Shown piece by piece: positions 1-64,000 of a stretch of DNA of 64,000 bases. This DNA comes from an uncultured Actinomycetes bacterium (GTDB lineage: Bacteria > Actinomycetota > Thermoleophilia > UBA2241). The stretch covers positions 14,156 through 78,155 of the forward strand of contig CAWJRV010000053.1 of assembly GCA_963845355.1 (NCBI GenBank), in the 5' to 3' direction. Numbering within the stretch: position 1 is the first letter of the stretch; the number at the start of each line of letters is the position of its first letter. The position numbers were made by a program, and so were the translations under genes. Below the pieces are notes generated by a model. That model ran no database searches, was not told the DNA's origin, and was given only the letters and a program-made list of their open reading frames with translations.

Positions 1-582
1 TCCCTGAGAGACCGCGTGCGCCGGGTGAACGAGGCGGAGACCGTGCTAGGCGCTGCCCGGCTACGACTGCGGGCTCTGCGGCGCGCCGGCCTGCAACGTG
101 CTGGCAGCGACGTGGCCGCCGGCGAGGCGGCCGCCGACGATTGCGCCGCCTCTCCGAAGCGCCTAGCGAGCTGCGGCGGTAGCGACCCCAGGTTCGGGGG
201 CGAGTCGCGGCCCGGGGGGCCCCCGACTCGCGTGACTCGGGCACCCGGCCGCGATGCGCCCGACGCAGCAGGGCACGCGACGGCTCATCAGCGCCTGCGC
301 GATTCTCAGCGCCCGCAACGATTCTCAGCGCCCGCACAGCGTGTCTTCATCGCCTCTTCATATTCGCCGGACATCTACGGTGCACGTTCGCACGACAAGG
401 CGAGACCGCGGGGCCAAAGACGCGCCCCGCGGCGGGAGGTCGAGAACAGTGATCGAAGACTGGGAAACGGGCGCGATCGAGGTCACCGACGAGTTCGGTG
501 AGCGGCGGGCGCGGGGGCGCTCGCCACCCGCGCCGGCGCCCTGCCGCGCCCGCACAAGTTCTGGGCGAGCCTCTTTCGCACG

Positions 583-1860
583 TTGGCGTGGGCGGGCTCG
601 ATCGTCACGCTCGCGCTCGTCGTCCCCACGATCACCCTCCACGACCTGTTCATTCAGGGCGGCCTCGCGACCACCGTCGGCCGGGTGACCGGCATGCTCG
701 GCACGTACCTGCTCCTGGTCACCGTGCTGCTCGTCGGCCGCATTCCGGCGGTCGAACGGGCGCTCGGCCAGGACACCCTCGTGGCCTGGCACCGCCGCCT
801 CGGACCCTGGGTCATCGGCCTGCTCGTGGCCCACGCGCTGTTCATCACCCTGGGCTATGCGCAAGGCGTGAAGACCGGCCTGGCGCACGAGCTGTCGGTG
901 CTCATCACCCACTTCCCGGGAATGCTCGGCGCGGTCGTCGGCCTGGGCCTGATCGTGCTGGCCGGCGTCACCTCGTATCGCAATGTGCGCAAGCACCTGC
1001 GCCCCGAGACCTGGTGGACGGTCCACCTGTACACCTACCTCGGCGCGGCCGTCGCCTTCTCGCACCAGCTCGCCACCGGCGCACCGTTCCTGGGCCATCC
1101 TCTGGCGCGCGCCTACTGGATCAGCCTGTGGCTGCTGACCGCCGGCGTCGTGGCCTCGTACCGGATCGGCCTGCCGCTCGTGCGCAGCTTTGCCCACCGG
1201 CTCAAGGTCGTGCGCGTCGAGCAGGAGGCGCCCGGCGTCGTGTCGGTCGTCGTGCGCGGCCATCGCCTCGACCGGCTGCCGGTCACCGGCGGACAGTTCA
1301 TGACCTTCCGCTTTCTCACGCGCGGCATGTGGTGGCGGGGACACCCGTACTCGCTTTCAGCGCTGCCGGGCGGCAACGAGCTGAGGATCACGGTCAAAGG
1401 CGAAGGCGGGCACAGCTCCGCGCTGGCCCGGATCACCCCGGGCACGCCGGTGGCCATCGAGGGTCCATACGGTGCCTTCACCCAGCACGCCCGCGAGACC
1501 GACAGAGTGCTGCTGGTGGGCGCCGGCGTCGGCGTGACGCCGATCCGGGCCCTGCTCGAAGACCTGCCGCAGCGCGTTGATGTGGTCGTCATCCTGCGCG
1601 CCTCGCAAGCAAGCGAGCTCATCTTGCGCGACGAGATCCGCCGGCTCGTGGAGCAGCGCCGCGGCCGCATGTTCCAGGTCCTGGGGCCCCGTGCGCAGGC
1701 GTTCCTCGACGCCCGCCGCCTGCAGCGCCTGGTGCCCGACATCGTGGCCCGCGACCTCTACGTCTGCGGCCCGGCCGGGTTCATGTCGCAGCTCGCAGAC
1801 GAGGCGCGCGCGCTCGGCGTGCCCGACGGCCGCATCCATCACGAAGACTTCGCGTTCTAG
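583..1860 (+). CDS. ferric-reductase-like transmembrane oxidoreductase (heme TM domain + FAD/NAD(P)H-binding domain)
   Basis: 425-aa ORF. The N-terminal ~200 aa are hydrophobic helices with spaced His residues (WHRRLGPW, LVAHALF, FSHQL). The C-terminal half has HPYS (FAD-binding, NOX/FNR type) and LLVGAGVGVTPI (NAD(P)H GxGxxP). TTG-583 is the first start after a stop at 499-501 and helix 1 looks clipped, so the 5' end is uncertain. Confidence 0.8.
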   Translation: MAWAGSIVTLALVVPTITLHDLFIQGGLATTVGRVTGMLGTYLLLVTVLLVGRIPAVERALGQDTLVAWHRRLGPWVIGLLVAHALFITLGYAQGVKTGLAHELSVLITHFPGMLGAVVGLGLIVLAGVTSYRNVRKHLRPETWWTVHLYTYLGAAVAFSHQLATGAPFLGHPLARAYWISLWLLTAGVVASYRIGLPLVRSFAHRLKVVRVEQEAPGVVSVVVRGHRLDRLPVTGGQFMTFRFLTRGMWWRGHPYSLSALPGGNELRITVKGEGGHSSALARITPGTPVAIEGPYGAFTQHARETDRVLLVGAGVGVTPIRALLEDLPQRVDVVVILRASQASELILRDEIRRLVEQRRGRMFQVLGPRAQAFLDARRLQRLVPDIVARDLYVCGPAGFMSQLADEARALGVPDGRIHHEDFAF

Positions 1861-1876
1861 AGACGGAGGGACCATC

Positions 1877-2401
1877 ATGAAGCGTTCCAGCGTAGTTCCG
1901 GCGGCGGCCATCATGGCGACCGCCGTAGGGTTGGGCGCCGTGCTGGGCTATCACCCCAGCGGCGGCGCCGCGGCGAGCCTGCCGGCCGGCATCAAGGTCG
2001 GCACCACGGCCGGCGTGGGCGCCGGGACCAGCGCGGTCGGCACAGACCAGGCGCTGGCCGGTGGCCTCGGCGACATCCAGGTCCGGGTGAGCGCCCAGAA
2101 CGGCAAGATCACCAGCGTCGGCCTCGCCAAGTTGAACGTGCACGGACCGCAGTCGGCGCAGATCACCGGCAGCGTCGTCCCGCAGCTCATCCGCGAGACC
2201 ATGGCCGCCAACGGCGGTTCCATCCAGGCCGTCTCCGGCGCCACCTACACAAGCCAGGCTTACGCCACGTCACTGCAGTCCGCGCTCGACAAGATCGCCG
2301 CCACGGGAGGCACCAATGCAGCACTCGGAGCAAGTAATGGGAACGGTGGTGTCCTTAACAATGCGGGCGGCGGCGGAGACGGCGGCCTGGGCGACAACTA
2401 G
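1877..2401 (+). CDS. secreted/anchored FMN-binding domain protein (flavinylation substrate)
   Basis: ATG-1877 is preceded by GGAGGGA. It has an N-terminal signal/anchor (AAAIMATAVGLGAVLG) and the FMN_bind-type motif IQAVSGATYTSQAY (SGAT flavinylation site). The track ORF start at 1577 overlaps the upstream gene and is rejected. Confidence 0.8.
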   Translation: MKRSSVVPAAAIMATAVGLGAVLGYHPSGGAAASLPAGIKVGTTAGVGAGTSAVGTDQALAGGLGDIQVRVSAQNGKITSVGLAKLNVHGPQSAQITGSVVPQLIRETMAANGGSIQAVSGATYTSQAYATSLQSALDKIAATGGTNAALGASNGNGGVLNNAGGGGDGGLGDN

Positions 2402-2440
2402 CGGATCGGTGTCCGCCGCGGTGTCCGCGCCGGACCGCCG

Positions 2441-3175
2441 GTGGACCCGACCGCCACGGCCGCGACCGCCGGCGGTCACGAAGCCCTCAGCGGCGCCCTC
2501 GAGCGTGCGATCGCGGTGCTGCACCACGTCGACGACGTGTTCAGCACCTGGCAGCCGGACAGTCCGGTGAGCCGCCTGCGGCGCGGTGAGATAGAGCTCG
2601 ACGCCGCGCCGCCCGAGGTGGCCCGGGTCCTCGATCTCTGCCGCCGGGCGCGCACCGCTTCGGGCGGCTGGTTCGACCCCTGGCGGGTTGACGGCGGCGT
2701 CGATCCGACCGGTCTCGTCAAGGGCTGGGCGGCGGAGCTTGCGCTGGCCGAGCTGCGCGGCAGCGCCGCGGCCGCCCTGGTGAACGCCGGCGGCGACATC
2801 GCCGTGTTCGGCGAGCCCGAGCCGGGCCAGCAGTGGCGGATCGGCATCCGCGACCCGCTCGCGGCCGACCGCCTGCTCACAGTCGTGACCCTCGGAGGCC
2901 ACGACCGCGCGGTGGCCACTTCAGGCGCCTACGAACGCGGACCGCACGTGCTCGACCCCGAGAGCGGCGAGCCGGCCCAGGCTCTGCTGGCCGCGACCGT
3001 CGTGGGTCCGGACCTGGCCTTCGCCGATGCCCTGGCGACCGGTCTGTTTGCCTCCGGCGGCAAGGCCTTGGCGCGCGTCGCGGGGCTGCGTGGCTACAGC
3101 GCGCTCATCGTCGCCGGCGACGGATCGCTACGCGCGACGCTCGGGTTTCCGGCGGCGGTTGCGGCGGCGGCCTGA
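2441..3175 (+). CDS. apbE: FAD:protein FMN transferase (ApbE family), N-terminus apparently in another frame
   Basis: ApbE-type sequence is present: HHVDDVFSTWQPDSPVSRL, DPTGLVKGWA, VNAGGDIAV, TSGAYERG. The conserved N-terminal MGT strand (MQHSEQVMGTVVSLTMR) lies in the 2316..2570 ORF, one frame away. Confidence 0.75.
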   Translation: MDPTATAATAGGHEALSGALERAIAVLHHVDDVFSTWQPDSPVSRLRRGEIELDAAPPEVARVLDLCRRARTASGGWFDPWRVDGGVDPTGLVKGWAAELALAELRGSAAAALVNAGGDIAVFGEPEPGQQWRIGIRDPLAADRLLTVVTLGGHDRAVATSGAYERGPHVLDPESGEPAQALLAATVVGPDLAFADALATGLFASGGKALARVAGLRGYSALIVAGDGSLRATLGFPAAVAAAA

Positions 3176-3320
3176 TGGGCTGGAGCTTGCGGTCCGTCGG
3201 CTGCGGCGGGGCCGGGGGCTCGGGACGCGCTCCGCGAAACCAGAGTGGGGATCCGCAGCCTTCGGCTGCGGATGGTGCTCACGCTGCGAAGCGCCCCTCG
3301 TCCCCCGGCCCCGCCTTCGC

Positions 3321-3336
3321 GGGGGGGGGGGGGGGG
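3321..3336 (+). repeat. homopolymer G16 (intergenic)
   Basis: Counted directly: 16 consecutive G, preceded by a C-rich run (CCCCCGGCCCCGCC) that can pair with it. Confidence 0.95.
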
Positions 3337-3380
3337 TGGCTTATGATGAGACACGAAGCTGAAGCGAACCGGAGACTGCC

Positions 3381-3881
3381 GTGCAACACCAGGTGCGTCG
3401 TGCCCAGAACATCAGTCGTCGCTGCCTCGTCTGCGGAGCCGAGAACCCCTTCGGCCTGCACGGCTGCTTCTACGAGCTCGCCGGCGATGAGCTCCTTGGA
3501 GTCTTTCACCCGCGCGACGAACATCAGAGCTACCCGGGCCGCCTGCACGGGGGCATCTCCACGGCGATCCTCGACGAGACGATCGGCCGGGCGATCACCA
3601 TCGCCCATCCCGGCACCTGGGGCGTGACCGCGGCGCTCACGATGCGCTTTCGCCTGCCCGTGCCGCTCGATTCGGAGATCCGGGCCGTGGCTCGCATCAC
3701 CAGGGACACACCGCGCCTGTTCGAAGGCACGGGCGAGATCCTGCTCGATGACGGCCGGGTCGCCGTCGAGGCGCACGGCAAGTACATGAAGCTGCCCCTC
3801 GACGCCATCACCGACGGCGACTTCGATCAGGCCAACTGGTTCGCCGACCCGCGCGACCTGCCCGACAGCGTCGAGCTGTAG
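3381..3881 (+). CDS. PaaI/hotdog-fold acyl-CoA thioesterase
   Basis: 166-aa ORF with a GTG start 5 nt after GGAGA. It has an N-terminal CxxC (CLVCG) and a PaaI-type core (GRLHGGISTAILDETIGRA ... TAALTMRFRLPV). Confidence 0.75.
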   Translation: MQHQVRRAQNISRRCLVCGAENPFGLHGCFYELAGDELLGVFHPRDEHQSYPGRLHGGISTAILDETIGRAITIAHPGTWGVTAALTMRFRLPVPLDSEIRAVARITRDTPRLFEGTGEILLDDGRVAVEAHGKYMKLPLDAITDGDFDQANWFADPRDLPDSVEL

Positions 3882-3914
3882 GGGCGCCCGACACTCAGCC
3901 GGAGACTGCCGCCC

Positions 3915-3925
3915 GGGGGGGGGGG
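3915..3925 (+). repeat. homopolymer G11 (intergenic)
   Basis: Counted directly: 11 consecutive G, 34 nt after the thioesterase stop. Confidence 0.95.
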
Positions 3926-3961
3926 CGTCGCCGGCCGCACACCGCGGGGCAAGGGCATATG

Positions 3962-3989
3962 TTGAGATAAGCTCACTATGCGGTAGACT
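3962..3989 (+). promoter_or_regulatory. putative sigma-70-type promoter of the marR-ABC exporter operon
   Basis: TTGAGA (3962-3967), a 16-nt spacer, then TAGACT (3984-3989), in one of the few AT-rich patches. TGAG/CTCA and TTGAG/CTCAA inverted motifs overlap it. Confidence 0.3.
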
Positions 3990-4086
3990 CAATTTCGTTA
4001 TCGACTCCAGAGACTCCCGCGAGGCACAGCCATGACGACGACAGGACCCCCCAGCCGCCACCGACCTCACCGCGCAGCTCACCGAG

Positions 4087-4512
4087 ATGCTGACCTGCGC
4101 CTCGTGGCGGCTGCGGCGAGGCTCCCGGCGAGAGCTCGAGCCGCTGGGGCTCACGTTTGGCCAGGCCCGCGCCCTGCGGCTTCTCGCGCGAGCGGGCGGA
4201 CCCGTGCGCATCGGAGCCCTGGCCGCCCGACTCGAGATCGTGCCCCGATCGGCCACCGCGATGGTCGACGGGCTCGAGACCGCCGGCCTCGCGAGCCGGC
4301 AGGCCGCCCCCGACGACCGCCGCTCGGTGCTCGTCGGTCTCACTCCGGCCGGCGACGCGCTCCTCGAACGGCTGAGCCGTGCCCGCCGGGCCAGCGCCGA
4401 AGAGCTCTTCGCCCGGCTCACGCCGTCACAGCAAGCGGGGCTCCTCGAGCTGCTCACGGTCCTCAACCGTCGCGACACCGAGCTCGCAGAGGGGCCGGAG
4501 GCGCCGGCATGA
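4087..4512 (+). CDS. MarR family transcriptional regulator
   Basis: 141 aa with a winged-HTH MarR pattern (LGLTFGQARALRLLARAGGPVRIGALAARLEIVPRSATAMVDGLE...DDRRSVLVGLTPAG). Its stop overlaps the next start (ATGA at 4509-4512). Confidence 0.85.
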   Translation: MLTCASWRLRRGSRRELEPLGLTFGQARALRLLARAGGPVRIGALAARLEIVPRSATAMVDGLETAGLASRQAAPDDRRSVLVGLTPAGDALLERLSRARRASAEELFARLTPSQQAGLLELLTVLNRRDTELAEGPEAPA

Positions 4513-6464
4513 TGGGGCCGGGCGGCTTTTCGGCGCTGCGCTCGCTGCGGCGTGGCCAGACAGACAAGGACGCCAACGTGCCCAAGGGTACGACGCGCCG
4601 CATCCTCACCTTTGTCGCTCCCTACAAATGGCCCCTGGCGCTGTTCCTGGTGCTCGTCGTGATCGACGCGATCGTGAGCGCCGCCAACCCGCTGATCTAC
4701 CGCGAGATCATCAATCGCGGCATCATCCCGGGCGCGGCTGCCCAGAAGGCGGGCCAGTCGGCCGACCACGAGATCAGGCTGATCGTCCTGCTGGCGCTGC
4801 TCGTCGCCGTCATCTCGATCGCCGACGCGGGGCTCTCGCTCGCCGAACGGTTCATCAGCGCGCGGGTCGGCGAGGGGCTCGTCTACGACATGCGCACCCG
4901 CGTGTTCGACCACGTGCAGCGCATGCCGATCGCCTTCTTTACCCGCACCCAGACCGGCGCCCTGGTCAGCCGCCTGAACAACGACGTCACGGGCGCGCAG
5001 GAAGCCTTCACCGACATCCTGTCGAGCGTCATCGGCAACCTCATCAGCGTGGGCATCGTGCTCGTGATCATGTTCGCCCTGTCGTGGCAGCTCACGCTGG
5101 TCGCGCTCCTGCTGCTGCCGGTCTTCATGCTGCCGGCGCGCTGGCTGGGGCGCCGCCTGCAGTCGATCACCCGCGAGCGCTACGAGCTGACCGCCGAGAT
5201 GAACAACGGCATGGTCGAACGCTTCAACGTCGCCGGGGCGTTGCTCGTGAAGCTCTTCGGCCACCCCGACGCCGAAAGCTCCGCCTTCAAAGACAAGGCG
5301 GGACGCGTGCGCGACATCGACATCGTGCAGGCCATCTACGGCCGCTTCTTCTTCATCGCCCTGCTGCTCACCGCGGCCCTGGCCACGGCGCTGGTCTACG
5401 GCTGGGGCGGGGTGCTCGCCGTTCACAACGAGCTCAGCGTCGGCACGGTCGTCGCCCTCGTGGCCTACCTGAACCGGCTCTACGGCCCGCTGACGGCGCT
5501 CTCCAACGTCAACGTCGACCTGATGACCGCGCTCGTGTCGTTCGACCGCGTCTTCGAGGTCCTGGACCTGCCGCCCATGGTCGCCGAACGGCCCGACGCG
5601 GCGACCCTGCCGCGCGGCCCGGCCCGCGTCGAGTTCGACCACGTCCGCTTTGCCTACCCCACCAGCAGCGAGGTCTCGCTGGCCTCGCTCGAGTCGGTGG
5701 CCGTGCTGAACGACACCCCGGGACAGACGGTCCTGCGCGACGTGAGCTTCACCGCCGAGCCGGGCCAGCTCGTGGCCCTCGTGGGCCCGTCGGGCGCGGG
5801 CAAGACGACCGTCAGTCAGCTGGTCCCCCGGCTGTACGACGTGCGCGCCGGGGCCATCCGTATCGACGGCGTCGACGTGCGCGACACGAGCTTCGCGTCG
5901 CTGCGGCAGTCCATCGGCATGGTCACCCAGGACGTCCACCTGTTCCACGACACGATCCGCGCCAACCTGCTCTACGCCAAACCCGATGCCGGCGACGACG
6001 AGATCGTCGAGGTGCTGCGGGCGGCCCAGATCATGCCGCTGATCGAATCGCTGCCCGACGGCCTCGACACCGTCGTCGGCGACCGCGGCTATCGCCTGTC
6101 GGGCGGCGAGAAGCAGCGTCTCGCCATCGCCCGGCTGCTGCTCAAGGCGCCCGATGTGGTGGTGCTGGACGAGGCGACCGCCCACCTCGACTCGGAGTCC
6201 GAGGTCGCCGTGCAGCGGGCCCTCAAGATCGCCCTCACGGGGCGCACGTCGCTGGTCATCGCCCACCGGCTGTCGACGGTGCGCGACGCCGACCAGATCC
6301 TCGTCCTGAAGGACGGCCGGATCGTCGAGCGCGGCCGCCACGACGAGCTGATCGCGGCCGGCGGCCTCTACTCAGAGCTGCACGCCACGCAGTTTCGCAG
6401 CCAGGCCGCCGCGTCCGAGGCCGAGGTGGGCGAACAGGCGAGCCAAAGCGAGCAGGCGAGTTAG
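4509..6464 (+). CDS. fused permease/ATPase ABC exporter (MsbA/multidrug type)
   Basis: An N-terminal six-helix TM domain is followed by Walker A GPSGAGKTT, signature LSGGEKQRLAIAR and Walker B VVVLDEATAHLD. The track ORF 4032..6464 has a spurious 5' extension; ATGATG at 4509 is translationally coupled to the MarR gene. Confidence 0.9.
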   Translation: MMGPGGFSALRSLRRGQTDKDANVPKGTTRRILTFVAPYKWPLALFLVLVVIDAIVSAANPLIYREIINRGIIPGAAAQKAGQSADHEIRLIVLLALLVAVISIADAGLSLAERFISARVGEGLVYDMRTRVFDHVQRMPIAFFTRTQTGALVSRLNNDVTGAQEAFTDILSSVIGNLISVGIVLVIMFALSWQLTLVALLLLPVFMLPARWLGRRLQSITRERYELTAEMNNGMVERFNVAGALLVKLFGHPDAESSAFKDKAGRVRDIDIVQAIYGRFFFIALLLTAALATALVYGWGGVLAVHNELSVGTVVALVAYLNRLYGPLTALSNVNVDLMTALVSFDRVFEVLDLPPMVAERPDAATLPRGPARVEFDHVRFAYPTSSEVSLASLESVAVLNDTPGQTVLRDVSFTAEPGQLVALVGPSGAGKTTVSQLVPRLYDVRAGAIRIDGVDVRDTSFASLRQSIGMVTQDVHLFHDTIRANLLYAKPDAGDDEIVEVLRAAQIMPLIESLPDGLDTVVGDRGYRLSGGEKQRLAIARLLLKAPDVVVLDEATAHLDSESEVAVQRALKIALTGRTSLVIAHRLSTVRDADQILVLKDGRIVERGRHDELIAAGGLYSELHATQFRSQAAASEAEVGEQASQSEQAS

Positions 6465-7705
6465 ATCTGCCAGCGCTCCCCGACCAGCACGGGCACCTCG
6501 TCGCCGGCCGCCGTGAGACCCATGACCGCGACCTCGGGGCCGCCGATCATGACGTCCTGGTGAACGTCGGAATCGTTCACGCCGCGCGCCTCGAGGGCGT
6601 CCTTGTCGTCGGGCAGGTCATCGGCAAACGAGTCGAGGATGGCGGCGCCCCAGGCGATATGGCAGGCGGCGTTTTCGTCGAGCAGAGTCTCCTTGAAGAC
6701 GGTGCCCAGCTTGCCGACCCGCGAGGAGGCGTCGACCAGCGCCACCTCGCCCAAGCGGCTCGCGCCACGGTCTTCGGCGATGCTGGTGCGCACGGCCTCG
6801 ACGTTGGCCGACGCTGAGACCTCGACGATGCGTCCCTCGGCGAAGCGCAACACCAGGTCGGTGACCTGCGCCCCGCTGACTGTGACGGGGCGGGTGGCGA
6901 CGGCGGTCCCGCTGACACCCCTGAAGTCGGGCGTGACGTAGATCTCCTCGCTGGGCAGGTTGCACAGAAAGGGACGGCCCCAGCTCGTGGAGAGCCACGC
7001 CGGCTGCCAGTGAGCGTCGGCGTGCAGGGGCACGGACAGGTCGGTGCCCGTGCCGCGAAACCGCAGGCCCACGAAGCCGCTCTCATCGAGCCGCGCCGCC
7101 CTCGACAGGAGCTCGTCGCGGCGGGCGGTCCAGGCGGCGGTCGGGTCGGTCTCGTCCAACCGCACGGCAAACCACAGGTCGCGCCACAGCCGCTCGACGT
7201 CGGGCTCGCCGTAGATGCGCCGCGCCCAGGCCGGCGTCGGGCACGCGGCGAGGCTCCAGTTGATGCGCGCCTGGATCGTGCGGTAGGCCGGCACCGAGAC
7301 GGCCGTCTGCAGGGCGGTGGCGCGCGCCGGCGGGACACCGGCGTAGGGATCGTCGAGCGGGTCGCCGAGCGTGCGGATGCGGGCCCAGCGCTCGTCGATC
7401 ACGGTCTGATACATGGCCTCGAACCAACCGGGCACCGCGGCGGCCAGCTCGTCACTCGGGGCGCCGCTCGCCTGCGCGGCCAGCACCCGGTCGTCGAAGT
7501 AGAAGGTCTGCGCGAGACTCGCCCCGTTGGCGTAGGCGCGCGCCGCAAGAGCGGCGATCAGGTAGGCATGCTCGACGTCGCCGGTGATCAGCACCTTCTG
7601 ACCGGGCTCGATGTTCACGCCGCAACGCAAAATGAGATCCGCGTAGGTACGGAGACCGCGTTCGTCGATACCGTGTGCGCGTGCCGAGCCCGCTTCCTGA
7701 GTCAT
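6461..7705 (-). CDS. M29 family aminopeptidase (AmpS/PepS/aminopeptidase T-like)
   Basis: The N-terminus has the typical LRTYADLILRCGVNIEPGQKVLITGDVEHAYLIAALAARAYANGA, and the family-like C-terminus is EVALVD...HIAWG. Start chosen at ATG-7705 (MTQEAG). The 66-aa upstream extension in the track ORF covers a tandem repeat and is not family-like. Confidence 0.8.
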   Translation of the reverse strand: MTQEAGSARAHGIDERGLRTYADLILRCGVNIEPGQKVLITGDVEHAYLIAALAARAYANGASLAQTFYFDDRVLAAQASGAPSDELAAAVPGWFEAMYQTVIDERWARIRTLGDPLDDPYAGVPPARATALQTAVSVPAYRTIQARINWSLAACPTPAWARRIYGEPDVERLWRDLWFAVRLDETDPTAAWTARRDELLSRAARLDESGFVGLRFRGTGTDLSVPLHADAHWQPAWLSTSWGRPFLCNLPSEEIYVTPDFRGVSGTAVATRPVTVSGAQVTDLVLRFAEGRIVEVSASANVEAVRTSIAEDRGASRLGEVALVDASSRVGKLGTVFKETLLDENAACHIAWGAAILDSFADDLPDDKDALEARGVNDSDVHQDVMIGGPEVAVMGLTAAGDEVPVLVGERWQI

Positions 7706-7856
7706 GTGGTCTCCGCCTGCCGGGCCGGCCGCCGGCCGGCGTTTCTCAGTTCGTCGGTCGGTCGAACCGACCATCGGCCGGACCGCTTGCCCAAGCGCTG
7801 CCACGAGCGTGGGTCCAGCCGTGGGGACCACGATATCACCCGCTGACGGCGAGGCC

Positions 7857-7906
7857 GTCACCCCTGGCAGCGTCGCCGTCACCCCTGGCAGCGTCGCCGT
7901 CACCCC
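7857..7906. repeat. 21-nt tandem repeat, ~2.4 copies
   Basis: GTCACCCCTGGCAGCGTCGCC occurs twice exactly (7857-7877, 7878-7898), followed by GTCACCCC. Confidence 0.9.
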
Positions 7907-8016
7907 CCGACGGCGTCGCCGGCTGCTCCAACGTGCCGCCGCGCGGGAACAGTCAGATGTCGGAAAGCCGGCCGTGCCTGAGCCGGCACGTCAGCAACGC
8001 ACCGGAAGGGGCGGCC

Positions 8017-8711
8017 ATGAACGTCGGTATCATCGGGTCGGGGCCAGTCGCTCGACTTTCGCGGAGCGTCTGCTGACCGTGGGTCAGGCGGTCATGATCA
8101 GCGCTCGCGACCCCGACGCGCGCAAGGACATGGGGCCCCGCGGTGTGTGGCCGTCGGCCAACGCGTGGGCGACCCTCAACTTCGATCAGGGCCGCGAGGC
8201 GGCGGCGGGCGGCTTCGCCGACGCCGCCGCGTTCGGCGAGCTGCTCGTGAACGCCACCGCCGGCACGGCGTCGCTACTGGCCTTCGGCGCCGCCGACCCG
8301 GCCGACATCGAAGGCAAGATCATCCTCGACCTGTCCAACCCGCTCGACTTCTCGCACGGCATGCCGCCGCGCCTCTCCATCTGCAACGACGACTCGCTCG
8401 GCGAGCGTCTGCAGGCCGCCTACCCGAACGCCCGGGTGGTCAAGACCCTGAACACGCTGAACGTCGCCGTTATGGTCGAGCCCGGCCGGCTCGGTGAGGA
8501 GACCGACGTATTCGTCGCCGGCAACGACGCCACGGCCAAAGCGTGGGTGACCGAGAACGTCCTGGAGGGCTGGCTGGGCTGGACCCGCATCGTCGACCTC
8601 GGCGACATCACGGCGGCGCGCGCCACCGAGATGTACCTGCCGCTCTGGCTGCGGCTTCTCGGCGTGACCGGCACGCCGCTGCTCAACGTGAAGCTGGTCG
8701 TCGGCCACTGA
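8017..8711 (+). CDS. NADPH-dependent F420 reductase-like NAD(P)-binding oxidoreductase (frame break near 8050)
   Basis: ATG-8017 follows GGAAGGGG and encodes MNVGIIGSGPV (Rossmann start), but that frame stops at 8076. The rest of the family sequence (STFAERLLTVGQAVMISARDP ... DLSNPLDF ... VVKTLNT ... DLGDITAARATEMYLPLWLRL) is in the -1 frame. One extra G at ~8050 restores GSGPVGSTFAERL. Confidence 0.75.
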
Positions 8712-8797
8712 CCTTCCGGGCGGAACTGCCGGCCGGCGTGCCGGCCGACCTCACCGCGGACCTAAAGGCCCCCCGCCACGGGCCGATACAGCACTGG

Positions 8798-9895
8798 ATG
8801 GATCGGCTCAGAAACAGACGGCCGACGAGGGCGGCGCCGGCGCTCGTCCTGGTGGCGCTCGCCGTGGCGACCGCCGCCACGGCGCTTCTCGCGCCCGCGC
8901 TGCTGCGCCCCGACCGCGCTCTGGCCGCGCCCGGCGCGACCGTCGCCGGACAGACTCAGACGCTCACGGGCCTCGAGGCCGCGGCCCGCGGGCAGCGCCG
9001 TCAGATGGCCGGCCTCGAGGCCCAGATGAGGGTCATCCGCGCCCGCTACAACGTCGACGTCGCCACGCTCACCCGCGCCGACTTTGCCCTCTCGCAGACG
9101 CGGCTGCAGCTCGCCCAGTCGCAGGCGGCCCTCGACCACCAGAGCGCCGTTGTCGGCGCGCGGCTGGCGGCGATGTACAAGATGGGCTCGTTTTCGATCG
9201 TCGACGTGCTGGCATCGTCGGCGTCGTTCACGCAGCTCCAAAGCCAGGTGACCTTCTTCAGCCGGCTGGCCCAGCAGGACCGGCGCGACGACAGCGACCT
9301 CGCGCAGCTGAACGCGCAGGTCGCCCAGCTGGTCACCGCCCAGACGAACCAGCGCCAAGCCTCTCTGACCGCCCAGGAGCGCGTCGACGCGCAGCAGCTC
9401 TCGATGTCCGACAAGATCGCCCAGCGGCGCGCCATCCTCGACGACCTGACCGCCAGGATCCAGAAGATCCTCGACGCGATGCGACCCGCCAAAGGCGGCG
9501 GCGGCCTCGAGTCGCCGGTGCCGCTCTCGAACCACTACACCCCGCTCACATGGGCCAAGGCGCTGCTGCAACAGCTCGGCATGCCGCTCACCGAGCAGAA
9601 CGTCGCCGCGGTCACGGCCTGGGAGCTCGCCGAAGGCGGTCACTGGCACAACTCGGCCCACTACAACCCGCTGGACACCACTATGCCCGAGCCGGGCGCC
9701 ACGGCCATGAACTCGGTCGGTGTCAAGGCCTATCTGAGCTGGGCGCAGGGCTTTCAGGCCACCATCGCCACGCTGCGCAACGGCTATTACGGGGGTATTC
9801 TCGCCGCGCTGCGCGCCGGCAACGACGCCATCGCCGTGGCCGACGCCGTGGCCGCCTCGCCTTGGGGGACGGGCAACTTCAGCGGCCTGCTCTAG
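8798..9895 (+). CDS. secreted coiled-coil protein (PcsB/RipA-like N-terminal region) with an unassigned C-terminal domain
   Basis: Starts at ATG-8798 (MDRLRNRRP) with a signal/anchor (APALVLVALAVATAATALLAPALL). About 200 aa are heptad-rich and Q/A/L-rich (AAMYKMGSFSIVDVLASSASFTQL). The C-terminal ~110 aa contain AWELAEGG...NPLDTT...NSVGVKAY. Confidence 0.6.
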   Translation: MDRLRNRRPTRAAPALVLVALAVATAATALLAPALLRPDRALAAPGATVAGQTQTLTGLEAAARGQRRQMAGLEAQMRVIRARYNVDVATLTRADFALSQTRLQLAQSQAALDHQSAVVGARLAAMYKMGSFSIVDVLASSASFTQLQSQVTFFSRLAQQDRRDDSDLAQLNAQVAQLVTAQTNQRQASLTAQERVDAQQLSMSDKIAQRRAILDDLTARIQKILDAMRPAKGGGGLESPVPLSNHYTPLTWAKALLQQLGMPLTEQNVAAVTAWELAEGGHWHNSAHYNPLDTTMPEPGATAMNSVGVKAYLSWAQGFQATIATLRNGYYGGILAALRAGNDAIAVADAVAASPWGTGNFSGLL

Positions 9896-10126
9896 CGGCA
9901 GGTCGAGGTACCTGCCGGAGCACGAAGACGAGCGAAGCTCGGCGCGGTTCGCCGGCGGCGCGCCCGCTGCAAGCAGCCTGCGCACGGCCGAGCGTTTCTT
10001 TGGAGGAGTCACCTCCCCACAGCGGTTTACGACCAGGAGGCCTTCGTCCCGCACACGTCCGAGCCTTCGCTCGCCACCCATCCTACCCGGCAGTCGCCCC
10101 TTCGGCGCGCCATCTGCCGTTATTGC

Positions 10127-10900
10127 TCACACCGAGCGCTGATAAGAGCGGAAGGCCCGCGTGGCCAGGAGCGTGCAGACCACCGCGAAGACCAGTAGAT
10201 AGAGCGTGTCCGCCATCACGCCACTCGACGACGCGCCGCTCATGAGCGACGTGCGCCCCGCCTGGATGGCCCAGTTGGCCGGGTTGTAGCGGGCGATGTC
10301 CTGGATCCACTGCGGCGCCAGGTTCTGCTGCAAGAAAGCCGACGACAGGAAGATCAACGGCAGCAGCATCATGTTGACCACGGCGATGACCGACTCCTCC
10401 TTGCGCAGCAGCAGCGCGACGCCGTTCGACAGAGAGGCGACACCGATCGACAGCAGGGTCGAGACGACGATCAGCATGACGGCGCCGGCCACGCCGCCGC
10501 CGAACCGCCCTCCGACGAGCAGCGCCAGGCCCACGATGATGAGGGTCTGGATGAGGATCGTGAGCACCTGCGGTGTGACGCGGCCGAGCATGATCGCGCC
10601 GCGGCTGGTAGGCGCCACCAGAAAGCGGTCCATGACGCCGCGGTCGAGGTCGTCGATCATGCCCATGCCGCTCCAGCCGCCCGCGAACATGGCGCTCATC
10701 ACCACGATGCCGGGCGTGAGGAACGTGATGTACGAGTTGGTCGTGAACCCCGGGATCTCGACGACCTTCTTGAACAAGGCGCCGAACAGGAGCAGGTAGA
10801 CGATCGGCTGGAACAGCGAGAGGGCCACAAACCAGGGCTGGCGCAGAAAGTTGCGCACCTGGCGGAGCGTCAGGTGATAGGTATGTCGCAGCGCTGTCAT
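10127..10900 (-). CDS. ABC-2 type exporter permease (DrrB-like)
   Basis: 257 aa with six predicted helices and ABC-2 family appearance. Its start overlaps the stop of the upstream ATPase gene. Confidence 0.8.
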   Translation of the reverse strand: MTALRHTYHLTLRQVRNFLRQPWFVALSLFQPIVYLLLFGALFKKVVEIPGFTTNSYITFLTPGIVVMSAMFAGGWSGMGMIDDLDRGVMDRFLVAPTSRGAIMLGRVTPQVLTILIQTLIIVGLALLVGGRFGGGVAGAVMLIVVSTLLSIGVASLSNGVALLLRKEESVIAVVNMMLLPLIFLSSAFLQQNLAPQWIQDIARYNPANWAIQAGRTSLMSGASSSGVMADTLYLLVFAVVCTLLATRAFRSYQRSV

Positions 10901-11877
10901 CGGGTGACCTCCGCGGTCGTGTCGGCCTGCTCGAAGCGGCGGCCGGTATGCATGAGATAGACGTCGTCGAGCGAAGGCCGGGCGACGGTGACCGAGACGA
11001 CGCTCACGCCGTGGGCCTCGAGGGCCTGCAGCACCACCGGCACGGCGCGCGCACCGTTGTCGGCGCGGGCGTGCAGCAGGCGGCCCTCGGCGACGACCAC
11101 GTCGTGGACGTCGGCGATCTGCGCCAGCGCAGCGGCGACGCGTCCGTTGGTCTCGGGCTCGCCGAGCTCGACGTGCACGGCATCGCCGTGCAGCTCGCTC
11201 TTCAGCTCGTCGGGCGAGCCGAGCGCCACGACCTTGCCCTCGTCTACGATCGCGAGGCGTCGCGCCAGCCGGTCGGCCTCTTCCAGGTAATGCGTGGTGA
11301 GCAGGATCGTGAGCCCCTCTTCATTGGCGAGCCGCTCGATCTCGGTCCACATGTCGGCCCGCGCCTCGGGGTCGAGACCGGTCGTCGGTTCGTCCAGAAA
11401 GAGCACATCGGGACGATGCACGAGCCCCATGGCGACGTCGAGCTTGCGTTGCATGCCGCCCGAGTAGGTGTCGGTGACGCGGCGCGACGCGTCGGCCAGG
11501 CCGAAGCGCTCCAGCATCGCGTCGACGCGCTGCTCGAGCGTACGCCCGCCCATGCCGTACAGCCGTCCCTGCAGCATCATGTTCTCGCGCCCCGTGGCGT
11601 GGACGTCGACCCCCGACTTCTGGGTCACGCAGCCGATCGCGTGGCGCACGAGGTCGGGCCGCTTGAGCACGTCGATGCCGGCCACGGTGGCCTGGCCCTG
11701 GTCGGGCCGCGACAGCGTCGTCAGGATCTTGACCGTGGTCGACTTGCCGGCGCCGTTGGGCCCGACCAGGCCGAACACGCTGCCGGCCGCGACCTCGAAA
11801 CCGACGCCGTCGAGCGCCCGCACCCCCTTTGGGTAGGTCTTCACCAGCCCCTGCGCCGAGATTGCCGTTTCCGTCAT
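10897..11877 (-). CDS. ABC transporter ATP-binding protein (DrrA/daunorubicin-resistance type)
   Basis: Walker A GPNGAGKST, signature YSGGMQRKL and Walker B VLFLDEPTTGLD, plus the C-terminal extension typical of DrrA-like ATPases. Confidence 0.9.
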   Translation of the reverse strand: MTETAISAQGLVKTYPKGVRALDGVGFEVAAGSVFGLVGPNGAGKSTTVKILTTLSRPDQGQATVAGIDVLKRPDLVRHAIGCVTQKSGVDVHATGRENMMLQGRLYGMGGRTLEQRVDAMLERFGLADASRRVTDTYSGGMQRKLDVAMGLVHRPDVLFLDEPTTGLDPEARADMWTEIERLANEEGLTILLTTHYLEEADRLARRLAIVDEGKVVALGSPDELKSELHGDAVHVELGEPETNGRVAAALAQIADVHDVVVAEGRLLHARADNGARAVPVVLQALEAHGVSVVSVTVARPSLDDVYLMHTGRRFEQADTTAEVTR

Positions 11878-11962
11878 GGTGGTACCGCCCTTTACCTGGT
11901 TGCTCGCGGCCGCCGCCAGGTGGCCGCCGCCAGGTGGCCGCCGCGAGCCGTGAGAGAACGTT

Positions 11963-12016
11963 CACAGTTTAGTTCCTAGATATTTCGATTGTCAAACTGT
12001 AATTCTGTGGTATATT
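11963..12016. promoter_or_regulatory. bidirectional promoter/operator cassette, copy 1 (DrrAB-like operon <-> MarR-toastrack gene)
   Basis: Minus strand: TTGACA (11995-11990), 18 nt, TAAACT (11971-11966). Plus strand: TTGTCA (11989-11994), 16 nt, TGgTATATT (12008-12016). 27/34 nt are identical to 18077-18110. ACAGTTT (11964-11970) is inverted to AAACTGT (11994-12000). Confidence 0.5.
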
Positions 12017-12101
12017 ATCTGCCAAGGAATCAGCGCTTCGCGAGCGAACAAGCGAAGCGATCGGCAGGCATGGCCCGTCCTACCCGGTAGCGAGGCGCAG
12101 C

Positions 12102-13226
12102 ATGACAGAAGACACGCAGAAGCTGATCGACGACGTCGGCATCGAGCTTGGAGAGCTGCGCCGCACAGCCGACCGTCTCGACGAAGCCGTGGCCACGCAG
12201 TTCGGCCTCAACCGCACCGATCTGCGCTGTATCGGGATACTGTACCGCCGCGGGCGCGTCACCGCCGGCGAGCTCGCCGAGGAGAGCGGCCTGACTCCCG
12301 GAGCGATCACCACGGTACTCGACCGCATGGAACGCGACGGCTACGCCAACCGGGTGGCCGACCCCAGCGACCGCCGGCGCGTGCTGGTCACCTCGACGAC
12401 CGCCACGCGAGAGCTTGGAGCGCGCGTATACGGCGAGGTCGAGCTGGCCGGGCGAGCGCTGCTCGAACAGATCGAGCCCGCCGGCATCACCGTGATCCGC
12501 GACTATCTGCGCGGCATCCGCGAGTTCTACGACGACCTGGTCCGCAGCGTGGCCACGCCGGCCGGCGTCGGCGTCGCGGGCGACACCGGCACGGTGACCG
12601 GCGCCGACGCGCCCCTGGAGGGCGCTTTCACGGCGCCGCTGGCCGGCGTACAGCTTGGCCGGCTCGAGTTCATCAAGGGCGCCGCCAAAGTGAAGATCGC
12701 CGTCGATGCGACACTGACCGAGCTCTACCGCGCCGAGTTCGACGGCGGTGTTCCCGACATCGTCGTCAACGGCGGCACGGTGACGATCGGTCACAAGCGA
12801 CGCTTTCTGCCGTTCGACTGGCGCGTCGCCAAGTCCGCTGTCTGGCTCAACCCCGCGGTGCCCTGGGAAGCCTCGCTCAAGGGTGGCATGTGGCAGCTCG
12901 CCGCCGACTTTCGCGGTCTCGAGCTGCGCTCCCTCGAGGTAGGCGGCGGCGCGAGCGACGTCGAGATCTGGCTGCCGGCGCCGGTCGGGGTCGTGGCGGT
13001 GCGCATCTCCGGCGGAGCGAGCCACGTGCGGTTGCACCGCCCGGCCGGCAGCGCGCTGCGCGCCGAAGTCACCGGCGGCGCCAGCCAGCTCGTGTTCGAT
13101 CGCAAGTCGCTCGGTTCGATCGGCGGTCGCAACCGCCTCGAGACGCCGGGCTTCGCGGCCGCGAGCGACCGCTACGAGGTGCGCCTGAGCGGCGGCGCGA
13201 GCGAGCTCGAGATCGACATCGTGTAG
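12102..13226 (+). CDS. MarR-type HTH regulator fused to a C-terminal GGAS beta-repeat (toastrack/LiaF-C-like) domain
   Basis: Residues ~1-150 are MarR-like (FGLNRTDLRCIGILYRRGRVTAGELAEESGLTPGAITTVLDRMERDGYANRVADPSDRRRVLV). Residues ~165-374 carry four spaced repeats (GGGASDVEIWLP, SGGASHVRLHRP, TGGASQLVFD, SGGASELEIDIV). No TM segment is present. Confidence 0.7.
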   Translation: MTEDTQKLIDDVGIELGELRRTADRLDEAVATQFGLNRTDLRCIGILYRRGRVTAGELAEESGLTPGAITTVLDRMERDGYANRVADPSDRRRVLVTSTTATRELGARVYGEVELAGRALLEQIEPAGITVIRDYLRGIREFYDDLVRSVATPAGVGVAGDTGTVTGADAPLEGAFTAPLAGVQLGRLEFIKGAAKVKIAVDATLTELYRAEFDGGVPDIVVNGGTVTIGHKRRFLPFDWRVAKSAVWLNPAVPWEASLKGGMWQLAADFRGLELRSLEVGGGASDVEIWLPAPVGVVAVRISGGASHVRLHRPAGSALRAEVTGGASQLVFDRKSLGSIGGRNRLETPGFAAASDRYEVRLSGGASELEIDIV

Positions 13227-13248
13227 GGAGCCGACCGCGGGCCGTGGT

Positions 13249-13650
13249 TCAGGTCGTCGTGCACAGCGGGTCTTCGGGGTGCTGTGCACAGTAGGCTGCC
13301 GATGGGCGTCCGCCGGGCTGCCGGCGGCGGCGCGCCAGGATCCACGCGGCGACGATGATGAGCGCGGCCGCAGCCAAGCCGGCAACGATCCAGGCGTTCC
13401 TGACAGACGCGCCCGATGAGCCGGACAGCGCGGGCGAAACGGCTGGCACAGTCCTGCCTCCGGTGGCGTGCGGCGGCAAAGCCGTCGAGGGTCGTGGCTG
13501 GGTGGGCGTCGCCAACGAGACGGTGCCCGGCTGTGCCCTGGCTCCATCGGTCCTGGCCTGCGCCGCCTGGACGCCCGTGGCGATCACGATCAATGCCAGG
13601 AGCAACGGACCGGCGAACAGCCCGAGCCGTCTGTGTGACTTGATCTGCAT
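13249..13650 (-). CDS. small secreted, C-terminally anchored protein (unknown function)
   Basis: ATG-13650 is preceded by GAGGTGAG. It has a signal peptide (LGLFAGPLLLALIVIATGVQAAQA), a Pro/Thr/Ser-rich linker, a C-terminal helix (AWIVAGLAAAALIIVAAWIL) followed by RRRRQ, and a short Cys-containing tail. Confidence 0.55.
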   Translation of the reverse strand: MQIKSHRRLGLFAGPLLLALIVIATGVQAAQARTDGARAQPGTVSLATPTQPRPSTALPPHATGGRTVPAVSPALSGSSGASVRNAWIVAGLAAAALIIVAAWILARRRRQPGGRPSAAYCAQHPEDPLCTTT

Positions 13651-13765
13651 GATCTCACCTCTGGACGCACGCGCCGCAGTCACGGCAGAGTCCGCGTCCC
13701 GATAAGCGGACGGGCAAGCCCGCCTGCGATTAGACCAGAGACGGTCTATGACCCTGCGGCGACCC

Positions 13766-13793
13766 GGTTAACCCTGTTGTCGCAGGGTTGACC
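13766..13793 (-). terminator. hairpin immediately after the histidine-kinase stop
   Basis: GGTTAACCCTG-ttgtcg-CAGGGTTGACC (10/11 paired), with no U-tract. Confidence 0.3.
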
Positions 13794-13795
13794 CA

Positions 13796-14848
13796 TCAGT
13801 CGTGAGGCGCGGCCAGCGGCAGTTCGAAGGCGATCGTCGTGCCCCGTCCCGGCGCGCTCGCCGCCGTGACGACGCCCCCGTGGCGCTCGATGATCCAGCG
13901 GGCGATGGCCAGGCCCAGGCCGCTGCCGCCGCGGTCGCGTGAGCGCGAGGCGTCGGCCCTGTAGAAGCGATCGAAGACGTGGTCCACGTCGGCCGGCGCG
14001 ATGCCGGGCCCCTGGTCAGCGACACTGACGGTCGCCGCCGCGCCCACCACCGCCAGCGACACCACGACCGTGTCGCCGGGCGCAGAGTGTTCGATCGCGT
14101 TCCTCACGACGTTGCGCAGGGCGCGCTCGAGGTGGGCCGCGTCGACGGTCGCGCTGACGGCGCCGTCCGGCGCCGTCAGCGCGACCGTCACCCCTCCCCG
14201 CTCGGCCATGGTGCGCATGCCGTCGGCCGTGGCTCGCACCAGCTCCGCCAGGTCGACCGGCGCGAACCGCAGCTCCTCTTGATGAGCGTCGATGCGCGAC
14301 AGCAGCAGCAGATCGGAGACGATGGCGCTCATGCGGTCGACCTCCTCCAGGCCGCTGCGCAGCGACTCGCGCAGCTCCTCGGTCTCGCTGCGCGGCGGGC
14401 CTGCCTCTCCGGCATCACCCCCCGGGCTGCGCAGCGCCACTTCGAAGTCGGCCTTCATGATGGCGAGCGGCGTGCGCAGCTCGTGCGAGGCGTCGGCGAC
14501 GAAGCGCTTCTGGGCACCGTAGAGTTCGCGGATGGGGTGCAAGGTGCGCCGCGCATACCAGAGCCCCAGCGCACCGACCGCCACGACGATCACGCCGTCG
14601 GCGGCCACGAGCTGCCAGCGCAGGCGGCTGATCGACCGCGAGGCCAGCTCGCCTTCGATCTCGTTCCCATGCTCGCTGGAACGACCCTGTGCGACGCCGG
14701 AGATGTTCGTCTTGACGGTTAGGTACATGATCACGCCCGACACGGCCACGAGCAGCACGACGATGGCCGTGAACAGCACCACGAGGCGCGTGGTCGCGCG
14801 GGCGAAGACGTCGGGGCCGCCGCTACCGGTCACCATCAGCTCAGGCAC
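13796..14848 (-). CDS. sensor histidine kinase
   Basis: Two TM helices, H-box ADASHELRTPLA, N box VVRNAIEHS, and G boxes DQGPGI and GGSGLGLAIA. Its start overlaps the end of the regulator gene by 8 nt. Confidence 0.9.
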   Translation of the reverse strand: MPELMVTGSGGPDVFARATTRLVVLFTAIVVLLVAVSGVIMYLTVKTNISGVAQGRSSEHGNEIEGELASRSISRLRWQLVAADGVIVVAVGALGLWYARRTLHPIRELYGAQKRFVADASHELRTPLAIMKADFEVALRSPGGDAGEAGPPRSETEELRESLRSGLEEVDRMSAIVSDLLLLSRIDAHQEELRFAPVDLAELVRATADGMRTMAERGGVTVALTAPDGAVSATVDAAHLERALRNVVRNAIEHSAPGDTVVVSLAVVGAAATVSVADQGPGIAPADVDHVFDRFYRADASRSRDRGGSGLGLAIARWIIERHGGVVTAASAPGRGTTIAFELPLAAPHD

Positions 14849-15515
14849 GCAGCCGGTAGCCGACGCCGCGCACGGTCTCCAGCAGGTGCGGTCCGCCGGC
14901 GCCGTCGACCTTGCGGCGCAGGTTCTTCAGGTGCACGTCGATCACGTTGCTGCCGGCGTCGTACTCGTCGTCCCAGACGTGGTCGAGAATGCGGTCGCGG
15001 CTGAGCACCTCGCCCGGGTGGCGCATGAGGAACTCGAGCAGGGCGAATTCCTTGACCGTGAGCTCGAGGTCCACGGCGCCGCGCCGCACGGTGCGCGAGA
15101 CCGGATCGAGCACGAGATCGCCGGCCGAAAGCATCGCCGGCAGGGCGCGGCGCGGGCGGCGCAGCAACGTGCGCACACGAGCCAGCAGCTCCTCGAAGGC
15201 GAAAGGCTTGACCAGGTAGTCGTCGGCGCCGCTGTCGAGGCCGGTCACCTTGTCGTCGGTCGTATCGCGGGCCGTGAGCATGAGCACCGGCACCGTGAGA
15301 CCACGCTCGCGCAGGTCGCGACAGATGCTGAAGCCGTCGAGGCCCGGCAGCATGACGTCGAGCACGACCAGGTCGTACTCGTCGTGCCGGCTGCGCAGGC
15401 GCGTCTGCGCAGCGCGGCCGTCGCCGAGCGTGTCGACCGCGTAGCCCTCCTGTTCGAGGCCGCGCTTGAGCACCTGGGCGAGCTTGTCGGCGTCCTCGAC
15501 AACGAGCAGTCTCAT
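14841..15515 (-). CDS. OmpR-family response regulator
   Basis: Receiver domain (MRLLVVEDAD...DLVVLDVMLPGLDG...LMLTARD) and winged-helix output domain (LTVKEFALLEFLMRHPGEVLSRDRILDHVW...VRGVGYRL). Confidence 0.92.
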   Translation of the reverse strand: MRLLVVEDADKLAQVLKRGLEQEGYAVDTLGDGRAAQTRLRSRHDEYDLVVLDVMLPGLDGFSICRDLRERGLTVPVLMLTARDTTDDKVTGLDSGADDYLVKPFAFEELLARVRTLLRRPRRALPAMLSAGDLVLDPVSRTVRRGAVDLELTVKEFALLEFLMRHPGEVLSRDRILDHVWDDEYDAGSNVIDVHLKNLRRKVDGAGGPHLLETVRGVGYRLRA

Positions 15516-15690
15516 GTCCTGCGTTCTACCCGGTTCGGGACGGCCGACGCAATGCCCGCGGTTGAGCCACCGGCCGGAAGAGGCGGCGATGAGCGCCGGG
15601 GCCCTCCTGCGCCGGGGCCCTCCTGCCCCGGCGCCCGCACCGCCCCGGGACCGAGCTGACGGTGATCACCGGCGAGCCGCGACAGAGTCG

Positions 15691-18045
15691 CTATGCGCCG
15701 ACCGGCGTCGCCGCGGCCGCCGTCGCACCCTCGGCGAGGCCACCGTGAGCTGCAGCGTCGCCTGCCGCATCGCCTGCCGCATCTCCTGCCGCGGCGCCCC
15801 CCGCCGGACCGCCGACATGCCCCTCGACGCTCACGTTGGGTAGCCACTCGAGCCAGCGCGGCAGGTACCAGTTCCAGTCGCCGAGCAGCTCCATGGCGGC
15901 CGGCACGATGATCGTGCGCACCACCGTGGCGTCGATCAGGACGGCGACGGCCAGGCCAAAGCCCATCTGCTGGAACATGACGAGCTGGCCGCCCGCCATG
16001 CCGGCGAAGACGCAGACCATGATCGCCGCGGCGCCCGTGATGATGCCGGCGGTGCGGCCGACACCGTAGGCCACCGCCTCGCGCGCGTCACCTGAGTGGT
16101 CGAAGCGCTCCTTGATGCGGCTGAGCAGAAAGACCTGGTAGTCCATGGAGAGACCGAACAGCAGGCTGAACAGAAAGAGCGGCACCCAGGCCTCGATCGT
16201 GTCGACGTGGGTCAGGCCGAGCAGGTGGGCGCCGAGGCCCTTCTGAAAGACGAGCACCATGAGGCCGTAGGCGGCGCCCACCGACAGCAGGTTCATGGCG
16301 ATCGCCTTGGCCGGAATGACGATCGAGCGGAAAGCCACGAGCAGCAAGACGAAGCTGAGCGACAGCACGACGGTCAGAGCGATCGGCAGCCAGCGGTGAA
16401 AGAAGGCGAGGTAGTCGACCACGAAGGCGGTGTTGCCGGAGACGTAGACCTTGGCGGGCGCACCGGCGAAGGCGGCCGGTACCATGGTGGCGCGAAGCTG
16501 CGTCACGAGAGCTCGCGTGGCATCGCCGGCCGGGTCGCCCGAAAGGCTGGTCGAGACCAGCGTCAGGTCGCCTGCCTTGTCGACGGTCACCTGTGCCGGC
16601 CCAAAGCGGCCGTCGCTTCTCATGGCCGTCTCGAGGCGTGCGACCGCCTGCTTGACCCTGGGCGCCGACGCCGGGCCGTCGACGACGATCTGCAACGGAT
16701 TGGCCTTACCCAGCGAGAAGTCCCGGCCGAGGATGTCCCAGCCCTGCTTGGAGTACTGGTCGGCCGGCAGGTAGCGCGCCGTCATGTTGGTGTTGCCGGT
16801 CTTCATCACGAGCACCGGCGACGCCAGCGTGAGCAGCGCCACGACGGCCACCGTGAGCCAGACCACAGGGCGGCGCATGATGGCGTGGGCGAGCCGCTCG
16901 AACAGGGCCGAGCCGGCGGCGGCGCGCCTCAGGGCCAGGTGCCCGACCACCGGCACGCGCAGGGCGTTCACGTGGTCCCCGAGCAGCCCCAGCAGGGCCG
17001 GCAGCAGGATCAGGGTGGTGAGCAGCGTCGTAAAGACGACCAGCATGACGCCGAGGCCCATGCTGATGGTGATGTCGAGCGGCACGATGACCATGCCGAG
17101 CATGGCCAGAAAGACGGTCATGCCGCTGAAGAAGATGGCCCGGTTGGCGGTGGCGCCGGTGGCCGCGATGGCGTCGATCCTAGCGAGGCCGCGAGCGCGC
17201 TCTTCGCGATATCGCGAGATCACGAAGAGCGTGTAGTCGATACCCACCGCCAGACCCATCATGGTGAGGACGTTCAGCACGAAGGTGTTCATCGGGTAGA
17301 TCTGGCCGATCAGGCCGGTCAAGGCGAGCGCCAGGACGATGCTGAGCATACTGAGAAGGAGCGGCAGGCCGGCGGTGACCAGCGCGCCGAACACGATCAC
17401 CAGGACGATCAGAGCCGCCGGAACGCCGAAGATCTCGGCCTTTTCCATGTCGCTCTTGGCAACCTGGGTGATCATCTCGTTCAGGCTGGCGTCGCCGGTC
17501 TGGGCCAGCGTAAAGCCGTGCCCCGCCCCGGCCACGACGACCGCATGCAGCCTGTCGACGTGTTTCATGGCCGTGTCCTGGTCGCCGGCCATGACGACCG
17601 GCAGCAGCGCCCCGCGGCCGTCTTTTGAGACCAGCGTCTGGTCGTGGGTCGCGTAGACGTTCGTGACGCTCTGCACCACGCCGGGCCCCAGCCCGGCGAT
17701 CTGGGCGGTCAGGCCTTCGACGTAGCGCCGAAACGCCGGGTCACCGACCTTGAGGCTCGCCGAACGCACGATGACGAAGTCGGTCATGCGCTGCGGACCG
17801 GTCAGACGCTTCTCGACCAGGTCCTGGCCGATCAGGCTGGCGGGCTTGCTGCCGCGAAACTGCATGTTCGACGTGACCCCGCTCGACAGCAACACGCCGA
17901 GCGAGGCCATCGCGATCGCAGTGAGAACGAGCCAGGCGCCGATGGTGCGCCAAGGATGAGTGGCGCTCGTTCGAGCGAGCCGCTCCGTGAACGACGACCC
18001 TCTGCCTGCCCGCCCTCTCGTGACGCCCTGCTCATGCTGATTCAT
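15691..18045 (-). CDS. MMPL family (RND-type) membrane transporter
   Basis: About 785 aa with two six-helix bundles and two extracytoplasmic loops, typical of MMPL proteins. ATG-18045 (MNQHEQ) follows GAGGGTGGGG; the GTG at 18057 is an alternative start. The C-terminal tail carries GDAAGDAAGDAA repeats. Confidence 0.85.
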   Translation of the reverse strand: MNQHEQGVTRGRAGRGSSFTERLARTSATHPWRTIGAWLVLTAIAMASLGVLLSSGVTSNMQFRGSKPASLIGQDLVEKRLTGPQRMTDFVIVRSASLKVGDPAFRRYVEGLTAQIAGLGPGVVQSVTNVYATHDQTLVSKDGRGALLPVVMAGDQDTAMKHVDRLHAVVVAGAGHGFTLAQTGDASLNEMITQVAKSDMEKAEIFGVPAALIVLVIVFGALVTAGLPLLLSMLSIVLALALTGLIGQIYPMNTFVLNVLTMMGLAVGIDYTLFVISRYREERARGLARIDAIAATGATANRAIFFSGMTVFLAMLGMVIVPLDITISMGLGVMLVVFTTLLTTLILLPALLGLLGDHVNALRVPVVGHLALRRAAAGSALFERLAHAIMRRPVVWLTVAVVALLTLASPVLVMKTGNTNMTARYLPADQYSKQGWDILGRDFSLGKANPLQIVVDGPASAPRVKQAVARLETAMRSDGRFGPAQVTVDKAGDLTLVSTSLSGDPAGDATRALVTQLRATMVPAAFAGAPAKVYVSGNTAFVVDYLAFFHRWLPIALTVVLSLSFVLLLVAFRSIVIPAKAIAMNLLSVGAAYGLMVLVFQKGLGAHLLGLTHVDTIEAWVPLFLFSLLFGLSMDYQVFLLSRIKERFDHSGDAREAVAYGVGRTAGIITGAAAIMVCVFAGMAGGQLVMFQQMGFGLAVAVLIDATVVRTIIVPAAMELLGDWNWYLPRWLEWLPNVSVEGHVGGPAGGAAAGDAAGDAAGDAAAHGGLAEGATAAAATPVGA

Positions 18046-18076
18046 CTGACACCCCACCCTCGGACTGCTGAACGGC

Positions 18077-18130
18077 CACAGTTTAGCGTGACGATATTTA
18101 GATTGTCAAATAATCATCTTCTCGTATAGT
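18077..18130. promoter_or_regulatory. bidirectional promoter/operator cassette, copy 2 (MMPL-RR-HK operon <-> long leader)
   Basis: Minus strand: TTGACA (18109-18104), 18 nt, TAAACT (18085-18080). Plus strand: TTGTCA (18103-18108), 16 nt, TATAGT (18125-18130). The geometry is the same as copy 1. Confidence 0.5.
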
Positions 18131-18475
18131 GCTGACCTGCTGAGCAAAGGCTACCGGCAGACTCCCCGCCGGGCGTCGCCCCAGCGGTGGAGATCGGGGT
18201 CAACTCCGGGAAGAACTCTCGAGGGTGTCCAGCGGCCTGGCGGCGAGGACCCCTGGATCGTTCGTCATCCTGCAGGGGTAGAAACCGTCATCCTTCAGAG
18301 GGATGGCGCCAGCCCGCGCCCGCCCGCGACGGCCCGCGGGCGGGCGCCGGCGGCCGCGGGCCGACGCCCTGCGACCAGCCGCGGCCGCCGGTCCACGCGC
18401 CGTCACAGCGCCGGAGCGATCGCCGGTCGTGCTGATGATAGGCTGTCGAGCGAACGTGATGGAGGTTTCCCGCGC

Positions 18476-19600
18476 ATGACCACCGAGACCGCACCGACCA
18501 CCCTTCCCTACCGCGCGCCGATGGGCGCCGGCCCGGCCGAGATCGACACTCCCGCGCTGCTGCTCGACCACGACAAGCTCAGCCGCAACATCGCACGCAT
18601 GGCCGCCTTCGTGGCCGGCGGCCCGGCGAAGCTGCGACCGCACAGCAAGAGTCACAAATGCGTCGAGATCGCCCGCCTGCAGCTCGCCGCCGGCGCGACG
18701 GGCATCACCTGCGCCAAGGTCGGCGAAGCCGAAGCGCTGGCCGACGGCGGCATCACCGACATCCTCATCGCCAACCAGATCGTCGGGCCGATCAAGATCG
18801 CCCGTCTCATAGCCCTGGCTCGCCGCTGCACCGTCACGGTGGCCGTCGACGATGCCGGCAACGTCGCCCAGCTCTCGCAGGCCGCTGAGCGCGCCGGCGT
18901 CGGCATCCGCTGCTACGTCGAGGTCGACATTGGCATGGGTCGTTGCGGCGTGCCCGACGGAGCGGCCGCGCTGCGGCTGGCGCGGCTCATCGACGAGAGT
19001 CCGGGGCTGGCCTTCGGCGGGCTGCAGGCCTACGAGGGACACCTGCAGGAGCTGGAGCCGCTCGACGAACGCATCGCGCTCACCAGGCGCGATATGGAGC
19101 GAGCCCGCGCCGCCAAAGAGGCCGTCGAAGCCGGCGGCCTCGCGGTCGGGCAGGTGAGCGGCGGCGGCACCGGCACGCACCTGGTCACCGGCCGCCTGCC
19201 CTTCATGACCGAGTTGCAATGCGGCTCGTATGCCACCATGGACGCCGAGTACAAGGCGGTCGGCGGGGCCGACTTCGACAACGCCCTCACCGTGCTCGCC
19301 ACGGTCGTGAGCCGGCCGCGCCCAGAAAGCGCCGTGATCGACGCCGGCCTCAAGGCGATCACGCCCGAGTTCGGCCAGCCGGCGGTGTTATGCGACGGCG
19401 CGGGCTGGCGCGGCTTCTCCGAAGAACACGGCGAGCTCACCCTGAGCGGACCGGCGCGTGACCTGCGCGTCGGCGACAAGCTCGAGCTGATCCCCCGTCA
19501 CGGCTGCACCACCGTCAACCTCTACGACCGTTTCCACGTGATGCGCGAGGGCCGGCTGATCGACGAGTGGACCGTCGCCGGGCGGGGGCGCAGCCAATGA
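18476..19600 (+). CDS. PLP-dependent D-threonine aldolase / D-serine dehydratase-like (DSD1, alanine-racemase N-terminal fold) enzyme
   Basis: 374 aa with a TPALLLD...LRPHSKSHKC motif (PLP lysine context) and a C-terminal LIPRHGCTTVNLYD typical of the D-TA/DSD1 family. Confidence 0.75.
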   Translation: MTTETAPTTLPYRAPMGAGPAEIDTPALLLDHDKLSRNIARMAAFVAGGPAKLRPHSKSHKCVEIARLQLAAGATGITCAKVGEAEALADGGITDILIANQIVGPIKIARLIALARRCTVTVAVDDAGNVAQLSQAAERAGVGIRCYVEVDIGMGRCGVPDGAAALRLARLIDESPGLAFGGLQAYEGHLQELEPLDERIALTRRDMERARAAKEAVEAGGLAVGQVSGGGTGTHLVTGRLPFMTELQCGSYATMDAEYKAVGGADFDNALTVLATVVSRPRPESAVIDAGLKAITPEFGQPAVLCDGAGWRGFSEEHGELTLSGPARDLRVGDKLELIPRHGCTTVNLYDRFHVMREGRLIDEWTVAGRGRSQ

Positions 19601-19611
19601 CCGGCGCAGAC

Positions 19612-19706
19612 GACGACCGGCGCGGCGCAGGCGAGCGGCGAGGCACAGCCGAACGGCGAGGCACGGGCGACGACCGGCGAGGCACGGGCGAGCGGCGAAG
19701 CGCAGG
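19612..19706. repeat. imperfect repeats (57-nt period with an internal CGGCGAGGCAC motif in 3 copies)
   Basis: 19612-19649 versus 19669-19706 match at 32/38 nt. The motif CGGCGAGGCAC recurs with spacings of 18 and 21 nt. Confidence 0.8.
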
Positions 19707-19713
19707 CGTCTCC

Positions 19714-20730
19714 ATGACCGACGAAGCCTTCACACGCGGCATCCCCAAGGCCGAGCTTCACCTGCACATCGAGGGCACGCTCGAGCCCGAGATGATGCTC
19801 GAGCTCGGCGCCCGTAACGGGGTGCACGTGCCCTACGCCGACGCAGACGAAGCGCGCGCCGCCTACCGCTTCGCCGACCTGCGCGCCTTCTTGCACCTCT
19901 ACTACCGCAGCACGGCGGTGCTGCTCCACGAACGGGACTTCTTCGAGCTGACGGCGGCCTACCTGCGCCGCGTGCAGGCCGACGGCGCCCGCCACGTCGA
20001 GATCTTCTTCGACCCGCAGAGCCACCTCGATCGCGGCGTGCCGTTCGGCGCGGTGATCGGCGGCATCGCCGCGGCGCTCGCCGAAGGCGAGCGCCTGCTC
20101 GACATCTCCTCACGACTCATCATGTGCTTTTTGCGCGACGAGAGCCCGCGCAGCGCCCTCGAGGTCCTCGAACTGGCGCGGCCGCATCGCGACCTGATCG
20201 CCGGCGTAGGCCTCGATTCGGCCGAGGTGGGCCATCCGCCGGGCGAGTTCGCCGAAGTCTTCGCGGCGGCCCGCGAGGCGGGCTTTGCGGCCGTGGCCCA
20301 CGCCGGCGAGGAAGGTCCCGCGTCGTATGTCGCCGACGCGCTCGACCAGCTCGCCGTGCGACGCATCGACCACGGCGTGCGAGCGATCGACGACGCCGCC
20401 CTCGTCGCCCGCCTGCGGCGCGAGCGCGTCACGCTGACCATGTGCCCGCTTTCGAACCTGCGCCTCGGCGTCGTCGCCGATCTCGCCGAGCACCCGCTCA
20501 AGCGCCTGCTCGACGCCGGCGTGCCGGTCACGGTCAACTCAGACGACCCCGCCTACTTCGGCGGCTATCTGGTCGACAACTACCTGGCAGTTGGCGCCGC
20601 CCTGGGTCTTGGGCGTGCCGACATTGCGACCCTCGCCCGCAACTCGATCACCGGTTCGCTGCTTTCCGCCGAACGCCAGGCGGGACTGCTCGCCGAGATC
20701 GACGCCTTCGTCGGGGCGACACTCGGCTAG
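19714..20730 (+). CDS. adenosine/adenine deaminase (ADE-type member of the adenosine deaminase family)
   Basis: PKAELHLHIEGTLEPEMMLEL, HAGEEGP and VTVNSDDPAYFG metal/catalytic motifs. An alternative start at ATG-19597 (ATGA-coupled to the upstream stop) would add a 39-aa Arg/Gly repeat extension. Confidence 0.85.
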   Translation: MTDEAFTRGIPKAELHLHIEGTLEPEMMLELGARNGVHVPYADADEARAAYRFADLRAFLHLYYRSTAVLLHERDFFELTAAYLRRVQADGARHVEIFFDPQSHLDRGVPFGAVIGGIAAALAEGERLLDISSRLIMCFLRDESPRSALEVLELARPHRDLIAGVGLDSAEVGHPPGEFAEVFAAAREAGFAAVAHAGEEGPASYVADALDQLAVRRIDHGVRAIDDAALVARLRRERVTLTMCPLSNLRLGVVADLAEHPLKRLLDAGVPVTVNSDDPAYFGGYLVDNYLAVGAALGLGRADIATLARNSITGSLLSAERQAGLLAEIDAFVGATLG

Positions 20731-20740
20731 AAGACTCCGG

Positions 20741-20795
20741 CGCGCGGTCGGAACACCGGGGCGCGCGGTCAGAACACCGGGGCGCGCGGTCAGAA
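20741..20795. repeat. 21-nt tandem repeat, ~2.6 copies
   Basis: CGCGCGGTC(G/A)GAACACCGGGG at 20741-20761 and 20762-20782, then a partial copy to 20795. Confidence 0.9.
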
Positions 20796-20858
20796 GGCGC
20801 GCACGCCGCGCGGCATCACACTTTCTGTCTACGGCCGGGGCGCGATATCCTAACGCGC

Positions 20859-21365
20859 ATGGCCCGCCTCGTGACACCGTCGACGGACTACCAGGATTCG
20901 TACCTGCGGGCGCTCGCGGAGTTCCACGACGAGCGCCGCCATCTCGAGCTGGGCCTGGCCACGCTGCGCGACCGCGCCACCTTTGAGCGGTTCGTCGCCG
21001 CCCTGCGCGCCGAAGAGCATCTTCGGGCCGGCGATCACTCGGGCCGCGTGGCGCAGACGAACCTCTGGTGGGTCGAAGACGACGAGTTCGTGGGCCGCAT
21101 CGCGCTGCGCCACTCTCTGAACGCTGGCCTGCGCAGCGTCGGCGGCCACGTCGGCTACGAGATCAGACCGAGCTTCCGGCATCGCGGCAATGCCACCGCC
21201 ATGCTCGCTGCTGCTCTGCCGGTGGTCTTCTCGATGGGGATCGATCCTGCGCTCATCACCTGCGACGTGTCCAACACCATCTCGCGCCGTGTGATCGAAG
21301 CCAACGGCGGGCGCTACGCCGGCCGCGACGCCGACGAGCTGCACTTCTGGGTGCCCACGTCGTAG
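20859..21365 (+). CDS. GNAT family N-acetyltransferase
   Basis: 168 aa starting MARLVTPSTDY. The acetyl-CoA loop is RHRGNATAMLAAAL. The 5' part of the track ORF 20124..21365 lies over the deaminase gene and is rejected. Confidence 0.7.
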   Translation: MARLVTPSTDYQDSYLRALAEFHDERRHLELGLATLRDRATFERFVAALRAEEHLRAGDHSGRVAQTNLWWVEDDEFVGRIALRHSLNAGLRSVGGHVGYEIRPSFRHRGNATAMLAAALPVVFSMGIDPALITCDVSNTISRRVIEANGGRYAGRDADELHFWVPTS

Positions 21366-21414
21366 CCGGCGCGGCGGCCGTGCGGGGTGTGCGGCCGCGC
21401 AGGGTGTGCGGCCG

Positions 21415-21711
21415 CTAGCCTGAGCGCCGGCGCTGAGCCTGCGCGTCGCGCAGGTCGCGCAGGTCGCGAGCCTTGATCTGGCTCAACCGGAAGACCTTCG
21501 CGTGTGCGCGCAGCGAGGCCGGCACGTAGTCGTCGACGGCCTCTTCGGCGCCGCCGGCGCGCACAAAGATGTAACCCGTGTGATTGCCGACCAGGCAGCC
21601 CCACTCATAGGCCTCCTGAAAGCCCGGACCTTGACTGATGGTCTCGTCGATCGCGTCGAGACACACGTCGGGATCGTGCGGCACGACGACCAGGAATCGC
21701 GCCCGGGTCAT
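21415..21711 (-). CDS. hypothetical small protein
   Basis: 98 aa. ATG-21711 is preceded by a strong AAGGAGGGG. The composition is ordinary (MTRARFLVVVPHDPDVCLDAIDETISQGPGFQEAYEWGCLVGNHTGYIFV). No family recognised. Confidence 0.55.
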   Translation of the reverse strand: MTRARFLVVVPHDPDVCLDAIDETISQGPGFQEAYEWGCLVGNHTGYIFVRAGGAEEAVDDYVPASLRAHAKVFRLSQIKARDLRDLRDAQAQRRRSG

Positions 21712-21911
21712 GTCCCCTCCTTTGCGCGCTGGAGATGACCCCGGCATCCCCTCTGGCGACGGTGACCAAACCGCGATGTCCCGCTCGATTATGATGAGGC
21801 CCGACGCAGGTCGTCGCCCAGCAACCGCGGCGATCTGCATACTGGGCGGAGCCGGCAACGGCACACCGAGCGCACACCGGCAGGAGCAGACCGGGCGGAA
21901 CCGACAGGAGG

Positions 21912-22589
21912 GTGGCCGTGGACGACAGGGTACTGCGAGTGGTCGCGTGGGTGGGCATCGTCTCGTGCCTGTTCTTGGGCTTCTGGCTGCGCACCGGCCA
22001 TACCTGGGTCGTGTTCGTAGTGATCGGCGGGCTCTGCGTGGCGTACCTCGCGGTCGGCGCCCGGCACGACAAGAAGGCCTCGAGCGTGCTGCCTGCCTCG
22101 CTCGACCGCCTGGCGTACTTCAGCGACGACGCCAGCGTGGCCTTCGCCTGGCTGTGGCGGAAGGGACGCGCAGGACGGCTTCGCATCTTGCGTTCGGACG
22201 ATCGTCCCGCCGAGAGCCCCGATGCCGCGACCGGCCAGACCCCCGTCTTCGACGGCGGCGATCAGCAGCAAGTGGTCGATCGCGACGTCCAGCCGCACCG
22301 CACCTACCACTACACCATTTTCGTCGCGGATGCCCGGGGTCGTTGGTCGGACCCCATCCACCAACCGGTCCTCACCGACACGCCGAATGACCGGGAGGCC
22401 ATCGAAGCCACCTACAACGGCCCGCCGCCGGGATCGCCAGAAGCCGAGGCGCTGCTGCATACCCGCCCGTTCTCAAGAGAGAGCTCGCTCACCAACGCAG
22501 TCGCGGGCGTCGCCACCGACCTGATCTTCTCGGCGGCGTCGGTGTTCGCCGCCGACAAGCCGAGCGAGGGCTGGGAGGAGATCAAGTAG
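21912..22589 (+). CDS. hypothetical membrane protein (2 TM + beta-sandwich-like domain)
   Basis: Two N-terminal helices (VVAWVGIVSCLFLGFWL, WVVFVVIGGLCVAYLAV), then a soluble region with an FN3-like YHYTIFVADARGRWS motif. The start is GTG-21912 or GTG-21918, just after AGGAGG. Confidence 0.5.
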   Translation: MAVDDRVLRVVAWVGIVSCLFLGFWLRTGHTWVVFVVIGGLCVAYLAVGARHDKKASSVLPASLDRLAYFSDDASVAFAWLWRKGRAGRLRILRSDDRPAESPDAATGQTPVFDGGDQQQVVDRDVQPHRTYHYTIFVADARGRWSDPIHQPVLTDTPNDREAIEATYNGPPPGSPEAEALLHTRPFSRESSLTNAVAGVATDLIFSAASVFAADKPSEGWEEIK

Positions 22590-22604
22590 GACCGCGAGCC
22601 GAGC

Positions 22605-25600
22605 TCAGGCCAACCGCAGGATGACCACCTGGAGGTCGTCGTGGAGGCGGCCGGCAAAGGTCATGACGGCGTCGCACACGCCCTCGGCGACCCGCTGCGC
22701 CGGACGGCCGCGCAAACCGGAGACGACCTCGAGCAGGCGCTGCTCGCCGAGCAACTCGCCGCGCCGACGAGCCTCGGTGACGCCGTCGGTGTAAAGCACG
22801 AGGTAGTCGTCGAGGGTCAGCGTGGTGTGGGCGTTGGCGTAGTCGTGCGCAAAGGAGCCCAGCGGGGGTCCGTAGACCACGTCGAGGGTCCGACATGTGA
22901 AGGCGCCCAGGTGAAGGGGAGCAGGGTGCCCGGCGCTGGCGTAGCTCAGGTGTCCGGTGTGCGGATCGAGCACGGCGCAAAAGGCGGTCACGTGAGGCTC
23001 GTCGGGGTCGTAGCGCAACAGCAGCTCGTTGGTCTTGGCCAGAATGAAGGCCGGCGATGAGTCGATCGTGGCGAAGGCTCGCATCTTGGCGCGCACCGTC
23101 TCAGTGTGTCCCGCCGCCTTGACGCCCTTGCCCGCTACATCGCCGATGAGCGCAACGACGTGCGTGTCGTCGACCACGAAGACGTCGCTGAAGTCGCCGC
23201 CCACCAGCTCAGGTTCGAAGGCGGTCTTGGAGACTAAACCAAGTTCGAGGCCGGCAACGGTGGGCATGGGATGGACGAAGTTCTGCTGCAGGGTGATCGC
23301 GATGTGGCGCTGGACCTCGTAGCGACGCGTCAGCTCGTCCACATCGAACAGGGTCACGACCGCGCCGTCGATGCGCTTGTCGGACGTGGTGTAGGGACGG
23401 GCCTGCATGATGTACCAGCGGCCCTGGTCGTCTTGCACCTCACGTTCCTTGAGGGCCATCGTGTCGATCACCTCGCCGAGCAGTGCGGCCAGGTCGGGCA
23501 TGTCCATGGGCAGACGAAGATCGGTGATGGGTCGCCCGATGTCGCCGTGGATGACCTTGAACAGGCGCTCGGCGGCGGGAGTGAAGCGCCGTATGCGCAG
23601 GCCGCGATCGACCATGATGATGGGGAAGCTCACGCTGGCGAGAAGATTGCTGAGGTCGTCCCCCACTTGGGCAAGTTCGTCGTTGCGACTGCGCAGCTCC
23701 TGGTTTGTCGACTGCAACTCCTCGTGGGTCGTCTCAAGCTCCTCGTTGACGCTCTGCATCTCCTCGCCGCTGGAGAGCATCTCCTCGTTGGCGGCGCGCA
23801 GCTCTTCGTTGGCCGCTTCTTTGTCTGAGACGACTGCCTCCAGGCGCTCACGCGTCGCCACGAGCTCGTCGTGAAGCCGCCGGACCTCTTGCGCTTCGAG
23901 GGTCTCCGCGCTCGAGGGCGCAGACACCGCAGGCTCGCCGCGGCCGGGTAGTGGCGAGCGCTCCTCGAAGAGAACGACGAAGTGCCTCGTGCCTGCGGCG
24001 GCGTCGAAGGGCACGACGTGAAGGTCGATCGTGCGCCGGGCTTTTGCTCTGCCCGTAGGGATGCCGCTGAGGACGACCCTGGCCCCGGTGCGCGCCGCCT
24101 CTGCCAGAGACGCACGGACACTGCCGACCAGATCGTCGCGGACCATGTCCAGCAGGTTCAGACTCGGGCTGCCGGGCCTGTTGGCAAGGTACGGTCGTGT
24201 ATCGCCGCGAAACTCGACGATGCCCCACTGGGAGTCGACCGTGACCCCCGCCGGCGCAAGCTGAGCCAGCACGACCTTGTCGGCCTGCTCGCGCACGCCG
24301 GGGCTCGACCCCGCCCCCGAAAGACTCCCCACTACGGGCACCTGGCGGTCCGGTGCGAGAGCCCGCGAGGGGTGTCGCCGGGCCGGTAGACCAAGGTCTG
24401 GCGACCCGGGCAGTTTTCGAAAGATCTTGTGCGCCTTGTCGACGGTGTCGAACAGCCGGGCAGCGCCGGCGATCGACTCGGAGCGCCCCAGCACCAGGTA
24501 GCCTCCGGCCGCCAATCCGTAGTGCAGACTCGGGATCACCCGCCGCTGCAGCTCGGCGCCAAAGTAGATGAGCAGGTTGCGGCAGCTCACCAGATCGAGG
24601 TGTGGGAACGGCGGATCGGCCGTAAGGTCGTGGCGCGCGAACACGCAGAGCTCACGGACCGCCTTGCTGACCTGATAGCCACCCTCCGTGCGAACGAAGT
24701 AGCGGCGCAGCAGATCGGGGGCTACGACCGCCGCGATGCTCTCCGCAAAGATGCCACGGCGCGCCCGTTCGAGATCGAGCTCGTTGATGTCCGTGCCGAA
24801 GATCTTCACCGGAACGTCCTGGTCTTGCGCTTCCATCACATCGAGCATGGTCACGGCCAGGCTGTAGGCCTCTTCGCCGCTCGCGCAGCCGGGCACCCAG
24901 ACACGCAACGAGTCGCCGTTGCCCTTGCTTTGCAGAAGGTCGGGAAAGACGAGCTCACGAAGTGAAACGAAGGTCTCCGGGTCGCGGAAGAACTCGGTCA
25001 CCATGATGAGGATGTCGCGGTAGAGAGCTTCGATCTCGGCGGGATCCTCGGCCAGCAGCGTGATGTACTCCTCGAGATCGGCGCAGCGGCGCAAGAGCAT
25101 GCGGCGGGCAAGGCGACGGCGGATGGTCGGCAACTTGTAGGCCGAGAAGTCGACCTTGTAGGCGGCATGCAACGAGGCAAAGACTCGAGAGAGCGACTGG
25201 GCGTCGCCGCTACCGTCACCCTCGTCCAGGAGTCGCGTCGCCTTGCCGTTGAGGCGCGAGTCGGCGCCCAGGCGGGCGAGCTCCGCGGCCATTTCGTCGG
25301 GCGGCAGGACGAAATCGCACATGCGGGCGGCGATCGCCGAGGCCGGCATACTCGAATACTCCGCCGAGGTCGGTGCTTGAGCGAAGGTCACGCCGCCCTC
25401 AGACTTGATGGCAGCCAGGCCCTGCGCGCCGTCTGAGGCGGCTCCCGAGAGGATGACGCCGATCGCGCGTTCGCCCAGATTGACCGCGAGTGAGCGTAGA
25501 AAGGCGTCGATCGGCAGGTGCCTCGCCCCCTTCTCCGGGCGCGGTGTGAGTCTCAGTCGCCCGCTCTCGAACACCATGTCCGCACCGGGCGGGATCACGT

Positions 25601-25904
25601 AGACGCGATCGGCGACGACCTGCAGACCGTCCGTCACTTCGACGACGCTCATCGCAGTCTTCGCCGACAAGAGGTGCGCCAGCAGACTGGGGTAGTTGGG
25701 ATCGAGATGCTGCAGGAACACGAACGCCATGCCGGTGTCGGCGGGCAGCTTTTCGAGAAGCGCGGAGAACGCCTCGAGGCCGCCGGCCGACGCTCCGATG
25801 CCGGCCACCGTGAACGGCCGCCGCATCGCTGCGGACTCGGCGGTGCGTTGCGCCCTGTAGCCGGAGCGCTTTTGTCCGGTGGGCTTGGGCCGGGTGTCGC
25901 TCAC
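22605..25904 (-). CDS. multidomain signalling protein: CheB methylesterase - CheR methyltransferase - PAS - coiled coil - PAS - SpoIIE/PP2C phosphatase
   Basis: 1099 aa. CheB-like region: VAGIGASAGGLEAFSALL...FVFLQHLDP. CheR-like region: YKLPTIRRRLARRM...TEFFRD...RVWVPGCASGEEAYSLA. An EELxxxNEEL coiled coil follows. The C-terminal SpoIIE region has GGDFSDVF...IGDVAGKG...SAGHPAPL...LYTDGVTEA. Confidence 0.85.
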   Translation of the reverse strand: MSDTRPKPTGQKRSGYRAQRTAESAAMRRPFTVAGIGASAGGLEAFSALLEKLPADTGMAFVFLQHLDPNYPSLLAHLLSAKTAMSVVEVTDGLQVVADRVYVIPPGADMVFESGRLRLTPRPEKGARHLPIDAFLRSLAVNLGERAIGVILSGAASDGAQGLAAIKSEGGVTFAQAPTSAEYSSMPASAIAARMCDFVLPPDEMAAELARLGADSRLNGKATRLLDEGDGSGDAQSLSRVFASLHAAYKVDFSAYKLPTIRRRLARRMLLRRCADLEEYITLLAEDPAEIEALYRDILIMVTEFFRDPETFVSLRELVFPDLLQSKGNGDSLRVWVPGCASGEEAYSLAVTMLDVMEAQDQDVPVKIFGTDINELDLERARRGIFAESIAAVVAPDLLRRYFVRTEGGYQVSKAVRELCVFARHDLTADPPFPHLDLVSCRNLLIYFGAELQRRVIPSLHYGLAAGGYLVLGRSESIAGAARLFDTVDKAHKIFRKLPGSPDLGLPARRHPSRALAPDRQVPVVGSLSGAGSSPGVREQADKVVLAQLAPAGVTVDSQWGIVEFRGDTRPYLANRPGSPSLNLLDMVRDDLVGSVRASLAEAARTGARVVLSGIPTGRAKARRTIDLHVVPFDAAAGTRHFVVLFEERSPLPGRGEPAVSAPSSAETLEAQEVRRLHDELVATRERLEAVVSDKEAANEELRAANEEMLSSGEEMQSVNEELETTHEELQSTNQELRSRNDELAQVGDDLSNLLASVSFPIIMVDRGLRIRRFTPAAERLFKVIHGDIGRPITDLRLPMDMPDLAALLGEVIDTMALKEREVQDDQGRWYIMQARPYTTSDKRIDGAVVTLFDVDELTRRYEVQRHIAITLQQNFVHPMPTVAGLELGLVSKTAFEPELVGGDFSDVFVVDDTHVVALIGDVAGKGVKAAGHTETVRAKMRAFATIDSSPAFILAKTNELLLRYDPDEPHVTAFCAVLDPHTGHLSYASAGHPAPLHLGAFTCRTLDVVYGPPLGSFAHDYANAHTTLTLDDYLVLYTDGVTEARRRGELLGEQRLLEVVSGLRGRPAQRVAEGVCDAVMTFAGRLHDDLQVVILRLA

Positions 25905-26147
25905 GCACGCTCCTTGACGGTGATGGAGGCATCATCTGACAGTCATGCGTGAGGCCGGTTGAACAGCCGAGACTTCGCTTGACCCTGCCAAACTACGGCG
26001 ATAACCCTACCACGACAAGAGTTTTGCCAGCCGGGCGGCCCCGCAGGCAGCCGCGTCGTAGCGACTCCCCGCCCCGCCGCCGGGGCGCGGCATGCCGGCT
26101 CTCCCCGGCGGCCCGGGTCTTGTTTGGGCCGGCGCGGCGTGTCCAGG

Positions 26148-27053
26148 CTAGCGCGGCTTGCGCTGCTTTCGCGCGTACATGAACTCGTCGGCTTGCGCGA
26201 GGATCTCGTCGAGCGAGAGTGCATGCGGGGGCCTCGAACACGCAGAGCCCATGGTCAGCGCGACGGCGAAGCGCAGGCCCGACTCGGCGGTGCGACGCTC
26301 GAGGTCCGCTGCGAGCTGCGTCGTCACGGTCTCGAGCTCACGCTCGTCCGCGTCGGCCAGGGCGACGAACTCATCGCCGCCTATGCGGGCGACGATGTCG
26401 GAGGAGCGGAAGGTCGCTTCGAGGGCCCGGGCGCAGAGAGCGAGGGCGATGTCGCCGGCGTTGTGACCGAACTCGTCGTTGATCGCCTTGAGCTGATCGA
26501 CATCGGCGTAGAAGACCGCCAGGCTCGACCCCGAGCGGCGACTCTCCTTGAGCCGCTGCTCGGCCAGCAGGGCGAAGCCGCGGCGGTTGAAGAGACCGGT
26601 CATGTCGTCGCGCAGCGTCAGTGCGCGCAGCTCTTCCTCGAGGGCGCGGCGCTTGGTCACGTCGGAGGCCGTGACGATGACATGGCTGAGGCTGCCGTCG
26701 GCGGTGCGCATCGGGGTGAGCGAACCGGAGACCAGCAGCCGCTCCCCGGCGCGCGTCGCCCAATGGCACTCGAACGAGTAGGCGCCTTCACCGGCGCGCA
26801 GGCGCCGCAGACCATCGCTCAGCGCGGTCGCCGCCTCGCGGATGGGCAGAACAGAAGTGAACTCACGACCGCTCAATTCCTCGTCACCGTAGCCGGTCGC
26901 CAGCCGCGCGGCACGATTGACCTGCAGTATGCGGCCACCCTCGTCGAGCACCAGAATGAGCGCGTCGGCCGACTCGAGCACGGCGGCGAAGAAGTCGCCC
27001 TGCCTTGCGAGCGACTTCTCGCGGGGCTCATGCCGCTGCACGCTCTCGCTCAT
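26148..27053 (-). CDS. PAS-GGDEF diguanylate cyclase
   Basis: PAS domain (FFAAVLESADALILVLDEGGRILQVNRAA) followed by a GGDEF domain with an intact RIGGDEF active site and an RSSD I-site 5 residues upstream. Start chosen at ATG-27053 (MSESVQ). Confidence 0.85.
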   Translation of the reverse strand: MSESVQRHEPREKSLARQGDFFAAVLESADALILVLDEGGRILQVNRAARLATGYGDEELSGREFTSVLPIREAATALSDGLRRLRAGEGAYSFECHWATRAGERLLVSGSLTPMRTADGSLSHVIVTASDVTKRRALEEELRALTLRDDMTGLFNRRGFALLAEQRLKESRRSGSSLAVFYADVDQLKAINDEFGHNAGDIALALCARALEATFRSSDIVARIGGDEFVALADADERELETVTTQLAADLERRTAESGLRFAVALTMGSACSRPPHALSLDEILAQADEFMYARKQRKPR

Positions 27054-27274
27054 CGGATCGCACCCCCCTGCGTGGCTTTGGGGTTCATCGAGTCTCGCGC
27101 AAGTCGCAGTCACTTCGACCGGATTCACTTTACCCAGGACGACTGCGCAGCTCACAAGGCCGGCGTTGCCGCTGTGACTCAAGCGCGCGACCCCGCGCGT
27201 CGAGGCGAGGCGATGCCCTCTCGCGGGCACCCTCCCGGTCGTGACTGCCGTTGTGAGGGTATCGTCACAGGCAC

Positions 27275-27940
27275 ATGGCGATTGTGACCCATTCCACCGC
27301 CGGCCTGATCCGCCGCGCCCGCCTGGCCGAGAGCCTGACCATCGCCTGGATGGTCGTCGAGCTGGTCGTGGCGATCTGGGCCGGCATCGCTGCTCGCTCG
27401 GTGGGACTCACGACCTTCGGCATCGACAGCGCCATCGAGCTCTTCACGGCCGGGGTCGTCCTGCGACAATTGATTCTGCACACTGAGCGCGCCACCGATG
27501 AGGAGCTCGATCGGCGCGAACGCCAAGCCTCGCGACTCGTCGGCTGGAGCCTCTACGGGCTCACCGTCTACGTGGTCGCCTCGTCGATCCTGAGCCTGGC
27601 GAGCGGCAGCAGGGCCGAATCGTCTCCGGCGGGCATCGCCCTGGCGGTCGCCGCGCTCATCGTGATGCCACTGCTCTGGCGCTGGCGGCGCGGGCTTGCC
27701 GAGCGCCTCGACAGCCCCGCCCTGCGCGGCGACGCGGCCTGCTCGGTGGTGTGCATCTACCTGTCCGCGGTCCTGCTCGTCGGGCTGCTGGCAAACCGCT
27801 TCCTGGGTTGGTGGTGGGCCGACCCGCTCGCCGGCCTGGCCATGATCTGGTGGATCCGCGGCGAGGCCCGAGAAGCCCTCGAAGCGGCCGATACGGGGCG
27901 CCGCTGCGACGCTTGCGGAGACGCCGAGAAAGGCGCCTGA
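27275..27940 (+). CDS. cation-efflux (CDF-like) membrane protein, TM domain only
   Basis: 221 aa with six helices and CDF-like acidic/His positions in helices 2 and 5 (GIDSAIELF; WWADPLAGL). No cytoplasmic CDF domain is present. The C-terminus has CDACGD. Confidence 0.6.
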   Translation: MAIVTHSTAGLIRRARLAESLTIAWMVVELVVAIWAGIAARSVGLTTFGIDSAIELFTAGVVLRQLILHTERATDEELDRRERQASRLVGWSLYGLTVYVVASSILSLASGSRAESSPAGIALAVAALIVMPLLWRWRRGLAERLDSPALRGDAACSVVCIYLSAVLLVGLLANRFLGWWWADPLAGLAMIWWIRGEAREALEAADTGRRCDACGDAEKGA

Positions 27941-28268
27941 CAGCATCCGCACGTCCCTATTCAAGAGCCGCCGCGTTGCGGCCTGTGATGGCCTGCCCGT
28001 TGGCGCAGCGATCCGATCTCGCGTCCACCACGCGCCTCCCTGGAACCGTCTCACACAGCGCCCCTGTGTGTGACCTCAAACGAGCGCAATCGTGCTGCCA
28101 GGTCGAGAGGCTACGGGCAGGGGGTCAGGACTTGTCTGTGGGTGCCGATCCCACGGTAACGACTCCGCGCGCGACATCGGGCTGGACTTTGATCAAGCCC
28201 TCGGCTCGCGCGGTCGATGGTAGTGTCGAGGTGCGTTTGGTGACACCCAACAAGGGGGCCGGCCCAGC

Positions 28269-29294
28269 TTGCGGAACACGCCCAGAGCCTGCTACAGCGG
28301 ATGTCGGCCTGGCCTCCTTGCCTGCGTCGTCGCCGCAGCGATGTTGCTCAGCCTGCCCGGCTGTGGCGGTGGCGTCGCGGCTTCCAGTCACAGTCCCTCT
28401 CCGAGCCCAACGGCAGCCCCGCACCTGTCCGTCGGACAGCTTCGCGACCTGGTCATCGCTGGGCGACACAGCTATTTCACGTCCCTGGCCAAGGACGTTC
28501 CGAAGATCGCCGGCGCCAGGACCGGCGACGTCTTCATCGGCGACCCACACGGACACGACCTCTTCCAAGGTCCCGGCCGCCGGCGTCCCTGCAGTCGGGT
28601 GCTGATCGCCGCCTTCGTCTCGTCACCCGATGGCAAGACGATGCACAACGCAGACACGGCCGTCATCGACGACTCGGGCGTCGGCGAGGGCGTCGGCGAG
28701 GGCGTCTACCGACTGCAAGGGCCCGCGTGGGCGTTGTGGTCGGCGGACCGAGCCGCCCTGCTGAAGCTCAGCCACTCGCTCGGCGGGCAGCTTGTGCAGA
28801 TACAGGCCGCCACCCATCCGGGGATGCGTCAGCTCAGGGCTGGCGAGCACCTGTTCTTCCGCTGCGGACTATCTGTCGTCGTGCCGAGCGATTACGACGG
28901 TTCCTATGTACACGGCATGCAGCAGCTCTCCGGCTACGACGAGAGCATGGGTCCCAGCACGATTACCGGTGGACCGCTGGGCAACGTCGCCATCTACAGC
29001 CTCGACGAACAGGTTGACGGGTTCATGCCGGGGCTCCCCCGCTGGCCGATCGTGGCCTCGTCGGCAGACGGAACGGTCGTGGTGCGTTGCGTCGGTGCCC
29101 ACATCGGCACAGCGCACACCCTGGCGTTGGTCGACGTCGTCGTCCACCTTCCCGGACGCCCCGTCGGGATCGTCGGCGTCGTGGTGAAGGGCCGAGCGGC
29201 TACGACGGCGCAGAGCAAGGTCATGGCCCAGCTCGCCCATGTCTGGCGGCACTTCTCGATCACCGGGGCGATGATGCCGGCTCCTGGTCACTAG
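28269..29294 (+). CDS. hypothetical lipoprotein
   Basis: Lipobox LSLPGCGG after a hydrophobic h-region, then an SPSPSPT linker. No family recognised. Confidence 0.55.
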   Translation: MRNTPRACYSGCRPGLLACVVAAAMLLSLPGCGGGVAASSHSPSPSPTAAPHLSVGQLRDLVIAGRHSYFTSLAKDVPKIAGARTGDVFIGDPHGHDLFQGPGRRRPCSRVLIAAFVSSPDGKTMHNADTAVIDDSGVGEGVGEGVYRLQGPAWALWSADRAALLKLSHSLGGQLVQIQAATHPGMRQLRAGEHLFFRCGLSVVVPSDYDGSYVHGMQQLSGYDESMGPSTITGGPLGNVAIYSLDEQVDGFMPGLPRWPIVASSADGTVVVRCVGAHIGTAHTLALVDVVVHLPGRPVGIVGVVVKGRAATTAQSKVMAQLAHVWRHFSITGAMMPAPGH

Positions 29295-29339
29295 CGAGAC
29301 AGCGAGCGGGCTGACCGGCGGTCGAGAGGGGCGCTTTCG

Positions 29340-30473
29340 TCAGGGCAGGTTCAGCCGGACATGAACGAACCGCCGCCCCTCGCCGAACCAGGCGTCACGC
29401 CCGCTCACCGCAAGCTCGCCGGCGATGCCGCTCAGCGTGGTCTGCGCGAGCAGCCGGCCCTGCGGGTCGAGTTCGACCAGTGCACTCGATCCGCCGAGCG
29501 GAGTGACCAGGGCGACGAGCGTCGAGCCGTCCACGGCGACTGACTCCAGCTCCGGCTCGCTTGTTGAGCGGCCCTCGACCTCCAGCTCCGCCTCGCCGAT
29601 CGGCTGGCCCACGACCGCCCCGTGAAGGGCCACCGGCACGATCTCGCTACCCCAGAGATAGACGCTGCTGCCGGCGGCGACCTCCTGGATCGACTGCCAG
29701 GGGATCGGACCGCTCTTCCCAGACACGAACGTCTGCGAGCGCACCGCGAGGGTCGCCGGGTCCATCCGGACGAGGTCGAGGTGCTGGCGCTCGCCGGCGG
29801 CCAGCACCCAGAGGCTGCCCGCCCCGACTGCGGGCGTCGACACCGAGACCGTTGCGGCTGTCAGCGGAGTCGACTCGGCGACGACACGTCTCGAGGCGCG
29901 AATGGCCAACGTTCGCGGGTCGAGCCGTAGCACGCGACCGTCGTCGGTCGCGGCCCAGAGCCGCTGCCGCTGCTCGACGGCGCTGACTGCAGCCGTGAAC
30001 TTGGCTCTGGCGACGATGGCGAGGGTCGACGGGTCGATGCGCAGAAGCTCGTCGGGAACGTTTGGGAAGAAGCGATGGAGCACCCCGGTCCCGACGTACA
30101 GCCCGTCCGCGCCGGCCGAGACAGACATGATGTCATTCGCGTAGACGCGCCCGACCACCAGTGAGCGCCGCTTGATCACCCGACCGTCGCCGGCGATCTC
30201 GATCACCCGGATGGCGCGTCGTGGAGGCACCGTGTCGGGTGGCAGGATAACGACGTAGGCTTGCTGTCCTGTTGCCGTAAACAGCGCGGTGTAGCTCGGC
30301 GGAATCCGCAGAGTTGCGACTCCGACTGTGGCGGCAGCCTGGGGCACCCCGCCGCCCGACGCGGAGGCGCGAGCGGACAGTGTTGGCGAGTGGGATGCCG
30401 TCGAGTTGCCGCAGCCAATACATGCCGACAGGCATGTGGCCAACGCCACCATGATCGCGACTCGACGCTTCAC
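29340..30473 (-). CDS. hypothetical lipoprotein (beta-propeller-like repeats)
   Basis: Starts MKRRVAIMVALATCLSACIGCG (lipobox). It has repeated ~40-aa strands with recurring L(R/V)RxDP...L motifs (LLRIDPSTLAIV, VLRLDPRTLAIR, LVRMDPATLAVR, LVELDPQGRLL). Confidence 0.55.
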   Translation of the reverse strand: MKRRVAIMVALATCLSACIGCGNSTASHSPTLSARASASGGGVPQAAATVGVATLRIPPSYTALFTATGQQAYVVILPPDTVPPRRAIRVIEIAGDGRVIKRRSLVVGRVYANDIMSVSAGADGLYVGTGVLHRFFPNVPDELLRIDPSTLAIVARAKFTAAVSAVEQRQRLWAATDDGRVLRLDPRTLAIRASRRVVAESTPLTAATVSVSTPAVGAGSLWVLAAGERQHLDLVRMDPATLAVRSQTFVSGKSGPIPWQSIQEVAAGSSVYLWGSEIVPVALHGAVVGQPIGEAELEVEGRSTSEPELESVAVDGSTLVALVTPLGGSSALVELDPQGRLLAQTTLSGIAGELAVSGRDAWFGEGRRFVHVRLNLP

Positions 30474-30548
30474 GCAGCACCTCGCTCCGCGGCTCGCGCC
30501 GAGACTAGCGCAACCGTGCGATACGGTCGAGTCTCTTGCGACGGGTCG

Positions 30549-31325
30549 CTACTCCCAGCGAAAGTACCGCACGGCGACGAACGCAAAGACCAGCGCGTAG
30601 CCGACCAGGACCGCGAGGGTCGAGAGCGGAGGCGTCGCATTGAACACCGAGTACAGAAGAGCCCGCACCGCGGCGCCGACCGGCGAGTAGTACATGATGG
30701 TCCGCAGCGGTTCACCGACCTGTACCGGCTGAACCCACAGCCCCGACAGGAACAGAAGGGCAAAGAAGAGCACCCCGCCGGCGACACTGGCCACGGTCTG
30801 CGTCCGAGCCAGGGCCACGACGACCAGTCCCAGCGAGAAGATCTCTGCGATGGCGAGCACGAGCGAGAGGATGAAGAACGGGATGTTGACACTGAGTGGC
30901 GCACCGAAGATCACCGTGCCGCCGACGATGGTGACGACGATCGCCGCCGCAGCGAGCACGAGGTTGAGGATCAGCTGCGCGGCGAGCAGTCGCGACGGGT
31001 GCACCGGTGTTGTGGAAATGCGTCTGAGCCAGCCCATCTCACGGTCCCTCACCAGCGTGTTGGGAAGGGAGATCGCTATGGCGACAAACGAAATGACCAT
31101 GATCGTCGGGATGTAGAGATCGATCACCGTCAGGCCGCTGCCGCCCACATTCCCCGGGACGTGCTTGCTGATCACGCCAAAGAGAACCACCAGGACCAGG
31201 GGGAACCCGAGACCGAGACCGACCCCATGGGGCTCGCGCAGAGAGAGCCTCGCCTGGACCTTCAGCAGCGCTGCGAGCTGCGCCCGCGACCGACGGCTGA
31301 GCACTTCGCCGAGACTCGACCTCAT
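30549..31325 (-). CDS. ABC-2 type exporter permease
   Basis: 258 aa with six helices. Its start overlaps the stop of the ATPase gene (31322-31325). Confidence 0.8.
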   Translation of the reverse strand: MRSSLGEVLSRRSRAQLAALLKVQARLSLREPHGVGLGLGFPLVLVVLFGVISKHVPGNVGGSGLTVIDLYIPTIMVISFVAIAISLPNTLVRDREMGWLRRISTTPVHPSRLLAAQLILNLVLAAAAIVVTIVGGTVIFGAPLSVNIPFFILSLVLAIAEIFSLGLVVVALARTQTVASVAGGVLFFALLFLSGLWVQPVQVGEPLRTIMYYSPVGAAVRALLYSVFNATPPLSTLAVLVGYALVFAFVAVRYFRWE

Positions 31326-32287
31326 GGCTGGATCTCTTCCGATCCCGATGCGCTGTCCCTGGTCAGCTGAACGAATGCATCATCAAGGTTGCCGCGTCTT
31401 GCCTCGAGCTCCGACACCTGGACCCCCCCGGCCGCGAGCGCATTGATCAGCGACGCGGCCAGATCGCCCGTGCCCGTGACCGTCAAATAGCGGTCCTTTC
31501 GCTCCACCGTCTGCACTCCACGGACGGCGTACAGGGTCTTGTCGTCAACGGGCTGTGAGGGGACAAAGCGCACCCTGTTCCCGCCTGCCTCGGCGGCGAT
31601 CGCTTCCGGCGTGTCCAGGATCCGCAGGCGTGCCCGATCGATCAGCGCCACGCGGTCGCACAGGGTCTCGGCCTCGTCCATGAAGTGAGTGACGAGGATC
31701 ACGGTGACGCCGCGCTCCCTCATGCGCTCTATGACCGCCCAGATGTTGCGTCGTGCCTCGGGATCGAGCCCGGTAGTCAGCTCATCGAGGATCGCGATCC
31801 TGGGATTGCCCACCAGCGCGAGCGCGATGGAGGCCCGTTGCTTCTGGCCGCCCGACAACTTCCTGAACGCGACGCGCTCGATGTCTTTGACCCCGAGGGA
31901 CTCGAGCACCTCGTGCGGGTCCAGCGGATCTGAGTAGAACGAGGCAAAGAGCTCGAGGGCCTCGCCCACCCTCAACCGTGGCGGCAGAGAGCTCTCCTGG
32001 AGCTGGACACCCACGAACTCTCTGATCATGTCCCTGTCGCGCTGCGGAGAGAGTCCGCAGACGCTTATCGATCCCGAATCCGGGACACGCAGGCCGGAGA
32101 TGCATTCGACCGTCGTCGTCTTGCCGGCGCCGTTGGGGCCGATGATCCCGAAGATCTCCCCTTCCCGGATGGAGAAGGACACGTCGTCGACGGCCGCGAG
32201 ACTTCCGTACCGTTTGACCAGATCCGTGACTGTGACGACGGGTTGTTCGTCACGCGGGTCTTCGGCGTCGGGCGGAACCGTCGTCAT
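31322..32287 (-). CDS. ABC transporter ATP-binding protein
   Basis: Walker A GPNGAGKTT, signature LSGGQKQRASIA and Walker B IAILDELTTGLD. Start chosen at ATG-32287 (MTTVPPDAEDP). Confidence 0.88.
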   Translation of the reverse strand: MTTVPPDAEDPRDEQPVVTVTDLVKRYGSLAAVDDVSFSIREGEIFGIIGPNGAGKTTTVECISGLRVPDSGSISVCGLSPQRDRDMIREFVGVQLQESSLPPRLRVGEALELFASFYSDPLDPHEVLESLGVKDIERVAFRKLSGGQKQRASIALALVGNPRIAILDELTTGLDPEARRNIWAVIERMRERGVTVILVTHFMDEAETLCDRVALIDRARLRILDTPEAIAAEAGGNRVRFVPSQPVDDKTLYAVRGVQTVERKDRYLTVTGTGDLAASLINALAAGGVQVSELEARRGNLDDAFVQLTRDSASGSEEIQP

Positions 32288-32291
32288 GGCA

Positions 32292-32588
32292 TCACGAGCG
32301 GCGCCTGAGAAGAGGATCGGCAGCCTCGGTCCGGATGTCGCCGACCTCATTGCCGGCGTCGTCGCCGACCTCGTCGCCCGCATCGTCGCCGACCTCGTCG
32401 CCGTCGTCGCTGACCTTGTCCCCTGCGACGCCGTCCGACCTTCTGCGGCCGCCCTTGCGCCCGCGCACCGACTCGCGCAGCAGCCACTCGATCTGGGCGT
32501 TCACAGAGCGCAGCTCGTCGCCGGCCCACTTCTCGAGCTCCTTCCACAGCTCGGGGTCGATGCGCAGCAGGAACTGCTTACGGGCCAT
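32292..32588 (-). CDS. Arc/MetJ-type ribbon-helix-helix DNA-binding protein with acidic repeat tail
   Basis: The N-terminus MARKQFLLRIDPELWKELEKWAGDELRSVNAQIEWLLRESV matches the Arc-family RHH pattern. The C-terminal ~45 aa are GDEVGDDAGDEVGDDAGNEVGD repeats. Confidence 0.7.
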   Translation of the reverse strand: MARKQFLLRIDPELWKELEKWAGDELRSVNAQIEWLLRESVRGRKGGRRRSDGVAGDKVSDDGDEVGDDAGDEVGDDAGNEVGDIRTEAADPLLRRRS

Positions 32589-32640
32589 CAGCGTCGCGGG
32601 GTCGCGGTCGCCAGCGGGGCAGTCTGCGGTTGTGGCGCAC

Positions 32641-33567
32641 TCACTGGTAGAGGGTGCCGGCGTTGACGATCGGGTTGACCTGCTGCTCGCCGCAGAGCAC
32701 GACCATAAGGTTGCTCACCATCGCCGCCTTACGCTCCTCGTCGAGCTGCACAAGGTTCTTCTCGCTCAGAAGGTAGAGCGCGCGGTCGACCATGCCCACC
32801 GCCCCCTCGACGATCTTGCTGCGCGCGGCGATGATCGCCTCGGCCTGCTGGCGGCGCAGCATCGCCTGGGCGATCTCGGGTGAATAGGCGAGATGGGTGA
32901 GGCGCGATTCGTCGACTGTGACGCCGGCCTTGGCGAGGCGCTCCTGGAGCTCTTCCTTCAAGGCCTGCGAGACCTCGTCGACGTTGCCGCGCAGCGTGAT
33001 GGCGGTGTCTTCGCCTTCGCCGTGGTCGTAGGCGTAGGCGGTGGCCAGGTGGCGCAGGGCGGTCTCGCTCTGCATACCCACGTAGGCCTCGAAGTCTTCG
33101 ACGTCGAAGACCGCTCGAGCGGTGTCGCTCACGTGCCAGACGACGACTGTGGCGATCTCCACGGGGTTGCCGGCCTTGTCGTTGACTTTGAGCTTCTCGC
33201 CGTTCAAGGTGCGCGCCCGCAGCGAGATCTTGTAGCGCGGCAGGCGCGTGCCGCCCGGCTCGCGGACTGACTTCTTGCGACCGGCGGGCCCGTTCGCGTA
33301 GAACGGGTTGGCCCAGAACAGGCCGACCTGACGGGTCGTGCCCCGGTAGCTGCCGAAGAGGATGAGCACGCGGGCCTCGTTGGGCTGCAGGGTGAAATAG
33401 CCCAAGGTGGACAGGGCTGCCAGCAGGAAGAGCGCGCCGATATAGAGAGCATCCCAGCCCGCCGTGATCCCCGCGATGATCAAGGCCACCGCGGCGGCGT
33501 ACAGCGCAAACGTGACCGGCACCATGATCCAACCGCTCATCGCTCGGGCTTCACGTTCCGTAGTCAT
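32641..33567 (-). CDS. SPFH/band-7 domain membrane protein
   Basis: Two N-terminal helices, then an SPFH core ([10 protein letters not shown]...[23 protein letters not shown]...ETALRHLA) and a C-terminal helical region. Confidence 0.8.
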
Positions 33568-33840
33568 GGCGATCCTTTCAGGCGACGACTGCCGTGTGAC
33601 ATCGGAATGATATCACCACGGAATCATGACCGCAAGAACCGCGTGAGTGGAGCCTGTGGGCGCTCAGCGTGTGACGGGGCGAACAGTTCTGACCTGTTCA
33701 GCGTGATCGCAGTCACCAACCTTCCGATGCGGCGAATATCCGCTCGTACACCACATTCCACGAAAGTGAACACTCCTCGGGGCCGGCAGGACTCCAGTGA
33801 TGGTAGTAGGATTGCTCTTGCAAGATGCAGGTGCAGGGGG

Positions 33841-34260
33841 GTGGGTCTCACGGGAAGGGCGTTGCATCCGAGACGTTTGGCCGCCGTGGTCGCCGCAGCG
33901 GCCGCACTCGCTGGTACGGCGTCCTGCGCCTCTTCTCTTCATCTGCCTCACGTCAGCGTCACGTTCGAGCCGAATCGGCGCGACTCGATCACCATCGCGT
34001 CTCACGGCAGCGGCATAGGTCTGGCGGCCACCGTCCTCCGCTTCCCCGACGGCCATCACAAGGTCTGGGGTTGCACGCTGCTTCAGGGCGGCGTCAGCGG
34101 TGGGACGGCGTTCGACTGGTTCAAGGACCTGCATCCCGGCGACTACAGGTACTTCGTCTACGCCGAAGCGACCCGCAATACCAGGTACCTCCAGTTCCCC
34201 ACTCGCGACTTGGTGGCCAAGAACCTGATCGCCTCAGGCAGCTTTACCGTCGGCAAGTAG
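33841..34260 (+). CDS. hypothetical small lipoprotein/secreted protein
   Basis: GTG-33841 gives VGLTGRALHPRRLAAVVAAAAALAGTASCASS (signal peptide with a lipobox-like TASC). The upstream part of the track ORF (from 33607) has non-protein-like composition. The start is uncertain. Confidence 0.4.
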   Translation: MGLTGRALHPRRLAAVVAAAAALAGTASCASSLHLPHVSVTFEPNRRDSITIASHGSGIGLAATVLRFPDGHHKVWGCTLLQGGVSGGTAFDWFKDLHPGDYRYFVYAEATRNTRYLQFPTRDLVAKNLIASGSFTVGK

Positions 34261-34293
34261 GAGACGACCCCGGTCGGAACGACGGGGGGCGGG

Positions 34294-34370
34294 TGGTGGG
34301 CGACGTTGGAATTGAACCAACGACCTCCAGCTTGTCGAGCTGGCGCTCTACGCAACTGAGCTAGTCGCCC
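34294..34370 (-). tRNA. tRNA-Val (anticodon GAC), CCA encoded
   Basis: Folded by hand: acceptor GGGCGAC/GTCGCCC, D arm GCTC-AGTTGCGTA-GAGC, anticodon arm CCAGC-TCGACAA-GCTGG, variable loop AGGTC, T arm GTTGG-TTCAATT-CCAAC, discriminator A and CCA. Position 33 is C instead of the near-universal U. Confidence 0.85.
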
Positions 34371-34532
34371 ACGAGAGACCGTGATTATAGCAGACGGTCC
34401 GGGGCACGAAACCCTCTCCGGCGTCTGCCACCGCACCTCGACAAGATCCACCGTCCTACCCCCCTGAGCGCCTTCGCAGCGTCGCCGGCGCGCGCCTCCA
34501 CGGTCGACACGACACGCGCCCCTCCGCTCGTC

Positions 34533-34575
34533 TTGCCAACACCGCGTGCACGTCTTATACTGACTAGTCAGTTTA
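34533..34575 (+). promoter_or_regulatory. promoter with overlapping palindromic operator upstream of the ABC-ATPase/YhgE-Pip/TetR/M15 operon
   Basis: TTGCCA (34533-34538), 17 nt, TATACT (34556-34561). The perfect 14-bp palindrome ACTGACTAGTCAGT (34559-34572) extends to 18/20 over 34556-34575 and overlaps the -10 element and the likely transcription start. Confidence 0.5.
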
Positions 34576-34600
34576 GTCATGAAAGCATGGGAGGTACCGG

Positions 34601-35371
34601 GTGGCGGCAAATGGAGACCGTCAAGAAGGGATCGTCGCGTCAGGGCTCGGCCTGCTGACCTCGAAGGGCTGGGTGTATCGCGACGTCGACCTCGCCGTGC
34701 CGCGCGGCGCCCTGGCGCTGGTCACCGGCCCGTCGGGGAGCGGCAAGACGGCGCTGCTGCTGGCCATCGCGGCGCGCATGCGTCCGAGCGCGGGCGCGCT
34801 GCGGCTGGGCGACTGCGATGCAGTCGCCCAGCCGCAGCGCGCCCGCCGCCTCGTCGGCCTCGGTGAGACGGCGGGCGTCAACGACCTCGACCCGACGCTC
34901 GCGGTCGCGGCGCAGGTCAAAGCCGAGCTTGCTATGCACAGGCGCCGTGGCCATGGCGAGGTCGACGCGGCCTTCGCGAACGTCGGGCTCGACATCGCTC
35001 CGCACACGAGGATCGCCGACCTGCACGCCGCCGACCGCCTGCTGCTGGGCGTGGCGCTGGCCACCATCGACCGGCCGCCGTTCCTCGTCGTCGACGACCT
35101 GCATGAAGACCTGACGCCCGCCGAGCGCGAGCTCGTCTTCGGCCGCCTGCGCGGCCTCACCGGCGCCGACGTCACGATCGTCGTCGGCAGCCTCGACCCC
35201 GCCCTTGCGACGCTGGCCGACGTCGTGCTCGCCCTCGACGGTGACGGCAGGCCATCGGGCGACGGCCGCGACGCCGGCGACCGCACCGCGGGCCCCGGCC
35301 CCGGTGCCGACCATCCCACCCCCGCCTCCACCACCCCCCGCCTCAAGGAGACTGCCGATGCGCTCGCTTAG
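34601..35371 (+). CDS. ABC-type ATPase with degenerate signature motif (partner of YhgE/Pip protein)
   Basis: Walker A GPSGSGKT and Walker B FLVVDDLHEDL are present. The signature position reads LHAADRLLL, not LSGGQ. GTG-34601 follows GGGAGG. The 3' end overlaps the next gene. Confidence 0.7.
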   Translation: MAANGDRQEGIVASGLGLLTSKGWVYRDVDLAVPRGALALVTGPSGSGKTALLLAIAARMRPSAGALRLGDCDAVAQPQRARRLVGLGETAGVNDLDPTLAVAAQVKAELAMHRRRGHGEVDAAFANVGLDIAPHTRIADLHAADRLLLGVALATIDRPPFLVVDDLHEDLTPAERELVFGRLRGLTGADVTIVVGSLDPALATLADVVLALDGDGRPSGDGRDAGDRTAGPGPGADHPTPASTTPRLKETADALA

Positions 35372-37595
35372 CATCGCCTCCGGCGAGCTCAAGCGGCTCG
35401 TCTCGGCGCGCCCCTTCCGCGTTGCGGTCGGCGTGATCTGCCTGGTGCCGCTGCTCTACGGCGTGCTGTACCTGTGGGCCTTCTGGAACCCCTACCAGCG
35501 CCTCGACAAGCTGCCGGTCGCGGTCGTGGACTCAGACAAGCCGGTCGTCGCCGACGGTCAGACCCTGCACGTCGGCGCCGACCTCGTGCGCCAGCTCAAG
35601 GCGAGCAAGGCGTTCGGCTGGCGGGTCGTCACGGCAAGCAAGGCGCGCGCCGGCCTGCACGCCGGCCGCTACTACATGGCCCTCACCATCCCCGCCGACT
35701 TCAGCAGGCGGCTCGGCTCGACCGACGGCGCCACGCCGAGCGCGGCCACGCTCACCGTGCAGGACCAGGAGGCCCACAACCTGCTGGCCACGCAGATCGG
35801 CAGCCGGGTGTTCCTCGAGATCCGCGCCTCGCTCGCGGCGGCCACCTCGCAGCGCTACCTGTCGCACATCTTCGTCGGGCTGCAGACCGTCAGGAGCGGC
35901 CTCACGAAGGGCAGCGCCGGCGCTGCCAGCCTGACCGGCGCCCTGCGCCAGACCACGGCCGGATCGTCGCGGCTCGGCACCGGGCTCTCAACGGCTACTG
36001 AGGGCTCGCGGAGCCTGTCGTCGGGCCTGTCGAGCCTGGCCGGCGGCAGCCGCAAGGTCGCCGGCGGAGCAGGCACGCTCGCCGGCGCCGCCGGCCGCCT
36101 GGCCGCCGGTCTCGGCAGCGCCGCCTCGGGCGCCCAGAAGGTCAGCGCCGGCAGCCACACGCTGGCCGCCGGTTCCAGCTCGCTCGCCGGCGGGCTCAGC
36201 AAGCTCGCCGCGGGCACGACGGCGCTGCACGCGGCGGCCGCCACCTTGTCCGATGGCGCGAGTCAGCTCCACGCCGGACTCACCACCGCCGCAGGCCAGA
36301 CCGAGGCGGCAGCGAGCTCGGCCGCCCAGCTCGACAGCGCCGCCGGCCAGGTCAGCGCGGCGCTCTCGGCCTACGTCGCCGCCCACCCCGACGCCCCCGA
36401 CCTGGCCGATCTGCAGGCCGCGCTCGCCGGTTCGAGCCAGGTCGCCGGCGGCCTCGGCCGGCTCTCCGGCGGCCTGGCGGCCGCCGGTCCGCAGTTGCGT
36501 GAGCTCGAGTCGGGCGCCGCCCAGCTCGACATCGGCAGCCAGCAGCTCCTCGGCGGTCTGACCGGCCTGGGGACGGCGGCCGCCCAGGCGCAAGCCGGCG
36601 CGCAGTCGGTGTCCACCGGCGCGGCCTCGCTCGCGCAGGGCGCCGGAGTGCTGCAGACGGGTGTGCGCAAGACCAGCACCGGCGCGGGCGCCCTCGCCAA
36701 GGGAGCCAAGTCGCTGGCCGGCGGCGCGAGCGTCGTGGCGGCCGGCTCCGCCGAGGCCAGCTCGGGCAGCGCCACACTCGTCACCGGCCTCGACCGGCTC
36801 GAGTCGGGCAGCGTGGCGCTGCACACCGGGCTCACCAAGGTCACGGCCGGCGGCAGACGGCTGACCCGCAGCCTGCGCAGCGGCGCCGCCGCCATCCCGG
36901 CCTACAGCGCCGCCCAGCGCACCCGCCACGCCGCGGTCATGAGCGATCCGGTCAAGCTCTCCACGCAACGGCTCGACCCCGTGCCCAACTACGGCACCGG
37001 CTTCGCGCCGTACTTCATTCCGCTGGCCCTCTGGGTCGGCGCGCTCATGACCTACTTCATCGCGCGCCCGCTGAGCGGCCGCGCCCTGGCCTCGAGCCTG
37101 TCCGACGCGGAGGTGACCTTCGCCGGCCTGTGGCCCGGGGCCGTCGTGACCTCGCTGCAGGCCGTCGTGCTGGTCGCTGTGCTCGAGCTGGCGCTCGGCC
37201 TGCGGCCGGTCGAGCCGTTGGCCCTGCTAGGCTTCGCGCTCGTGTCGGCGTTCGCGTTCACGGCCATCCTGCAGTTCCTGTCGGCAGCGCTCGGCACGGC
37301 CGGCAAGTTCGTCGCCATCGTGCTGCTCATGCTGCAGCTCACCTCGTCGGCAGGCACGTTCCCGCTGCAGACCGTGCCGCGCTTCTTCCAGCTCATCAAC
37401 CCCTGGCTGCCTATGACCTATGTCGTCTCGGGGCTGCGCCAGGCGATCTCAGGGGGCGACCTGCGGGCGCTCGCGGTCGACGCCGCCGTGCTGCTGGGCT
37501 TCGCCGCGCTGGGCGTCGCGGGGACTATACTGACCGCGCATCGCCGCCGCATGTGGACGATGGACCGTCTCAAGCCCGTGGTGACGATGCAATGA
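35358..37595 (+). CDS. YhgE/Pip domain membrane protein
   Basis: ATG-35358 follows AAGGAG. It has a YhgE/Pip N-terminal region (ELKRLVSARPFRVAVGVICLVPLLYGVLYLWAFWNPY), a long Ala/Gly/Ser/Leu helical-repeat ectodomain, and a C-terminal five-helix ABC-2-like membrane domain. Confidence 0.85.
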   Translation: MRSLSIASGELKRLVSARPFRVAVGVICLVPLLYGVLYLWAFWNPYQRLDKLPVAVVDSDKPVVADGQTLHVGADLVRQLKASKAFGWRVVTASKARAGLHAGRYYMALTIPADFSRRLGSTDGATPSAATLTVQDQEAHNLLATQIGSRVFLEIRASLAAATSQRYLSHIFVGLQTVRSGLTKGSAGAASLTGALRQTTAGSSRLGTGLSTATEGSRSLSSGLSSLAGGSRKVAGGAGTLAGAAGRLAAGLGSAASGAQKVSAGSHTLAAGSSSLAGGLSKLAAGTTALHAAAATLSDGASQLHAGLTTAAGQTEAAASSAAQLDSAAGQVSAALSAYVAAHPDAPDLADLQAALAGSSQVAGGLGRLSGGLAAAGPQLRELESGAAQLDIGSQQLLGGLTGLGTAAAQAQAGAQSVSTGAASLAQGAGVLQTGVRKTSTGAGALAKGAKSLAGGASVVAAGSAEASSGSATLVTGLDRLESGSVALHTGLTKVTAGGRRLTRSLRSGAAAIPAYSAAQRTRHAAVMSDPVKLSTQRLDPVPNYGTGFAPYFIPLALWVGALMTYFIARPLSGRALASSLSDAEVTFAGLWPGAVVTSLQAVVLVAVLELALGLRPVEPLALLGFALVSAFAFTAILQFLSAALGTAGKFVAIVLLMLQLTSSAGTFPLQTVPRFFQLINPWLPMTYVVSGLRQAISGGDLRALAVDAAVLLGFAALGVAGTILTAHRRRMWTMDRLKPVVTMQ

Positions 37596-37628
37596 CGATG
37601 ACGACGGCTGTGACGCGGTGAAGGTGTC

Positions 37629-37693
37629 GATGGCCGTGACGCGATGACGATGGCCGTGACGGTGACGACGTTACGGTGACGATGGCCGTGACG
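37629..37693. repeat. TGACG-rich repeat array (GATGGCCGTGACG in 3 copies)
   Basis: Exact 13-mers at 37629, 37649 and 37681. A 17-mer TGACGATGGCCGTGACG occurs at 37645 and 37677. The whole interval 37580-37700 is built of (A/G)TGACG units and ends on the tetR GTG start. Confidence 0.85.
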
Positions 37694-38355
37694 TGACGAC
37701 GACCGCGACCCGCACGCGGCGCGGCCGACAGACAGAAGAGACGGGCAAGCACAGGAGCAGCCGGGTGCCACGAGCCCATACAGACACGCTCGATCGCCTC
37801 TTCGGGGCCGCCGTGGAGCTCTTCGGCGAGCACGGCTACGCCGGCACCACGGTCGACGAGATCGTCGAGCGCGCCGGCGTGGCCAAGGGCACCGTGTACT
37901 ACCACTTCCACAGCAAGTCGGAGCTGGTATCGGCCCTGCTCGACGACGGCCTCAAGCGCCTCGCCGAGTCGTTTCGCAGCGAGATCGAGGGCGCGCAGGG
38001 CGGCTTCGCCGCCCTGCGCGCCCTCGTCCACGCCGAGCTCGCCTACATGGAACGCTACCAGGCCTTCTCGAAGCTCGTGATGTCGGAGATGTGGCGCGCC
38101 GACCGCGACTGGCGCGACAGCCTGCGCACGCTGCGCGAAGAGTACGTCGAGGTCTTTGCCACGGCACTGCGCCGCGGCATGGCCGAGGGCGTCTTTCGCG
38201 CCGATCTCGACGCCCAGACCACCGCCTCGACCATCTTCGGCATGATCGCCACCGCGGCGCTCGACTGGCTCGTGTTCGACCCGCAGGCGGCGCTCGACGA
38301 CGTCGAGCGCCGCCTGCTGCCGCTCGTGCTGGGCGCCGTGCGCGTCCCGTCATGA
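37693..38355 (+). CDS. TetR family transcriptional regulator
   Basis: The HTH is LFGEHGYAGTTVDEIVERAGVAKGTVYYHFHSKSEL. Its stop overlaps the next start (ATGA at 38352-38355). Confidence 0.88.
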   Translation: MTTTATRTRRGRQTEETGKHRSSRVPRAHTDTLDRLFGAAVELFGEHGYAGTTVDEIVERAGVAKGTVYYHFHSKSELVSALLDDGLKRLAESFRSEIEGAQGGFAALRALVHAELAYMERYQAFSKLVMSEMWRADRDWRDSLRTLREEYVEVFATALRRGMAEGVFRADLDAQTTASTIFGMIATAALDWLVFDPQAALDDVERRLLPLVLGAVRVPS

Positions 38356-39230
38356 CGCCCGGCCCGCCGCGTACACCAACGCGCCCCACGTCGCCTTTCG
38401 CCTCTGCCACCGCTGTGGCGGTGCTCGCCGCCCTGTTCGTGACCCTGGCCGCCGCCGTTCTTGCGGGATGCGCGACCGGGCCCCGCTCGGCCGCCGACGC
38501 GTCGAGTCCGGCAGCGCAACGTTCATCGTCGCCGTCAGTTGCGCCCTCGCCGTCGCGCGGCACCAGTTTACAGTCGGCGACGCCCTCGCCGTCGCCCGGG
38601 ACCGCTTCACTGTCGGCGACTCCCTCCCCGTCACCCACCGCGCCGCCGCCGTTCAAAGCCTCGGTCACGACTCTCGATGCCGCTCAGCGGGCGGTGATGA
38701 TCCGCTCCGGCTCCTGGACGCCGCGCTGCCCGGTGGCGCTCGCCGACCTGCGACTCGTGACGCTGACCTATTGGGGCTTCGACCGTCGCGCCCACACCGG
38801 CCGGCTCGTCGCCAACGCCGACGCGACCGCCGCCCTCGTGAGCGCCCTGCGGCGCCTCTACGACGCCCGCTTCCCCATCCGCCGCATGGTGCCCGTCGAC
38901 GCCTACGACGCCAACGACGAACGGGCCATGGAGGCCGACGACACCTCAGCCTTCAACGGCCGCTTCGTCGCCGGCACGACCACCTGGTCCCAGCACGCCT
39001 ACGGGCGGGCGATCGACGTCGACCCGCTCGAGAACCCGGAGATCAGGGACGGTGTGGTCTACCCCACCACGGCCGTGGCGCGCAGCCACGCCGATCGCAC
39101 GCTCAGGCTGCCCGGCATGATCACGGCACACGGCATCGTGGTGCGCGCCTTCGCGGCCGTCGGCTGGGGCTGGGGCGGGTCGTGGCATGCTCCCGTCGAC
39201 TACCAGCACTTTTCGGCCAGCGGGACGTAG
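38352..39230 (+). CDS. M15 family metallopeptidase lipoprotein (VanY/D-Ala-D-Ala carboxypeptidase-like)
   Basis: Signal peptide and lipobox LAGC, an SP-rich linker, then M15 zinc ligand motifs SQHAYGRAIDVDP and DYQHFS. Confidence 0.75.
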   Translation: MTPGPPRTPTRPTSPFASATAVAVLAALFVTLAAAVLAGCATGPRSAADASSPAAQRSSSPSVAPSPSRGTSLQSATPSPSPGTASLSATPSPSPTAPPPFKASVTTLDAAQRAVMIRSGSWTPRCPVALADLRLVTLTYWGFDRRAHTGRLVANADATAALVSALRRLYDARFPIRRMVPVDAYDANDERAMEADDTSAFNGRFVAGTTTWSQHAYGRAIDVDPLENPEIRDGVVYPTTAVARSHADRTLRLPGMITAHGIVVRAFAAVGWGWGGSWHAPVDYQHFSASGT

Positions 39231-39444
39231 CCCGGCACCTGATGGCGCTCGGCTACACTTCTTGAGCCCAATCCTGTTCGCCCAGACTGAACGTCAGGTG
39301 CTCGTGCTCCTCGGCCTTGCGCGGAGCCTTCGGAAACCATGACCGCCATCGAACGGCACGCAGCGCGGCGCCGGACCGCGGGCGTCGGGCGGCCCGCATC
39401 GGCCGGCCGGCGTCGTTCAGCCCGCGCCGGCCAGCTCGCGTCGC

Positions 39445-40029
39445 TCAGCCTCGCTCGCTCACGATCAGCTCCATGAGCAGGGCGTTTCGCCAAGTGCCGT
39501 CGGCCAGCCGTTCGTAGGCGCGCATCGTGCCGACGCGTCTGAAACCGAGCCGCTCGTAGACGTGGATGGCGCGCTCGTTCGCGGCGGCCGGGTCGACCGT
39601 CAGGCGATGGTGACCGCGCTCCTCGACCAGGTAGCCGATCAGCGTGCGCATCGCTTCGCTGCCGACGCCCCGGTCCTGCCAGGCGTCGGCCACGAAGATG
39701 TCGATGGCGGCGTTGCGGTAGTCGGGATCGGTCTCTTCGCCGAACTGGATGGAGCCGGCGATCTCGCCGTCCACGATGATGGCAAAGACGGTGGCGCCCT
39801 CCTCGTTCACCTGGTCCCAGGTGGCGCGTCGCCACCAGGCGGCGACGCCGGGATCGCGGAGGATGGCGAGCAGCGCGGGCGCGTCGGCGAGGGTCAGCGG
39901 GCGCAGGACGACCCGCTCGCCGCGCAATGTGGGAACACGGTCGTTGGGCTCGCCGCGCAATGTGGGAGCGCCGCCGGGACCGTCGGCGCCGGTCACGAGC
40001 GCTGGCGCGCCTCGCTGCCCGCGCGCCAC
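39445..40029 (-). CDS. GNAT family N-acetyltransferase (RimJ/RimL-like)
   Basis: VVLRPLTLADAP...WQDRGVGSEAMRTLIGYLVEERGHHRLTVDPAAANERAIHVYERLGF. The annotated ORF start overlaps the prfB 3' end, so the real start is probably further in (for example TTG-39926). Confidence 0.75.
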   Translation of the reverse strand: MARGQRGAPALVTGADGPGGAPTLRGEPNDRVPTLRGERVVLRPLTLADAPALLAILRDPGVAAWWRRATWDQVNEEGATVFAIIVDGEIAGSIQFGEETDPDYRNAAIDIFVADAWQDRGVGSEAMRTLIGYLVEERGHHRLTVDPAAANERAIHVYERLGFRRVGTMRAYERLADGTWRNALLMELIVSERG

Positions 40030-41151
40030 AGCAGGTAGGCGTGTACGAACTGGTCGAGGGCGCCGTCGAGCACCGCCTGGGAGTTGCCGGTCTCGTGGTC
40101 GGTGCGCAGGTCCTTGACCATCTGGTACGGGTGCAGCACGTAGTTACGGATCTGCGAGCCGAAGTTCACGTCGAGCTGCTGGCCGCGCTCGCGGGCGAGC
40201 TCCTCGGCGCGCTTGCGTTCCTCGAGCTCGACCAGTCGCGACTTGAGCATGCGCATGGCGGTGGCGCGGTTGGAGATCTGGGAGCGCTCGTTCTGGCACT
40301 GGACGACGATGTTGGTGGGCAGGTGGGTGATGCGCACCGCGGAGCTCGTCTTGTTGACGTGCTGGCCGCCGGCGCCGCTCGAGCGGTAGGTGTCGATGCG
40401 CAGCTCGTCTTCGTTTATGTCGACCTCGACGTCGTCGCTGACGAGCGGGCTCACCTCGACCGCGGCAAAGCTCGTGTGGCGCCGGTTGGCGGAGTCGAAG
40501 GGGCTCAGGCGCACGAGCCGGTGAACGCCCTTCTCTGAAGCCAGCAGGCCGTAAGCGTTCTCGCCCTCGACGGTGATCGTGGCGCTCGTTATGCCGGCCT
40601 CGCCGCCCTCCTGCACGTCGTTGACCGAGACGGTGAAGCCGCGGTTTTCGAACCAGCGCAGGTACATGCGCATGAGCATCTGAGCCCAGTCCTGCGACTC
40701 GGTGCCGCCGGCGCCGGGATGGATGGTGAGGATGGCGCCGCCTTCGTCGTAGCGGCCGCTGAAGAAACGCAGCTCCTCGCCGCGCTCGAGCTCGTGCTCG
40801 AGGGCATCGAGGCCGCGGCTCAGTTCGGCGATCAGATCTTCGTCGACCTCGTCGCCGGCAAGTTCCTCGCGGGCGAGCTCTTCGGTGGTCTCGAGGTCGC
40901 CGAAGCGCGCTTCGAGGTCGGCGAAGTCCCCGAGGCGGCGCTTGAGCCGGCTGTACTGGGCCGAGGTGACCTGGGCGGCTTCGGCATCGTCCCAGAAGTC
41001 GCTCGCCCGCATGCGCTCTTCGAGCGCGGCGATCTCTTCGCTCAGGCGAGGGGGGTCAAAGATAGCTCCGCAGCCAGCTCAGGCGTTCTGAGGCGCCGTG
41101 CAGCCGCTCGCGGAGCGAATCGAGTTGTTCGATGGCTTCGGGGACAATCAT
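39993..41151 (-). CDS. prfB: peptide chain release factor 2, expressed through a programmed +1 frameshift
   Basis: ORF0 runs from ATG-41151 (MIVPEAIEQLDSLRERLHGASERLSWLRSYL) and stops at TGA 41058-41056. The +1 frame continues DPPRLSEEIAALEERMRASDFWDD... through the SPF and GGQ motifs (SPFDS, GAGGQHVNKT). The shift site is TAT CTT TGA C, preceded by GGAG. Confidence 0.93.
41055..41061 (-). other. prfB: prfB programmed +1 ribosomal frameshift site (CTT TGA C)
   Basis: The minus strand reads CGG AGC TAT CTT TGA CCC. An in-frame UGA follows the slippery CUU, and an SD-like GGAG lies just upstream, as in the E. coli paradigm. Confidence 0.9.
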
Positions 41152-41185
41152 GACCAACGGAGTATACCCCACCCGCGCGAGCCGG

Positions 41186-41279
41186 CCGCGCGGCCCGTGC
41201 CCTCCGCGCGGCCCGTGCCCGCGCGGCCCGCGCCCCCGGCCCGGCGCGCGCCCCGCGCCCCCGGCCCGGCGCGCGCCCC
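41186..41279. repeat. two adjacent GC-only tandem duplications (18 nt x2, 25 nt x2)
   Basis: CCGCGCGGCCCGTGCCC(T/G) at 41186 and 41204. GCGCCCCCGGCCCGGCGCGCGCCCC at 41230 and 41255. Confidence 0.85.
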
Positions 41280-41353
41280 ACCCGCGACTAGACGAATAAG
41301 CAGGGCGAGGAATCCCTTTTGTCGGACGGCTTTGCGGCCGATGTAATAACGAC

Positions 41354-43153
41354 GTGATCGAGCAGACCACCCACGAGCAGGCGACGACAATGACGGCACC
41401 ACGCGCCCGAGAGGGCGTGAGCGTCGGCGTCGTGCTGTGCGATGCCGCCGGCCACGCCATCCACGTCGACGACGCCGCGGCCGTCCTCATGGGTCGCGAC
41501 TCGAGCGCGGGCGCCACCGAACGCCTGCGCGCCTGGCAGCGCCTCGAGTCGCTCCTGCTGGACGACCAGGGCGCGCCGCTCGACCCCGAGTGCTTCCCGG
41601 TACGGTTGGCGGCGGCGAGCGGTCAGGCCGTACACGACGTGATCGTCCTGCTGCCCGGCGTCGACGGTTCACCGGCACGGCGCCTGCAGATCACCGCCGA
41701 GCCGCTGCGCAGCGCCCCCAACGCTCTCCCGTCGGGGATCGTCGTCGTGCTCATCGAAGTCGACGCCGACTCGAGCTCGGCGAGGCCGGCCGGCGCTTCG
41801 GCGGACGCGCCGGCCGGTCGCGCCGAGCTCGAGTCACACCTGGTGCGCCTGCTCAGCGCCGCCAAGCGCGAGAACCGCGGTTTTGCCACCCTGGCGCTGG
41901 GCATCGACCGCTTCAAGACCGTCCACGACTCGCTGGGCCACGGCGCCACCGAGCAACTCGAGTGGCAGGTCGCCGGCCGTCTGCAGCGCGATCTGCGCGA
42001 CGACGACTTCGTGGCGCGCACCGGCGAGGGCGACTTTCTGCTGCTGCTGGCCGGCACGTCGACCTCGAGCGACGTGGCCCGCGCCGTGACCCGCATCAGG
42101 TCTGCGTTCGACAGGCGCTGGGAAAGCGACGGCCGCGAGATCTTCCTTACGCCGAGCATCGGCATCGCCGTCTTTCCTTCCGACGGCGACGCCGGCGATG
42201 AGCTGGTGCGCAACGCCTCCAAGGCCATGCGCCGTGCCCAGGCGGCCGGCGGCAACACCTGGCAGTTCTTCCACGAGGGCATCGACCCCGCGACCAGCGA
42301 GCGCCTGGGGCTCGAGAGCGCCCTTCACAGAGCGCTCGAGCTCGATCACTTCATCCTCGACTTCCAGCCGCAGATCGACAGCTACAGCGGCGGTGTGGTC
42401 GGCGTCGAAGCGCTGCTGCGCTGGAAGGACCCCGAGCGCGGCATCGTGCCGCCGAACCAGTTCATCCCGCTGGCCGAAGAGACCGGCCTCATGCTGCCGA
42501 TCGGCGCCTGGGTGCTCGAGGCGGCCTGCCGCCAGGCGATCCTGTGGAACCCCGGCGTGACCGACTCGGACGGCGGCGTGCGCATGGCGGTCAACATCTC
42601 GCCGCGACAGTTCGAGCAGCAGGACATCGTAGGCCTGGTGCGCAAGGCGCTGAATGAGACCGGCCTCGCGCCGCACCTGCTCGAGATCGAGATCACGGAG
42701 TCGATGGCCATTCAGGACCCCGAGCACACGATCGATCTGCTCAAGGGCCTGAAGGAGCTCGGCGTGCGCGTGGCGCTCGACGACTTCGGCACCGGCTACT
42801 CGTCGCTGTCGCACCTTGCGCGGCTGCCGATCGACACCGTCAAGATCGACCGCAGCTTCGTGATGAACCTCGAGGAGGCCCGCGAGCACGTGGTGGTCGC
42901 GACGTCGGTCATCGCCCTGGGTCACCGCCTCGGGCTGACCGTGATCGCCGAGGGAGTCGAGACCCATGAGCAGGCCGCCTTCTTGGGCGCCGAGTCGTGC
43001 GACGTGCTGCAGGGCTTTCTGTTCAGCAAGCCGGTCTCGCCCGAGAAGTGCGCCGACCTGCTCGGCGGCGAAGCGGCCTTCGCGGCCATGCTCGAAGAGG
43101 CCGCCGGAAAGCTTGCCGATCTCATGGGTAAAGGCGGATTCGGAGCCCGCTAG
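41354..43153 (+). CDS. PAS - degenerate GGDEF - EAL c-di-GMP phosphodiesterase-type protein
   Basis: The GGDEF-domain active site reads GEGDF (degenerate). The EAL domain is intact (EALLRW, QFIPLAEETGL, NISPRQF, EIEITES, DDFGTGYSSLSHL, KIDRSF, AEGVET). Confidence 0.85.
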   Translation: MIEQTTHEQATTMTAPRAREGVSVGVVLCDAAGHAIHVDDAAAVLMGRDSSAGATERLRAWQRLESLLLDDQGAPLDPECFPVRLAAASGQAVHDVIVLLPGVDGSPARRLQITAEPLRSAPNALPSGIVVVLIEVDADSSSARPAGASADAPAGRAELESHLVRLLSAAKRENRGFATLALGIDRFKTVHDSLGHGATEQLEWQVAGRLQRDLRDDDFVARTGEGDFLLLLAGTSTSSDVARAVTRIRSAFDRRWESDGREIFLTPSIGIAVFPSDGDAGDELVRNASKAMRRAQAAGGNTWQFFHEGIDPATSERLGLESALHRALELDHFILDFQPQIDSYSGGVVGVEALLRWKDPERGIVPPNQFIPLAEETGLMLPIGAWVLEAACRQAILWNPGVTDSDGGVRMAVNISPRQFEQQDIVGLVRKALNETGLAPHLLEIEITESMAIQDPEHTIDLLKGLKELGVRVALDDFGTGYSSLSHLARLPIDTVKIDRSFVMNLEEAREHVVVATSVIALGHRLGLTVIAEGVETHEQAAFLGAESCDVLQGFLFSKPVSPEKCADLLGGEAAFAAMLEEAAGKLADLMGKGGFGAR

Positions 43154-43179
43154 AGCGAGCCGCCGGCGCCGTACGTCGA

Positions 43180-43204
43180 GGGGGGGGGGGGGGGGGGGGG
43201 GGGG
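43180..43204 (+). repeat. homopolymer G25 (intergenic)
   Basis: Counted directly: 25 consecutive G, starting 27 nt after the EAL gene stop. Confidence 0.95.
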
Positions 43205-43263
43205 CGCCGTGACGTCGGGGGCCAGGGCGACGGCGACGCGGCGAGGCGGCCCTCAGGGTTGTC

Positions 43264-43310
43264 GCGTCGCTGGCGAAAAGTTGCAAATTACAACTTTTCG
43301 CCAGCGACGC
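43264..43310. terminator. perfect 20-bp stem / 7-nt loop hairpin between convergent genes
   Basis: GCGTCGCTGGCGAAAAGTTG-caaatta-CAACTTTTCGCCAGCGACGC. It has no flanking U-tract on either strand and lies between the EAL gene stop (43153) and the secA stop (43391). Confidence 0.45.
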
Positions 43311-43390
43311 AAACACAGCAGGCGGGCGGCGGAGCAGGGCGCAAGCCGACGGTCGCCGGCGTTACACGAACCTAGAGCTTGCCTGCCGCC

Positions 43391-46046
<2,656 letters not shown>

Positions 46047-46146
46047 GATGTGTCCTTGAGATCCTTGTCGTTATGGGAAGCTCTACGCTCCAGCCTACCT
46101 TATCGGCGCGCCGACCGTGAGGCCCGCGGACGACCCGGCGCGGCGG

Positions 46147-46189
46147 CGGCGCGGCCCCCGGCGCGCGGCGGGCGCCGGGGGCCGCGCCG
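46147..46189 (-). terminator. GC-rich hairpin immediately downstream of hpf
   Basis: An 18-bp stem (core GCGGCCCCCGGCGC / GCGCCGGGGGCCGC) with a 7-nt loop, starting 5 nt after the hpf stop. No U-tract. Confidence 0.4.
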
Positions 46190-46193
46190 GACC

Positions 46194-46850
46194 CTAGCTG
46201 CGAACGGGCTCGATCAGACCGAAGTCGCCGTCGCGCCGGCGGTAGACCACGTTGGTGTCGTTGGTCTCGGCGTTCGTGAAGACGAAGAAGCTGTGCCCGA
46301 TCAGCTCGAGCTGCAGGGTCGCTTCGTCGATCGACATCGGCTTGAGCGCGAACTGCTTGCTTTTGACCACGCGCGACTCGTCGTGGTGGTTGCCGCCCTC
46401 GGACTCGAGCTGACCGTTCCCGGCGACCGGCTGGAGGGTGAGCGCGGCGCTCGCCAGGGCCGCCGCCTCGTCGGCGATCGCGTCTTCGGGAGTCTCGGCG
46501 GCCGGCGCCGGCTTGCCCGCGTGATGGCGCAGGGCCTTGTGCTGCAGCTTGTCGTGATATCTCTTGACCTGGCGCTGGAGCTTTTCGGAGACGAGGTCGA
46601 TCGAGGCGTACATGTCGGGCGACGACTCCCTGGCGCGCAACACCGGCCCGCGCGTGAAGATCGTCGCCTCAGCGATCTGCGACTCGGCGCTGGGGTGGCT
46701 CTTCTCGACGATGAGCTCGAGCTCGACCAGGGTGACGTCGTCGATGTGCCGTTCGTTCAGGAGACGATGCAGCCTGGTGAGCTTCTCCTCGGCGTACTCC
46801 CTCATGGGGTCGGTAACGACTACGTGGCGGCCCTTGACCTGAATCTTCAT
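46194..46850 (-). CDS. hpf: ribosome hibernation-promoting factor (long HPF)
   Basis: ATG-46850 follows AAGGAG. It has an N-terminal S30AE/YfiA domain (MKIQVKGRHVVVTDPMREYAEEKL...), a linker, and the C-terminal dimerisation domain (KSKQFALKPMSIDEATLQLELIGHSFFVFTN). Confidence 0.9.
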   Translation of the reverse strand: MKIQVKGRHVVVTDPMREYAEEKLTRLHRLLNERHIDDVTLVELELIVEKSHPSAESQIAEATIFTRGPVLRARESSPDMYASIDLVSEKLQRQVKRYHDKLQHKALRHHAGKPAPAAETPEDAIADEAAALASAALTLQPVAGNGQLESEGGNHHDESRVVKSKQFALKPMSIDEATLQLELIGHSFFVFTNAETNDTNVVYRRRDGDFGLIEPVRS

Positions 46851-46863
46851 CGAGGCGGCTCCT

Positions 46864-47622
46864 TTACTTCCCGTCCGAAGCGATCTGGAGATGAAAAGCG
46901 CGGGCGGCGCGCGCAAACGTAAACGCATGCGGCTCGCAGCCCGCGTGTCTCAAAACAGCGGAACACGCATGTAGCGTCTCACCCGTCGTGTAGACGTCGT
47001 CAACAACCAACACGGTTCTCACTCTACCCACTTTATCGGCCACTGTGTCGTCGACCCTGAACGCCCCGTGCACGTTGGCGGCCCGGTCGAGGACGCCGAG
47101 CCCGCTCTGCCGCCGACCGCGGCGTGTTCGCACCAGCAACGAGGCAAACGGCAGGTCGGCGGCGGCGGCCAGGCGCCGCCCGAGCAGTGCCGCCTGGTCG
47201 AAGCCGCGTTCGAGATCGCGTTCGCGGTGGACCGGCACGCAGGTCACCAGGTCGACCGCGGCGCGGCCGCCGAGGGCCTCGACGGCGCCCGCGAACGAGA
47301 CCTCGGCGAGGCGAGCCATCTCGGCCGTCAGCGAGCGCAACGCACGGAACTTGCACGACGTCACCAGGCGGCGCGCCGGCCCTTCGTAGAGAAAGGCGGC
47401 GCGCGCCGAGCCAAAGGCAAGGCCACGGCCGCGACACTCGCGACAGGCACCCTGTGAGCGCGAAAGCGGCGCGCCGCAGCGCTCGCAGACGGTGGCCGGC
47501 AACGGCACGAGTTGGGGCGCGCAGGCGCCGCACAACCAGGCGCCGGCGCGCCCGCACACAACGCAGCGTTTGGGCAGGAAGAGGTCGACGGCCCCGTCGG
47601 CCAGCCGGCCGAGCGTGGTCAC
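46864..47622 (-). CDS. comF: ComF family phosphoribosyltransferase-like protein
   Basis: N-terminal Cys clusters (CVVCG...CGACAP...CERCG...CRECRG) and a PRTase motif VLVVDDVYTTGETL. The GTG start overlaps the upstream stop (GTGA). Confidence 0.8.
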   Translation of the reverse strand: MTTLGRLADGAVDLFLPKRCVVCGRAGAWLCGACAPQLVPLPATVCERCGAPLSRSQGACRECRGRGLAFGSARAAFLYEGPARRLVTSCKFRALRSLTAEMARLAEVSFAGAVEALGGRAAVDLVTCVPVHRERDLERGFDQAALLGRRLAAAADLPFASLLVRTRRGRRQSGLGVLDRAANVHGAFRVDDTVADKVGRVRTVLVVDDVYTTGETLHACSAVLRHAGCEPHAFTFARAARAFHLQIASDGK

Positions 47623-48839
47623 GCGGCGGGTTCGGGCGCCGCCGGGTCGGGCGTGGCCGGCGCAGGTGCCACCGGGTCGGGCGTGGCGGGTTCGGGCGCC
47701 GACGCATCGGGCGTGGCGGGCTCGACGTCGACCGCGGTCTGCGGAGCCAGCCGGGCGTCGTGCCTGACGACGGCGCCGTCGCCGATGACGCAGCCGTCGC
47801 CGATCACCGCGCCCTGGTGGACGACGGCGTCGTCGCCGATGCGCACCGCACGCCCGACGATGCCGCCGGCCAGCGCCGCGCGATGCCCGGTGGCCGTACC
47901 GTTCCAGTGGATCACGCCCTCGAGCACGGCGCCGTGGCCTATCGTGCAACCGTCGCCGATGACGAGCGGACCGATCAGCCTGGCCTGTGCGGCCACCCGG
48001 CAGCCGTCGCCGATCAGCACCGGCGGCACGATCTCGACGTCGTCGGCCACCTCGGTGCCGTCGCCGACCCACACCCCAAGGCGCAGCTCGCGACCGGGCA
48101 TCGAGACCCCCACCCTGCCGCGCAGGGCGTCGAAGTTGCCGCGCCGGTACTCGCGGATGCTGCCGACGTCGTTCCAGTAGGTCTCGAGGCGCCACACGTG
48201 GAACGGTTCGCCGCTCGTGAGCAGCCGCGGAAAGACGTCTTTGGCGTAGTCGACGAAGGCGCCCGGCGGGATGAGGTCGAAGATCGCCGGCTCGAACGCA
48301 TAGATGCCGCAGTTGCAGAGGCGCGACAGGGCGTCGGCGGCGGCCGGCTTTTCTTGAAAGCCGGTGACGCGCCCGTGGGCGTCGTGGACCACGACGCCGT
48401 AGCGCGACGGGTCGTCGACCTCTTTGACGGCGATGGTGGCGATGCCGCCGCTCTCGCGGTGAGCGGCCACGAACGACCCGATGTCGACGTCGGTCAGGGC
48501 GTCGCCGCTCACGACCAGGAACGTGTCGTCGCCGAGCAGCTCGCGAAACCCGCCCGTGCCCCCGGCGGTGCCCAGCAGCTTCTCTTCGAAGCGGTAGTGG
48601 GCGTTCAGGCCAAAGGCCCGGCCGTCGCCGAAGTAGGCCCGGATGTCGTCGGCGTAGTGGTGGAGGTTGATACAGACCTCGGTCACGCCGTGCCGGGCCA
48701 GCAGCCGCAGGATGTGCTCCATCACCGGACGATTGACGATCGGCGCCATGGGCTTGGCGGTGCGATCGGTGAGCGGCGCCAGGCGCGTGCCCAGGCCCGC
48801 CGCCATGATGTGCGCCTTGGGCGGCCGCCCGGTGGCCAT
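47619..48839 (-). CDS. NDP-sugar pyrophosphorylase (nucleotidyltransferase + left-handed beta-helix), with Pro-rich repeat tail
   Basis: MAAGLGTRLAPLT (GxGxRL), EKLLGTAGG, and C-terminal hexapeptide repeats (IGDGCxI...). The tail is EPATPDASAPEPATPDPVAPAPATPDPAAPEPAA. Confidence 0.8.
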   Translation of the reverse strand: MATGRPPKAHIMAAGLGTRLAPLTDRTAKPMAPIVNRPVMEHILRLLARHGVTEVCINLHHYADDIRAYFGDGRAFGLNAHYRFEEKLLGTAGGTGGFRELLGDDTFLVVSGDALTDVDIGSFVAAHRESGGIATIAVKEVDDPSRYGVVVHDAHGRVTGFQEKPAAADALSRLCNCGIYAFEPAIFDLIPPGAFVDYAKDVFPRLLTSGEPFHVWRLETYWNDVGSIREYRRGNFDALRGRVGVSMPGRELRLGVWVGDGTEVADDVEIVPPVLIGDGCRVAAQARLIGPLVIGDGCTIGHGAVLEGVIHWNGTATGHRAALAGGIVGRAVRIGDDAVVHQGAVIGDGCVIGDGAVVRHDARLAPQTAVDVEPATPDASAPEPATPDPVAPAPATPDPAAPEPAA

Positions 48840-50005
48840 CAGCCGCACACCCCTTCGAGACAGGCCCGGCGCAGCGCCGCCTCGAACGGCGGCCGCAGCA
48901 CGCCGACCTCGGTGATGATGGCGCTGACGTTGGCGTGCGGGGTGATGTCGAAGGCCGGGTGACGAGCGTGGGCGCCGGCCGGCGCCACCTGCACGCCGCG
49001 AAAGCTCGTGACCTCGCCGGGGTCGCGCTCTTCGATGGGGATGTCGGCGCCGCTCGCGACGCCGCGGTCGACCGTCGAAAGCGGCGCGGCCACATAGAAC
49101 GGCACGCCGTGCTCTTTGGCCAGCACCGACAGCGTGTAGGTGCCGATCTTGTTGGCGGTGTCGCCGTTTGCGGCGATGCGGTCGGCCCCGACGACGATGC
49201 CGTCGACCTCGCCCCTCGAGATGAAATGCCCGGCCATACCGTCGGCGATCACGCTGTAGTCGATGCCCTCGACGCCGAGTTCCCACGCCGTCAGGCGAGC
49301 GCCCTGCAGCCAGGGACGCGTTTCGTCGACGAGCACCGAGACGGCGCCGTCGAAGCGTTCGTGACAGGCGCGGATGACGCCCAGGGCGGTGCCGTAGCCG
49401 GCGGTCGCCAGGGCGCCGGCGTTGCAGTGCGTGAGGATGGTGGCGCCCGCCTTGAAGAGCGGCGCCCCGAAGGCGCCGATGGCATAGCAGCGGCGGATGT
49501 CGTCGTCGTGGATCTCGCGGGCTCGCGCGAGCAGGGTGAGCCAGCACTCCTGGGGCGCCGCGTCGCAGCGTTGCCACAGGCCGCGCATCTCGCCGATCGC
49601 CCAGGTGAGGTTGACGGCGGTGGGACGGGTCTGGGCCAGGCCCAGCGCGGCCTCGTCTAAGGCCGCGTTGAAGGCGGCGCGGTCGTCGGCGCCGGCAAAG
49701 GCGGCGGCCCGGGCGGCCAGCGCCAGGGCGCCGGCGGCGGCCACGCCGATCGCCGGGGCGCCGCGCACGGTCATGTCGCGGATGCGCCCGGCCACCTCTT
49801 GCCACGTGGCGCAGGTGACGTAGCGCTCGTCGTGCGGCAGGGCGAGCTGGTCGATCAGAACGACGGCGTCGGGCTTGATCTCGACCGTCTCGATGCGCAG
49901 CTTGTGCTGTGGGCGAAGACCGTTCAGAAGGCCCGTCCTTGCGCGGGCCGGCGCGTGACGCAGGTCGCCGGCGCAAAACGCGGCAGCCGGGAGGGGCTCA
50001 CGCAC
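48839..50005 (-). CDS. mtnA: S-methyl-5-thioribose-1-phosphate isomerase
   Basis: eIF-2B/MtnA family: VLIDQLALPHDERYV, VRGAPAIGVAAA, THCNAGALAT, VDETRPWLQGARLTAWEL, GADRIAANGDTANKIGTY. The start is uncertain: GTG-50005 after GGGGAGGGGG is the only ATG/GTG/TTG start downstream of the ahcY stop. Confidence 0.8.
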   Translation of the reverse strand: MREPLPAAAFCAGDLRHAPARARTGLLNGLRPQHKLRIETVEIKPDAVVLIDQLALPHDERYVTCATWQEVAGRIRDMTVRGAPAIGVAAAGALALAARAAAFAGADDRAAFNAALDEAALGLAQTRPTAVNLTWAIGEMRGLWQRCDAAPQECWLTLLARAREIHDDDIRRCYAIGAFGAPLFKAGATILTHCNAGALATAGYGTALGVIRACHERFDGAVSVLVDETRPWLQGARLTAWELGVEGIDYSVIADGMAGHFISRGEVDGIVVGADRIAANGDTANKIGTYTLSVLAKEHGVPFYVAAPLSTVDRGVASGADIPIEERDPGEVTSFRGVQVAPAGAHARHPAFDITPHANVSAIITEVGVLRPPFEAALRRACLEGVCG

Positions 50006-50043
50006 GTGCCCCCTCCCCACCGCCCTTACCGGATGTGTGAGTG

Positions 50044-51997
<1,954 letters not shown>

Positions 51998-51999
51998 CG

Positions 52000-53124
52000 T
52001 CAGAACGACGCGGCGCCGCCTTCGGCCGCGAGGCGCGCCTTCAAGTCCTCGATGGCAGCGACCGGCGACGGGTCGACGCCGTACAGCACGGCCAGGTAGA
52101 GCGAGGTGTAGTCGCCCACGTAGGCGCTCGACAGCACGCGTGCGAAGGGCAGCACGCCGCGTGCCGTGACGCGCGTGAGCCCGGCCACGCGCGGCTGCAT
52201 GATCGAGGCCGTGAAGGCCAGCCGGCGACGCAGGCGCTCGTCGCCTTCGGGGTCGTCGAGCAAGACGAGAAAGGCACGACCTGCCACGCCGGGGTTGGTC
52301 GCCCAACCGGCCAGCTCGTTGTGGTCGAGCTCGGGCAGCTCGTTGAAGAACGCCGGGGTCTCGGCGTTCTCGTTCAACTGGCCCTTCCAGCGTCGCGCGG
52401 CCGGCGCCGTGACGCCGGCGCCATAGACGATGGGCAGGCAGCCGGCGAGGCGACGGGCGATCGTCTTGGCCTCGTTGTCGTCGTCTCCCACGTCGGGCGA
52501 GAGCTCGTCGCGCAGCTCGGCCAGCACGTCGATGGCCTCGGCCACCTGCTCGTCGAAGCCGGCGAGCAGGCCGGCCTCTTCGAGGGCGGCGCCGATCGGC
52601 GTCGACAGGTAGCCGATCGAGGCCCGCGGCTGAAGACCGCTCGGCACGCCGACGAGCGGCAGATCGTGCCGGGCGGCAAGGTCGGCCAGCCGTCCGCCGG
52701 AGGTCACGCAGACCGGTCGGCAGCCGCGCGGCAGCGCGCGGTCGGCGCAGGCCAAGGTCTCTTCGGTGTTGCCGGAGTAGCTCACCGCGATCACCAGGGT
52801 TGAGTCGGTGGCCCAGGCCGGCAGCTCGTAGCCGCGCACGACCTGGTAGGGCACCGGCAGCCGCGGCACGCAGGCGCCGATGACGTCGGCGCCGATCGCC
52901 GAGCCGCCCATGCCGCAGACCACGACGCCGTCGGGCCTGGCCGAGGCGACGAGCCGCCTGCCGGTGAGCGCGGCGACGGCGCGCGTGTAGCCGGCCTCGA
53001 GCTGGGCCGAGAGGAGCGCGACCGCCTCGAACTCACCGCCGCTGTCGAGCTCGGCCAGATGCGCGCGATCGAACGCGCCGCGCGGCGCCCGACCGTCTGG
53101 TCCCGGTGTGTCGACGGCCGTCAC
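52000..53124 (-). CDS. bifunctional phosphoglucose/phosphomannose isomerase (SIS domain)
   Basis: SIS motif VVCGMGGSAIGADV and the C-terminal PGI/PMI motif FNELPELDHNELAGW. Confidence 0.8.
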   Translation of the reverse strand: MTAVDTPGPDGRAPRGAFDRAHLAELDSGGEFEAVALLSAQLEAGYTRAVAALTGRRLVASARPDGVVVCGMGGSAIGADVIGACVPRLPVPYQVVRGYELPAWATDSTLVIAVSYSGNTEETLACADRALPRGCRPVCVTSGGRLADLAARHDLPLVGVPSGLQPRASIGYLSTPIGAALEEAGLLAGFDEQVAEAIDVLAELRDELSPDVGDDDNEAKTIARRLAGCLPIVYGAGVTAPAARRWKGQLNENAETPAFFNELPELDHNELAGWATNPGVAGRAFLVLLDDPEGDERLRRRLAFTASIMQPRVAGLTRVTARGVLPFARVLSSAYVGDYTSLYLAVLYGVDPSPVAAIEDLKARLAAEGGAASF

Positions 53125-54479
53125 GAGGCGCTCCCGCCGATCACCGACAGCACGAGGTCGCGCTTCTCCGTCATGAGCGCCTCGCCCGTCGCTCCCAGGT
53201 TGAGCCGCAGGAGCGGCTCGGTGTTCGAGGGCCGCACATTGAAGCGCCAGTCGGGGTAGTCGACCGAGATGCCGTCGAGGTGCTCGATCGTGCCGTCGGC
53301 GAAGCGCTGTTCGATGCGCGCGAGGGTCGCCGGCACATCGTCGACCCGCGTGTTGATCTCGCCCGAGATGAAGTAGGTGGAGCGCAGCGGCGCGAGCAGC
53401 TCGGCCATCGTGGCGCGTTTGCGGGAGAGCAGCTCCAGGATGAGCAGCGCCGGAATGAAGCCGGAGTCGGCGTTGTGGTTGGCCTGGAAGTAGTAGTGGC
53501 CCGACACCTCGCCGCCGAACAGCACCGACTCGCGTCGCATGCGCTGCTTGAAGAAGGCGTGCCCGACGCGGTTTTTGAGCGGCACGCCGCCCGCCGCGCG
53601 GATGGTGTCGGGCACGGCCCGGCTGGCCCGCAGGTCGTAGAGGATGCCGGCGCCCGGGTGACGCACGAGCAGGGCCTCGGCCAGCAGCGCGGTCACGAAG
53701 TCGCCGGGCACGAACTCGCCGTTCTCGTCGACGAAGAAGCAGCGGTCGGCGTCGCCGTCCCAGGCGATGCCGAGGTCGGCCTTCTCGGCCACCACGCGCT
53801 GTCGCAGCTCACGACTGTTTTCTTCGAGCAGCGGGTTGGGCGCATGGTTGGGAAACCGCCCGTCGATCTCGAAGTAGAGCTCGACGCGGCGTATCGGCGT
53901 GCGCTCGAACACGAGCGGCGCGAGCTTGCCGGCGGCGCCGTTGGCGGCGTCCATCACGACGTGGTAGGGCCGCAGGGCATCGGCGTCGACCTGGGCCAGA
54001 AGGTGACGCACGTAGTCGGGGTAGAGGTCGTCGACGGCAAGCTCGGGCTCGACCCCGGCCCCGGCCGCCACTTCGCCCATCTCGAGCACTCGGCGCTTGA
54101 GCTCGGGGATGCCGGCGTCGCCCGACAGCGGCAGCGCGCCTTCGGAGACGAGCTTCATCCCGTTGTACTGTGGTGGATTGTGCGACGCGGTCACGGCGGC
54201 GCCACCGTCGAAGCCGCGGTCGGCGACCCCGAAGTAGAGCATCTCGGTCGGGATCATGCCGAAGCTCGCGACCCGCGCGCCGCGCGCCTGGGCGCCCGCC
54301 GCGAACGCGGCCGAGAGCGCGGGCGACGAGACCCGGGGGTCGTGACCCACGGCGAGGCGTTGCGCGCCGAGCTGGTCGGCCAGCGCGGCGCCGATGCGCC
54401 GGGCGCCCTCCTCGTCTAGCTCCTGCGGGTAGAGTCCGCGCACGTCGTAGGCTTTGAACACATCGGGCGAGACGGTCAT
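53121..54479 (-). CDS. phosphomannomutase/phosphoglucomutase
   Basis: Active-site loop TASHNPPQYNGMK and metal loop AWDGDADRCFF. Its size and domain order fit the alpha-D-phosphohexomutase family. Confidence 0.9.
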   Translation of the reverse strand: MTVSPDVFKAYDVRGLYPQELDEEGARRIGAALADQLGAQRLAVGHDPRVSSPALSAAFAAGAQARGARVASFGMIPTEMLYFGVADRGFDGGAAVTASHNPPQYNGMKLVSEGALPLSGDAGIPELKRRVLEMGEVAAGAGVEPELAVDDLYPDYVRHLLAQVDADALRPYHVVMDAANGAAGKLAPLVFERTPIRRVELYFEIDGRFPNHAPNPLLEENSRELRQRVVAEKADLGIAWDGDADRCFFVDENGEFVPGDFVTALLAEALLVRHPGAGILYDLRASRAVPDTIRAAGGVPLKNRVGHAFFKQRMRRESVLFGGEVSGHYYFQANHNADSGFIPALLILELLSRKRATMAELLAPLRSTYFISGEINTRVDDVPATLARIEQRFADGTIEHLDGISVDYPDWRFNVRPSNTEPLLRLNLGATGEALMTEKRDLVLSVIGGSAS

Positions 54480-55639
54480 CGGCCCTCCACTCCGTCGAAC
54501 TCGCGGAACTTCATGCTGCCGTCGCCGAGAACAGTCCCGGGATACAGGCAGCAGCCGTTGGCGATCACGTTGTCGGCGCCGATCCGGCAGCCGTCGCCGA
54601 CGACCGCGTTCACCAGGTGGCTGTCGGCGCCGAGCGAGGCGCCGCTGACGACGACGCTGCGGTGCACGACGGCCCGCTCACCCACCGTCACGCCGTCCTG
54701 CACGACCGACTCGGCGATGTCGGCGCCGGCTCCGACCGTGCAGCCGGCGCCGATCACGGCGAGCGGCCCCACACGGCTGTCCGGCCCAAGCGTCGTGCCG
54801 GCGCCGATGTGCGCCGGCGGCACGACCCGCGCCCCCGCTGAGACCACGGCATCGGCGGCGATGTACAGATACGAGGCGCCGACGTCGCCCGAGACGCTCG
54901 TCACGAGCTTGCTCTGCAGCAGGTCGAAGTGAGCCTGCAGGTAGCTGTCGGGCGTGCCGATGTCGCGCCAGTAGCCGTCGCCGACGAAAGCATGCAGGTT
55001 GCCGGCGGCGGCGAGCTGCGGAAACACGCCGCGCTCGATCGACAGCCGGCGCCCGGCCGGGATGGCGTCGAGCACCTCGGCTTCGAGCAGGTAGACGCCG
55101 GCGTTGATCAGCGCACCGTGCGCCGGCACGTCGTAGTCGGCCCCCGGCTTTTCGAGGAACTGCTCGACGCGCCCGCCGTCGGCGACTTCGACCAGGCCGT
55201 AGCGGCGCGGGTCGTCGACCCGCGTGAGCAGGATGGTCGCAAGCCCCGGGTGGCGCTCGTGGAAGACACGCATGGCGGTGAGGTCGACGTCGGCGAGCAC
55301 ATCGCCGTTCACGGCATACAGGCAGCCGTCGTCGAGCTCGGCCTGGACGTTCTTGATGGCCCCCGCCGTGCCGAGGGGTTGGTCTTCGACCACGTAGCGC
55401 ACCTCGAGACCGTAGCGACTGCCGTCGCCGACGGCCTCGCGCAACGCCGCCGCCAGATAGCCCGCCGAGAACACGACCCGCGCCACGCCGTGCCGGGCGA
55501 GGTTTTCGAGGATGTAGCCCACGAACGGCCGGCCGACCAGCGGCACCACCGGCTTGGGCAGGCGCGAAGTGATCGGTCGCAGCCGCGTGCCCTCACCGCC
55601 GACCAGGACGACCGCCTGAGCGCACGATGAGACGGCCAC
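54476..55639 (-). CDS. mannose-1-phosphate guanylyltransferase-type NDP-sugar pyrophosphorylase
   Basis: VLVGGEGTRLRPIT, EDQPLGTAGA, YWRDIGTP, and a C-terminal left-handed beta-helix. Start/stop overlaps couple it to the PMM gene. Confidence 0.85.
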   Translation of the reverse strand: MAVSSCAQAVVLVGGEGTRLRPITSRLPKPVVPLVGRPFVGYILENLARHGVARVVFSAGYLAAALREAVGDGSRYGLEVRYVVEDQPLGTAGAIKNVQAELDDGCLYAVNGDVLADVDLTAMRVFHERHPGLATILLTRVDDPRRYGLVEVADGGRVEQFLEKPGADYDVPAHGALINAGVYLLEAEVLDAIPAGRRLSIERGVFPQLAAAGNLHAFVGDGYWRDIGTPDSYLQAHFDLLQSKLVTSVSGDVGASYLYIAADAVVSAGARVVPPAHIGAGTTLGPDSRVGPLAVIGAGCTVGAGADIAESVVQDGVTVGERAVVHRSVVVSGASLGADSHLVNAVVGDGCRIGADNVIANGCCLYPGTVLGDGSMKFREFDGVEGR

Positions 55640-55648
55640 AGGCTGGTC

Positions 55649-56992
55649 CTACCTGGCCTCGTTGGAGGTGAGCGGATCGCCGACCGCCGCATGATCGTCG
55701 ACCGTACCGATGCCGTCGTAGGACAGCCCGGCCGCGGCGAGACGCCCGGCGTCGAGCACGTTGCGGCCGTCTATCACATAACGGCCGCGCATGCACTCGC
55801 GCACGACGTCCCAGTCGAGCGCCAGGAACTCGGGCCATTCTGTGACCATGATCGCGGCGTCGGCGCCGTCGAGGGCTTCGAGGGCGCTGGTGGCGATCTC
55901 GACGTTCGGGAACAGGTCGGCGTGCGCGCCGGGCGGCACCATCGGATCGAAGGCGGAGACCCGGGCGCCCTCGGCGTGCAGACGAGCGGCGAGGACGATG
56001 GAGGCGGCCTCGCGCAGGTCGTCGGTGTGCGGCTTGAAGGTGAGTCCAAGCAGGGCGACGTGCTTGCCGCGCAGCCGGCCCAGACGCTCCTGGAGCTTGC
56101 CCACCACGCGCCGCTTCTGCAGGTGGTTGACCTCGATCACGGCGTTCAGGAGTTGAAAGTGATAGCCCGTGTTGCCGGCGAGCTGCTTGAGTGCCTGCAC
56201 GTCTTTGGGAAAGCACGACCCGCCGTAGCCGATGCCGGCCTGCAGGAAGTGCGGTCCGATGCGGTGGTCGAGACCCATGCCGTCGGCCACGAAACGTACG
56301 TCGGCGCCGACCGCCTCGCAGACGTTGGCGATCTCGTTGATGAACGAGATCTTGGTGGCCAGGAAGGCATTGGAGGCGTACTTGATCATCTCGGCGGTGG
56401 GCACGGTGGTGCGCACGACGGTCGTCTCGATGGCGGCGAAGAGCCGCTGCACCTCGTCGCCGTCGGCCGCGTGGTAGGCGCCGATCACGATCCGGTCCGG
56501 GTGCAGCACGTCGTCGACCGCGGCGCCCTCGCGCAGGAACTCGGGGTTGGACACGTAGCCGATACCGGTGACCCCGGCGGCCTCGAGCTCGGCGGTGATG
56601 CGCTCGCCGGTGCCCACCGGCACGGTGCTCTTCATGACGAGCAGCCGTTCGCCGCCGCGGGAGCTCACGTCGCGCACCACCCGGTCGACGCGCGACATGT
56701 CGGCGTCGCCCGACGGCGACGGCGGCGTGTCGACGGCGACGAAAAGAATACGGCAACGCTCGCACAGCTCGTCGTACGAGGTGGTGAACGAGAGACGCTC
56801 GCGAGCGCCGGCGAGAAGCTCGTCGAGGCCGGGCTCGTAGATTGGTACGCGCCCGGCGCGCAGCGCCTCGACTTTGGCCTCGTCGACGTCGAGACATACG
56901 ACGCTGTGGCCGAGATGGGCGATGCACACGGCCGTCACGAGACCCACATAACCGACTCCGACGACCCCGACGCTGTCCTGCGTTTCCGGCAC
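55649..56992 (-). CDS. UDP-glucose 6-dehydrogenase
   Basis: N-terminal Rossmann VGVVGVGYVGL, catalytic GGSCFPKD, and the C-terminal UDP-binding domain. Confidence 0.9.
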   Translation of the reverse strand: MPETQDSVGVVGVGYVGLVTAVCIAHLGHSVVCLDVDEAKVEALRAGRVPIYEPGLDELLAGARERLSFTTSYDELCERCRILFVAVDTPPSPSGDADMSRVDRVVRDVSSRGGERLLVMKSTVPVGTGERITAELEAAGVTGIGYVSNPEFLREGAAVDDVLHPDRIVIGAYHAADGDEVQRLFAAIETTVVRTTVPTAEMIKYASNAFLATKISFINEIANVCEAVGADVRFVADGMGLDHRIGPHFLQAGIGYGGSCFPKDVQALKQLAGNTGYHFQLLNAVIEVNHLQKRRVVGKLQERLGRLRGKHVALLGLTFKPHTDDLREAASIVLAARLHAEGARVSAFDPMVPPGAHADLFPNVEIATSALEALDGADAAIMVTEWPEFLALDWDVVRECMRGRYVIDGRNVLDAGRLAAAGLSYDGIGTVDDHAAVGDPLTSNEAR

Positions 56993-57090
56993 GGTCCCTC
57001 CTCACTCCCGCTCGCGGGCGCCTAGTCTACCACCACGGACCGCGCCTGCGCCCGGCCCGCCACCGCTCACGCGGCGCCGTCGCAAGCCGT

Positions 57091-59367
57091 TCAGGGCGCG
57101 GCGGCCGGGGCCAGGGCGGTGCTGAGCTCGTAGCTCGAGTTCTCGTCGTAGGGGTTGAGTGAGAGCGCCCGCCTGAACGACGCCGCCGCCTGATGTCTGA
57201 GCCCGAGGACGTTCAGCTGCATGAGCCCGAGCTCGTAGTAGGTCTCGTAGTTCTGCGGCTGCAGCCTGACGGCCCGCTCGAGGGTCGCCTGCGCCGCGGC
57301 GCCGCGACCCTGCTGCTGTTCGACCAGGGCGAGCGTGAACAGCGGGTCGACCGCTAGCGGATCGAGCCGGTGGGCGCGACGCGCCTGTACGACCGCGGCC
57401 GACGTGCGGCTCTCGCTGGCCAGCACGATGGCGCGCGACAGCGCACGCTGGGACAGGTCCGGCGAGAGCCAGCTCACGGCTACCAGCAGCAGCACTCCCG
57501 TGACCAGCACGCGGGAGGCGACTCCGAAGCGCAAGGCGAAGCCAAAGCGCGGGGTGCGGGGCCGGCGGGAGGTGCGGCGGGATGCGACCGGCTCAGCGTC
57601 TGGAGCGACCGGCTCGTCGTGGAGCACGGCCGGCTTGTCGTGGAGCGCAGACGACTCGTCGCTGCGCGAGGCCGGCTCGTCGTGAAGCACCGCCGGCTCG
57701 TCGTGGAGCACGGCCGGCTCGTCGCCGGGCACGGTCTGGGCGATACCCTGACGCGCGTCCGCGCGCCGGCGGCGGACGTATGCCGCGGCGACCCCGGTCA
57801 GCAGCAGGAACGCGATCGCCGCGGCGGCCATGTCCCAGTCCCAGTCGATGGTCATGTGAAAGACGAAGGCGACGCTCACGGCCTGCAGGGCGGCCAGGAG
57901 GCCGCGGTCCGCGTCGCGCGCGGCGCGCCCCACCGGCCGCAGCGCGCCGAAGAGCAGAGCGCCGATGAAACAGACGAACAGCACGAACCCGACGAGGCCG
58001 AGCTCGCTCAGCACGTTGATCCACTGGTTGTGGGCATGCTTGACGACAAACGACGCATTGGGTCGGTACAGGTAGTTCGTGAATCGGAACGTGCCGGCGC
58101 CGCTGCCGGCCAGCGGATGATCGCGAAAACCCTTCAGCCCCTCGCGGGCCATGGGGATACGACCGTTGCTGCCGAGCGCGAGCAGGCGGCCGGCGCCGCT
58201 CGTGTGCGGATTGGCGCTCGTGTCGGACGAGGTGAACTGATGAGCCACCTTGTGCACCACGCCGGTGACGCCGCCGTAGCGCGAGGCAAAAGCGAGGCCA
58301 CCCGTCGCCACGACGACCACGGCGAGAGCCAGCGTCGCCACGCCGACGACCTGCCGTGCCCGGCCCTCGAGCGAGATCCGCCGGCCAGCGAGCGCCACGA
58401 CCACCTGGACGACGAGCGAGAGGCAGATGGCGGCGAGCGCCCAGCGCCCGAACTGGTGTCCCTGGGCGGTGCGCAGCGCGTCGCTCGACGTGTAGTTGAA
58501 GAGCGTACCGAGGTGACGGCCGTGGTAGAGGACCGCGGCGACGGGCACGACGGTCAGCGCCAGGCCGAGGGCGCCCTGCAGACGCTCGTTGGTGAGGATG
58601 AAGTAGACGACGAGGGCCAGGGCCAGGGCCAGCGTGCCGCCACGCGAGAACGAGAAGAACAGGGTGAAGGCAAAGAGCGCGAGCGCGGCGGCGCAGGCGC
58701 CGCGCGCGACGACCGGCAGAGAGCGCCGCGAGGCGCCCTCGAGCGCCGGCACGATGGCCATCACCATCATCATCGCCAGCACGTTCCAGTAGCCCAGCGG
58801 AGCGCTCAGACGGGGGTAGAGATGGGCGTTCGTCACCACGTCGGGCAACACTTTTGCGAGGAAGGCATAGACGGCCACCGGCACCATCGCGGCAACGAAC
58901 CCGTACCCGGCCAGCCGGAGCTGCGCCGGACCGGCCGGCGTGATGGTGACGATGACGGCGACGATCAGGTAGAGCAGGCTCACGTCGAAAGCCAGCCACG
59001 AGAGGTCGGGACCGACCGACCAGGCGATCGACAATCCCGCCCAGGCCGTGAAGGCGGCGAACGCCACCAGGGCCACGAATACCGGGCCGCCGAGCGTCAG
59101 ACGCCGCGGCACGAGCCACACCCAGACTGCGGACAACGGCACTGCTACGAATACTACGGTCGCAGTGAGGGAAAAGATGTAGCCGCCAGACAGAAACGAC
59201 AGCGCGACGATGGCGGCCAGGATGAGAGCCACCGGCAGGCAACGCAGAGCGCCTGAGGCGACACGCATCAGCGCAGAAGGGCCGGTACGGGATGAGGCTG
59301 TGCGAGACGTAGCGATGGCCGGCGCGAGGCTTTTGGCGGGTGCGAGATCGTGCTCCACAGGGGGCAT
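57091..59367 (-). CDS. O-antigen ligase/polymerase-like (Wzy_C) polytopic membrane protein with heptad-repeat linker and C-terminal TPR domain
   Basis: At least 10 helices with a large loop typical of the O-antigen ligase family. Seven 7-aa repeats (DEPAVLH) follow, then one more helix, then TPR-like repeats (AVRLQPQNYETYYELGLMQL...ALSLNPYDENSSYEL). The start is uncertain (ATG-59367 or upstream to 59442). Confidence 0.65.
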   Translation of the reverse strand: MPPVEHDLAPAKSLAPAIATSRTASSRTGPSALMRVASGALRCLPVALILAAIVALSFLSGGYIFSLTATVVFVAVPLSAVWVWLVPRRLTLGGPVFVALVAFAAFTAWAGLSIAWSVGPDLSWLAFDVSLLYLIVAVIVTITPAGPAQLRLAGYGFVAAMVPVAVYAFLAKVLPDVVTNAHLYPRLSAPLGYWNVLAMMMVMAIVPALEGASRRSLPVVARGACAAALALFAFTLFFSFSRGGTLALALALVVYFILTNERLQGALGLALTVVPVAAVLYHGRHLGTLFNYTSSDALRTAQGHQFGRWALAAICLSLVVQVVVALAGRRISLEGRARQVVGVATLALAVVVVATGGLAFASRYGGVTGVVHKVAHQFTSSDTSANPHTSGAGRLLALGSNGRIPMAREGLKGFRDHPLAGSGAGTFRFTNYLYRPNASFVVKHAHNQWINVLSELGLVGFVLFVCFIGALLFGALRPVGRAARDADRGLLAALQAVSVAFVFHMTIDWDWDMAAAAIAFLLLTGVAAAYVRRRRADARQGIAQTVPGDEPAVLHDEPAVLHDEPASRSDESSALHDKPAVLHDEPVAPDAEPVASRRTSRRPRTPRFGFALRFGVASRVLVTGVLLLVAVSWLSPDLSQRALSRAIVLASESRTSAAVVQARRAHRLDPLAVDPLFTLALVEQQQGRGAAAQATLERAVRLQPQNYETYYELGLMQLNVLGLRHQAAASFRRALSLNPYDENSSYELSTALAPAAAP
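57590..57736 (-). repeat. seven in-frame tandem copies of a 21-nt unit inside the O-antigen-ligase-like gene
   Basis: Units begin at 57590, 57611, 57632, 57653, 57674, 57695 and 57716. The copies at 57611 and 57695 are identical (GGCTCGTCGTGGAGCACGGCC). They encode DEPAVLH-type heptads. Confidence 0.9.
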
Positions 59368-59501
59368 TATACGTTGACTTGCAAAGCCGTGAGCGAGGGC
59401 CTCAACGTGGAATTCGTCCGACCGTCGTGATATACAAGACAACCAATATCGGAACAGGCCAGTAACTCGGACCGCAGATAGCGCAGATAGAGGGGGTTTC
59501 C

Positions 59502-59864
59502 ATGAAGATGAGAATAGTGACCATCGCAGTTCTCGTGGTCGTGGCCGTGCTCATGGTGGCGGCAGTCGCGCAGGCCGCGTCGAGCACGACTACGGCGATC
59601 ATCAAGGACGCACAGGACGGCCACATCGACGGTAACTACACGCGTGCCCAGGTCGAAGCCGCGCTGTCCTACCTCAAGAGCGATCCCACTTTGCAGCAGT
59701 ACACCGACGTCGAAGGCGTCCTTGAGGACTACCTCGCCAGCCTGCCCGAACCGACCGTCCAGGCCGGCAGCCTCATGTTCACGGGCGGTTCGACCGTCGT
59801 GATCTTCGCCTTCGGTCTGGCTCTCATGAGCGGCGGACTCGTCCTGCGCAAGCTTCGCGCGTAA
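59502..59864 (+). CDS. small secreted protein with C-terminal sorting-signal-like anchor
   Basis: ATG follows GAGGGGG. Signal peptide ...VAAVAQA|AS. The C-terminus is LMFTGG, then a hydrophobic stretch (STVVIFAFGLALMSGGLVL), then RKLRA. A hairpin terminator follows. Confidence 0.65.
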   Translation: MKMRIVTIAVLVVVAVLMVAAVAQAASSTTTAIIKDAQDGHIDGNYTRAQVEAALSYLKSDPTLQQYTDVEGVLEDYLASLPEPTVQAGSLMFTGGSTVVIFAFGLALMSGGLVLRKLRA

Positions 59865-59892
59865 GCCTCTTTCGATATCGCGGTTCGTGCGT

Positions 59893-59923
59893 ACGAGCGC
59901 CCCATCTGGGGCGCTCGTCGTTT
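59893..59923 (+). terminator. rho-independent-type terminator
   Basis: ACGAGCGCCCC-atct-GGGGCGCTCGT followed by CGTTT, about 30 nt after the stop at 59864. Confidence 0.55.
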
Positions 59924-59973
59924 AGGGTGACGACCGTCTCAGCCCGCCCGTCATCGTGACGGTCGACGCCGCG

Positions 59974-60405
59974 TCAGTACGTCGGCAGCCCGTTACTGAG
60001 CACCACCGGCGGACAGCGATCGATGTACACGGTCTCCGTCGGCGAAGCGCGCTTGACGACGACGGTATCGGGCGAGATGCCGGCCGCCCAGCAGAAGAGC
60101 GAGTTCTCCTGAGTGTCCTCTGCCGCCTTATAGGCCGCCGCCCCCACCTCGTAGTCCTGCGCGCAGGCGTAGTGGAAGAGGTCGGGACCAAAGATGTCGG
60201 CGGCACTCGCCGGTACCTCGACAGAGAAGCCGATGGCACAGTGTGCGCCGTCGTCCGTGAAGGCCTTCAGGATGTTGCCCTGCTTGTCGGCATCCTTGCC
60301 ACAGAGGCAGGCGTTCAACACCACGGCGGCCAGGTCGGGAAACTGAGCATACTCGAGGCCGACGCTGGGCGCAGGGGCGACCCCGGGCCCACCCGCGTAC
60401 AGCAT
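59974..60405 (-). CDS. hypothetical Cys-rich protein (5' end unresolved)
   Basis: 143 aa from ATG-60405 with normal protein composition. The frame stays open and protein-like for 44 more codons upstream (to 60537) without any ATG/GTG/TTG. Confidence 0.4.
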   Translation of the reverse strand: MLYAGGPGVAPAPSVGLEYAQFPDLAAVVLNACLCGKDADKQGNILKAFTDDGAHCAIGFSVEVPASAADIFGPDLFHYACAQDYEVGAAAYKAAEDTQENSLFCWAAGISPDTVVVKRASPTETVYIDRCPPVVLSNGLPTY

Positions 60406-60499
60406 CGAGCGTGCCGCGCCCTTCGGAAAGACGAAGTCAATTTCGGCACACTCTCCCTCCCCAAGCGCCGCACCACGAAGACCAAGTTCATCGTACGTC

Positions 60500-62368
60500 T
60501 TATTGCGATGCAGTCCAGTCGGACGACGCGACCACGGTCAACCCCTCCGCCCCACCCACCGTCTTCACAAGCTGGCTCGCCCGCAGACCAAGGTCACCGG
60601 CCACGGCCAGCGCAAGACGCCGGTCGTGGGCGCGGTAATAGACGAGCGGCAGGGCACCCGCCGCAAGTGACCCTTTCGGGGCGCTCAGGGCCTGGTAGCC
60701 GAACACGTCGAGAGCCGCGATGAGTCGCGCGCGGGCGGCCGCGTCGCCATCGACGACCCCGACCCTGGTGAGTGTCCTCTCATAGAAGGTCACGCCGAGC
60801 TTCGTGGCGGCGAGACGCGGCGCGAAGAAGGCGGGCTGCACCGCACGAACGAAAGTCGCCGCGTCGAGGCGGGCCCAGGCGCTCACGAGGCCGTTCGTCA
60901 GGCTTTCGCCCGGAGCGGACGCCGGACTGCCGGCGCCGCTGGGCGTCGGGCTCCCGGGCCCCGTGGACGTCGAGCCGGTCGCGCCGCTGGGCGTCGGGCT
61001 CTCAGCGCCCGTGGAGGCCGCGGCTCCGGTGCCGCTGGGCGTCGGGAGGGCGGTGCCGCTGGGCGTCGGGAGGGCGGCGGTGCCGGGCGTCGGGCTCCCG
61101 ATGACGGCCGGTGCGACGAGGGCCGCGGCGACCGGCGCCAGCGGCAACCCGGCGGCGGTCGTGCGCGCCGCGATCGTGTCGTTCACCGCGGCCGGGGCGG
61201 CCGGCGCCTCTGACACGATGGCCGGCAGCGCCGCGTCCCGCACGCCCGCGAGCGCCGCGGAGAGGACCGTCGCGGTCCGGGTCGCCGACACCGCTCCGGC
61301 GGCCGACCGCCCCACGGCGATGACTACGCCGAGAGGCGGCCGGGCGCGGCCGGGCGCGAGCGCCCGGCTCACTCCGGCCGGTCCGGCGCAGGCGCGCAGC
61401 TCGACGCGCACGCCGCGCACGCCGTAGTGCCGTAACTCGGCCTGGAACGCCGTCCGGTAGCGCGCCGTCCAGCGACCGAGCGGCGAGGTCAGCACGGCCA
61501 CGGTCCGCCCCGCGGGCCGCACGGCGACTGGGGCCGAATACACGGGCGAGGCCGCATCGAACGCAAGCGACTGGCGCAGCGCAAGGAGCGCGTCGGGCAC
61601 CGGCAGCCAGCGCTGGTAGCGGCCGCGGCGCTCCAGGGTGACGGGCAGGGATGTCGTGACCAGATCGCCCGCTTCGGTGAGGTTCAGAGCCCCGCCGATC
61701 GCCGAGACCGCCTGCAGACTCAGCGACGTGCTGACGTCGGTCGAGCCGATGATGTAGTTCACGAAGCCGACCAGATTGAGCTCGCCGGCGCTGCCGTCCT
61801 TGAGGATGAGCCGCAGATAGCGCACCTGGCGCTGCAGCGCCTTGTCGGGTGGCTGGCGCAGGCTCCACACGCCCACGAGGGGCACTGGTCGCGGATGGAC
61901 GAGCTTCGTCGCCGCGGTGAAGAACCCGGGCAGGGCGGCGCGCACGGCCAGCGGGTCGATCGTGACCCACGCGCCGAGCTTGACACCCAGGCGCGCGCCC
62001 AGCGCCTGCGCGCCGACTTTTGGACCGGCCTGATCGACGATCTCGTCGAGGGGCTGCAGGCCGGCCCCCGGCAGCAGGCAGGTGAGCGACGGAGTGACCA
62101 CAACGGCCGTGAAGCGCGCCTGCGTGTAGTCGATGTGCAGCCATACGACACCGGCACAGCCTTCGGGCCGCGGACCGTTCACGAAGACCGCGATGTCGCG
62201 CGGCGGAGGCGGCGGGGCGAGCGGTGGGTGGGTGGCCACCGCGGGCACGACCCTGTGCCAGGGCCCGGGGGTAGCGAGCAAAATGATCACGCCAAGGGTG
62301 ACAAGGACGCCGAGCAACGAAACGGCCCACGGATCGAGGCGCCGCGGCACCGCGCGCACAGGCGTCAC
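60500..62368 (-). CDS. membrane-anchored protein with C-terminal LytR_C-like domain and PTPSG repeat linker
   Basis: N-terminal helix (WAVSLLGVLVTLGVIILLA), a long unassigned ectodomain, a Pro/Thr/Ser/Gly repeat block, and a C-terminal LytR_C-like module (VGVVDGDAAARARLIAALDVFGYQA...GLTVVASSDW). Its start overlaps the upstream LCP stop. Confidence 0.6.
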   Translation of the reverse strand: MTPVRAVPRRLDPWAVSLLGVLVTLGVIILLATPGPWHRVVPAVATHPPLAPPPPPRDIAVFVNGPRPEGCAGVVWLHIDYTQARFTAVVVTPSLTCLLPGAGLQPLDEIVDQAGPKVGAQALGARLGVKLGAWVTIDPLAVRAALPGFFTAATKLVHPRPVPLVGVWSLRQPPDKALQRQVRYLRLILKDGSAGELNLVGFVNYIIGSTDVSTSLSLQAVSAIGGALNLTEAGDLVTTSLPVTLERRGRYQRWLPVPDALLALRQSLAFDAASPVYSAPVAVRPAGRTVAVLTSPLGRWTARYRTAFQAELRHYGVRGVRVELRACAGPAGVSRALAPGRARPPLGVVIAVGRSAAGAVSATRTATVLSAALAGVRDAALPAIVSEAPAAPAAVNDTIAARTTAAGLPLAPVAAALVAPAVIGSPTPGTAALPTPSGTALPTPSGTGAAASTGAESPTPSGATGSTSTGPGSPTPSGAGSPASAPGESLTNGLVSAWARLDAATFVRAVQPAFFAPRLAATKLGVTFYERTLTRVGVVDGDAAARARLIAALDVFGYQALSAPKGSLAAGALPLVYYRAHDRRLALAVAGDLGLRASQLVKTVGGAEGLTVVASSDWTASQ

Positions 62369-64000
62369 TTCACGCGTACGAACGACGTGGCGAGCGCCAT
62401 CATGGCGTCATTGGCGATCTCGTTATCGAGCGTGTTGGAGACCCAGAACAGCGTGCCTCCGACCTTCCAGGCCACCATGTGGAGCTGCGTCCCGTTGTAG
62501 AAGAGCAGATACTTGGTGCCGTTCACGGTCTTCGTCACGTCGGGCGAGGCGATCGCCGGCGGGTCAGTCCAGTGCATCTCTTCGATCTGCCAGTAGCCGC
62601 CGCTCGTCGTAGTGCCGACCACGACCGCCGCGGCGGCCTTGCCGTGGCCGGTGGGCAGCGTGTAGGTGCGCGACATCGTCCAGTCGTAGGAGTAGCCGGA
62701 CACCCAGGCTTTGGGCATGCGCAGGTTGAGCTTCGTCTGGGCATCGAGGTGCCGCCATGCGGCGGTGTCGTAGGGGGCGTTGGCGAGGATGGTGGGACCG
62801 CCTGCCGCCACCTGGGGCAGCACGAGCTGTCCGGTGAAGGCCGGCCCCAGGACGACCGTGACGCCGGGCTCGACCCCCGGAGCGCGCGGCACTGTGATCA
62901 CCTTGCTCGGCGGCAGCATGGTCGAGAGCACGCGGGCGTTGCCGACGAAGCCCTGGGTCGCATAGATGAGCGTGGCCTTGCTGTCGCCCTGCAGGGCGTC
63001 GCCGGCGACCGCCGCCTTGTACCCTTGCGTGACGAGCTGGCCGGCGGCGCCGGCGGCGCTGCCAACGGCGGCGCCGCCGTTGGTCACGGTCACCGTGAAC
63101 GACTTCTTGGGCTGCGCTTCGGCCTGCGCCTTTTGCACGGGCGGCTTCTGGGGGTTCATGAACTGCGCGACGACCGCGGCGACGTCGCTGGACGACGCTT
63201 CGAGCTCGTCGGCGCCACCGACGACGATGGGCGTGCCCACGAGATGAGTCTGGTAGATGCGTGACGTGTTGACGCTCATCACGAGCTGGGTGAGCGTCAG
63301 GAGCTGCTTTATGGACGAAACGTCAGAGACCGTGTTTTCGGCGATGATGTTGATCAGCTTGGGGAGCTTGAGCACGTTCTGCCAGCGCAGGGCCTGCCGC
63401 TTGAGCTCGCGCAGGAACAGCTGCTGGCGCTGCATGCGGCCCCAGTCGCCGAGCTGGTCGTGGCGAAAGCGCACGAAGCTCAGGGCGGCGTGGCCGTTCA
63501 GCTTCTGATAGCCGGCCGCAAGGTTGATCGACGAGTACCCCGTGACGGCAGTGTTGTTGGAATACTGCCGGTCGACGTCGATGTAGACGCCTCCGAGGTA
63601 GTCGACGATGTCGATGAAGCCGATGAAGTTGATGTCGATGAAGTGGTTCACCGGCAGCCCGGTGAGAGCCTTGAACGTGGCCACCGAGAGCGGCGCGCCG
63701 CCGTCGGAGTAGGCCGCATTGATGCGGTCGGTGCCCCAGCCCGGGATCTCGACCCGCAGGTCGCGCGGGATCGACAGCATCGAGATGCTCCTGGTGCGCG
63801 GGTCGATGCGGATCAGCATGATGCTGTCGGAGCGCCCTGTGTCGCCGGGAATGCCCTTGCGACGATCGCTGCCCAGCACGAGGATGTTCTCGGGCTCGTG
63901 CGAGGTGTGGGTGACGGTGAGCTCTTTCTTGACGGCCTTGACGGTGGCGCGATCGTGCGCATTGCTCGCGACCTTATGGACCGTGTTCTGCAGATACCCG
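62365..64000 (-). CDS. LytR-CpsA-Psr (LCP) family glycopolymer transferase, 5' end outside the window
   Basis: LCP core ILVLGSDRRKG...GRSDSIMLIRIDP...LSIPRDLRVEIPG...INAAY...NHFIDINFIGFIDIVDYLGGV...FVRFRHD, then a LytR_C module and an extra C-terminal beta-rich domain. The reading frame is open to position 64000. Confidence 0.85.
   Translation of the reverse strand, partial: GYLQNTVHKVASNAHDRATVKAVKKELTVTHTSHEPENILVLGSDRRKGIPGDTGRSDSIMLIRIDPRTRSISMLSIPRDLRVEIPGWGTDRINAAYSDGGAPLSVATFKALTGLPVNHFIDINFIGFIDIVDYLGGVYIDVDRQYSNNTAVTGYSSINLAAGYQKLNGHAALSFVRFRHDQLGDWGRMQRQQLFLRELKRQALRWQNVLKLPKLINIIAENTVSDVSSIKQLLTLTQLVMSVNTSRIYQTHLVGTPIVVGGADELEASSSDVAAVVAQFMNPQKPPVQKAQAEAQPKKSFTVTVTNGGAAVGSAAGAAGQLVTQGYKAAVAGDALQGDSKATLIYATQGFVGNARVLSTMLPPSKVITVPRAPGVEPGVTVVLGPAFTGQLVLPQVAAGGPTILANAPYDTAAWRHLDAQTKLNLRMPKAWVSGYSYDWTMSRTYTLPTGHGKAAAAVVVGTTTSGGYWQIEEMHWTDPPAIASPDVTKTVNGTKYLLFYNGTQLHMVAWKVGGTLFWVSNTLDNEIANDAMMALATSFVRVK

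Follow-up and report, generated by a model that had tools for sequence, protein, structure and literature searches.

Toastrack domains sit in the cell-envelope stress systems LiaF and VraT; in LiaFSR and VraTSR, the domain forms the C-terminus of LiaF or VraT and modulates transcriptional output, with the membrane-anchored LiaF acting on the pair of LiaS and the NarL-type LiaR. Intramembrane-sensing kinases of the BceS/LiaS type have two transmembrane helices with a loop of less than ca. 25 residues and are linked to BceAB-type ABC transporters or LiaF. A 2024 study in mSystems described operons that combine Toastrack with a DNA-binding protein and an ABC ATPase and permease, some of them actinobacterial, and its authors proposed that the domain offers a docking surface inside the cell through which signals arising near the membrane are coupled to transcription (PMC11237479). 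In these operons, Toastrack is a separate and usually membrane-anchored protein, and the regulator is of the GntR or ribbon-helix-helix type. The Listeria PadR operons with DUF1700 and DUF4097 proteins similarly tie a winged-helix repressor genetically to a separate Toastrack (DUF4097) protein, though the operon of LltR is without an ABC exporter (PMC6624303).

We analyzed a stretch of 64,000 nucleotides (the window) from an uncultured Thermoleophilia MAG of soil/peat origin (2.16 Mb, 57% complete). It carries a MarR-Toastrack regulator and an exporter that are a variation on the known Toastrack-plus-ABC operons. The locus shares with the operons of PMC11237479 the genetic coupling of Toastrack to an ATPase and permease of the ABC type and to a DNA-binding protein, but here Toastrack is fused to a MarR domain in one soluble protein; the term MarR does not occur in the text or supplement of that study. 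Unlike LltR, the DNA-binding domain is MarR and not PadR. With a probability of roughly 0.6, we read the locus as a three-gene module with cassette-based control by its regulator, to which an MMPL transporter has been recruited in this genome, and with the nearby two-component system and small gene as independent neighbors. A sequence-only reading of the window had placed a DrrAB-like exporter, a MarR regulator, an MMPL transporter, an OmpR regulator, a kinase, and a small ORF within 8 kb, and every one of these genes was found in its place:

10127..10900, minus strand: ABC-2 type permease, gene 2 of the exporter operon (PF01061, E 1.4e-29)
10897..11877, minus strand: DrrA-like ATPase of the ABC exporter, with DrrA1-3_C as its C-terminal domain (TIGR01188, PF00005, PF13732)
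12102..13226, plus strand: MarR-Toastrack one-component regulator (PF01047; 4QRK profile and fold match)
13249..13650, minus strand: small secreted/anchored protein (ORF 13249-13683; homologs at 50-67% identity)
13796..14848, minus strand: minimal sensor histidine kinase (HisKA and HATPase_c)
14841..15515, minus strand: OmpR-family response regulator whose gene overlaps the start of the kinase gene (PF00072, PF00486)
15513..15531, minus strand: conserved GGGTAGAAC-N7-ATG element, kept in relatives
15691..18045, minus strand: MMPL-family RND transporter (PF03176, E 6.8e-84, two stretches)

The regulator is composed of a MarR winged helix (residues ca. 1-150), a disordered linker (152-172), and a Toastrack beta-helix (173-374), and no transmembrane or hydrophobic segment was detected in it. 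Its MarR domain is intact (PF01047 at E 5.8e-14 and 52 bits versus a cut-off of 24.6) and matches the fold of MarR, MepR, OhrR, and HpaR structures, with many MarR structures found by Foldseek at TM values of ca. 0.6 to 0.7 (target-normalized). The family profile of the C-terminal domain leads to 4QRK (E 1.6e-9, residues 178-368), which has been named as the Toastrack prototype (PMC11237479), and the same structure is the top Foldseek match (E 2e-10, TM 0.79, target-normalized, 214 columns) of an AlphaFold model (pLDDT 86) that consists of beta structure only from residue 176 onward, where pLDDT exceeds 90. The "toastrack" label given to this protein beforehand thus stands by profile and fold but not by Pfam, which returns no match for residues 170-374 even at E values up to 10 and has precomputed domains over the C-terminal region in 0 of 120 homologs. 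The domain is a divergent subfamily of the DUF4097/DUF2154/DUF2807 superfamily that current Pfam models miss. At 50% identity, fusion proteins of this kind fall into at least 110 clusters in public data. In public records, they carry only the label "MarR family".

The exporter resembles the DrrAB exporters of daunorubicin/doxorubicin in that its ATPase reaches the DrrA subfamily cut-off (TIGR01188, 329.9 bits versus 312.45) and has a DrrA1-3_C domain (PF13732, E 3e-9), with a permease of the ABC-2 type whose start is overlapped by the ATPase stop codon. It differs in that the permease, matched by the generic ABC-2 domain PF01061 only, stays below the DrrB cut-off (TIGR01247, 127 bits versus 223) and in that no biosynthetic cluster lies nearby. 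Permease and ATPase adjoin the regulator divergently in all 15 testable relatives, and in a second family (ca. 42% identity) the regulator stands beside ABC genes at four of eight loci.

Regulator and exporter are separated by an AT-rich cassette of ca. 60 bp with two back-to-back sigma-70-type promoters that share a common -35 element (TTGTCAA):

11956..12016, both strands: cassette copy 1, putative bidirectional promoter/operator (promoter hexamers and dyad)
Minus strand: copy 1 promoter toward the ABC genes, TTGACA(11995-11990)-18-TAAACT(11971-11966)
Plus strand: copy 1 promoter toward the MarR gene, TTGTCA(11989-11994)-16-TATATT(12011-12016), with TG
Dyad of copy 1: ACAGTTT(11964-11970)-N23-AAACTGT(11994-12000)

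Each of 24 relatives has a single such cassette in its genome, a reversed control pattern gave 0 matches, and the conserved columns of the cassette extend beyond the hexamers to spacer positions. Six sigma-70-like promoter matches were found in 9800-18600, all inside this cassette and its second copy described below, compared to 0.3 expected, and transcripts are predicted to start at ca. 11959, 12023, and 18073. A winged-helix regulator divergent from an exporter, with promoters overlapping in the intergenic region, is also the arrangement of the MarR, MepR-MepA, and EmrR-EmrAB repressors, which, however, lack the extra Toastrack domain of ca. 200 residues and have a compact 16-20-bp palindrome, as opposed to the dyad arms 23 nt apart that we see here. 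The dyad overlaps both predicted promoters, and we regard it as no more than a candidate operator, given that its atypical spacing would be unusual for one MarR dimer. The functional unit would consist of the cytoplasmic MarR-Toastrack regulator and the divergent DrrAB-like ABC-2 exporter with the cassette in between, and we infer that the regulator most likely binds the cassette and shuts off both promoters, in the manner common among MarR-family proteins at divergent exporter genes.

That the promoter cassette is duplicated, as the sequence-only reading proposed, is borne out by an ungapped alignment in which the two copies (11956-12014 versus 18070-18128) are 71% identical. The second copy lies upstream of the MMPL gene:

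18070..18130, both strands: cassette copy 2 in the MMPL 5' leader, a lineage-specific insertion of ca. 60 nt
Minus strand: copy 2 promoter toward MMPL, TTGACA(18109-18104)-18-TAAACT(18085-18080)
Plus strand: copy 2 opposite promoter, TTGTCA(18103-18108)-16-TATAGT(18125-18130)
18146..18210, minus strand: probable ancestral MMPL promoter region (alignment of seven relatives)

The transporter has two MMPL domains and many hydrophobic segments in two clusters (the family criterion being ca. 12 transmembrane helices) but misses the MmpL3 equivalog (261 bits versus a cut-off of 1400); its orthologs within the genus are 80-91% identical. Though its ORF opens at GTG 18057 (15691-18057), translation probably starts at ATG 18045 behind GAGGGTGGGG. 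Copy 2 is missing from the MMPL leader in seven relatives whose sequences align with the flanks on both sides, and there was no second cassette copy in 89 family genomes or in 13 loci of a species-wide scan; two scans of metagenomes for the cassette-MMPL junction gave 0 matches. A 34-nt core of the cassette gave 2 matches, compared to 0 expected, and no further copies were detected in the 2.16-Mb MAG, though additional ones are possible given that it is only 57% complete. Because the assembly of a close relative (G001) has a gap exactly at the MMPL leader, the insertion is undated, and because copy 2 is almost equally similar to every orthologous cassette (33-44 of 60 positions), no donor can be named. 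A target-site duplication was considered and rejected since the flanking CTGCTGA motifs are ancestral and also found in relatives. The probable ancestral promoter region, as judged from the alignment, includes TAGCCT as a -10-like element (18148-18153, reverse complement) and, upstream of it, a block conserved across the genus (18173-18210). Between the aldolase gene and MMPL lies a conserved block that we treat as putative regulatory DNA; a structured RNA in it was rejected based on an unfavorable covariation term on both strands, and an Rfam search of 8000-22000 returned nothing credible, nor did one of four distant loci.

As a diverged cassette inserted into the MMPL leader of this genome alone, copy 2 would provide a new proximal promoter ca. 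28 nt from the start codon and probably also bring MMPL under the same regulator, in which case the recruitment would be recent. The strongest competing view, which we take seriously but consider rather unlikely, is that the cassettes have only a strong promoter in common, so that copy 2 raises MMPL expression without MarR control and the conserved positions outside of the hexamers are spacer or UP-like AT tracts. Copy 2 indeed retains both promoter pairs while having lost the right dyad arm and the TG extension of the plus-strand -10, and where it is identical to copy 1, this is mostly at columns that include the hexamers. At the variable columns it equals copy 1 in only 16 of 40 cases, which, together with the lost dyad arm, means that copy 2 could be a promoter only and need not descend from copy 1. 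Against this view, copy 2 agrees with the family at 30 of the 36 conserved columns, including CACAG, GATATTT.GAT, and GAACG outside of the hexamers, and spacers are not normally conserved across genera. In addition, a 15-nt core matches (with up to two mismatches) only the two cassettes within the entire 2.16 Mb.

Under cassette-based control by the MarR-Toastrack protein, the Toastrack domain would be the part that most likely takes up the signal, and of the possible routes, contact to the exporter or to some other partner near the membrane would be the likeliest, ahead of a small ligand by itself. A rather unlikely alternative is that the MarR domain senses a small ligand or oxidant in the classical way, with Toastrack serving oligomerization only, e.g., by bridging two dimers across the wide dyad. 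The intact MarR domain is compatible with this idea, and widely spaced AT-rich dyads are also found upstream of distant homologs (20-36 nt between the arms in two families), suggesting more than one dimer per operator. The single Cys43 of the regulator is invariant in the close family, but 27 of 99 diverse fusion proteins have Val, Ala, or Thr at this position, so that redox sensing via this residue is rejected as a general mechanism. Moreover, free Toastrack homologs with 35-45% identity to the C-terminal domain of the regulator reside inside DrrA-like/ABC-2 operons of other families (L072, L074, L075, and L094), which favors a partnership with the exporter over pure DNA bridging.

The view that all seven genes form one envelope-stress/export system co-regulated via a common cassette, as the sequence-only reading had it, drew on families that are all tied to envelope or export functions elsewhere and on the two cassette copies in this genome, and the gene order is indeed shared by ca. 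six members of the genus. We nevertheless find it very improbable, and it is already largely refuted by synteny. A cassette precedes MMPL, the MarR gene, and the ABC operon but none of the other genes, and as a shared cis-element the second copy is confined to this genome. The 8-kb combination is not co-conserved in relatives, which is the outcome that the proposal itself had named as speaking against it. Relatives strongly co-conserve the MarR-Toastrack regulator with the DrrAB-like exporter and the intervening cassette, but not MMPL, the small gene, and the two-component system, all of which have been gained and lost independently of each other. MMPL and the two-component system are found beside the regulator within the genus only, and neither adjoins it in four other genera. 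Two genomes (G010 and G011) have MMPL without a kinase ortholog genome-wide (best match at 42% identity, covering the kinase core only), and another (G007) has the two-component system without an MMPL ortholog (best match 52%). The envelope-stress label for the locus seems borrowed, by analogy, from the roles of the same families in other systems.

The OmpR/histidine kinase pair and the small membrane protein would be independent neighbors with expression signals of their own. The GGGTAGAAC-N7-ATG element upstream of the response regulator, the probable leaderless-type promoter of the two-component system, is also present in G007 and G021, where the upstream MMPL gene is absent, and relatives have an ancestral terminator hairpin between MMPL and the two-component system. 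The kinase had also been linked to intramembrane-sensing kinases, and its small sensing region near a Toastrack protein is indeed reminiscent of LiaFSR/VraTSR. However, its two transmembrane helices enclose a loop of ca. 33 residues, longer than in the BceS/LiaS type, the kinase is too short to accommodate a HAMP domain, the ABC system next to it is of the ABC-2 and not the FtsX/BceB type, and the response regulator is OmpR-type and not NarL-type (best NCBIfam match RppA, at 247 bits just below the cut-off of 250). Relatives do not conserve the kinase together with either the ABC system or the Toastrack protein; unlike LiaS and LiaR, the pair is dispensable in relatives and unlinked to the Toastrack protein. 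The small gene likely starts at ATG 13650 behind its own GAGGTGA ribosome-binding site and encodes a signal-like N-terminus, a Pro/Ser/Thr-rich middle, and a C-terminal transmembrane helix followed by RRRR. Its GC3 is low (0.81 versus ca. 0.9 in the adjoining genes), but a false ORF was rejected in light of its homologs, which occur in unrelated genomic contexts and never at the same position in relatives; it is a real gene and an unlinked neighbor.

It is hardly credible that the adjacent OmpR-type response regulator, and not the MarR protein, acts on the cassette, since, though the two-component system sits between both copies and OmpR-type regulators often govern adjacent transporters, the cassette lacks direct repeats arranged in tandem with a spacing of 10-11 bp, is kept in four genera in which the two-component system is not adjacent, and persists fully conserved without a kinase ortholog in G010 and G011, indicating that it goes with the MarR protein and not with the two-component system.

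Beyond the three-gene module itself, we tentatively suggest that MarR-Toastrack proteins may be widespread and so far unrecognized one-component regulators whose Toastrack domain docks on the exporter (on the ATPase C-terminal domain or the permease) and reports transporter activity or membrane state to the DNA, with a portable cassette wiring in new genes. Such a docking protein would be a fused, kinase-free analog of flux sensing by BceAB-BceS or of the sequestration of MalT by MalK. For annotation, the locus reveals a Toastrack subfamily that escapes current Pfam models. If copy 2 acts as proposed, its position before MMPL would be a clean natural case of regulatory rewiring by a promoter/operator piece of ca. 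60 nt in the leader of a neighboring gene. To find out what Toastrack binds, a soluble protein that joins it to a DNA-binding domain would offer a simple system, with one obvious partner in the ABC-2 exporter and one compact candidate operator.

The genes of this locus lie in a 2.16-Mb MAG that is 57% complete; in public records, homologues carry Thermoleophilia or Actinomycetota names, and related contigs belong to MAGs of soil, bog, and palsa. An ORF map and domain scans bore out every gene listed in the sequence-only reading, which had proposed a candidate envelope-stress and export neighborhood tied together by a duplicated promoter cassette:

10127-10900, minus strand: ABC-2 permease (PF01061)
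10897-11877, minus strand: DrrA-like ATPase (TIGR01188 over cut-off; DrrA1-3_C domain)
11956-12014: cassette copy 1, AT-rich
12102-13226, plus strand: MarR protein of 374 aa, the regulator (PF01047)
13249-13683, minus strand: small ORF (ribosome-binding site and homologues)
13796-14848, minus strand: histidine kinase (HisKA, HATPase_c)
14841-15515, minus strand: OmpR-type response regulator (PF00072, PF00486)
15691-18057, minus strand: MMPL transporter (PF03176 in two stretches)
18070-18128: cassette copy 2, AT-rich

The MMPL frame opens at GTG 18057, and because ATG 18045 downstream of GAGGGTGGGG agrees with the start in relatives (18045-18057, minus strand), the protein probably has 784 and not 788 residues.

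Mapping the window's proteins onto ca. 20 kb around the regulator orthologue of 16 relatives revealed that only the regulator and ABC genes stay together, so that the supposed co-conservation of the whole 8-kb combination does not hold. The regulator divergently adjoins ATPase and permease at all 15 loci with flank available, and this pair stands alone in four other genera whose nearest kinase and MMPL homologues are encoded elsewhere in the genome. A search of 401 genomes of the phylum found full-length fusions, 40-44% identical, again in a second family, where the divergent DrrA-like/ABC-2 pair is again present at four of eight loci and an MFS exporter lies upstream at one. Free Toastrack proteins, 35-45% identical to the regulator's C-terminal domain, are found inside DrrA-like/ABC-2 operons of further families (L072, L074, L075, and L094), one of them with a divergent TetR regulator. 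As this pairing recurs in relatives, second family, and free-Toastrack operons alike, we infer that the conserved unit is Toastrack plus ABC-2 exporter, here with a transcription factor fused to the Toastrack domain. Across 1.84 billion cluster representatives, 262 score E values up to 1e-30 against the regulator; among the best 150 of these, 110 match both protein halves (98 of the 110 being 340-430 residues long).

In four genus members, the conserved pair is followed directly downstream by another, paralogous ABC ATPase/permease pair (L024 5767-7373, L030 5666-7344, L031 6163-7841, and L035 5646-7321; ATPase 38-43% and permease 26-28% identical to those of the window, which has no such pair). 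At L035 (genome G008), the genes for regulator, ATPase, kinase, response regulator, MMPL, and aldolase all look split or frameshifted, seemingly more through errors of assembly than through decay of the locus as a whole.

Residues 170-374 of the regulator gave no match in a Pfam search. A profile built from 50 homologues matched PDB 4QRK (E 1.6e-9, residues 178-368), which is also the top Foldseek match (E 2e-10; target-normalised TM 0.79) of an AlphaFold model with a mean pLDDT of 86 in which a disordered linker (152-172) joins a MarR fold to an all-beta domain. Since 4QRK, which Ravi et al. 2024 (PMC11237479) name as a Toastrack prototype, is the best hit by both routes, the "toastrack" label first given to the C-terminal half stands despite the silence of Pfam, and the domain is a divergent subfamily overlooked by current Pfam models. 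No hydrophobic segment was found in the protein, which is therefore a soluble cytoplasmic fusion. A simple redox switch at Cys43 was rejected as a general mechanism, since 27 of 99 diverse fusion proteins lack this Cys.

The cassette duplication is real: the two copies are direct repeats, 71% identical without gaps, and their 34-nt core occurs twice against zero expected from shuffles, with no further copy of the core found in the 2.16-Mb, 57% complete MAG. The two cassettes account for all six matches to sigma-70-like promoters in 9800-18600 (0.3 expected). Either one reads TTGACA-18-TAAACT on the minus strand and TTGTCA-16-TATATT or TATAGT on the plus strand, and the two -35 boxes overlap within the near-palindrome TTGTCAA. 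Copy 1 is orthologously conserved: of 88 family genomes, 24 contain it, each exactly one time (zero matches with the reversed pattern as control), and a species-wide scan found the cassette once at each of 13 loci, two of which, in unrelated phyla, are probably chance matches. The family consensus, CAGTTTA.T.cCa.gATatTT.GAtTGTCAAACt.Tt..t.TGTGGTATA.T, retains beyond the hexamers a spacer stretch ATATTT.GA and a dyad ACAGTTT-N23-AAACTGT. Long AT-rich dyads with arms 9-36 nt apart also precede distant fusion genes; such dyads would be compatible with an extended operator that more than one dimer may occupy.

The regulator gene leader (12017-12101, plus strand) begins with GCCAAGGAA, conserved in several genera, and holds a hairpin GCGCTTCGC...GCGAAGCG; this stretch may belong to the operator or act as an RNA element. 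A conserved element of ca. 110 nt upstream of distant MarR-Toastrack genes (L095 7640-7760; also L098, L100, and L101) runs from a -10-like GCTATCCT to a GC hairpin GCCCCCGGC...GCCGGGGGC plus TCTC; it matches no Rfam family at the gathering threshold and may be a small RNA or attenuator.

Copy 2 is lineage-specific and lacks such conservation. Sequence on either side of its site aligns with the MMPL leader of seven relatives, which have a GC-rich stretch of ca. 10 nt there in place of the ca. 60-nt cassette, and two metagenome scans gave no match to the cassette-MMPL junction. Among 36 strongly conserved columns it matches the family consensus at 30, and among 40 variable columns it matches copy 1 at only 16; the right dyad arm is lost. 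This marks it as a diverged, selectively maintained copy rather than an assembly artefact. On one side of copy 2 lies a probable ancestral MMPL -10 (TAGCCT, 18148-18153 as reverse complement) and on the other the ribosome-binding site of MMPL, so that copy 2 would add a predicted proximal promoter ca. 28 nt from ATG 18045. A genus-conserved block at 18146-18210 (GCGTCGCCCCAGCGGTGGAGATCGGGGTCAAC...) just upstream of this TAGCCT on the MMPL strand is probably the ancestral promoter with an activator site; its central part diverges in the two genomes without the two-component system, and no RNA covariation was detected on either strand.

Only within the genus, and not in every member, are two-component system and MMPL found on the regulator's other side. 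In two nearly complete genomes (G010 and G011), MMPL directly adjoins the regulator gene and the two-component system is absent, with no kinase orthologue found (the best match covers the catalytic core at 42% identity). In G007 and G021, the two-component system is present and no MMPL adjoins it, the best MMPL match in G007 being 52% identical versus 80-91% for orthologues. The claim that the cassette ties all genes together is not confirmed, as its copies front only regulator, ABC genes, and MMPL. A conserved GGGTAGAAC-N7-ATG, which looks like the promoter of a leaderless or near-leaderless transcript, precedes the response regulator gene in all relatives, also where MMPL is missing (window copy 15513-15531, minus strand), and a good ribosome-binding site of its own precedes the small gene. 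Two-component system and small gene are, as far as sequence comparison indicates, not tied to the cassette. Homologues of the small gene (50-67% identity) are always monocistronic, three of them in unrelated contexts, and none was found at this position in relatives. A stretch of ca. 570 bp with the small gene (13249-13650, minus strand) is absent between regulator and kinase in relatives. Relatives carry a strong GC hairpin 3' of MMPL; because an exact 16-nt tandem duplication (15593-15624, minus strand; 16-mer AGGAGGGCCCCGGCGC) between MMPL and response regulator remodels or replaces this terminator region in the window, read-through into the two-component system may be possible, perhaps in this genome specifically.

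Based on the usual behavior of MarR proteins at divergent exporters and on the conserved non-hexamer positions, the MarR-Toastrack protein would most likely bind the cassette and repress both divergent promoters. That the cassette is instead the target of the response regulator is unlikely, since genomes lacking that two-component system keep it unaltered. The Toastrack domain would take the input signal by contacting the exporter or some membrane-proximal partner, a route that we favor over a purely small-molecule signal because this subfamily accompanies DrrAB-like exporters whether fused or free and because a role as intracellular docking surface is proposed for Toastrack by Ravi et al. 2024 (PMC11237479). 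In this genome, MMPL was probably recruited to the regulon through copy 2.

The closest precedent is that of Ravi et al. 2024 (PMC11237479), in which a Toastrack domain is coupled genetically to an ABC ATPase, a permease, and a DNA-binding protein; neither that paper nor its supplement mentions a MarR fusion. The locus also resembles classical MarR-exporter pairs and, more loosely, LiaF/VraT modules. Bce-type and Lia-type modules are defined by features that it lacks: its permease is not FtsX-like, its response regulator is OmpR-type, and its kinase loop has ca. 33 residues. A link to envelope stress is suggested by family associations only, and the proposed multi-component system is not a conserved unit, real as its genes and duplicated element are. 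What emerges is a MarR-Toastrack/ABC-2 module, conserved and uncharacterised, whose control region is compact and bidirectional; a lineage-specific copy of this region fronts MMPL.

Follow-up and report, generated by a model that had tools for sequence, protein, structure and literature searches.

The locus raises the question why one short AT-rich block occurs twice, in front of two different exporter genes, and whether these blocks serve for transcription initiation alone or are also bound by a common regulator. The window, i.e. the whole stretch of 64 kb that was analysed, comes from a soil actinobacterium and has a GC content of 69.6%. Pairwise alignment of 11963-11996 with 18077-18110 gave 27 identical positions out of 34 without gaps, as stated in the initial annotation. 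With the 27-base pattern and ≤3 mismatches these two sites were the only ones detected in the window, and shuffled sequences (n=100) predicted 0.00. The repeat is longer than first described. To the left it includes GAACG (11956 and 18070) and to the right it continues through the plus-strand -10; in this extended comparison 42 of 62 columns are identical. The window contains four AT-rich patches (3956-4001, 11950-12034, 18074-18141 and 34549-34592). Two of them are the cassettes, in agreement with the earlier remark that such patches are very few.

The hexamers and spacings claimed for both strands of both copies were recovered by the site scan (Table 1). All four predicted promoters score 10/12 against the sigma-70 hexamers, with spacings of 16-18 nt. 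Six sigma-70-like sites with at least 10/12 were counted in the 64 kb, five of them inside the two cassettes. The divergent architecture with overlapping -35 hexamers was also found as described and is conserved in about 30 orthologous intergenic regions between the ABC and MarR genes. Two other readings of the cassette were rejected. For an ECF-type promoter at the conserved GAACG no matching -10 was found at the proper spacing. An uORF from TTG 11989 to TAG 12090 is not conserved; its counterpart in L007 ends after four codons.

Table 1 Features of the locus and their positions in the window
Feature	Position	Strand	Remarks
DrrAB-like ABC exporter	10127-11877	-	ATPase and ABC-2 permease
ABC-2 permease	10127-10900	-	Pfam ABC2_membrane
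ABC ATPase	10897-11877	-	Pfam ABC_tran, DrrA1-3_C (PF13732); NCBIfam drrA
Cassette copy 1	11956-12023		Predicted bidirectional promoter and candidate operator core; ABC exporter operon leftward, MarR-Toastrack gene rightward; gapless in ~30 orthologous loci
Block 1	11963-11996		CACAGTTTAG-ttccta-GATATTT-c-GATTGTCAAA
Predicted promoter of copy 1 toward ABC exporter	TTGACA 11995-11990, TAAACT 11971-11966	-	Spacing 18 nt
Predicted promoter of copy 1 toward MarR	TTGTCA 11989-11994, TATATT 12011-12016	+	Spacing 16 nt; TG precedes -10
Common -35 region, copy 1	11989-11995	both	TTGTCAA; columns (nearly) invariant in 24 training loci
Candidate operator dyad, copy 1	11984-11996		TTCGA-TTG-TCAAA; best symmetry centre
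MarR-Toastrack regulator	12102-13226	+	374 aa; candidate binder; Pfam MarR and Foldseek
Histidine kinase (HK)	13796-14848	-	
OmpR-type response regulator (RR)	14841-15515	-	
MMPL-family transporter	15691-18045	-	Pfam MMPL, E 6.8e-84; downstream of copy 2
Left flanking direct repeat	18065-18071		CTGCTGA
Cassette copy 2	18070-18136		MMPL gene leader; match to family PWM; without counterpart in nine syntenic relatives
Block 2	18077-18110		CACAGTTTAG-cgtgac-GATATTT-a-GATTGTCAAA
Predicted promoter of copy 2 toward MMPL	TTGACA 18109-18104, TAAACT 18085-18080	-	Spacing 18 nt
Predicted plus-strand promoter of copy 2	TTGTCA 18103-18108, TATAGT 18125-18130	+	Spacing 16 nt
Common -35 region, copy 2	18103-18109	both	
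Candidate operator dyad, copy 2	18098-18110		TTAGA-TTG-TCAAA; overlies common -35
Right flanking direct repeats	18130-18143		TGCTGAC-CTGCTGA; last one aligns with ancestral CTGnTGA of relatives
Ancestral MMPL upstream block	18146-18205		AAGGCTAC (minus strand TAGCCT, -10-like) and GCGTCGCCCC-N13-GGGGTCAAC; retained right of insertion

Copy 1 could be aligned without gaps in about 30 Thermoleophilia relatives, where it lies between the genes of the DrrAB-like ABC exporter and the MarR regulator. Judged from this alignment, it is an ancient conserved element. Column conservation was profiled with 24 training loci, and dyads were analysed in 31 aligned cassettes. All three hexamer blocks of copy 1 showed high information content in the alignment of the Thermoleophilia orthologues. 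The minus-strand -10 of the orthologues is TAAACT or TACACT and is separated from the -35 by 16 or 18 nt, and TGTGGTAT(A/C)nT is conserved in the plus-strand -10 region.

These data would partly be explained by promoters only. According to this alternative, the cassette is a strong constitutive bidirectional promoter, the conservation reflects contacts of the RNA polymerase (-35, -10, extended -10 and AT-rich, UP-like flanks), and copy 2 only raises the expression of MMPL without any shared repressor. The hexamers are the best-conserved columns, and a minus-strand -10 with variable spacing is a trait of promoters. The -35 is bordered by A/T-rich sequence like that of UP elements, and both -10 hexamers were retained in copy 2. 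The sequence CACAGTTTAG, too, consists mostly of the minus-strand -10 and start region, and its distance to the -35 ranges from 16 to 18 nt across orthologues. Thus, a promoter element is the better reading of CACAGTTTAG, rather than an invariable component of an operator. The initial annotation had regarded the conservation between and around the hexamers as more than a promoter needs; for CACAGTTTAG this could not be maintained. In contrast, it holds for the positions of the dyad TTnGA-N3-TCAAA.

Outside the hexamers T-3, T-2, G0, A1 and A9 are invariant, and they are paired as a dyad centred on +3. This dyad, lying over the common -35, was the top symmetry centre of the region with 69% complementary pairs. 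It spans 13 bp with arms of 5 bp, of which 4/5 positions are complementary in both window copies, and part of its conserved core is also the -35 of both promoters. The motif TTNGANTGTCAAA occurs twice in the window at ≤1 mismatch, compared to 0.1 expected occurrences. On these alignments the dyad is unexplained by the promoter hexamers; the invariance of G0 and the specific symmetry of TTnGA with TCAAA go beyond the generic A/T-richness that promoters only would require. We infer a candidate operator core GAT(A/T)(A/T)TTnGATTGTCAAA across and just beside the common -35, with TTnGA-N3-TCAAA as the best-supported dyad. A 15-bp dyad, GATAAT-N3-ATTGTC, is a weaker alternative. MarR sites are described as imperfect palindromes of 16-20 bp.

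Three further repeats were rejected as operators. The palindrome TTAG-N3-CTA is conserved neither in the close relatives L003, L024 and L086-L089 nor in copy 2. The inverted repeat ACAGTTT/AAACTGT of copy 1 is absent from copy 2, and the direct repeat ATTAGATTGT with a period of 16 bp is present in L009 and L017 and weak in both window copies. TTAG-N3-CTA is located in the six variable nucleotides of copy 1 and resembles the palindrome of a Solirubrobacterales group with short-form regulators. This group has a similar recognition helix and another palindrome, TATCTTAG-N3-CTAAGATA; no single half-site common to it and the cassettes was definable.

The protein encoded to the right of copy 1 was examined as candidate binder. 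Pfam MarR was detected at residues 36-94 (E 5.8e-14), and both sequence and fold gave matches with MarR structures of the PDB. AlphaFold modelled the C-terminal beta-helix (residues ~175-373) with a pLDDT of about 90. Foldseek aligned it with 4QRK (E 1.7e-11, TM 0.77), a structure cited as an example of Toastrack (PMC11237479); by sequence, phmmer matched the regulator with 4qrk_A at E 0.0098. Thus, the earlier proposal of a MarR-Toastrack fusion was confirmed. The Pfam Toastrack models DUF4097, DUF2154 and DUF2807 gave no match on the regulator even at E up to 10, and a literature search for Toastrack together with MarR returned nothing relevant. In soil, the MarR-Toastrack architecture occurs widely among Thermoleophilia and Chloroflexi.

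The divergent order of the MarR and ABC genes with a common intergenic region is conserved in Thermoleophilia, Solirubrobacterales and Chloroflexi. In other gene contexts, short MarR homologues with 46-51% identity have a nearly identical box of the GA(A/T)ATATTCGAGTGTCAAA type at the 5' end. For example, the box GATATTCAGATTGTCAAAC was found at the short MarR homologue of Amycolatopsis rubida DSM 44637 (L076; NZ_FOWC01000007.1, near position 143,980), which is adjoined by an O-methyltransferase and a SARP regulator and by no ABC genes. Since the box accompanies the MarR subfamily even without ABC genes, the MarR-Toastrack protein appears as the most parsimonious candidate binder of the cassette. 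The boxes of the short homologues are placed at or over the start codon and therefore cannot serve as -35, in disagreement with an explanation by promoters only. The Chloroflexi orthologues likewise argue against it. They kept the pair of ABC and MarR-Toastrack genes, and their upstream motif (CTGCGCAGCGCAG) and recognition helix (SATRMVDRLEQ vs AITTVLDRMER) change together. On balance, we consider it unlikely that the cassettes act as promoters only.

The initial annotation had named the lack of the motif upstream of orthologous genes in relatives as evidence against its proposal. In about 30 loci the motif is present as copy 1, but nine syntenic relatives that have the MMPL gene are without copy 2, which thus does not stand as a conserved feature of MMPL. 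For this reason we read copy 2 as not ancestral, but as a lineage-specific insertion that retained the constrained columns. It comprises 64-72 nt of the MMPL leader and has direct repeats of TGCTGA at its flanks. The pair of CTGCTGA at 18065-71 and 18137-43 is the sole such pair in the window (0.06 expected), and the 11-mers TGCTGAACGGC and TGCTGACCTGC, both containing TGCTGA, are 64 nt apart. Among the characteristics of mobile elements, flanking repeats like those of target sites are present; terminal inverted repeats were not found in 18050-18160, nor were many copies in unrelated contexts. To the right of the insertion the older MMPL upstream block was kept; besides the window, eight relatives have it in conserved form. 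Look-ups of the exact protein sequences, for MMPL with either of two starts and for the downstream gene, gave no match by which copy 2 would be found on another contig; copy 2 is from one assembly only.

A permissive Rfam scan of 11800-18600 detected no RNA family in either intergenic region. The conserved block 18144-18330 was not called an RNA, because the covariation term of RNAalifold (both strands, 8 lineages) was positive, i.e. unfavourable. A structured RNA to the right of copy 2 was rejected accordingly.

An insertion may be without any function. Copy 2 could be a decaying by-product of local duplication or repair that plays no role in the control of MMPL, as might be concluded from its absence in 9/9 relatives and from only 42/62 identities with copy 1. 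However, the changes of copy 2 are mainly located in columns that are variable among orthologues: 29 of the 32 most conserved columns were kept, compared to 18 of the 30 others (Fisher p = 0.007). With the family PWM copy 2 reached 41.7 bits and copy 1 37.1 bits. The element TGTGG upstream of the plus-strand -10, conserved in the family, was lost from copy 2, in line with decay. Decay would also fit the rightward promoter, which has no nearby gene; it is followed by 340 nt without a gene, and the next gene, starting at 18476, retains its own conserved -10-like box. The -10 of this promoter, TATAGT, equals the subgroup consensus exactly. At positions -10, -1, +18 and +28 copy 2 also has the base of the subgroup consensus, whereas copy 1 of the window and copy 1 of L002 share another one. 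Hence, copy 2 predates these base changes of copy 1 and has survived since. Furthermore, its leftward predicted promoter is correctly placed, with the start codon of MMPL about 28 nt downstream. A mere by-product is quite improbable in view of these results.

The genes next to the cassettes were assigned as follows. The ABC ATPase scored 329.9 with NCBIfam drrA TIGR01188 (cut-off 312.45) and has the DrrA C-terminal domain, which supports the DrrAB-like ABC exporter annotated to the left of copy 1. The permease reached 127.2 with TIGR01247 (cut-off 223) and passed Pfam ABC2_membrane. As start of MMPL, ATG 18045 was taken and GTG 18057 rejected, since the former coincides in the alignment with the start of the gene in relatives. 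An operon of MMPL, RR and HK had been assumed and could not be established. The RR-HK genes are downstream of MMPL, but a GC-rich gap of 175 nt intervenes and the two modules occur separately in relatives, with only RR-HK in L002 and only MMPL in L003 and L095. Thus, this operon is doubtful.

A search for the pattern in further genomes had been suggested as a way to define a regulon. Further cassettes were found in one genome scan and one metagenome scan, but each of them is orthologous to copy 1 and lies between ABC and MarR genes; a third context was not found in these two scans. That the cassettes are bound by another protein, namely the OmpR-type response regulator encoded nearby or a nucleoid protein which binds AT-tracts and silences AT-rich DNA, is very unlikely: RR and HK are located between both cassettes in the window lineage and AT-rich patches such as the cassettes are few at 70% GC, but at the majority of orthologous loci where the cassette is perfectly conserved no two-component system is adjacent, a conserved direct repeat with the period of 10-11 bp typical of OmpR-type sites was not seen, the sole recurrent direct repeat has a 16-bp period in some lineages only, and the base-specific invariance exceeds the needs of composition-driven binding.

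We therefore prefer the reading in which the MarR-Toastrack protein acts as repressor on the two divergent promoters and MMPL came under the same control through a copy of the cassette; from the sequence comparisons we give it a probability of roughly 0.6. In about 65 bp, the cassette would combine two housekeeping-type promoters of opposite direction into one compact bidirectional promoter, with their -35 elements overlapping in TTGTCAA. A dimer of the MarR-Toastrack protein is supposed to bind the candidate operator of copy 1. One bound dimer would occlude both -35 elements, and therefore the operon of the DrrAB-like ABC exporter and the regulator's own gene would be repressed together. Derepression might be caused by a ligand on the MarR domain or by docking of the Toastrack domain to a membrane-proximal partner. 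In the ancestor of the lineage, the complete core with the start regions at both ends may have been copied as 64-72 nt into the MMPL leader, with the older -10-like TAGCCT box on one side and the ribosome-binding site on the other. MMPL would thereby have received a strong new promoter and the same repressor. Regulation of this type would be ordinary, seen here while the set of target genes grew.

A more far-reaching version can be offered as a tentative possibility. In one step, the paste of a self-contained module of about 65 bp with two promoters and one operator, flanked by short direct repeats, into an unrelated transporter gene's leader would have rewired the MMPL exporter, perhaps together with the downstream two-component system, into the MarR-Toastrack regulon, with a sensor that couples membrane-proximal docking directly to DNA binding. 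If so, it would be a natural case of regulon growth by transplantation of a cis-element and a first functional handle on Toastrack-fused transcription factors.

If the preferred reading is true, the uncharacterised MarR-Toastrack architecture would obtain a defined operator together with two target promoters of natural origin. Within a class of actinobacteria that has received little study, one response, of the envelope or of efflux, would comprise both a DrrAB-like ABC exporter and an MMPL transporter. The rewiring could be followed before and after the event, with nine relatives without the insertion and the ancestral promoter block still present. Should the model fail, the cassettes would still exemplify putative strong housekeeping-type promoters in an uncultured lineage with 70% GC.

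Among known systems, Rv0678 (MmpR5) is comparable. The gene of this MarR repressor of Mycobacterium tuberculosis diverges from mmpS5-mmpL5, and the protein shifts promoters of further mmpS/mmpL loci as well. In both cases the MarR regulator adjoins and is divergent from a transporter operon, and Rv0678 binds the common intergenic region. One regulator for several transporter loci, with an MMPL transporter as target, is predicted here as well. In contrast to the single-domain MarR protein Rv0678, whose primary target is an MMPL pump, the regulator of the window has a C-terminal Toastrack domain, its ancient primary target is predicted to be the DrrAB-like ABC exporter, and MMPL would be a recent, lineage-specific recruit.

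PecS-PecM, HucR and MftR of the UrtR subfamily of MarR also have a regulator divergent to an efflux gene, with a palindromic intergenic operator over both promoters. The UrtR consensus operator is TxxCT-N8-AGxxA. TATCTTAG-N3-CTAAGATA of the Solirubrobacterales short-form relatives fits TxxCT-N9-AGxxA and is thus near to this consensus; an UrtR-type CT-N8-AG had no match in either window cassette. The core of the recognition helix differs too, with T-P-G-A in the window regulator and T/S-S-G-T in UrtR. Back-to-back promoters of regulator and exporter genes, with operators that overlap promoter elements and one protein acting both ways, are classically represented by Tn10 tetR/tetA, marRAB and mexR-mexAB. 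These systems use two separate operators, whereas in the window both -35 elements lie in the same 7 bp under one dyad of 13 bp.

For Toastrack, docking near the membrane was proposed to control fused or associated HTH domains, and the domain occurs with ABC transporter operons (PMC11237479). By its match to 4QRK, the C-terminal beta-helix of the window regulator resembles LiaF/LiaG, VraT and PspC-Toastrack proteins (Ravi et al. 2024). Those are mostly anchored in the membrane and act via two-component systems, whereas the window regulator is a direct fusion of Toastrack with a soluble MarR DNA-binding domain.

Two blocks of the window align without gaps with 27 of 34 identical bases, which bears out the repeat described in the initial annotation. 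In a search with the 27 specified bases and at most three mismatches they were the only matches within the window, and 100 dinucleotide-preserving shuffles of it gave none. The similarity between the copies exceeds the block, to GAACG at the left and as far as the plus-strand -10 at the right (42 identities over 62 columns). A promoter scan returned the hexamers already proposed, TTGACA-18-TAAACT on the minus strand of both copies and, on the plus strand, TTGTCA-16-TATATT for copy 1 and TTGTCA-16-TATAGT for copy 2. Six promoter-like sites with at least 10/12 matches were detected in the whole window (69.6% GC), five of them inside the two cassettes. AT-rich patches are as rare as had been stated, with a total of only four. 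Ahead of another ABC ATPase gene (34601-35371), the patch at 34533-34592 carries TTGCCA-17-TATACT and, behind it, the perfect 14-bp palindrome ACTGACTAGTCAGT (34559-34572). An 8-mer of this patch, CAGTTTAG, recurs in both cassettes. The patch resembles an independent promoter/operator that serves another regulator. The fourth patch (3956-4001), with TTGAGA-16-TAGACT, precedes a plus-strand gene whose start is at 4033; it seems to be an ordinary promoter without relation to the cassette.

Table. Blocks, candidate dyads and neighbouring genes of the two cassettes
Feature	Position	Strand	Remark
Block, copy 1	11963-11996		CACAGTTTAGttcctaGATATTTcGATTGTCAAA
Block, copy 2	18077-18110		CACAGTTTAGcgtgacGATATTTaGATTGTCAAA
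Candidate operator dyad, copy 1	11984-11996		
Candidate operator dyad, copy 2	18098-18110		
ABC-2 permease	10127-10900		left of copy 1, with DrrA-type ATPase
DrrA-type ABC ATPase	10897-11877		left of copy 1
MarR protein	12102-13226		374 aa, right of copy 1
Histidine kinase (HK)	13796-14848	minus	
OmpR-type response regulator (RR)	14841-15515	minus	
MMPL transporter	start ATG 18045	minus	start aligns with that of relatives
Alanine-racemase-N/D-serine-dehydratase-like (AlaRacN-like) gene	start 18476	plus	next gene after copy 2

The host is an uncultured Thermoleophilia-like actinobacterium of soil or peat metagenomes. No Pfam model matched the C-terminal 200 residues of its MarR protein. A confident beta-helix was predicted for this region (AlphaFold model, 21 homologues), and Foldseek matched it to 4QRK (E 1.7e-11, TM 0.77). 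Since 4QRK is a cited Toastrack example in the domain-defining paper (PMC11237479), the label MarR-Toastrack is correct. Between this gene and the HK gene lies a small ORF of ~133 aa (13250-13651, minus strand) with an N-terminal signal-like hydrophobic stretch, a C-terminal membrane anchor and GAGGTGAG ahead of it; it had no Pfam match. The closest relative, locus L002, has no room for this ORF, and in the identical contig L001 gene callers put a gene on the opposite strand.

The reading that we prefer, with a probability of about 0.6 for the whole, is a repressor with a transplanted cassette. One MarR-Toastrack dimer would sit on a dyad over the shared -35 and keep RNA polymerase off both divergent promoters; this exclusion would repress the regulator's own gene together with the ABC exporter operon. 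The repression would be lifted by an inducer or by docking at the Toastrack domain, and the transplanted cassette would bring MMPL under the same switch.

With the regulator as query, 80 loci were returned from species-representative genomes. In 24 Thermoleophilia loci whose orthologue is full-length, the sequence in front of the regulator gene aligns gaplessly to copy 1 around GATTGTCAAA; seven more non-redundant loci of this kind came from metagenomes scanned with a DNA pattern. The high-information columns of the family form three groups: the shared -35 TTGTCAA, the plus-strand extended -10 TGTGGTAT(A/C)nT and the minus-strand -10, TAAACT or TACACT. The last of these is spaced from its -35 by 16 or 18 nt, depending on which of two subgroups is considered, and thus behaves as a promoter element, unlike a fixed part of an operator. 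Such columns could belong to promoters only, working without a shared repressor, which we consider unlikely; T-3, T-2, G0, A1 and A9 (G of GATTGTCAAA = 0) are invariant and all lie outside every hexamer. The repressor reading places the operator here. In a symmetry scan of 31 aligned cassettes the strongest dyad was centred at +3, with 69% complementary pairs. This dyad, TTnGA-N3-TCAAA, pairs exactly the five invariant columns, and its occurrences in the two copies are the only ones within 64 kb. Judged from the alignments, copy 1 is ancient and constrained.

Two further features adjoin copy 1. A uORF of 33 codons (11989-12090) starts at the TTG within the shared -35 and terminates at a TAG that precedes the MarR start by 11 nt; a short ATG ORF inside it (12070-12090) uses the same frame. 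The uORF was rejected, being without conservation among relatives and stopping after 4 codons in L007. In the ABC operon, the predicted 5' leader (11902-11948) contains a perfect 9-bp stem, GCTCGCGGC / GCCGCGAGC, which encloses two copies of a 14-nt tandem repeat CCGCCGCCAGGTGG. At the same place L002 has a different sequence, also with a perfect hairpin (CCTCGTGGCGGCCG...CGGCCGCCACGAGG), which suggests a conserved leader structure in the two.

The order of the AlaRacN-like gene and MMPL is kept in nine relatives (L003, L024 (= L083), L087, L090, L091, L092, L093, L094 and L095). Their interval gave no match above 12 bits to the weight matrix (PWM) of the cassette family; the motif, which the initial annotation expected upstream of orthologous genes, is absent before MMPL in 9/9. 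In the alignments, the ribosome-binding region and start of MMPL are conserved (CACCCCAC...CAT), and immediately upstream of them the window has extra sequence. To the right of this extra sequence follows a block common to all relatives, AAGGCTAyCGG...GCGTCGCCCC...GGTGGAGATCGGGGTCAAC; the minus strand of AAGGCTA holds TAGCCT, a -10-like box and probably the older MMPL promoter. Direct repeats CTGCTGA (18065-18071 and 18137-18143) bound the insertion, the only such pair in the window versus 0.06 expected. TGCTGA is found again at 18130-18135, and CTGnTGA in the relatives is the aligned counterpart of the last repeat. Neither terminal inverted repeats at the insertion nor cassette copies in other contexts were found. 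Thus, copy 2, an insertion specific to this lineage, is read as a one-off duplication, e.g. by template switching at microhomology, rather than as a mobile element.

Between the MMPL and AlaRacN-like genes, the window and eight relatives share a conserved GC-rich block (18146-18330). Its core comprises GCGTCGCCCC (18173-18182) and GGGGTCAAC (18196-18204), and an inverted repeat GTCGCCCC-N13-GGGGTCAAC lies upstream of the minus-strand TAGCCT. The block probably represents the ancestral regulatory region of MMPL, including a predicted site for a dimeric factor; as RNA, it received no covariation support from RNAalifold on either strand.

Copy 2 was compared with a consensus of 16 orthologous cassettes of the 18-nt subgroup, with the window left out. 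It matches 29 of the 32 columns conserved to at least 85% versus 18 of the other 30 (Fisher p = 0.007), and its PWM score exceeds that of copy 1 (41.7 and 37.1 bits). Since copy 2 keeps the subgroup consensus base at -10, -1, +18 and +28, where copy 1 of the window and copy 1 of L002 share a different one, the duplication is probably older than these substitutions and copy 2 has survived since. That copy 2 is decaying seems rather improbable. It misses three conserved columns, one of them within TGTGG, an element belonging to the rightward promoter. As, in addition, no gene lies within 340 nt of this promoter and the gene to the right retains its own conserved box GATGATAGGCT, the leftward half is the part of copy 2 with the best chance of being in use.

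An MMPL-RR-HK operon, as formerly assumed, could not be established. RR-HK occurs without MMPL in L002 and MMPL without RR-HK in L003 and L095; in the window MMPL and the RR gene are separated by a GC-rich, hairpin-forming gap of 175 nt, and CCGGGTAGAACGCAGG(A/T)CATG stands directly before the RR start (window 15516-15540, L002 13063-13085). Hence, co-transcription of MMPL with RR-HK is doubtful, and the box hints at an own, possibly leaderless, promoter of RR-HK. In L002 (regulator 91% identical) the MMPL gene has been lost; in the region 13090-14410 an unrelated gene on the minus strand separates RR-HK from the AlaRacN-like gene.

The divergent ABC/MarR pair is kept in Thermoleophilia, in Solirubrobacterales (short regulator without Toastrack) and in Chloroflexi (long-form regulator, ~40% identity). 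Short MarR homologues with 46-51% identity have nearly the same box at their 5' end: AAATATTCGAGTGTCAAAT in L039 and L040, AAAGATTAGAATGTCAAAC in L047 and GATATTCAGATTGTCAAAC in Amycolatopsis rubida. Because the (A/T)TG of TGTCAA is the start codon there, the box cannot be the -35 of these genes. In A. rubida its neighbours are an O-methyltransferase and a SARP regulator and the ABC exporter is absent; thus, the box travels with the regulator. The recognition helix of the Chloroflexi orthologues is SATRMVDRLEQ versus AITTVLDRMER, and their upstream motif is also different (CTGCGCAGCGCAG, adjoining a -10). These correlations point to the MarR domain as binder. That a different protein binds the operator is very improbable, and the RR is a poor candidate, as most divergent ABC/MarR loci are without an adjacent two-component system. 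Solirubrobacterales homologues have a similar helix, TSGAITTALDRLER, yet a different palindrome, TATCTTAG-N3-CTAAGATA, which resembles the UrtR consensus TxxCT-N8-AGxxA. The long-form group has T-P-G-A versus T/S-S-G-T of UrtR, with proline in place of a base-contacting serine, a change that may go with the changed site.

In the short forms (L042-L080 of Solirubrobacterales, L039, L040 and A. rubida, L076) TGTCAA lies within the start codon region, ATG TCA AGA... or, in A. rubida, TTG TCA AAC. In the long-form lineage it is now predicted promoter/operator DNA, with the start codon 80-160 nt downstream. The Chloroflexi loci L025, L027-L033 and L038 share a strongly conserved upstream element, TGCGCTAyAmTnTCTCTGCGCAGyGCAGAGAATAGCCAGG, which holds the palindrome CTGCGCAGCGCAG beside a -10-like box.

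Systems in which a MarR regulator is encoded divergently from an exporter, with promoters covered by an operator and additional operators at other transporter genes, are already well known. The MarR repressor Rv0678, encoded divergently from mmpS5-mmpL5, shifts the promoters of further mmpS/mmpL loci as well; likewise, the present regulator is a predicted repressor divergent to a transporter operon, with a further transporter promoter as predicted target. For Toastrack, which is found in the neighbourhood of ABC transporters, a role was proposed in coupling the docking of membrane-proximal proteins to HTH domains, either fused or associated. New are the Toastrack fusion, the single candidate dyad over a shared -35 and the clearly dated cassette transplant, whose ancestral state is preserved in nine relatives.

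Follow-up and report, generated by a model that had tools for sequence, protein, structure and literature searches.

Toastrack domains (LiaF, VraT, PspC partners) are central to antibiotic-relevant envelope stress signalling, and the question raised by the present locus is what such a domain might do at the C-terminus of a MarR-type DNA-binding protein. The gene lies in a 64 kb window (the whole stretch of DNA that was analysed) and its product is publicly annotated as 'MarR family transcriptional regulator' only, the C-terminal domain going unrecognised. The answer that we favour, at a probability of roughly 0.6, is that the fusion protein represses membrane exporters as well as its own gene, the toastrack domain serving as the input for a signal or for the docking of a partner. 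The features on which the argument draws are listed in Table 1.

Table 1. Genes, protein domains and predicted regulatory sites at the MarR-toastrack locus (window coordinates)
Feature	Coordinates	Strand	Basis
DrrB-like ABC-2 permease	10127..10900	-	Pfam ABC2_membrane E=1.4e-29; TIGR01247 drrB E=8e-37, below cutoff
DrrA-family ABC ATPase, presumed primary target	10897..11877	-	TIGR01188 drrA 329.9 bits vs 312.45 cutoff; Pfam ABC_tran + DrrA1-3_C
Promoter-like site of ABC exporter operon, TTGACA-18-TAAACT	11966..11995	-	-10 kept as TAAACT/TACACT across loci
Predicted operator 1, 21-bp dyad ATATTTCGATTGTCAAACTGT	11980..12000	.	Over shared -35 region; dyad symmetry, skeleton counts
Promoter-like site of fusion gene, TTGTCA-16-TATATT, upstream TG	11989..12016	+	Conserved across loci
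MarR-toastrack fusion gene, 374 aa plus stop	12102..13226	+	ATG start; ORF list and homolog architecture
MarR winged-helix DNA-binding/dimerisation domain, residues 1-151	12102..12554	+	Pfam, model, Foldseek, invariant wing
Disordered, length-variable linker, residues 152-172	12555..12617	+	pLDDT <50; gapped alignment region
Soluble toastrack domain (predicted), residues 176-374	12627..13223	+	Profile, model, Foldseek vs 4qrk
HisKA kinase, presumed secondary target operon	13796-14848	-	Pfam
OmpR-type response regulator (Trans_reg_C), presumed secondary target operon	14841-15515	-	Pfam
MMPL, presumed secondary target operon	15691-18057	-	Pfam
Predicted operator 2 ATATTTAGATTGTCAAATAAT	18094..18114	.	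Inside second cassette copy 18063-18155

An earlier note on this DNA had assigned the first ~150 residues to a MarR winged helix, and this assignment was confirmed. Pfam MarR (PF01047) covers residues 36-94 (E=5.8e-14, 52.2 bits against a cutoff of 24.6), and the structural model shows helices at 2-34, 38-50, 55-62, 66-78, 100-122 and 126-151 with wing strands at 82-86 and 94-98. In other words, the full MarR fold is present, with dimerisation helices (2-34, 100-122 and 126-151) around the winged helix-turn-helix and its beta-hairpin wing (82-98). A Foldseek search with the model matched MarR-family structures, DNA complexes included, at TM values up to 0.72, and the wing motif D87-P88-x-D90-R91-R92-R93 was invariant in the alignment of homologs. 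The full-length model reached a pTM of 0.56, so no fixed interface between the MarR and toastrack parts is predicted. The 374-aa protein contained no TM segment, as had been stated before; its maximal 19-residue Kyte-Doolittle hydropathy was 1.24.

The C-terminal part had first attracted attention by four peptides with a GGAS motif. All four are present in the translation, with GGAS beginning at residues 282, 304, 325 and 364. They had been described as evenly spaced, which is correct for the first two intervals (22 and 21) but not for the third (39). A fifth, degenerate rung (GGMW) precedes the first GGAS by 21 residues. The domain appears to be built of two parts, an intertwined N-terminal beta region (~176-260) and, after it, the beta-helix rungs, whose turns have the sequence GG(M/A)(W/S) at residues 261, 282, 304, 325 and 364. 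In 46 homologs of 59-93% identity the glycine, alanine and serine positions of GGAS were invariant or nearly so, and the motif is therefore not due to chance. Invariance extended to the charged and aromatic residues R187, D202, Y209, R233, D239, W240, R241, W255, D269, E288, R313, D333 and R357.

The identity of this domain was not apparent from standard family models. Residues 152-374 matched no Pfam or NCBIfam family at E<=10, PF09922, PF17115 and PF13349 among those not hit directly, the subfamily being too divergent for current models; two family members matched PF09922, weakly. A profile built from 18 C-terminal domains, on the other hand, matched PDB 4qrk_A with E=3.4e-10, the G-x-G / GGAS turns of the two being equivalent. 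In Pfam terms the region of 4qrk so matched is LiaF-like_C (PF09922, E=2.7e-8) and Toast_rack_N (PF17115, E=5e-6), and Toastrack, a superfamily which takes in DUF2154, DUF4097 and DUF2807, was defined with the help of two structures, one of them 4QRK (PMC11237479). An AlphaFold model of the domain alone (pLDDT 92.4, pTM 0.88) aligned with the whole 4qrk chain over 212 columns (TM 0.80/0.76, E=4.7e-11), and 4qrk was the top Foldseek match for both the domain-only (TM 0.80) and the full-length model (TM 0.78). Weaker matches of the domain model were 4ygu, 3lyc, 3pet, 4opw, 3ljy and 3jx8. Profile and model together support the assignment of residues 176-374 to a toastrack domain of the DUF2154/LiaF-like subtype, and the LiaF-C-like identity originally guessed from the sequence pattern has thus held up.

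Could the fusion be an artefact? The same architecture was found in about 500 homologs of 365-390 aa (they represent sequence clusters and come from independent assemblies and sources), and of 50 related loci taken from species-representative genomes, 49 have kept the fusion. The carriers were without exception MAGs of uncultured Thermoleophilia/Actinomycetota; they are soil Actinomycetota. Because it recurs in this way the fusion cannot be put down to faulty assembly, and the earlier note's own proviso, that two genes might have been joined by an assembly indel, can be dismissed. No observation was found to favour the explanation that the gene owes its single reading frame to an assembly or annotation indel, or that its C-terminal half is decaying and without function, and hardly any weight at all can be given to it, since the C-terminal domain is 54-95% identical between homologs, has dozens of invariant residues and folds confidently in the model.

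It might be thought surprising that a module normally attached to membrane proteins is soluble here, and the earlier note had regarded this as unusual. The protein itself is indeed predicted to be soluble, but its closest toastrack relatives are mostly soluble as well, either free-standing or fused to MarR or TetR, with LiaF-type membrane regions in the minority; the absence of a TM segment is therefore normal for the subfamily. Some close relatives of the domain do bear LiaF-TM or LiaI-LiaF-like_TM1 regions. One cousin of the LiaF-TM type (P0188) did not adjoin any two-component system, which suggests that the membrane-anchored members of the subfamily are not classical LiaFSR components. The domain was detected in 4,974 representatives at E<=1e-3 and is estimated to occur in several thousand proteins. 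In those checked (the window protein, the hit list and sampled members) the annotation went no further than 'MarR family', 'TetR/AcrR family' or 'hypothetical'.

Among the relatives of the domain there are also TetR-toastrack fusions, one of which has a free toastrack paralog as its partner (47% identity), and a free MarR gene is found beside a free toastrack gene. In a metagenome scan the neighbours of free toastrack genes were heterogeneous and included SnoaL-like proteins, a HisKA_3 kinase, MarR and TetR. These neighbourhoods lend only modest support to a general linkage between regulators and toastrack proteins.

The gene had been placed between an ABC exporter and a TCS-MMPL operon, and this position was borne out: the DrrA/ABC-2 pair lies divergently upstream, the kinase, response regulator and MMPL genes convergently downstream. 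The DrrA/ABC-2 pair, an exporter of the drug/lipid type, is the divergent neighbour of the fusion gene in 41 of 50 loci; in 6-7 assessable loci the exporter is not beside it. The MMPL-response regulator-kinase group (13796..18057, minus strand), which is located downstream of the minus-strand promoter of a second promoter cassette, occurs only in the ~10 closest relatives, and its two-component system, of the HisKA and OmpR type, is absent from most related loci. Oriented oppositely to the MMPL operon at this second cassette are Ala-racemase-like/adenosine-deaminase genes. The 374-aa ORF at 18476..19600, downstream of the cassette, was considered as a paralog of the fusion because of its identical length; it encodes an unrelated Ala_racemase_N / D-Ser-dehydratase-like enzyme.

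The shared promoter cassette of the earlier note was found in two copies, at 11944-12041 (cassette 1) and 18063-18155 (cassette 2), which are the sole AT-rich islands in the 64 kb window. In cassette 1 two promoters are arranged back to back with a common -35 region, and the 21-bp dyad is superimposed on it. The promoter-like sites of cassette 2 are TTGTCA-16-TATAGT (+) and TTGACA-18-TAAACT (-). A count of promoter-like sites gave 4 against 0.2 expected. In related loci cassette 1 is conserved within an otherwise divergent GC-rich spacer, much of this conservation being accounted for by the promoter elements alone. Outside the -35 hexamers, the conserved positions are dyad-symmetric, and in a matrix of 47 sites dyad symmetry peaked at 0.59 (median 0.25). 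The dyad skeleton, A-N3-TT-N-GA-N3-TC-N-AA-N3-T, has two occurrences in the window (0.14 expected); among 59 loci, 47 contain it, each a single time and in every case upstream of the fusion gene. Since the loci that served for the counting had also supplied the skeleton, the second site in the window is the only independent one. Judged by its symmetry and distribution, the 21-bp dyad is likely to be the operator. An alternative candidate, the inverted repeat ACAGTTT-N23-AAACTGT, was rejected: its left arm is the -10 element of the exporter promoter and becomes AGTGTA in other clades, and the dyad centred on the -35 region is the better conserved of the two. Hairpins in the leader RNA flanking cassette 1 were no better than those of shuffled sequence (z = -1.5 and 0.0), and across the whole window a tRNA was the only Rfam match to reach the gathering level, with no credible match in the leader at 18050-18500. 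Cassette 2 was absent upstream of the homologous MMPL gene in locus L003, and relatives that share the MMPL operon have not kept the cassette. Control of MMPL, if it exists, would thus be specific to this lineage.

How might such a protein work? We picture a cytoplasmic one-component regulator in which the MarR domain is connected through the flexible linker of ~20 residues to the soluble toastrack domain. Most likely a dimer of the fusion protein would bind the dyad and, since the dyad covers the -35 region shared by both promoters, the bound repressor would shut off its own gene together with the divergent drrAB-like ABC exporter. Through cassette 2 this control would, in the present genome, extend to the MMPL-response regulator-kinase operon and also to the Ala-racemase-like/adenosine-deaminase genes on the opposite strand. 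As input module we propose the toastrack domain, a role suggested by analogy with LiaF/VraT and by the published 'docking platform' model of Toastrack. It may bind a protein partner or an assembly at the inner membrane face, for example the exporter or another toastrack protein; when the envelope or transport is under stress, this binding may free the repressor or sequester it. Joint action of regulator and toastrack receives support of the Rosetta-stone type from the adjoining free MarR and toastrack genes, from the TetR-toastrack fusions and from the fusion paired with a free paralog. The most specific version of the mechanism is a tentative one which we consider a good deal less probable than the general reading: the toastrack domain would be the true signal receiver and, when the transporter or the envelope is stressed, would dock to its cognate DrrAB-type exporter or to other toastrack proteins at the inner membrane face, thereby taking the MarR repressor off the shared operator.

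The same domain could instead be mainly an oligomerisation module, a possibility that we rate only slightly below this docking mechanism. The ends or sheets of the beta-helix would stack between regulators or with a free toastrack protein, MarR dimers would become tetramers or larger assemblies that bind cooperatively, and free paralogs would act as caps or competitors. The TetR-toastrack fusion with its paralog would fit such an arrangement, as would the very regular and conserved turn and strand motifs. The domain is moreover joined to two unrelated DNA-binding families, MarR and TetR, both already dimeric, although the same fact can be read the other way because these proteins dimerise through their own helices. 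Two operator copies in the window might suggest cooperative binding, but ~6.1 kb separate them and only the first is conserved; nor was a second toastrack gene found in the 64 kb window with two profiles.

Somewhat more doubtful again is the idea that the toastrack domain itself takes up a small molecule or a lipid by direct binding, such as an exporter substrate or a lipid intermediate of the envelope, which would make the protein a classic ligand-sensing one-component regulator, though one whose ligand-binding domain is unusual. The presumed targets, DrrAB-like and MMPL, both export hydrophobic or amphiphilic compounds, and the many invariant charged and aromatic residues of the domain would be in keeping with this idea. 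However, MarR proteins usually take their ligands inside the MarR fold, and no toastrack protein with a known ligand was found in the literature searched. One structural neighbour, 3jx8, is annotated as a 'putative lipid binding protein', but the match is weak (E=0.06, TM 0.26) and the name is a structural-genomics guess.

The proposed autoregulated exporter repressor can be compared with several known systems. With LiaF/VraT (YvqF) of the LiaFSR/VraTSR envelope stress systems of Firmicutes it shares, linked through 4qrk, a C-terminal DUF2154/LiaF-like_C toastrack and probably a regulatory role tied to envelope or exporter genes. Unlike LiaF, it has a MarR domain in place of the N-terminal LiaI-LiaF-TM membrane region, and it receives no score from the Pfam LiaF-like_C model. 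LiaF works on a separate LiaS-type (HisKA_3) kinase, whereas the toastrack is here fused to the DNA-binding domain itself; a LiaS-type HisKA_3 kinase with a LiaR (LuxR/NarL-type) regulator is lacking, and the neighbouring HisKA/OmpR-type kinase is not conserved with the gene. The 'toast-rack' protein 4QRK (CLOSPO_03726 of Clostridium sporogenes), although similar over the whole chain, is only 16-18% identical to the domain and is a free-standing protein of unassigned function without a DNA-binding domain; it was deposited under the name 'putative cell adhesion protein'.

Closer in genetic layout are the operons described in a comparative genomic study of PSP systems, in which a toastrack protein, an ABC ATPase, a permease and a separate transcription factor (GntR-HTH or RHH) are combined, also in Actinobacteria; there the toastrack was proposed to be an intracellular docking surface able to signal to a 'fused or associated HTH' (PMC11237479). 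Toastrack, ABC exporter pair and transcription factor thus share one locus in both cases, but in those operons the toastrack is membrane-anchored and the GntR or RHH protein separate, while in the present protein a soluble toastrack is covalently fused to MarR. Neither MarR nor TetR is mentioned in the main text and one supplementary file of that study. The lltR operon of Listeria monocytogenes, which consists of the PadR-like repressor LltR, the DUF1700/HAAS membrane protein lmo0600 and the DUF4097 protein lmo0601 (named an exoprotein by its authors), likewise couples a winged-helix repressor to a toastrack-superfamily protein and is autoregulated. It differs in having PadR and not MarR, separate genes, a HAAS membrane partner and a toastrack of the DUF4097 subtype; no PadR-like wHTH or HAAS (DUF1700) neighbours typical of the HAAS-PadR-Toastrack arrangement were present in the window or in loci L001-L003. 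Classical MarR repressors such as MepR (mepA) and MarR (marRAB), both among the Foldseek matches, have the same fold, a divergent exporter and a palindromic site overlapping the promoters, the last being predicted here. They are, however, single-domain proteins of ~140-160 aa which sense ligands or oxidants inside the MarR fold, whereas the window protein has an additional beta-helical domain of ~200 residues.

The two kinds of domain, MarR and toastrack, are known; what is novel is their direct fusion, and neither MarR-toastrack nor TetR-toastrack fusions were found described in the literature searched. Several thousand proteins are estimated to carry this domain and the members checked go unrecognised by name, which reveals a gap in current domain models. 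The topology of toastrack domains is disputed: the C-terminal domain of LiaF has been drawn as extracellular (PMC10269926), while Toastrack is predicted to be intracellular in PMC11237479, so a cytoplasmic location has already been proposed earlier. A close relative that is fused to MarR or TetR is necessarily cytoplasmic, and this is independent genomic evidence that the LiaF-type domain works inside the cell. The fusion suggests a short signalling path in which the status of the toastrack domain directly sets promoter occupancy. If the docking mechanism is correct, the protein would be a one-component sensor of envelope or efflux stress, in effect a 'LiaF on a repressor', it would give the first directly readable output for toastrack binding, and the cytoplasmic topology of toastrack domains would be settled. 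With its single protein, 21-bp site and exporter operon the system is compact, and in a heterologous host it could be used as a tractable reporter in the search for toastrack ligands or partners.

The fusion gene encodes a MarR winged helix at its N-terminus (PF01047 at residues 36-94; E=5.8e-14, 52.2 bits against a Pfam cutoff of 24.6), and the named MarR equivalogs of NCBIfam were matched below threshold only. Residues 152-374 matched no Pfam or NCBIfam family even at E<=10, so the HMM scan found the DNA-binding domain but no family for the remainder, and the toastrack idea of the earlier note could not be confirmed by such a plain scan. The open reading frame, situated in a window with a G+C content of about 70% all along, and the four GGAS peptides were as the earlier note had described them. 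The motifs start at residues 282, 304, 325 and 364 and a degenerate fifth rung, GGMW, is found at residue 261. From residue 261 to 364 the rungs are 21, 22, 21 and 39 residues apart; the repeats are thus evenly spaced, as had been claimed, except for the last. No stretch of 19 residues exceeded a hydropathy of 1.24, which bears out the claim that the protein lacks a transmembrane segment. Its sole cysteine, Cys43, lies within the motif NRTDLRC of the MarR domain and was invariant across 46 homologues. It may serve in redox sensing, as in MarR proteins of the OhrR type, or be merely structural.

Coordinates of features in the window and, where named, in related loci
Feature	Position	Strand	Remarks
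MarR-toastrack fusion ORF	12102..13226	+	ATG start, 374 aa
Codon of Cys43	12228-12230	+
Promoter-like site TTGTCA-16-(TG)TATATT	224-bp spacer	+	consensus scan
Promoter-like site TTGACA-18-TAAACT	224-bp spacer	-	consensus scan
Cassette 1	11944-12041
Tandem repeat	11902-11949
144-aa ORF	13249-13683	-
Cassette 2	18063-18155		copy of whole cassette
Second dyad site	18094-18114		within cassette 2
Leader behind cassette 2	18131-18475
Conserved leader block	~18140-18225		L003: 12380-12470
TetR-toastrack/free toastrack pair	L055: 353-2368		also in L056
Toastrack/HisKA_3 kinase pair	L060: 1997-3703, 3968-4624	-, +

A profile built from 18 C-terminal domains matched the sequence of 4qrk_A, a toastrack structure from Clostridium sporogenes, with E=3.4e-10 across approximately 135 residues, and the GGAS turns of the fusion protein aligned with G-x-G turns of 4qrk. 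The matched stretch of 4qrk comprises LiaF-like_C (PF09922, E=2.7e-8) and Toast_rack_N (PF17115, E=5e-6). An AlphaFold2 model of the full-length protein, based on a 46-sequence alignment (mean pLDDT 86.7), consisted of a MarR fold, a disordered linker (residues 152-172, pLDDT <50) and an all-beta domain with a pLDDT above 90; its pTM of 0.56 indicates that the domains would have no fixed arrangement. When this model was compared with the PDB by Foldseek, 4qrk ranked first (E=4e-10, target-normalised TM 0.78, 215 columns) and dozens of MarR-family structures came next; MepR and MarR were among the matches. The C-terminal domain modelled alone (pLDDT 92.4, pTM 0.88) matched the entire 4qrk chain with TM 0.80/0.76 and, more weakly, other 'putative adhesin' toastrack structures including 4opw. 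4QRK and 4OPW are the exemplars on which the Toastrack domain, uniting DUF2154, DUF4097 and DUF2807, was defined (PMC11237479); the earlier assignment of residues 160-374 was therefore correct. The toastrack domain spans the N-terminal intertwined region as well as the beta-helix rungs. Judged by sequence and predicted fold, the fusion protein belongs to the MarR family (Pfam threshold passed) and its C-terminal domain, which Pfam models fail to capture, to the Toastrack superfamily.

At E<=1e-3, a database search with the C-terminal 223 amino acids returned 502 proteins. Of the matches listed, nearly all were 365-390 aa long with a MarR Pfam domain and, where named, were designated 'MarR family transcriptional regulator' from Thermoleophilia/Actinomycetes MAGs. 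When 46 homologues (59-93% identity) were aligned, no variation was seen at the GGAS positions, in the MarR wing (D87-P88-x-D90-R91-R92-R93) or at many further residues; residues 152-175 formed the variable, gapped part. Scanning one genome per GTDB species yielded 50 loci, all from uncultured Actinomycetota and for the most part from Thermoleophilia, the best (95% identity) belonging to 'uncultured Actinomycetes bacterium MFD01188.bin.1.141'. The beta domain was immediately preceded by a MarR domain in 49 of these loci, the exception being a 1.8 kb fragment. It might be thought that two genes had been joined by an assembly indel, as the earlier note had considered, but the recurrence of the fusion rules this out.

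The fusion gene was said to lie between an ABC exporter and a TCS-MMPL operon, and gene families and orientations agree with this. Divergent from it are a DrrA-family ABC ATPase (TIGR01188, 329.9 bits against a cutoff of 312.45) and the accompanying DrrB-like ABC-2 permease, and convergent with it are a HisKA kinase, an OmpR-type response regulator and an MMPL transporter. The ABC pair was present in 41 of the 50 related loci and on three more long contigs; loci without it carried PurD-like, TetR+MMPL or SulP genes in its place. The kinase/regulator/MMPL group was restricted to the approximately ten closest relatives. The convergent fusion and kinase genes are separated by a gap of about 570 bp, occupied by an ORF of 144 aa with hydrophobic stretches at either terminus; the corresponding gap in L003, a relative with the same MMPL operon, is just 40 bp. 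This ORF matched nothing in Pfam or NCBIfam, nor by tblastn across the 50 loci, and is either a lineage-specific insertion or spurious.

The 224-bp spacer upstream of the fusion gene is GC-rich and little conserved apart from an AT-rich core, which recurs at an identical position in 47 loci. Two promoter-like sites are arranged back-to-back in the spacer with overlapping -35 hexamers; altogether the consensus scan gave four such sites against 0.2 expected. In the position matrix dyad symmetry peaks on the shared -35 (0.59 against a median of 0.25), and the conserved positions flanking the hexamers are also symmetric (A-N3-TT-N-GA-N3-TC-N-AA-N3-T). Even with one mismatch allowed, this skeleton is present at exactly two sites in the 64 kb window, against 0.14 expected. 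Of 59 loci fetched, 47 have it once each, in every case immediately upstream of the fusion gene. The 'shared promoter cassette' of the earlier note thus exists in two copies, both with promoter-like sites and the dyad, and the window has no other AT-rich islands. Cassette 2, which has both promoter-like sites of cassette 1, is flanked by the MMPL gene and an Ala_racemase_N/D-Ser-dehydratase-like gene. Because it is absent at the equivalent site of L003, it is a recent, lineage-specific duplication, which may have extended the regulon.

A leader of about 345 nt separates the plus-strand promoter of cassette 2 from the gene at 18476. Within this leader, a block of some 80 nt (GGCGTCGCCCCAGCGGTGGAGATCGGGGTCAAC...) is conserved in L003, though L003 lacks the cassette; the block matched no Rfam family and may represent a leader or regulatory RNA not described so far. 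Three tandem copies of the 14-nt repeat GGCCGCCGCCAGGT, located in what is presumably the 5' leader of the ABC exporter transcript, make a 23-nt inverted repeat, whose fold (-41 kcal/mol) was not significantly better than that of shuffled sequence (z = -1.5). A further conserved promoter-like motif, CGATTGTCAAAGCGCGGCCG-CCTCCTATGATTTCGAAAAGGGA, was seen in the related loci L028, L029, L034, L036 and L046, where it lies roughly 2-5 kb downstream of the fusion gene on the minus strand. It has the GATTGTCAAA core in common with the cassette but lacks the dyad skeleton.

A dyad covering both the regulator's own and the divergent promoter is the usual layout for MarR-family efflux regulators. Because the dyad/-35 anatomy is typical in this respect, we propose autoregulated repression of the drrAB-like exporter. 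The MarR repressor would occupy the dyad over the -35 elements of its own and the divergent exporter promoters and, in the window genome, would repress the MMPL-regulator-kinase operon too. Both presumed targets probably export hydrophobic or amphiphilic compounds.

As to the toastrack domain, which is what sets this protein apart, docking to the exporter, or sequestration, is the role we rank first. LiaF-type domains have been assigned an inhibitory, protein-contact role towards signalling partners (PMC11237479, PMC10269926), and it has been proposed that the two large Toastrack beta-sheets serve for docking close to the membrane and may pass signals to a 'fused or associated HTH' (PMC11237479). 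A partnership of regulators and toastracks fits the adjacency of free MarR and free toastrack genes in two loci as well as the TetR-toastrack fusions. One of these, in L055, measures 442 aa, with TetR_N and TetR_C followed by the toastrack domain at the C-terminus. Its gene is divergent from that of a free toastrack paralogue (201 aa, 47% identity), which fits the partnership as well. Such pairing hints at toastrack-toastrack interplay, and stacking with other toastracks, i.e. oligomerisation, ranks second among the possible roles; binding of a ligand, e.g. a lipid, ranks third. In L060 the gene of a free soluble toastrack lies next to, and divergent from, that of a HisKA_3 (LiaS-type) histidine kinase of 569 aa. 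Since some neighbours are unrelated (SnoaL-like/DUF4440 genes flank free toastrack genes in L060, L061 and L064), the regulator-toastrack linkage is suggestive rather than general.

An exhaustive profile search returned 4,974 cluster representatives at E<=1e-3, including 440 at E<=1e-30. Among the best 149 of the 4,974, a MarR N-terminus was present in 52, TetR_N + TetR_C fusions numbered four and LiaF-TM or LiaI-LiaF-like_TM1 membrane regions occurred in five; the remainder were mostly soluble proteins standing alone, about 200-240 aa long, whose short N-termini are hydrophilic and which lack a transmembrane segment. Public names for these best hits are 'MarR family', 'TetR/AcrR family ... 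C-terminal domain-containing' and 'hypothetical protein', and one MarR-toastrack fusion came from Chloroflexota. The family is thus a mostly soluble LiaF-type toastrack branch missed by current domain models.

The fusion protein is not an orthologue of LiaF/VraT, since it has no LiaF-TM region and no conserved LiaS/LiaR-type partner is encoded beside it, nor is the locus a HAAS-PadR system. Among published arrangements, operons combining Toastrack, ABC ATPase, permease and GntR/RHH (PMC11237479) come closest; here the same parts are rearranged and a soluble toastrack is fused with MarR. No description of this architecture was found in the literature searched (full-text), and neither MarR nor TetR is named in the main text or one supplementary file of PMC11237479. 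The initial observation is confirmed and its toastrack interpretation supported: a MarR regulator carries a soluble LiaF-type toastrack that had gone unrecognised, and both the promoter cassette with its putative operator and the exporter partner are conserved. As a system it is not of a new kind, HTH-linked toastracks in general having been proposed before. The fusion provides evidence from genomes on toastrack topology, points to a toastrack family of considerable size that lacks annotation and offers a simple system for learning what toastrack domains sense.
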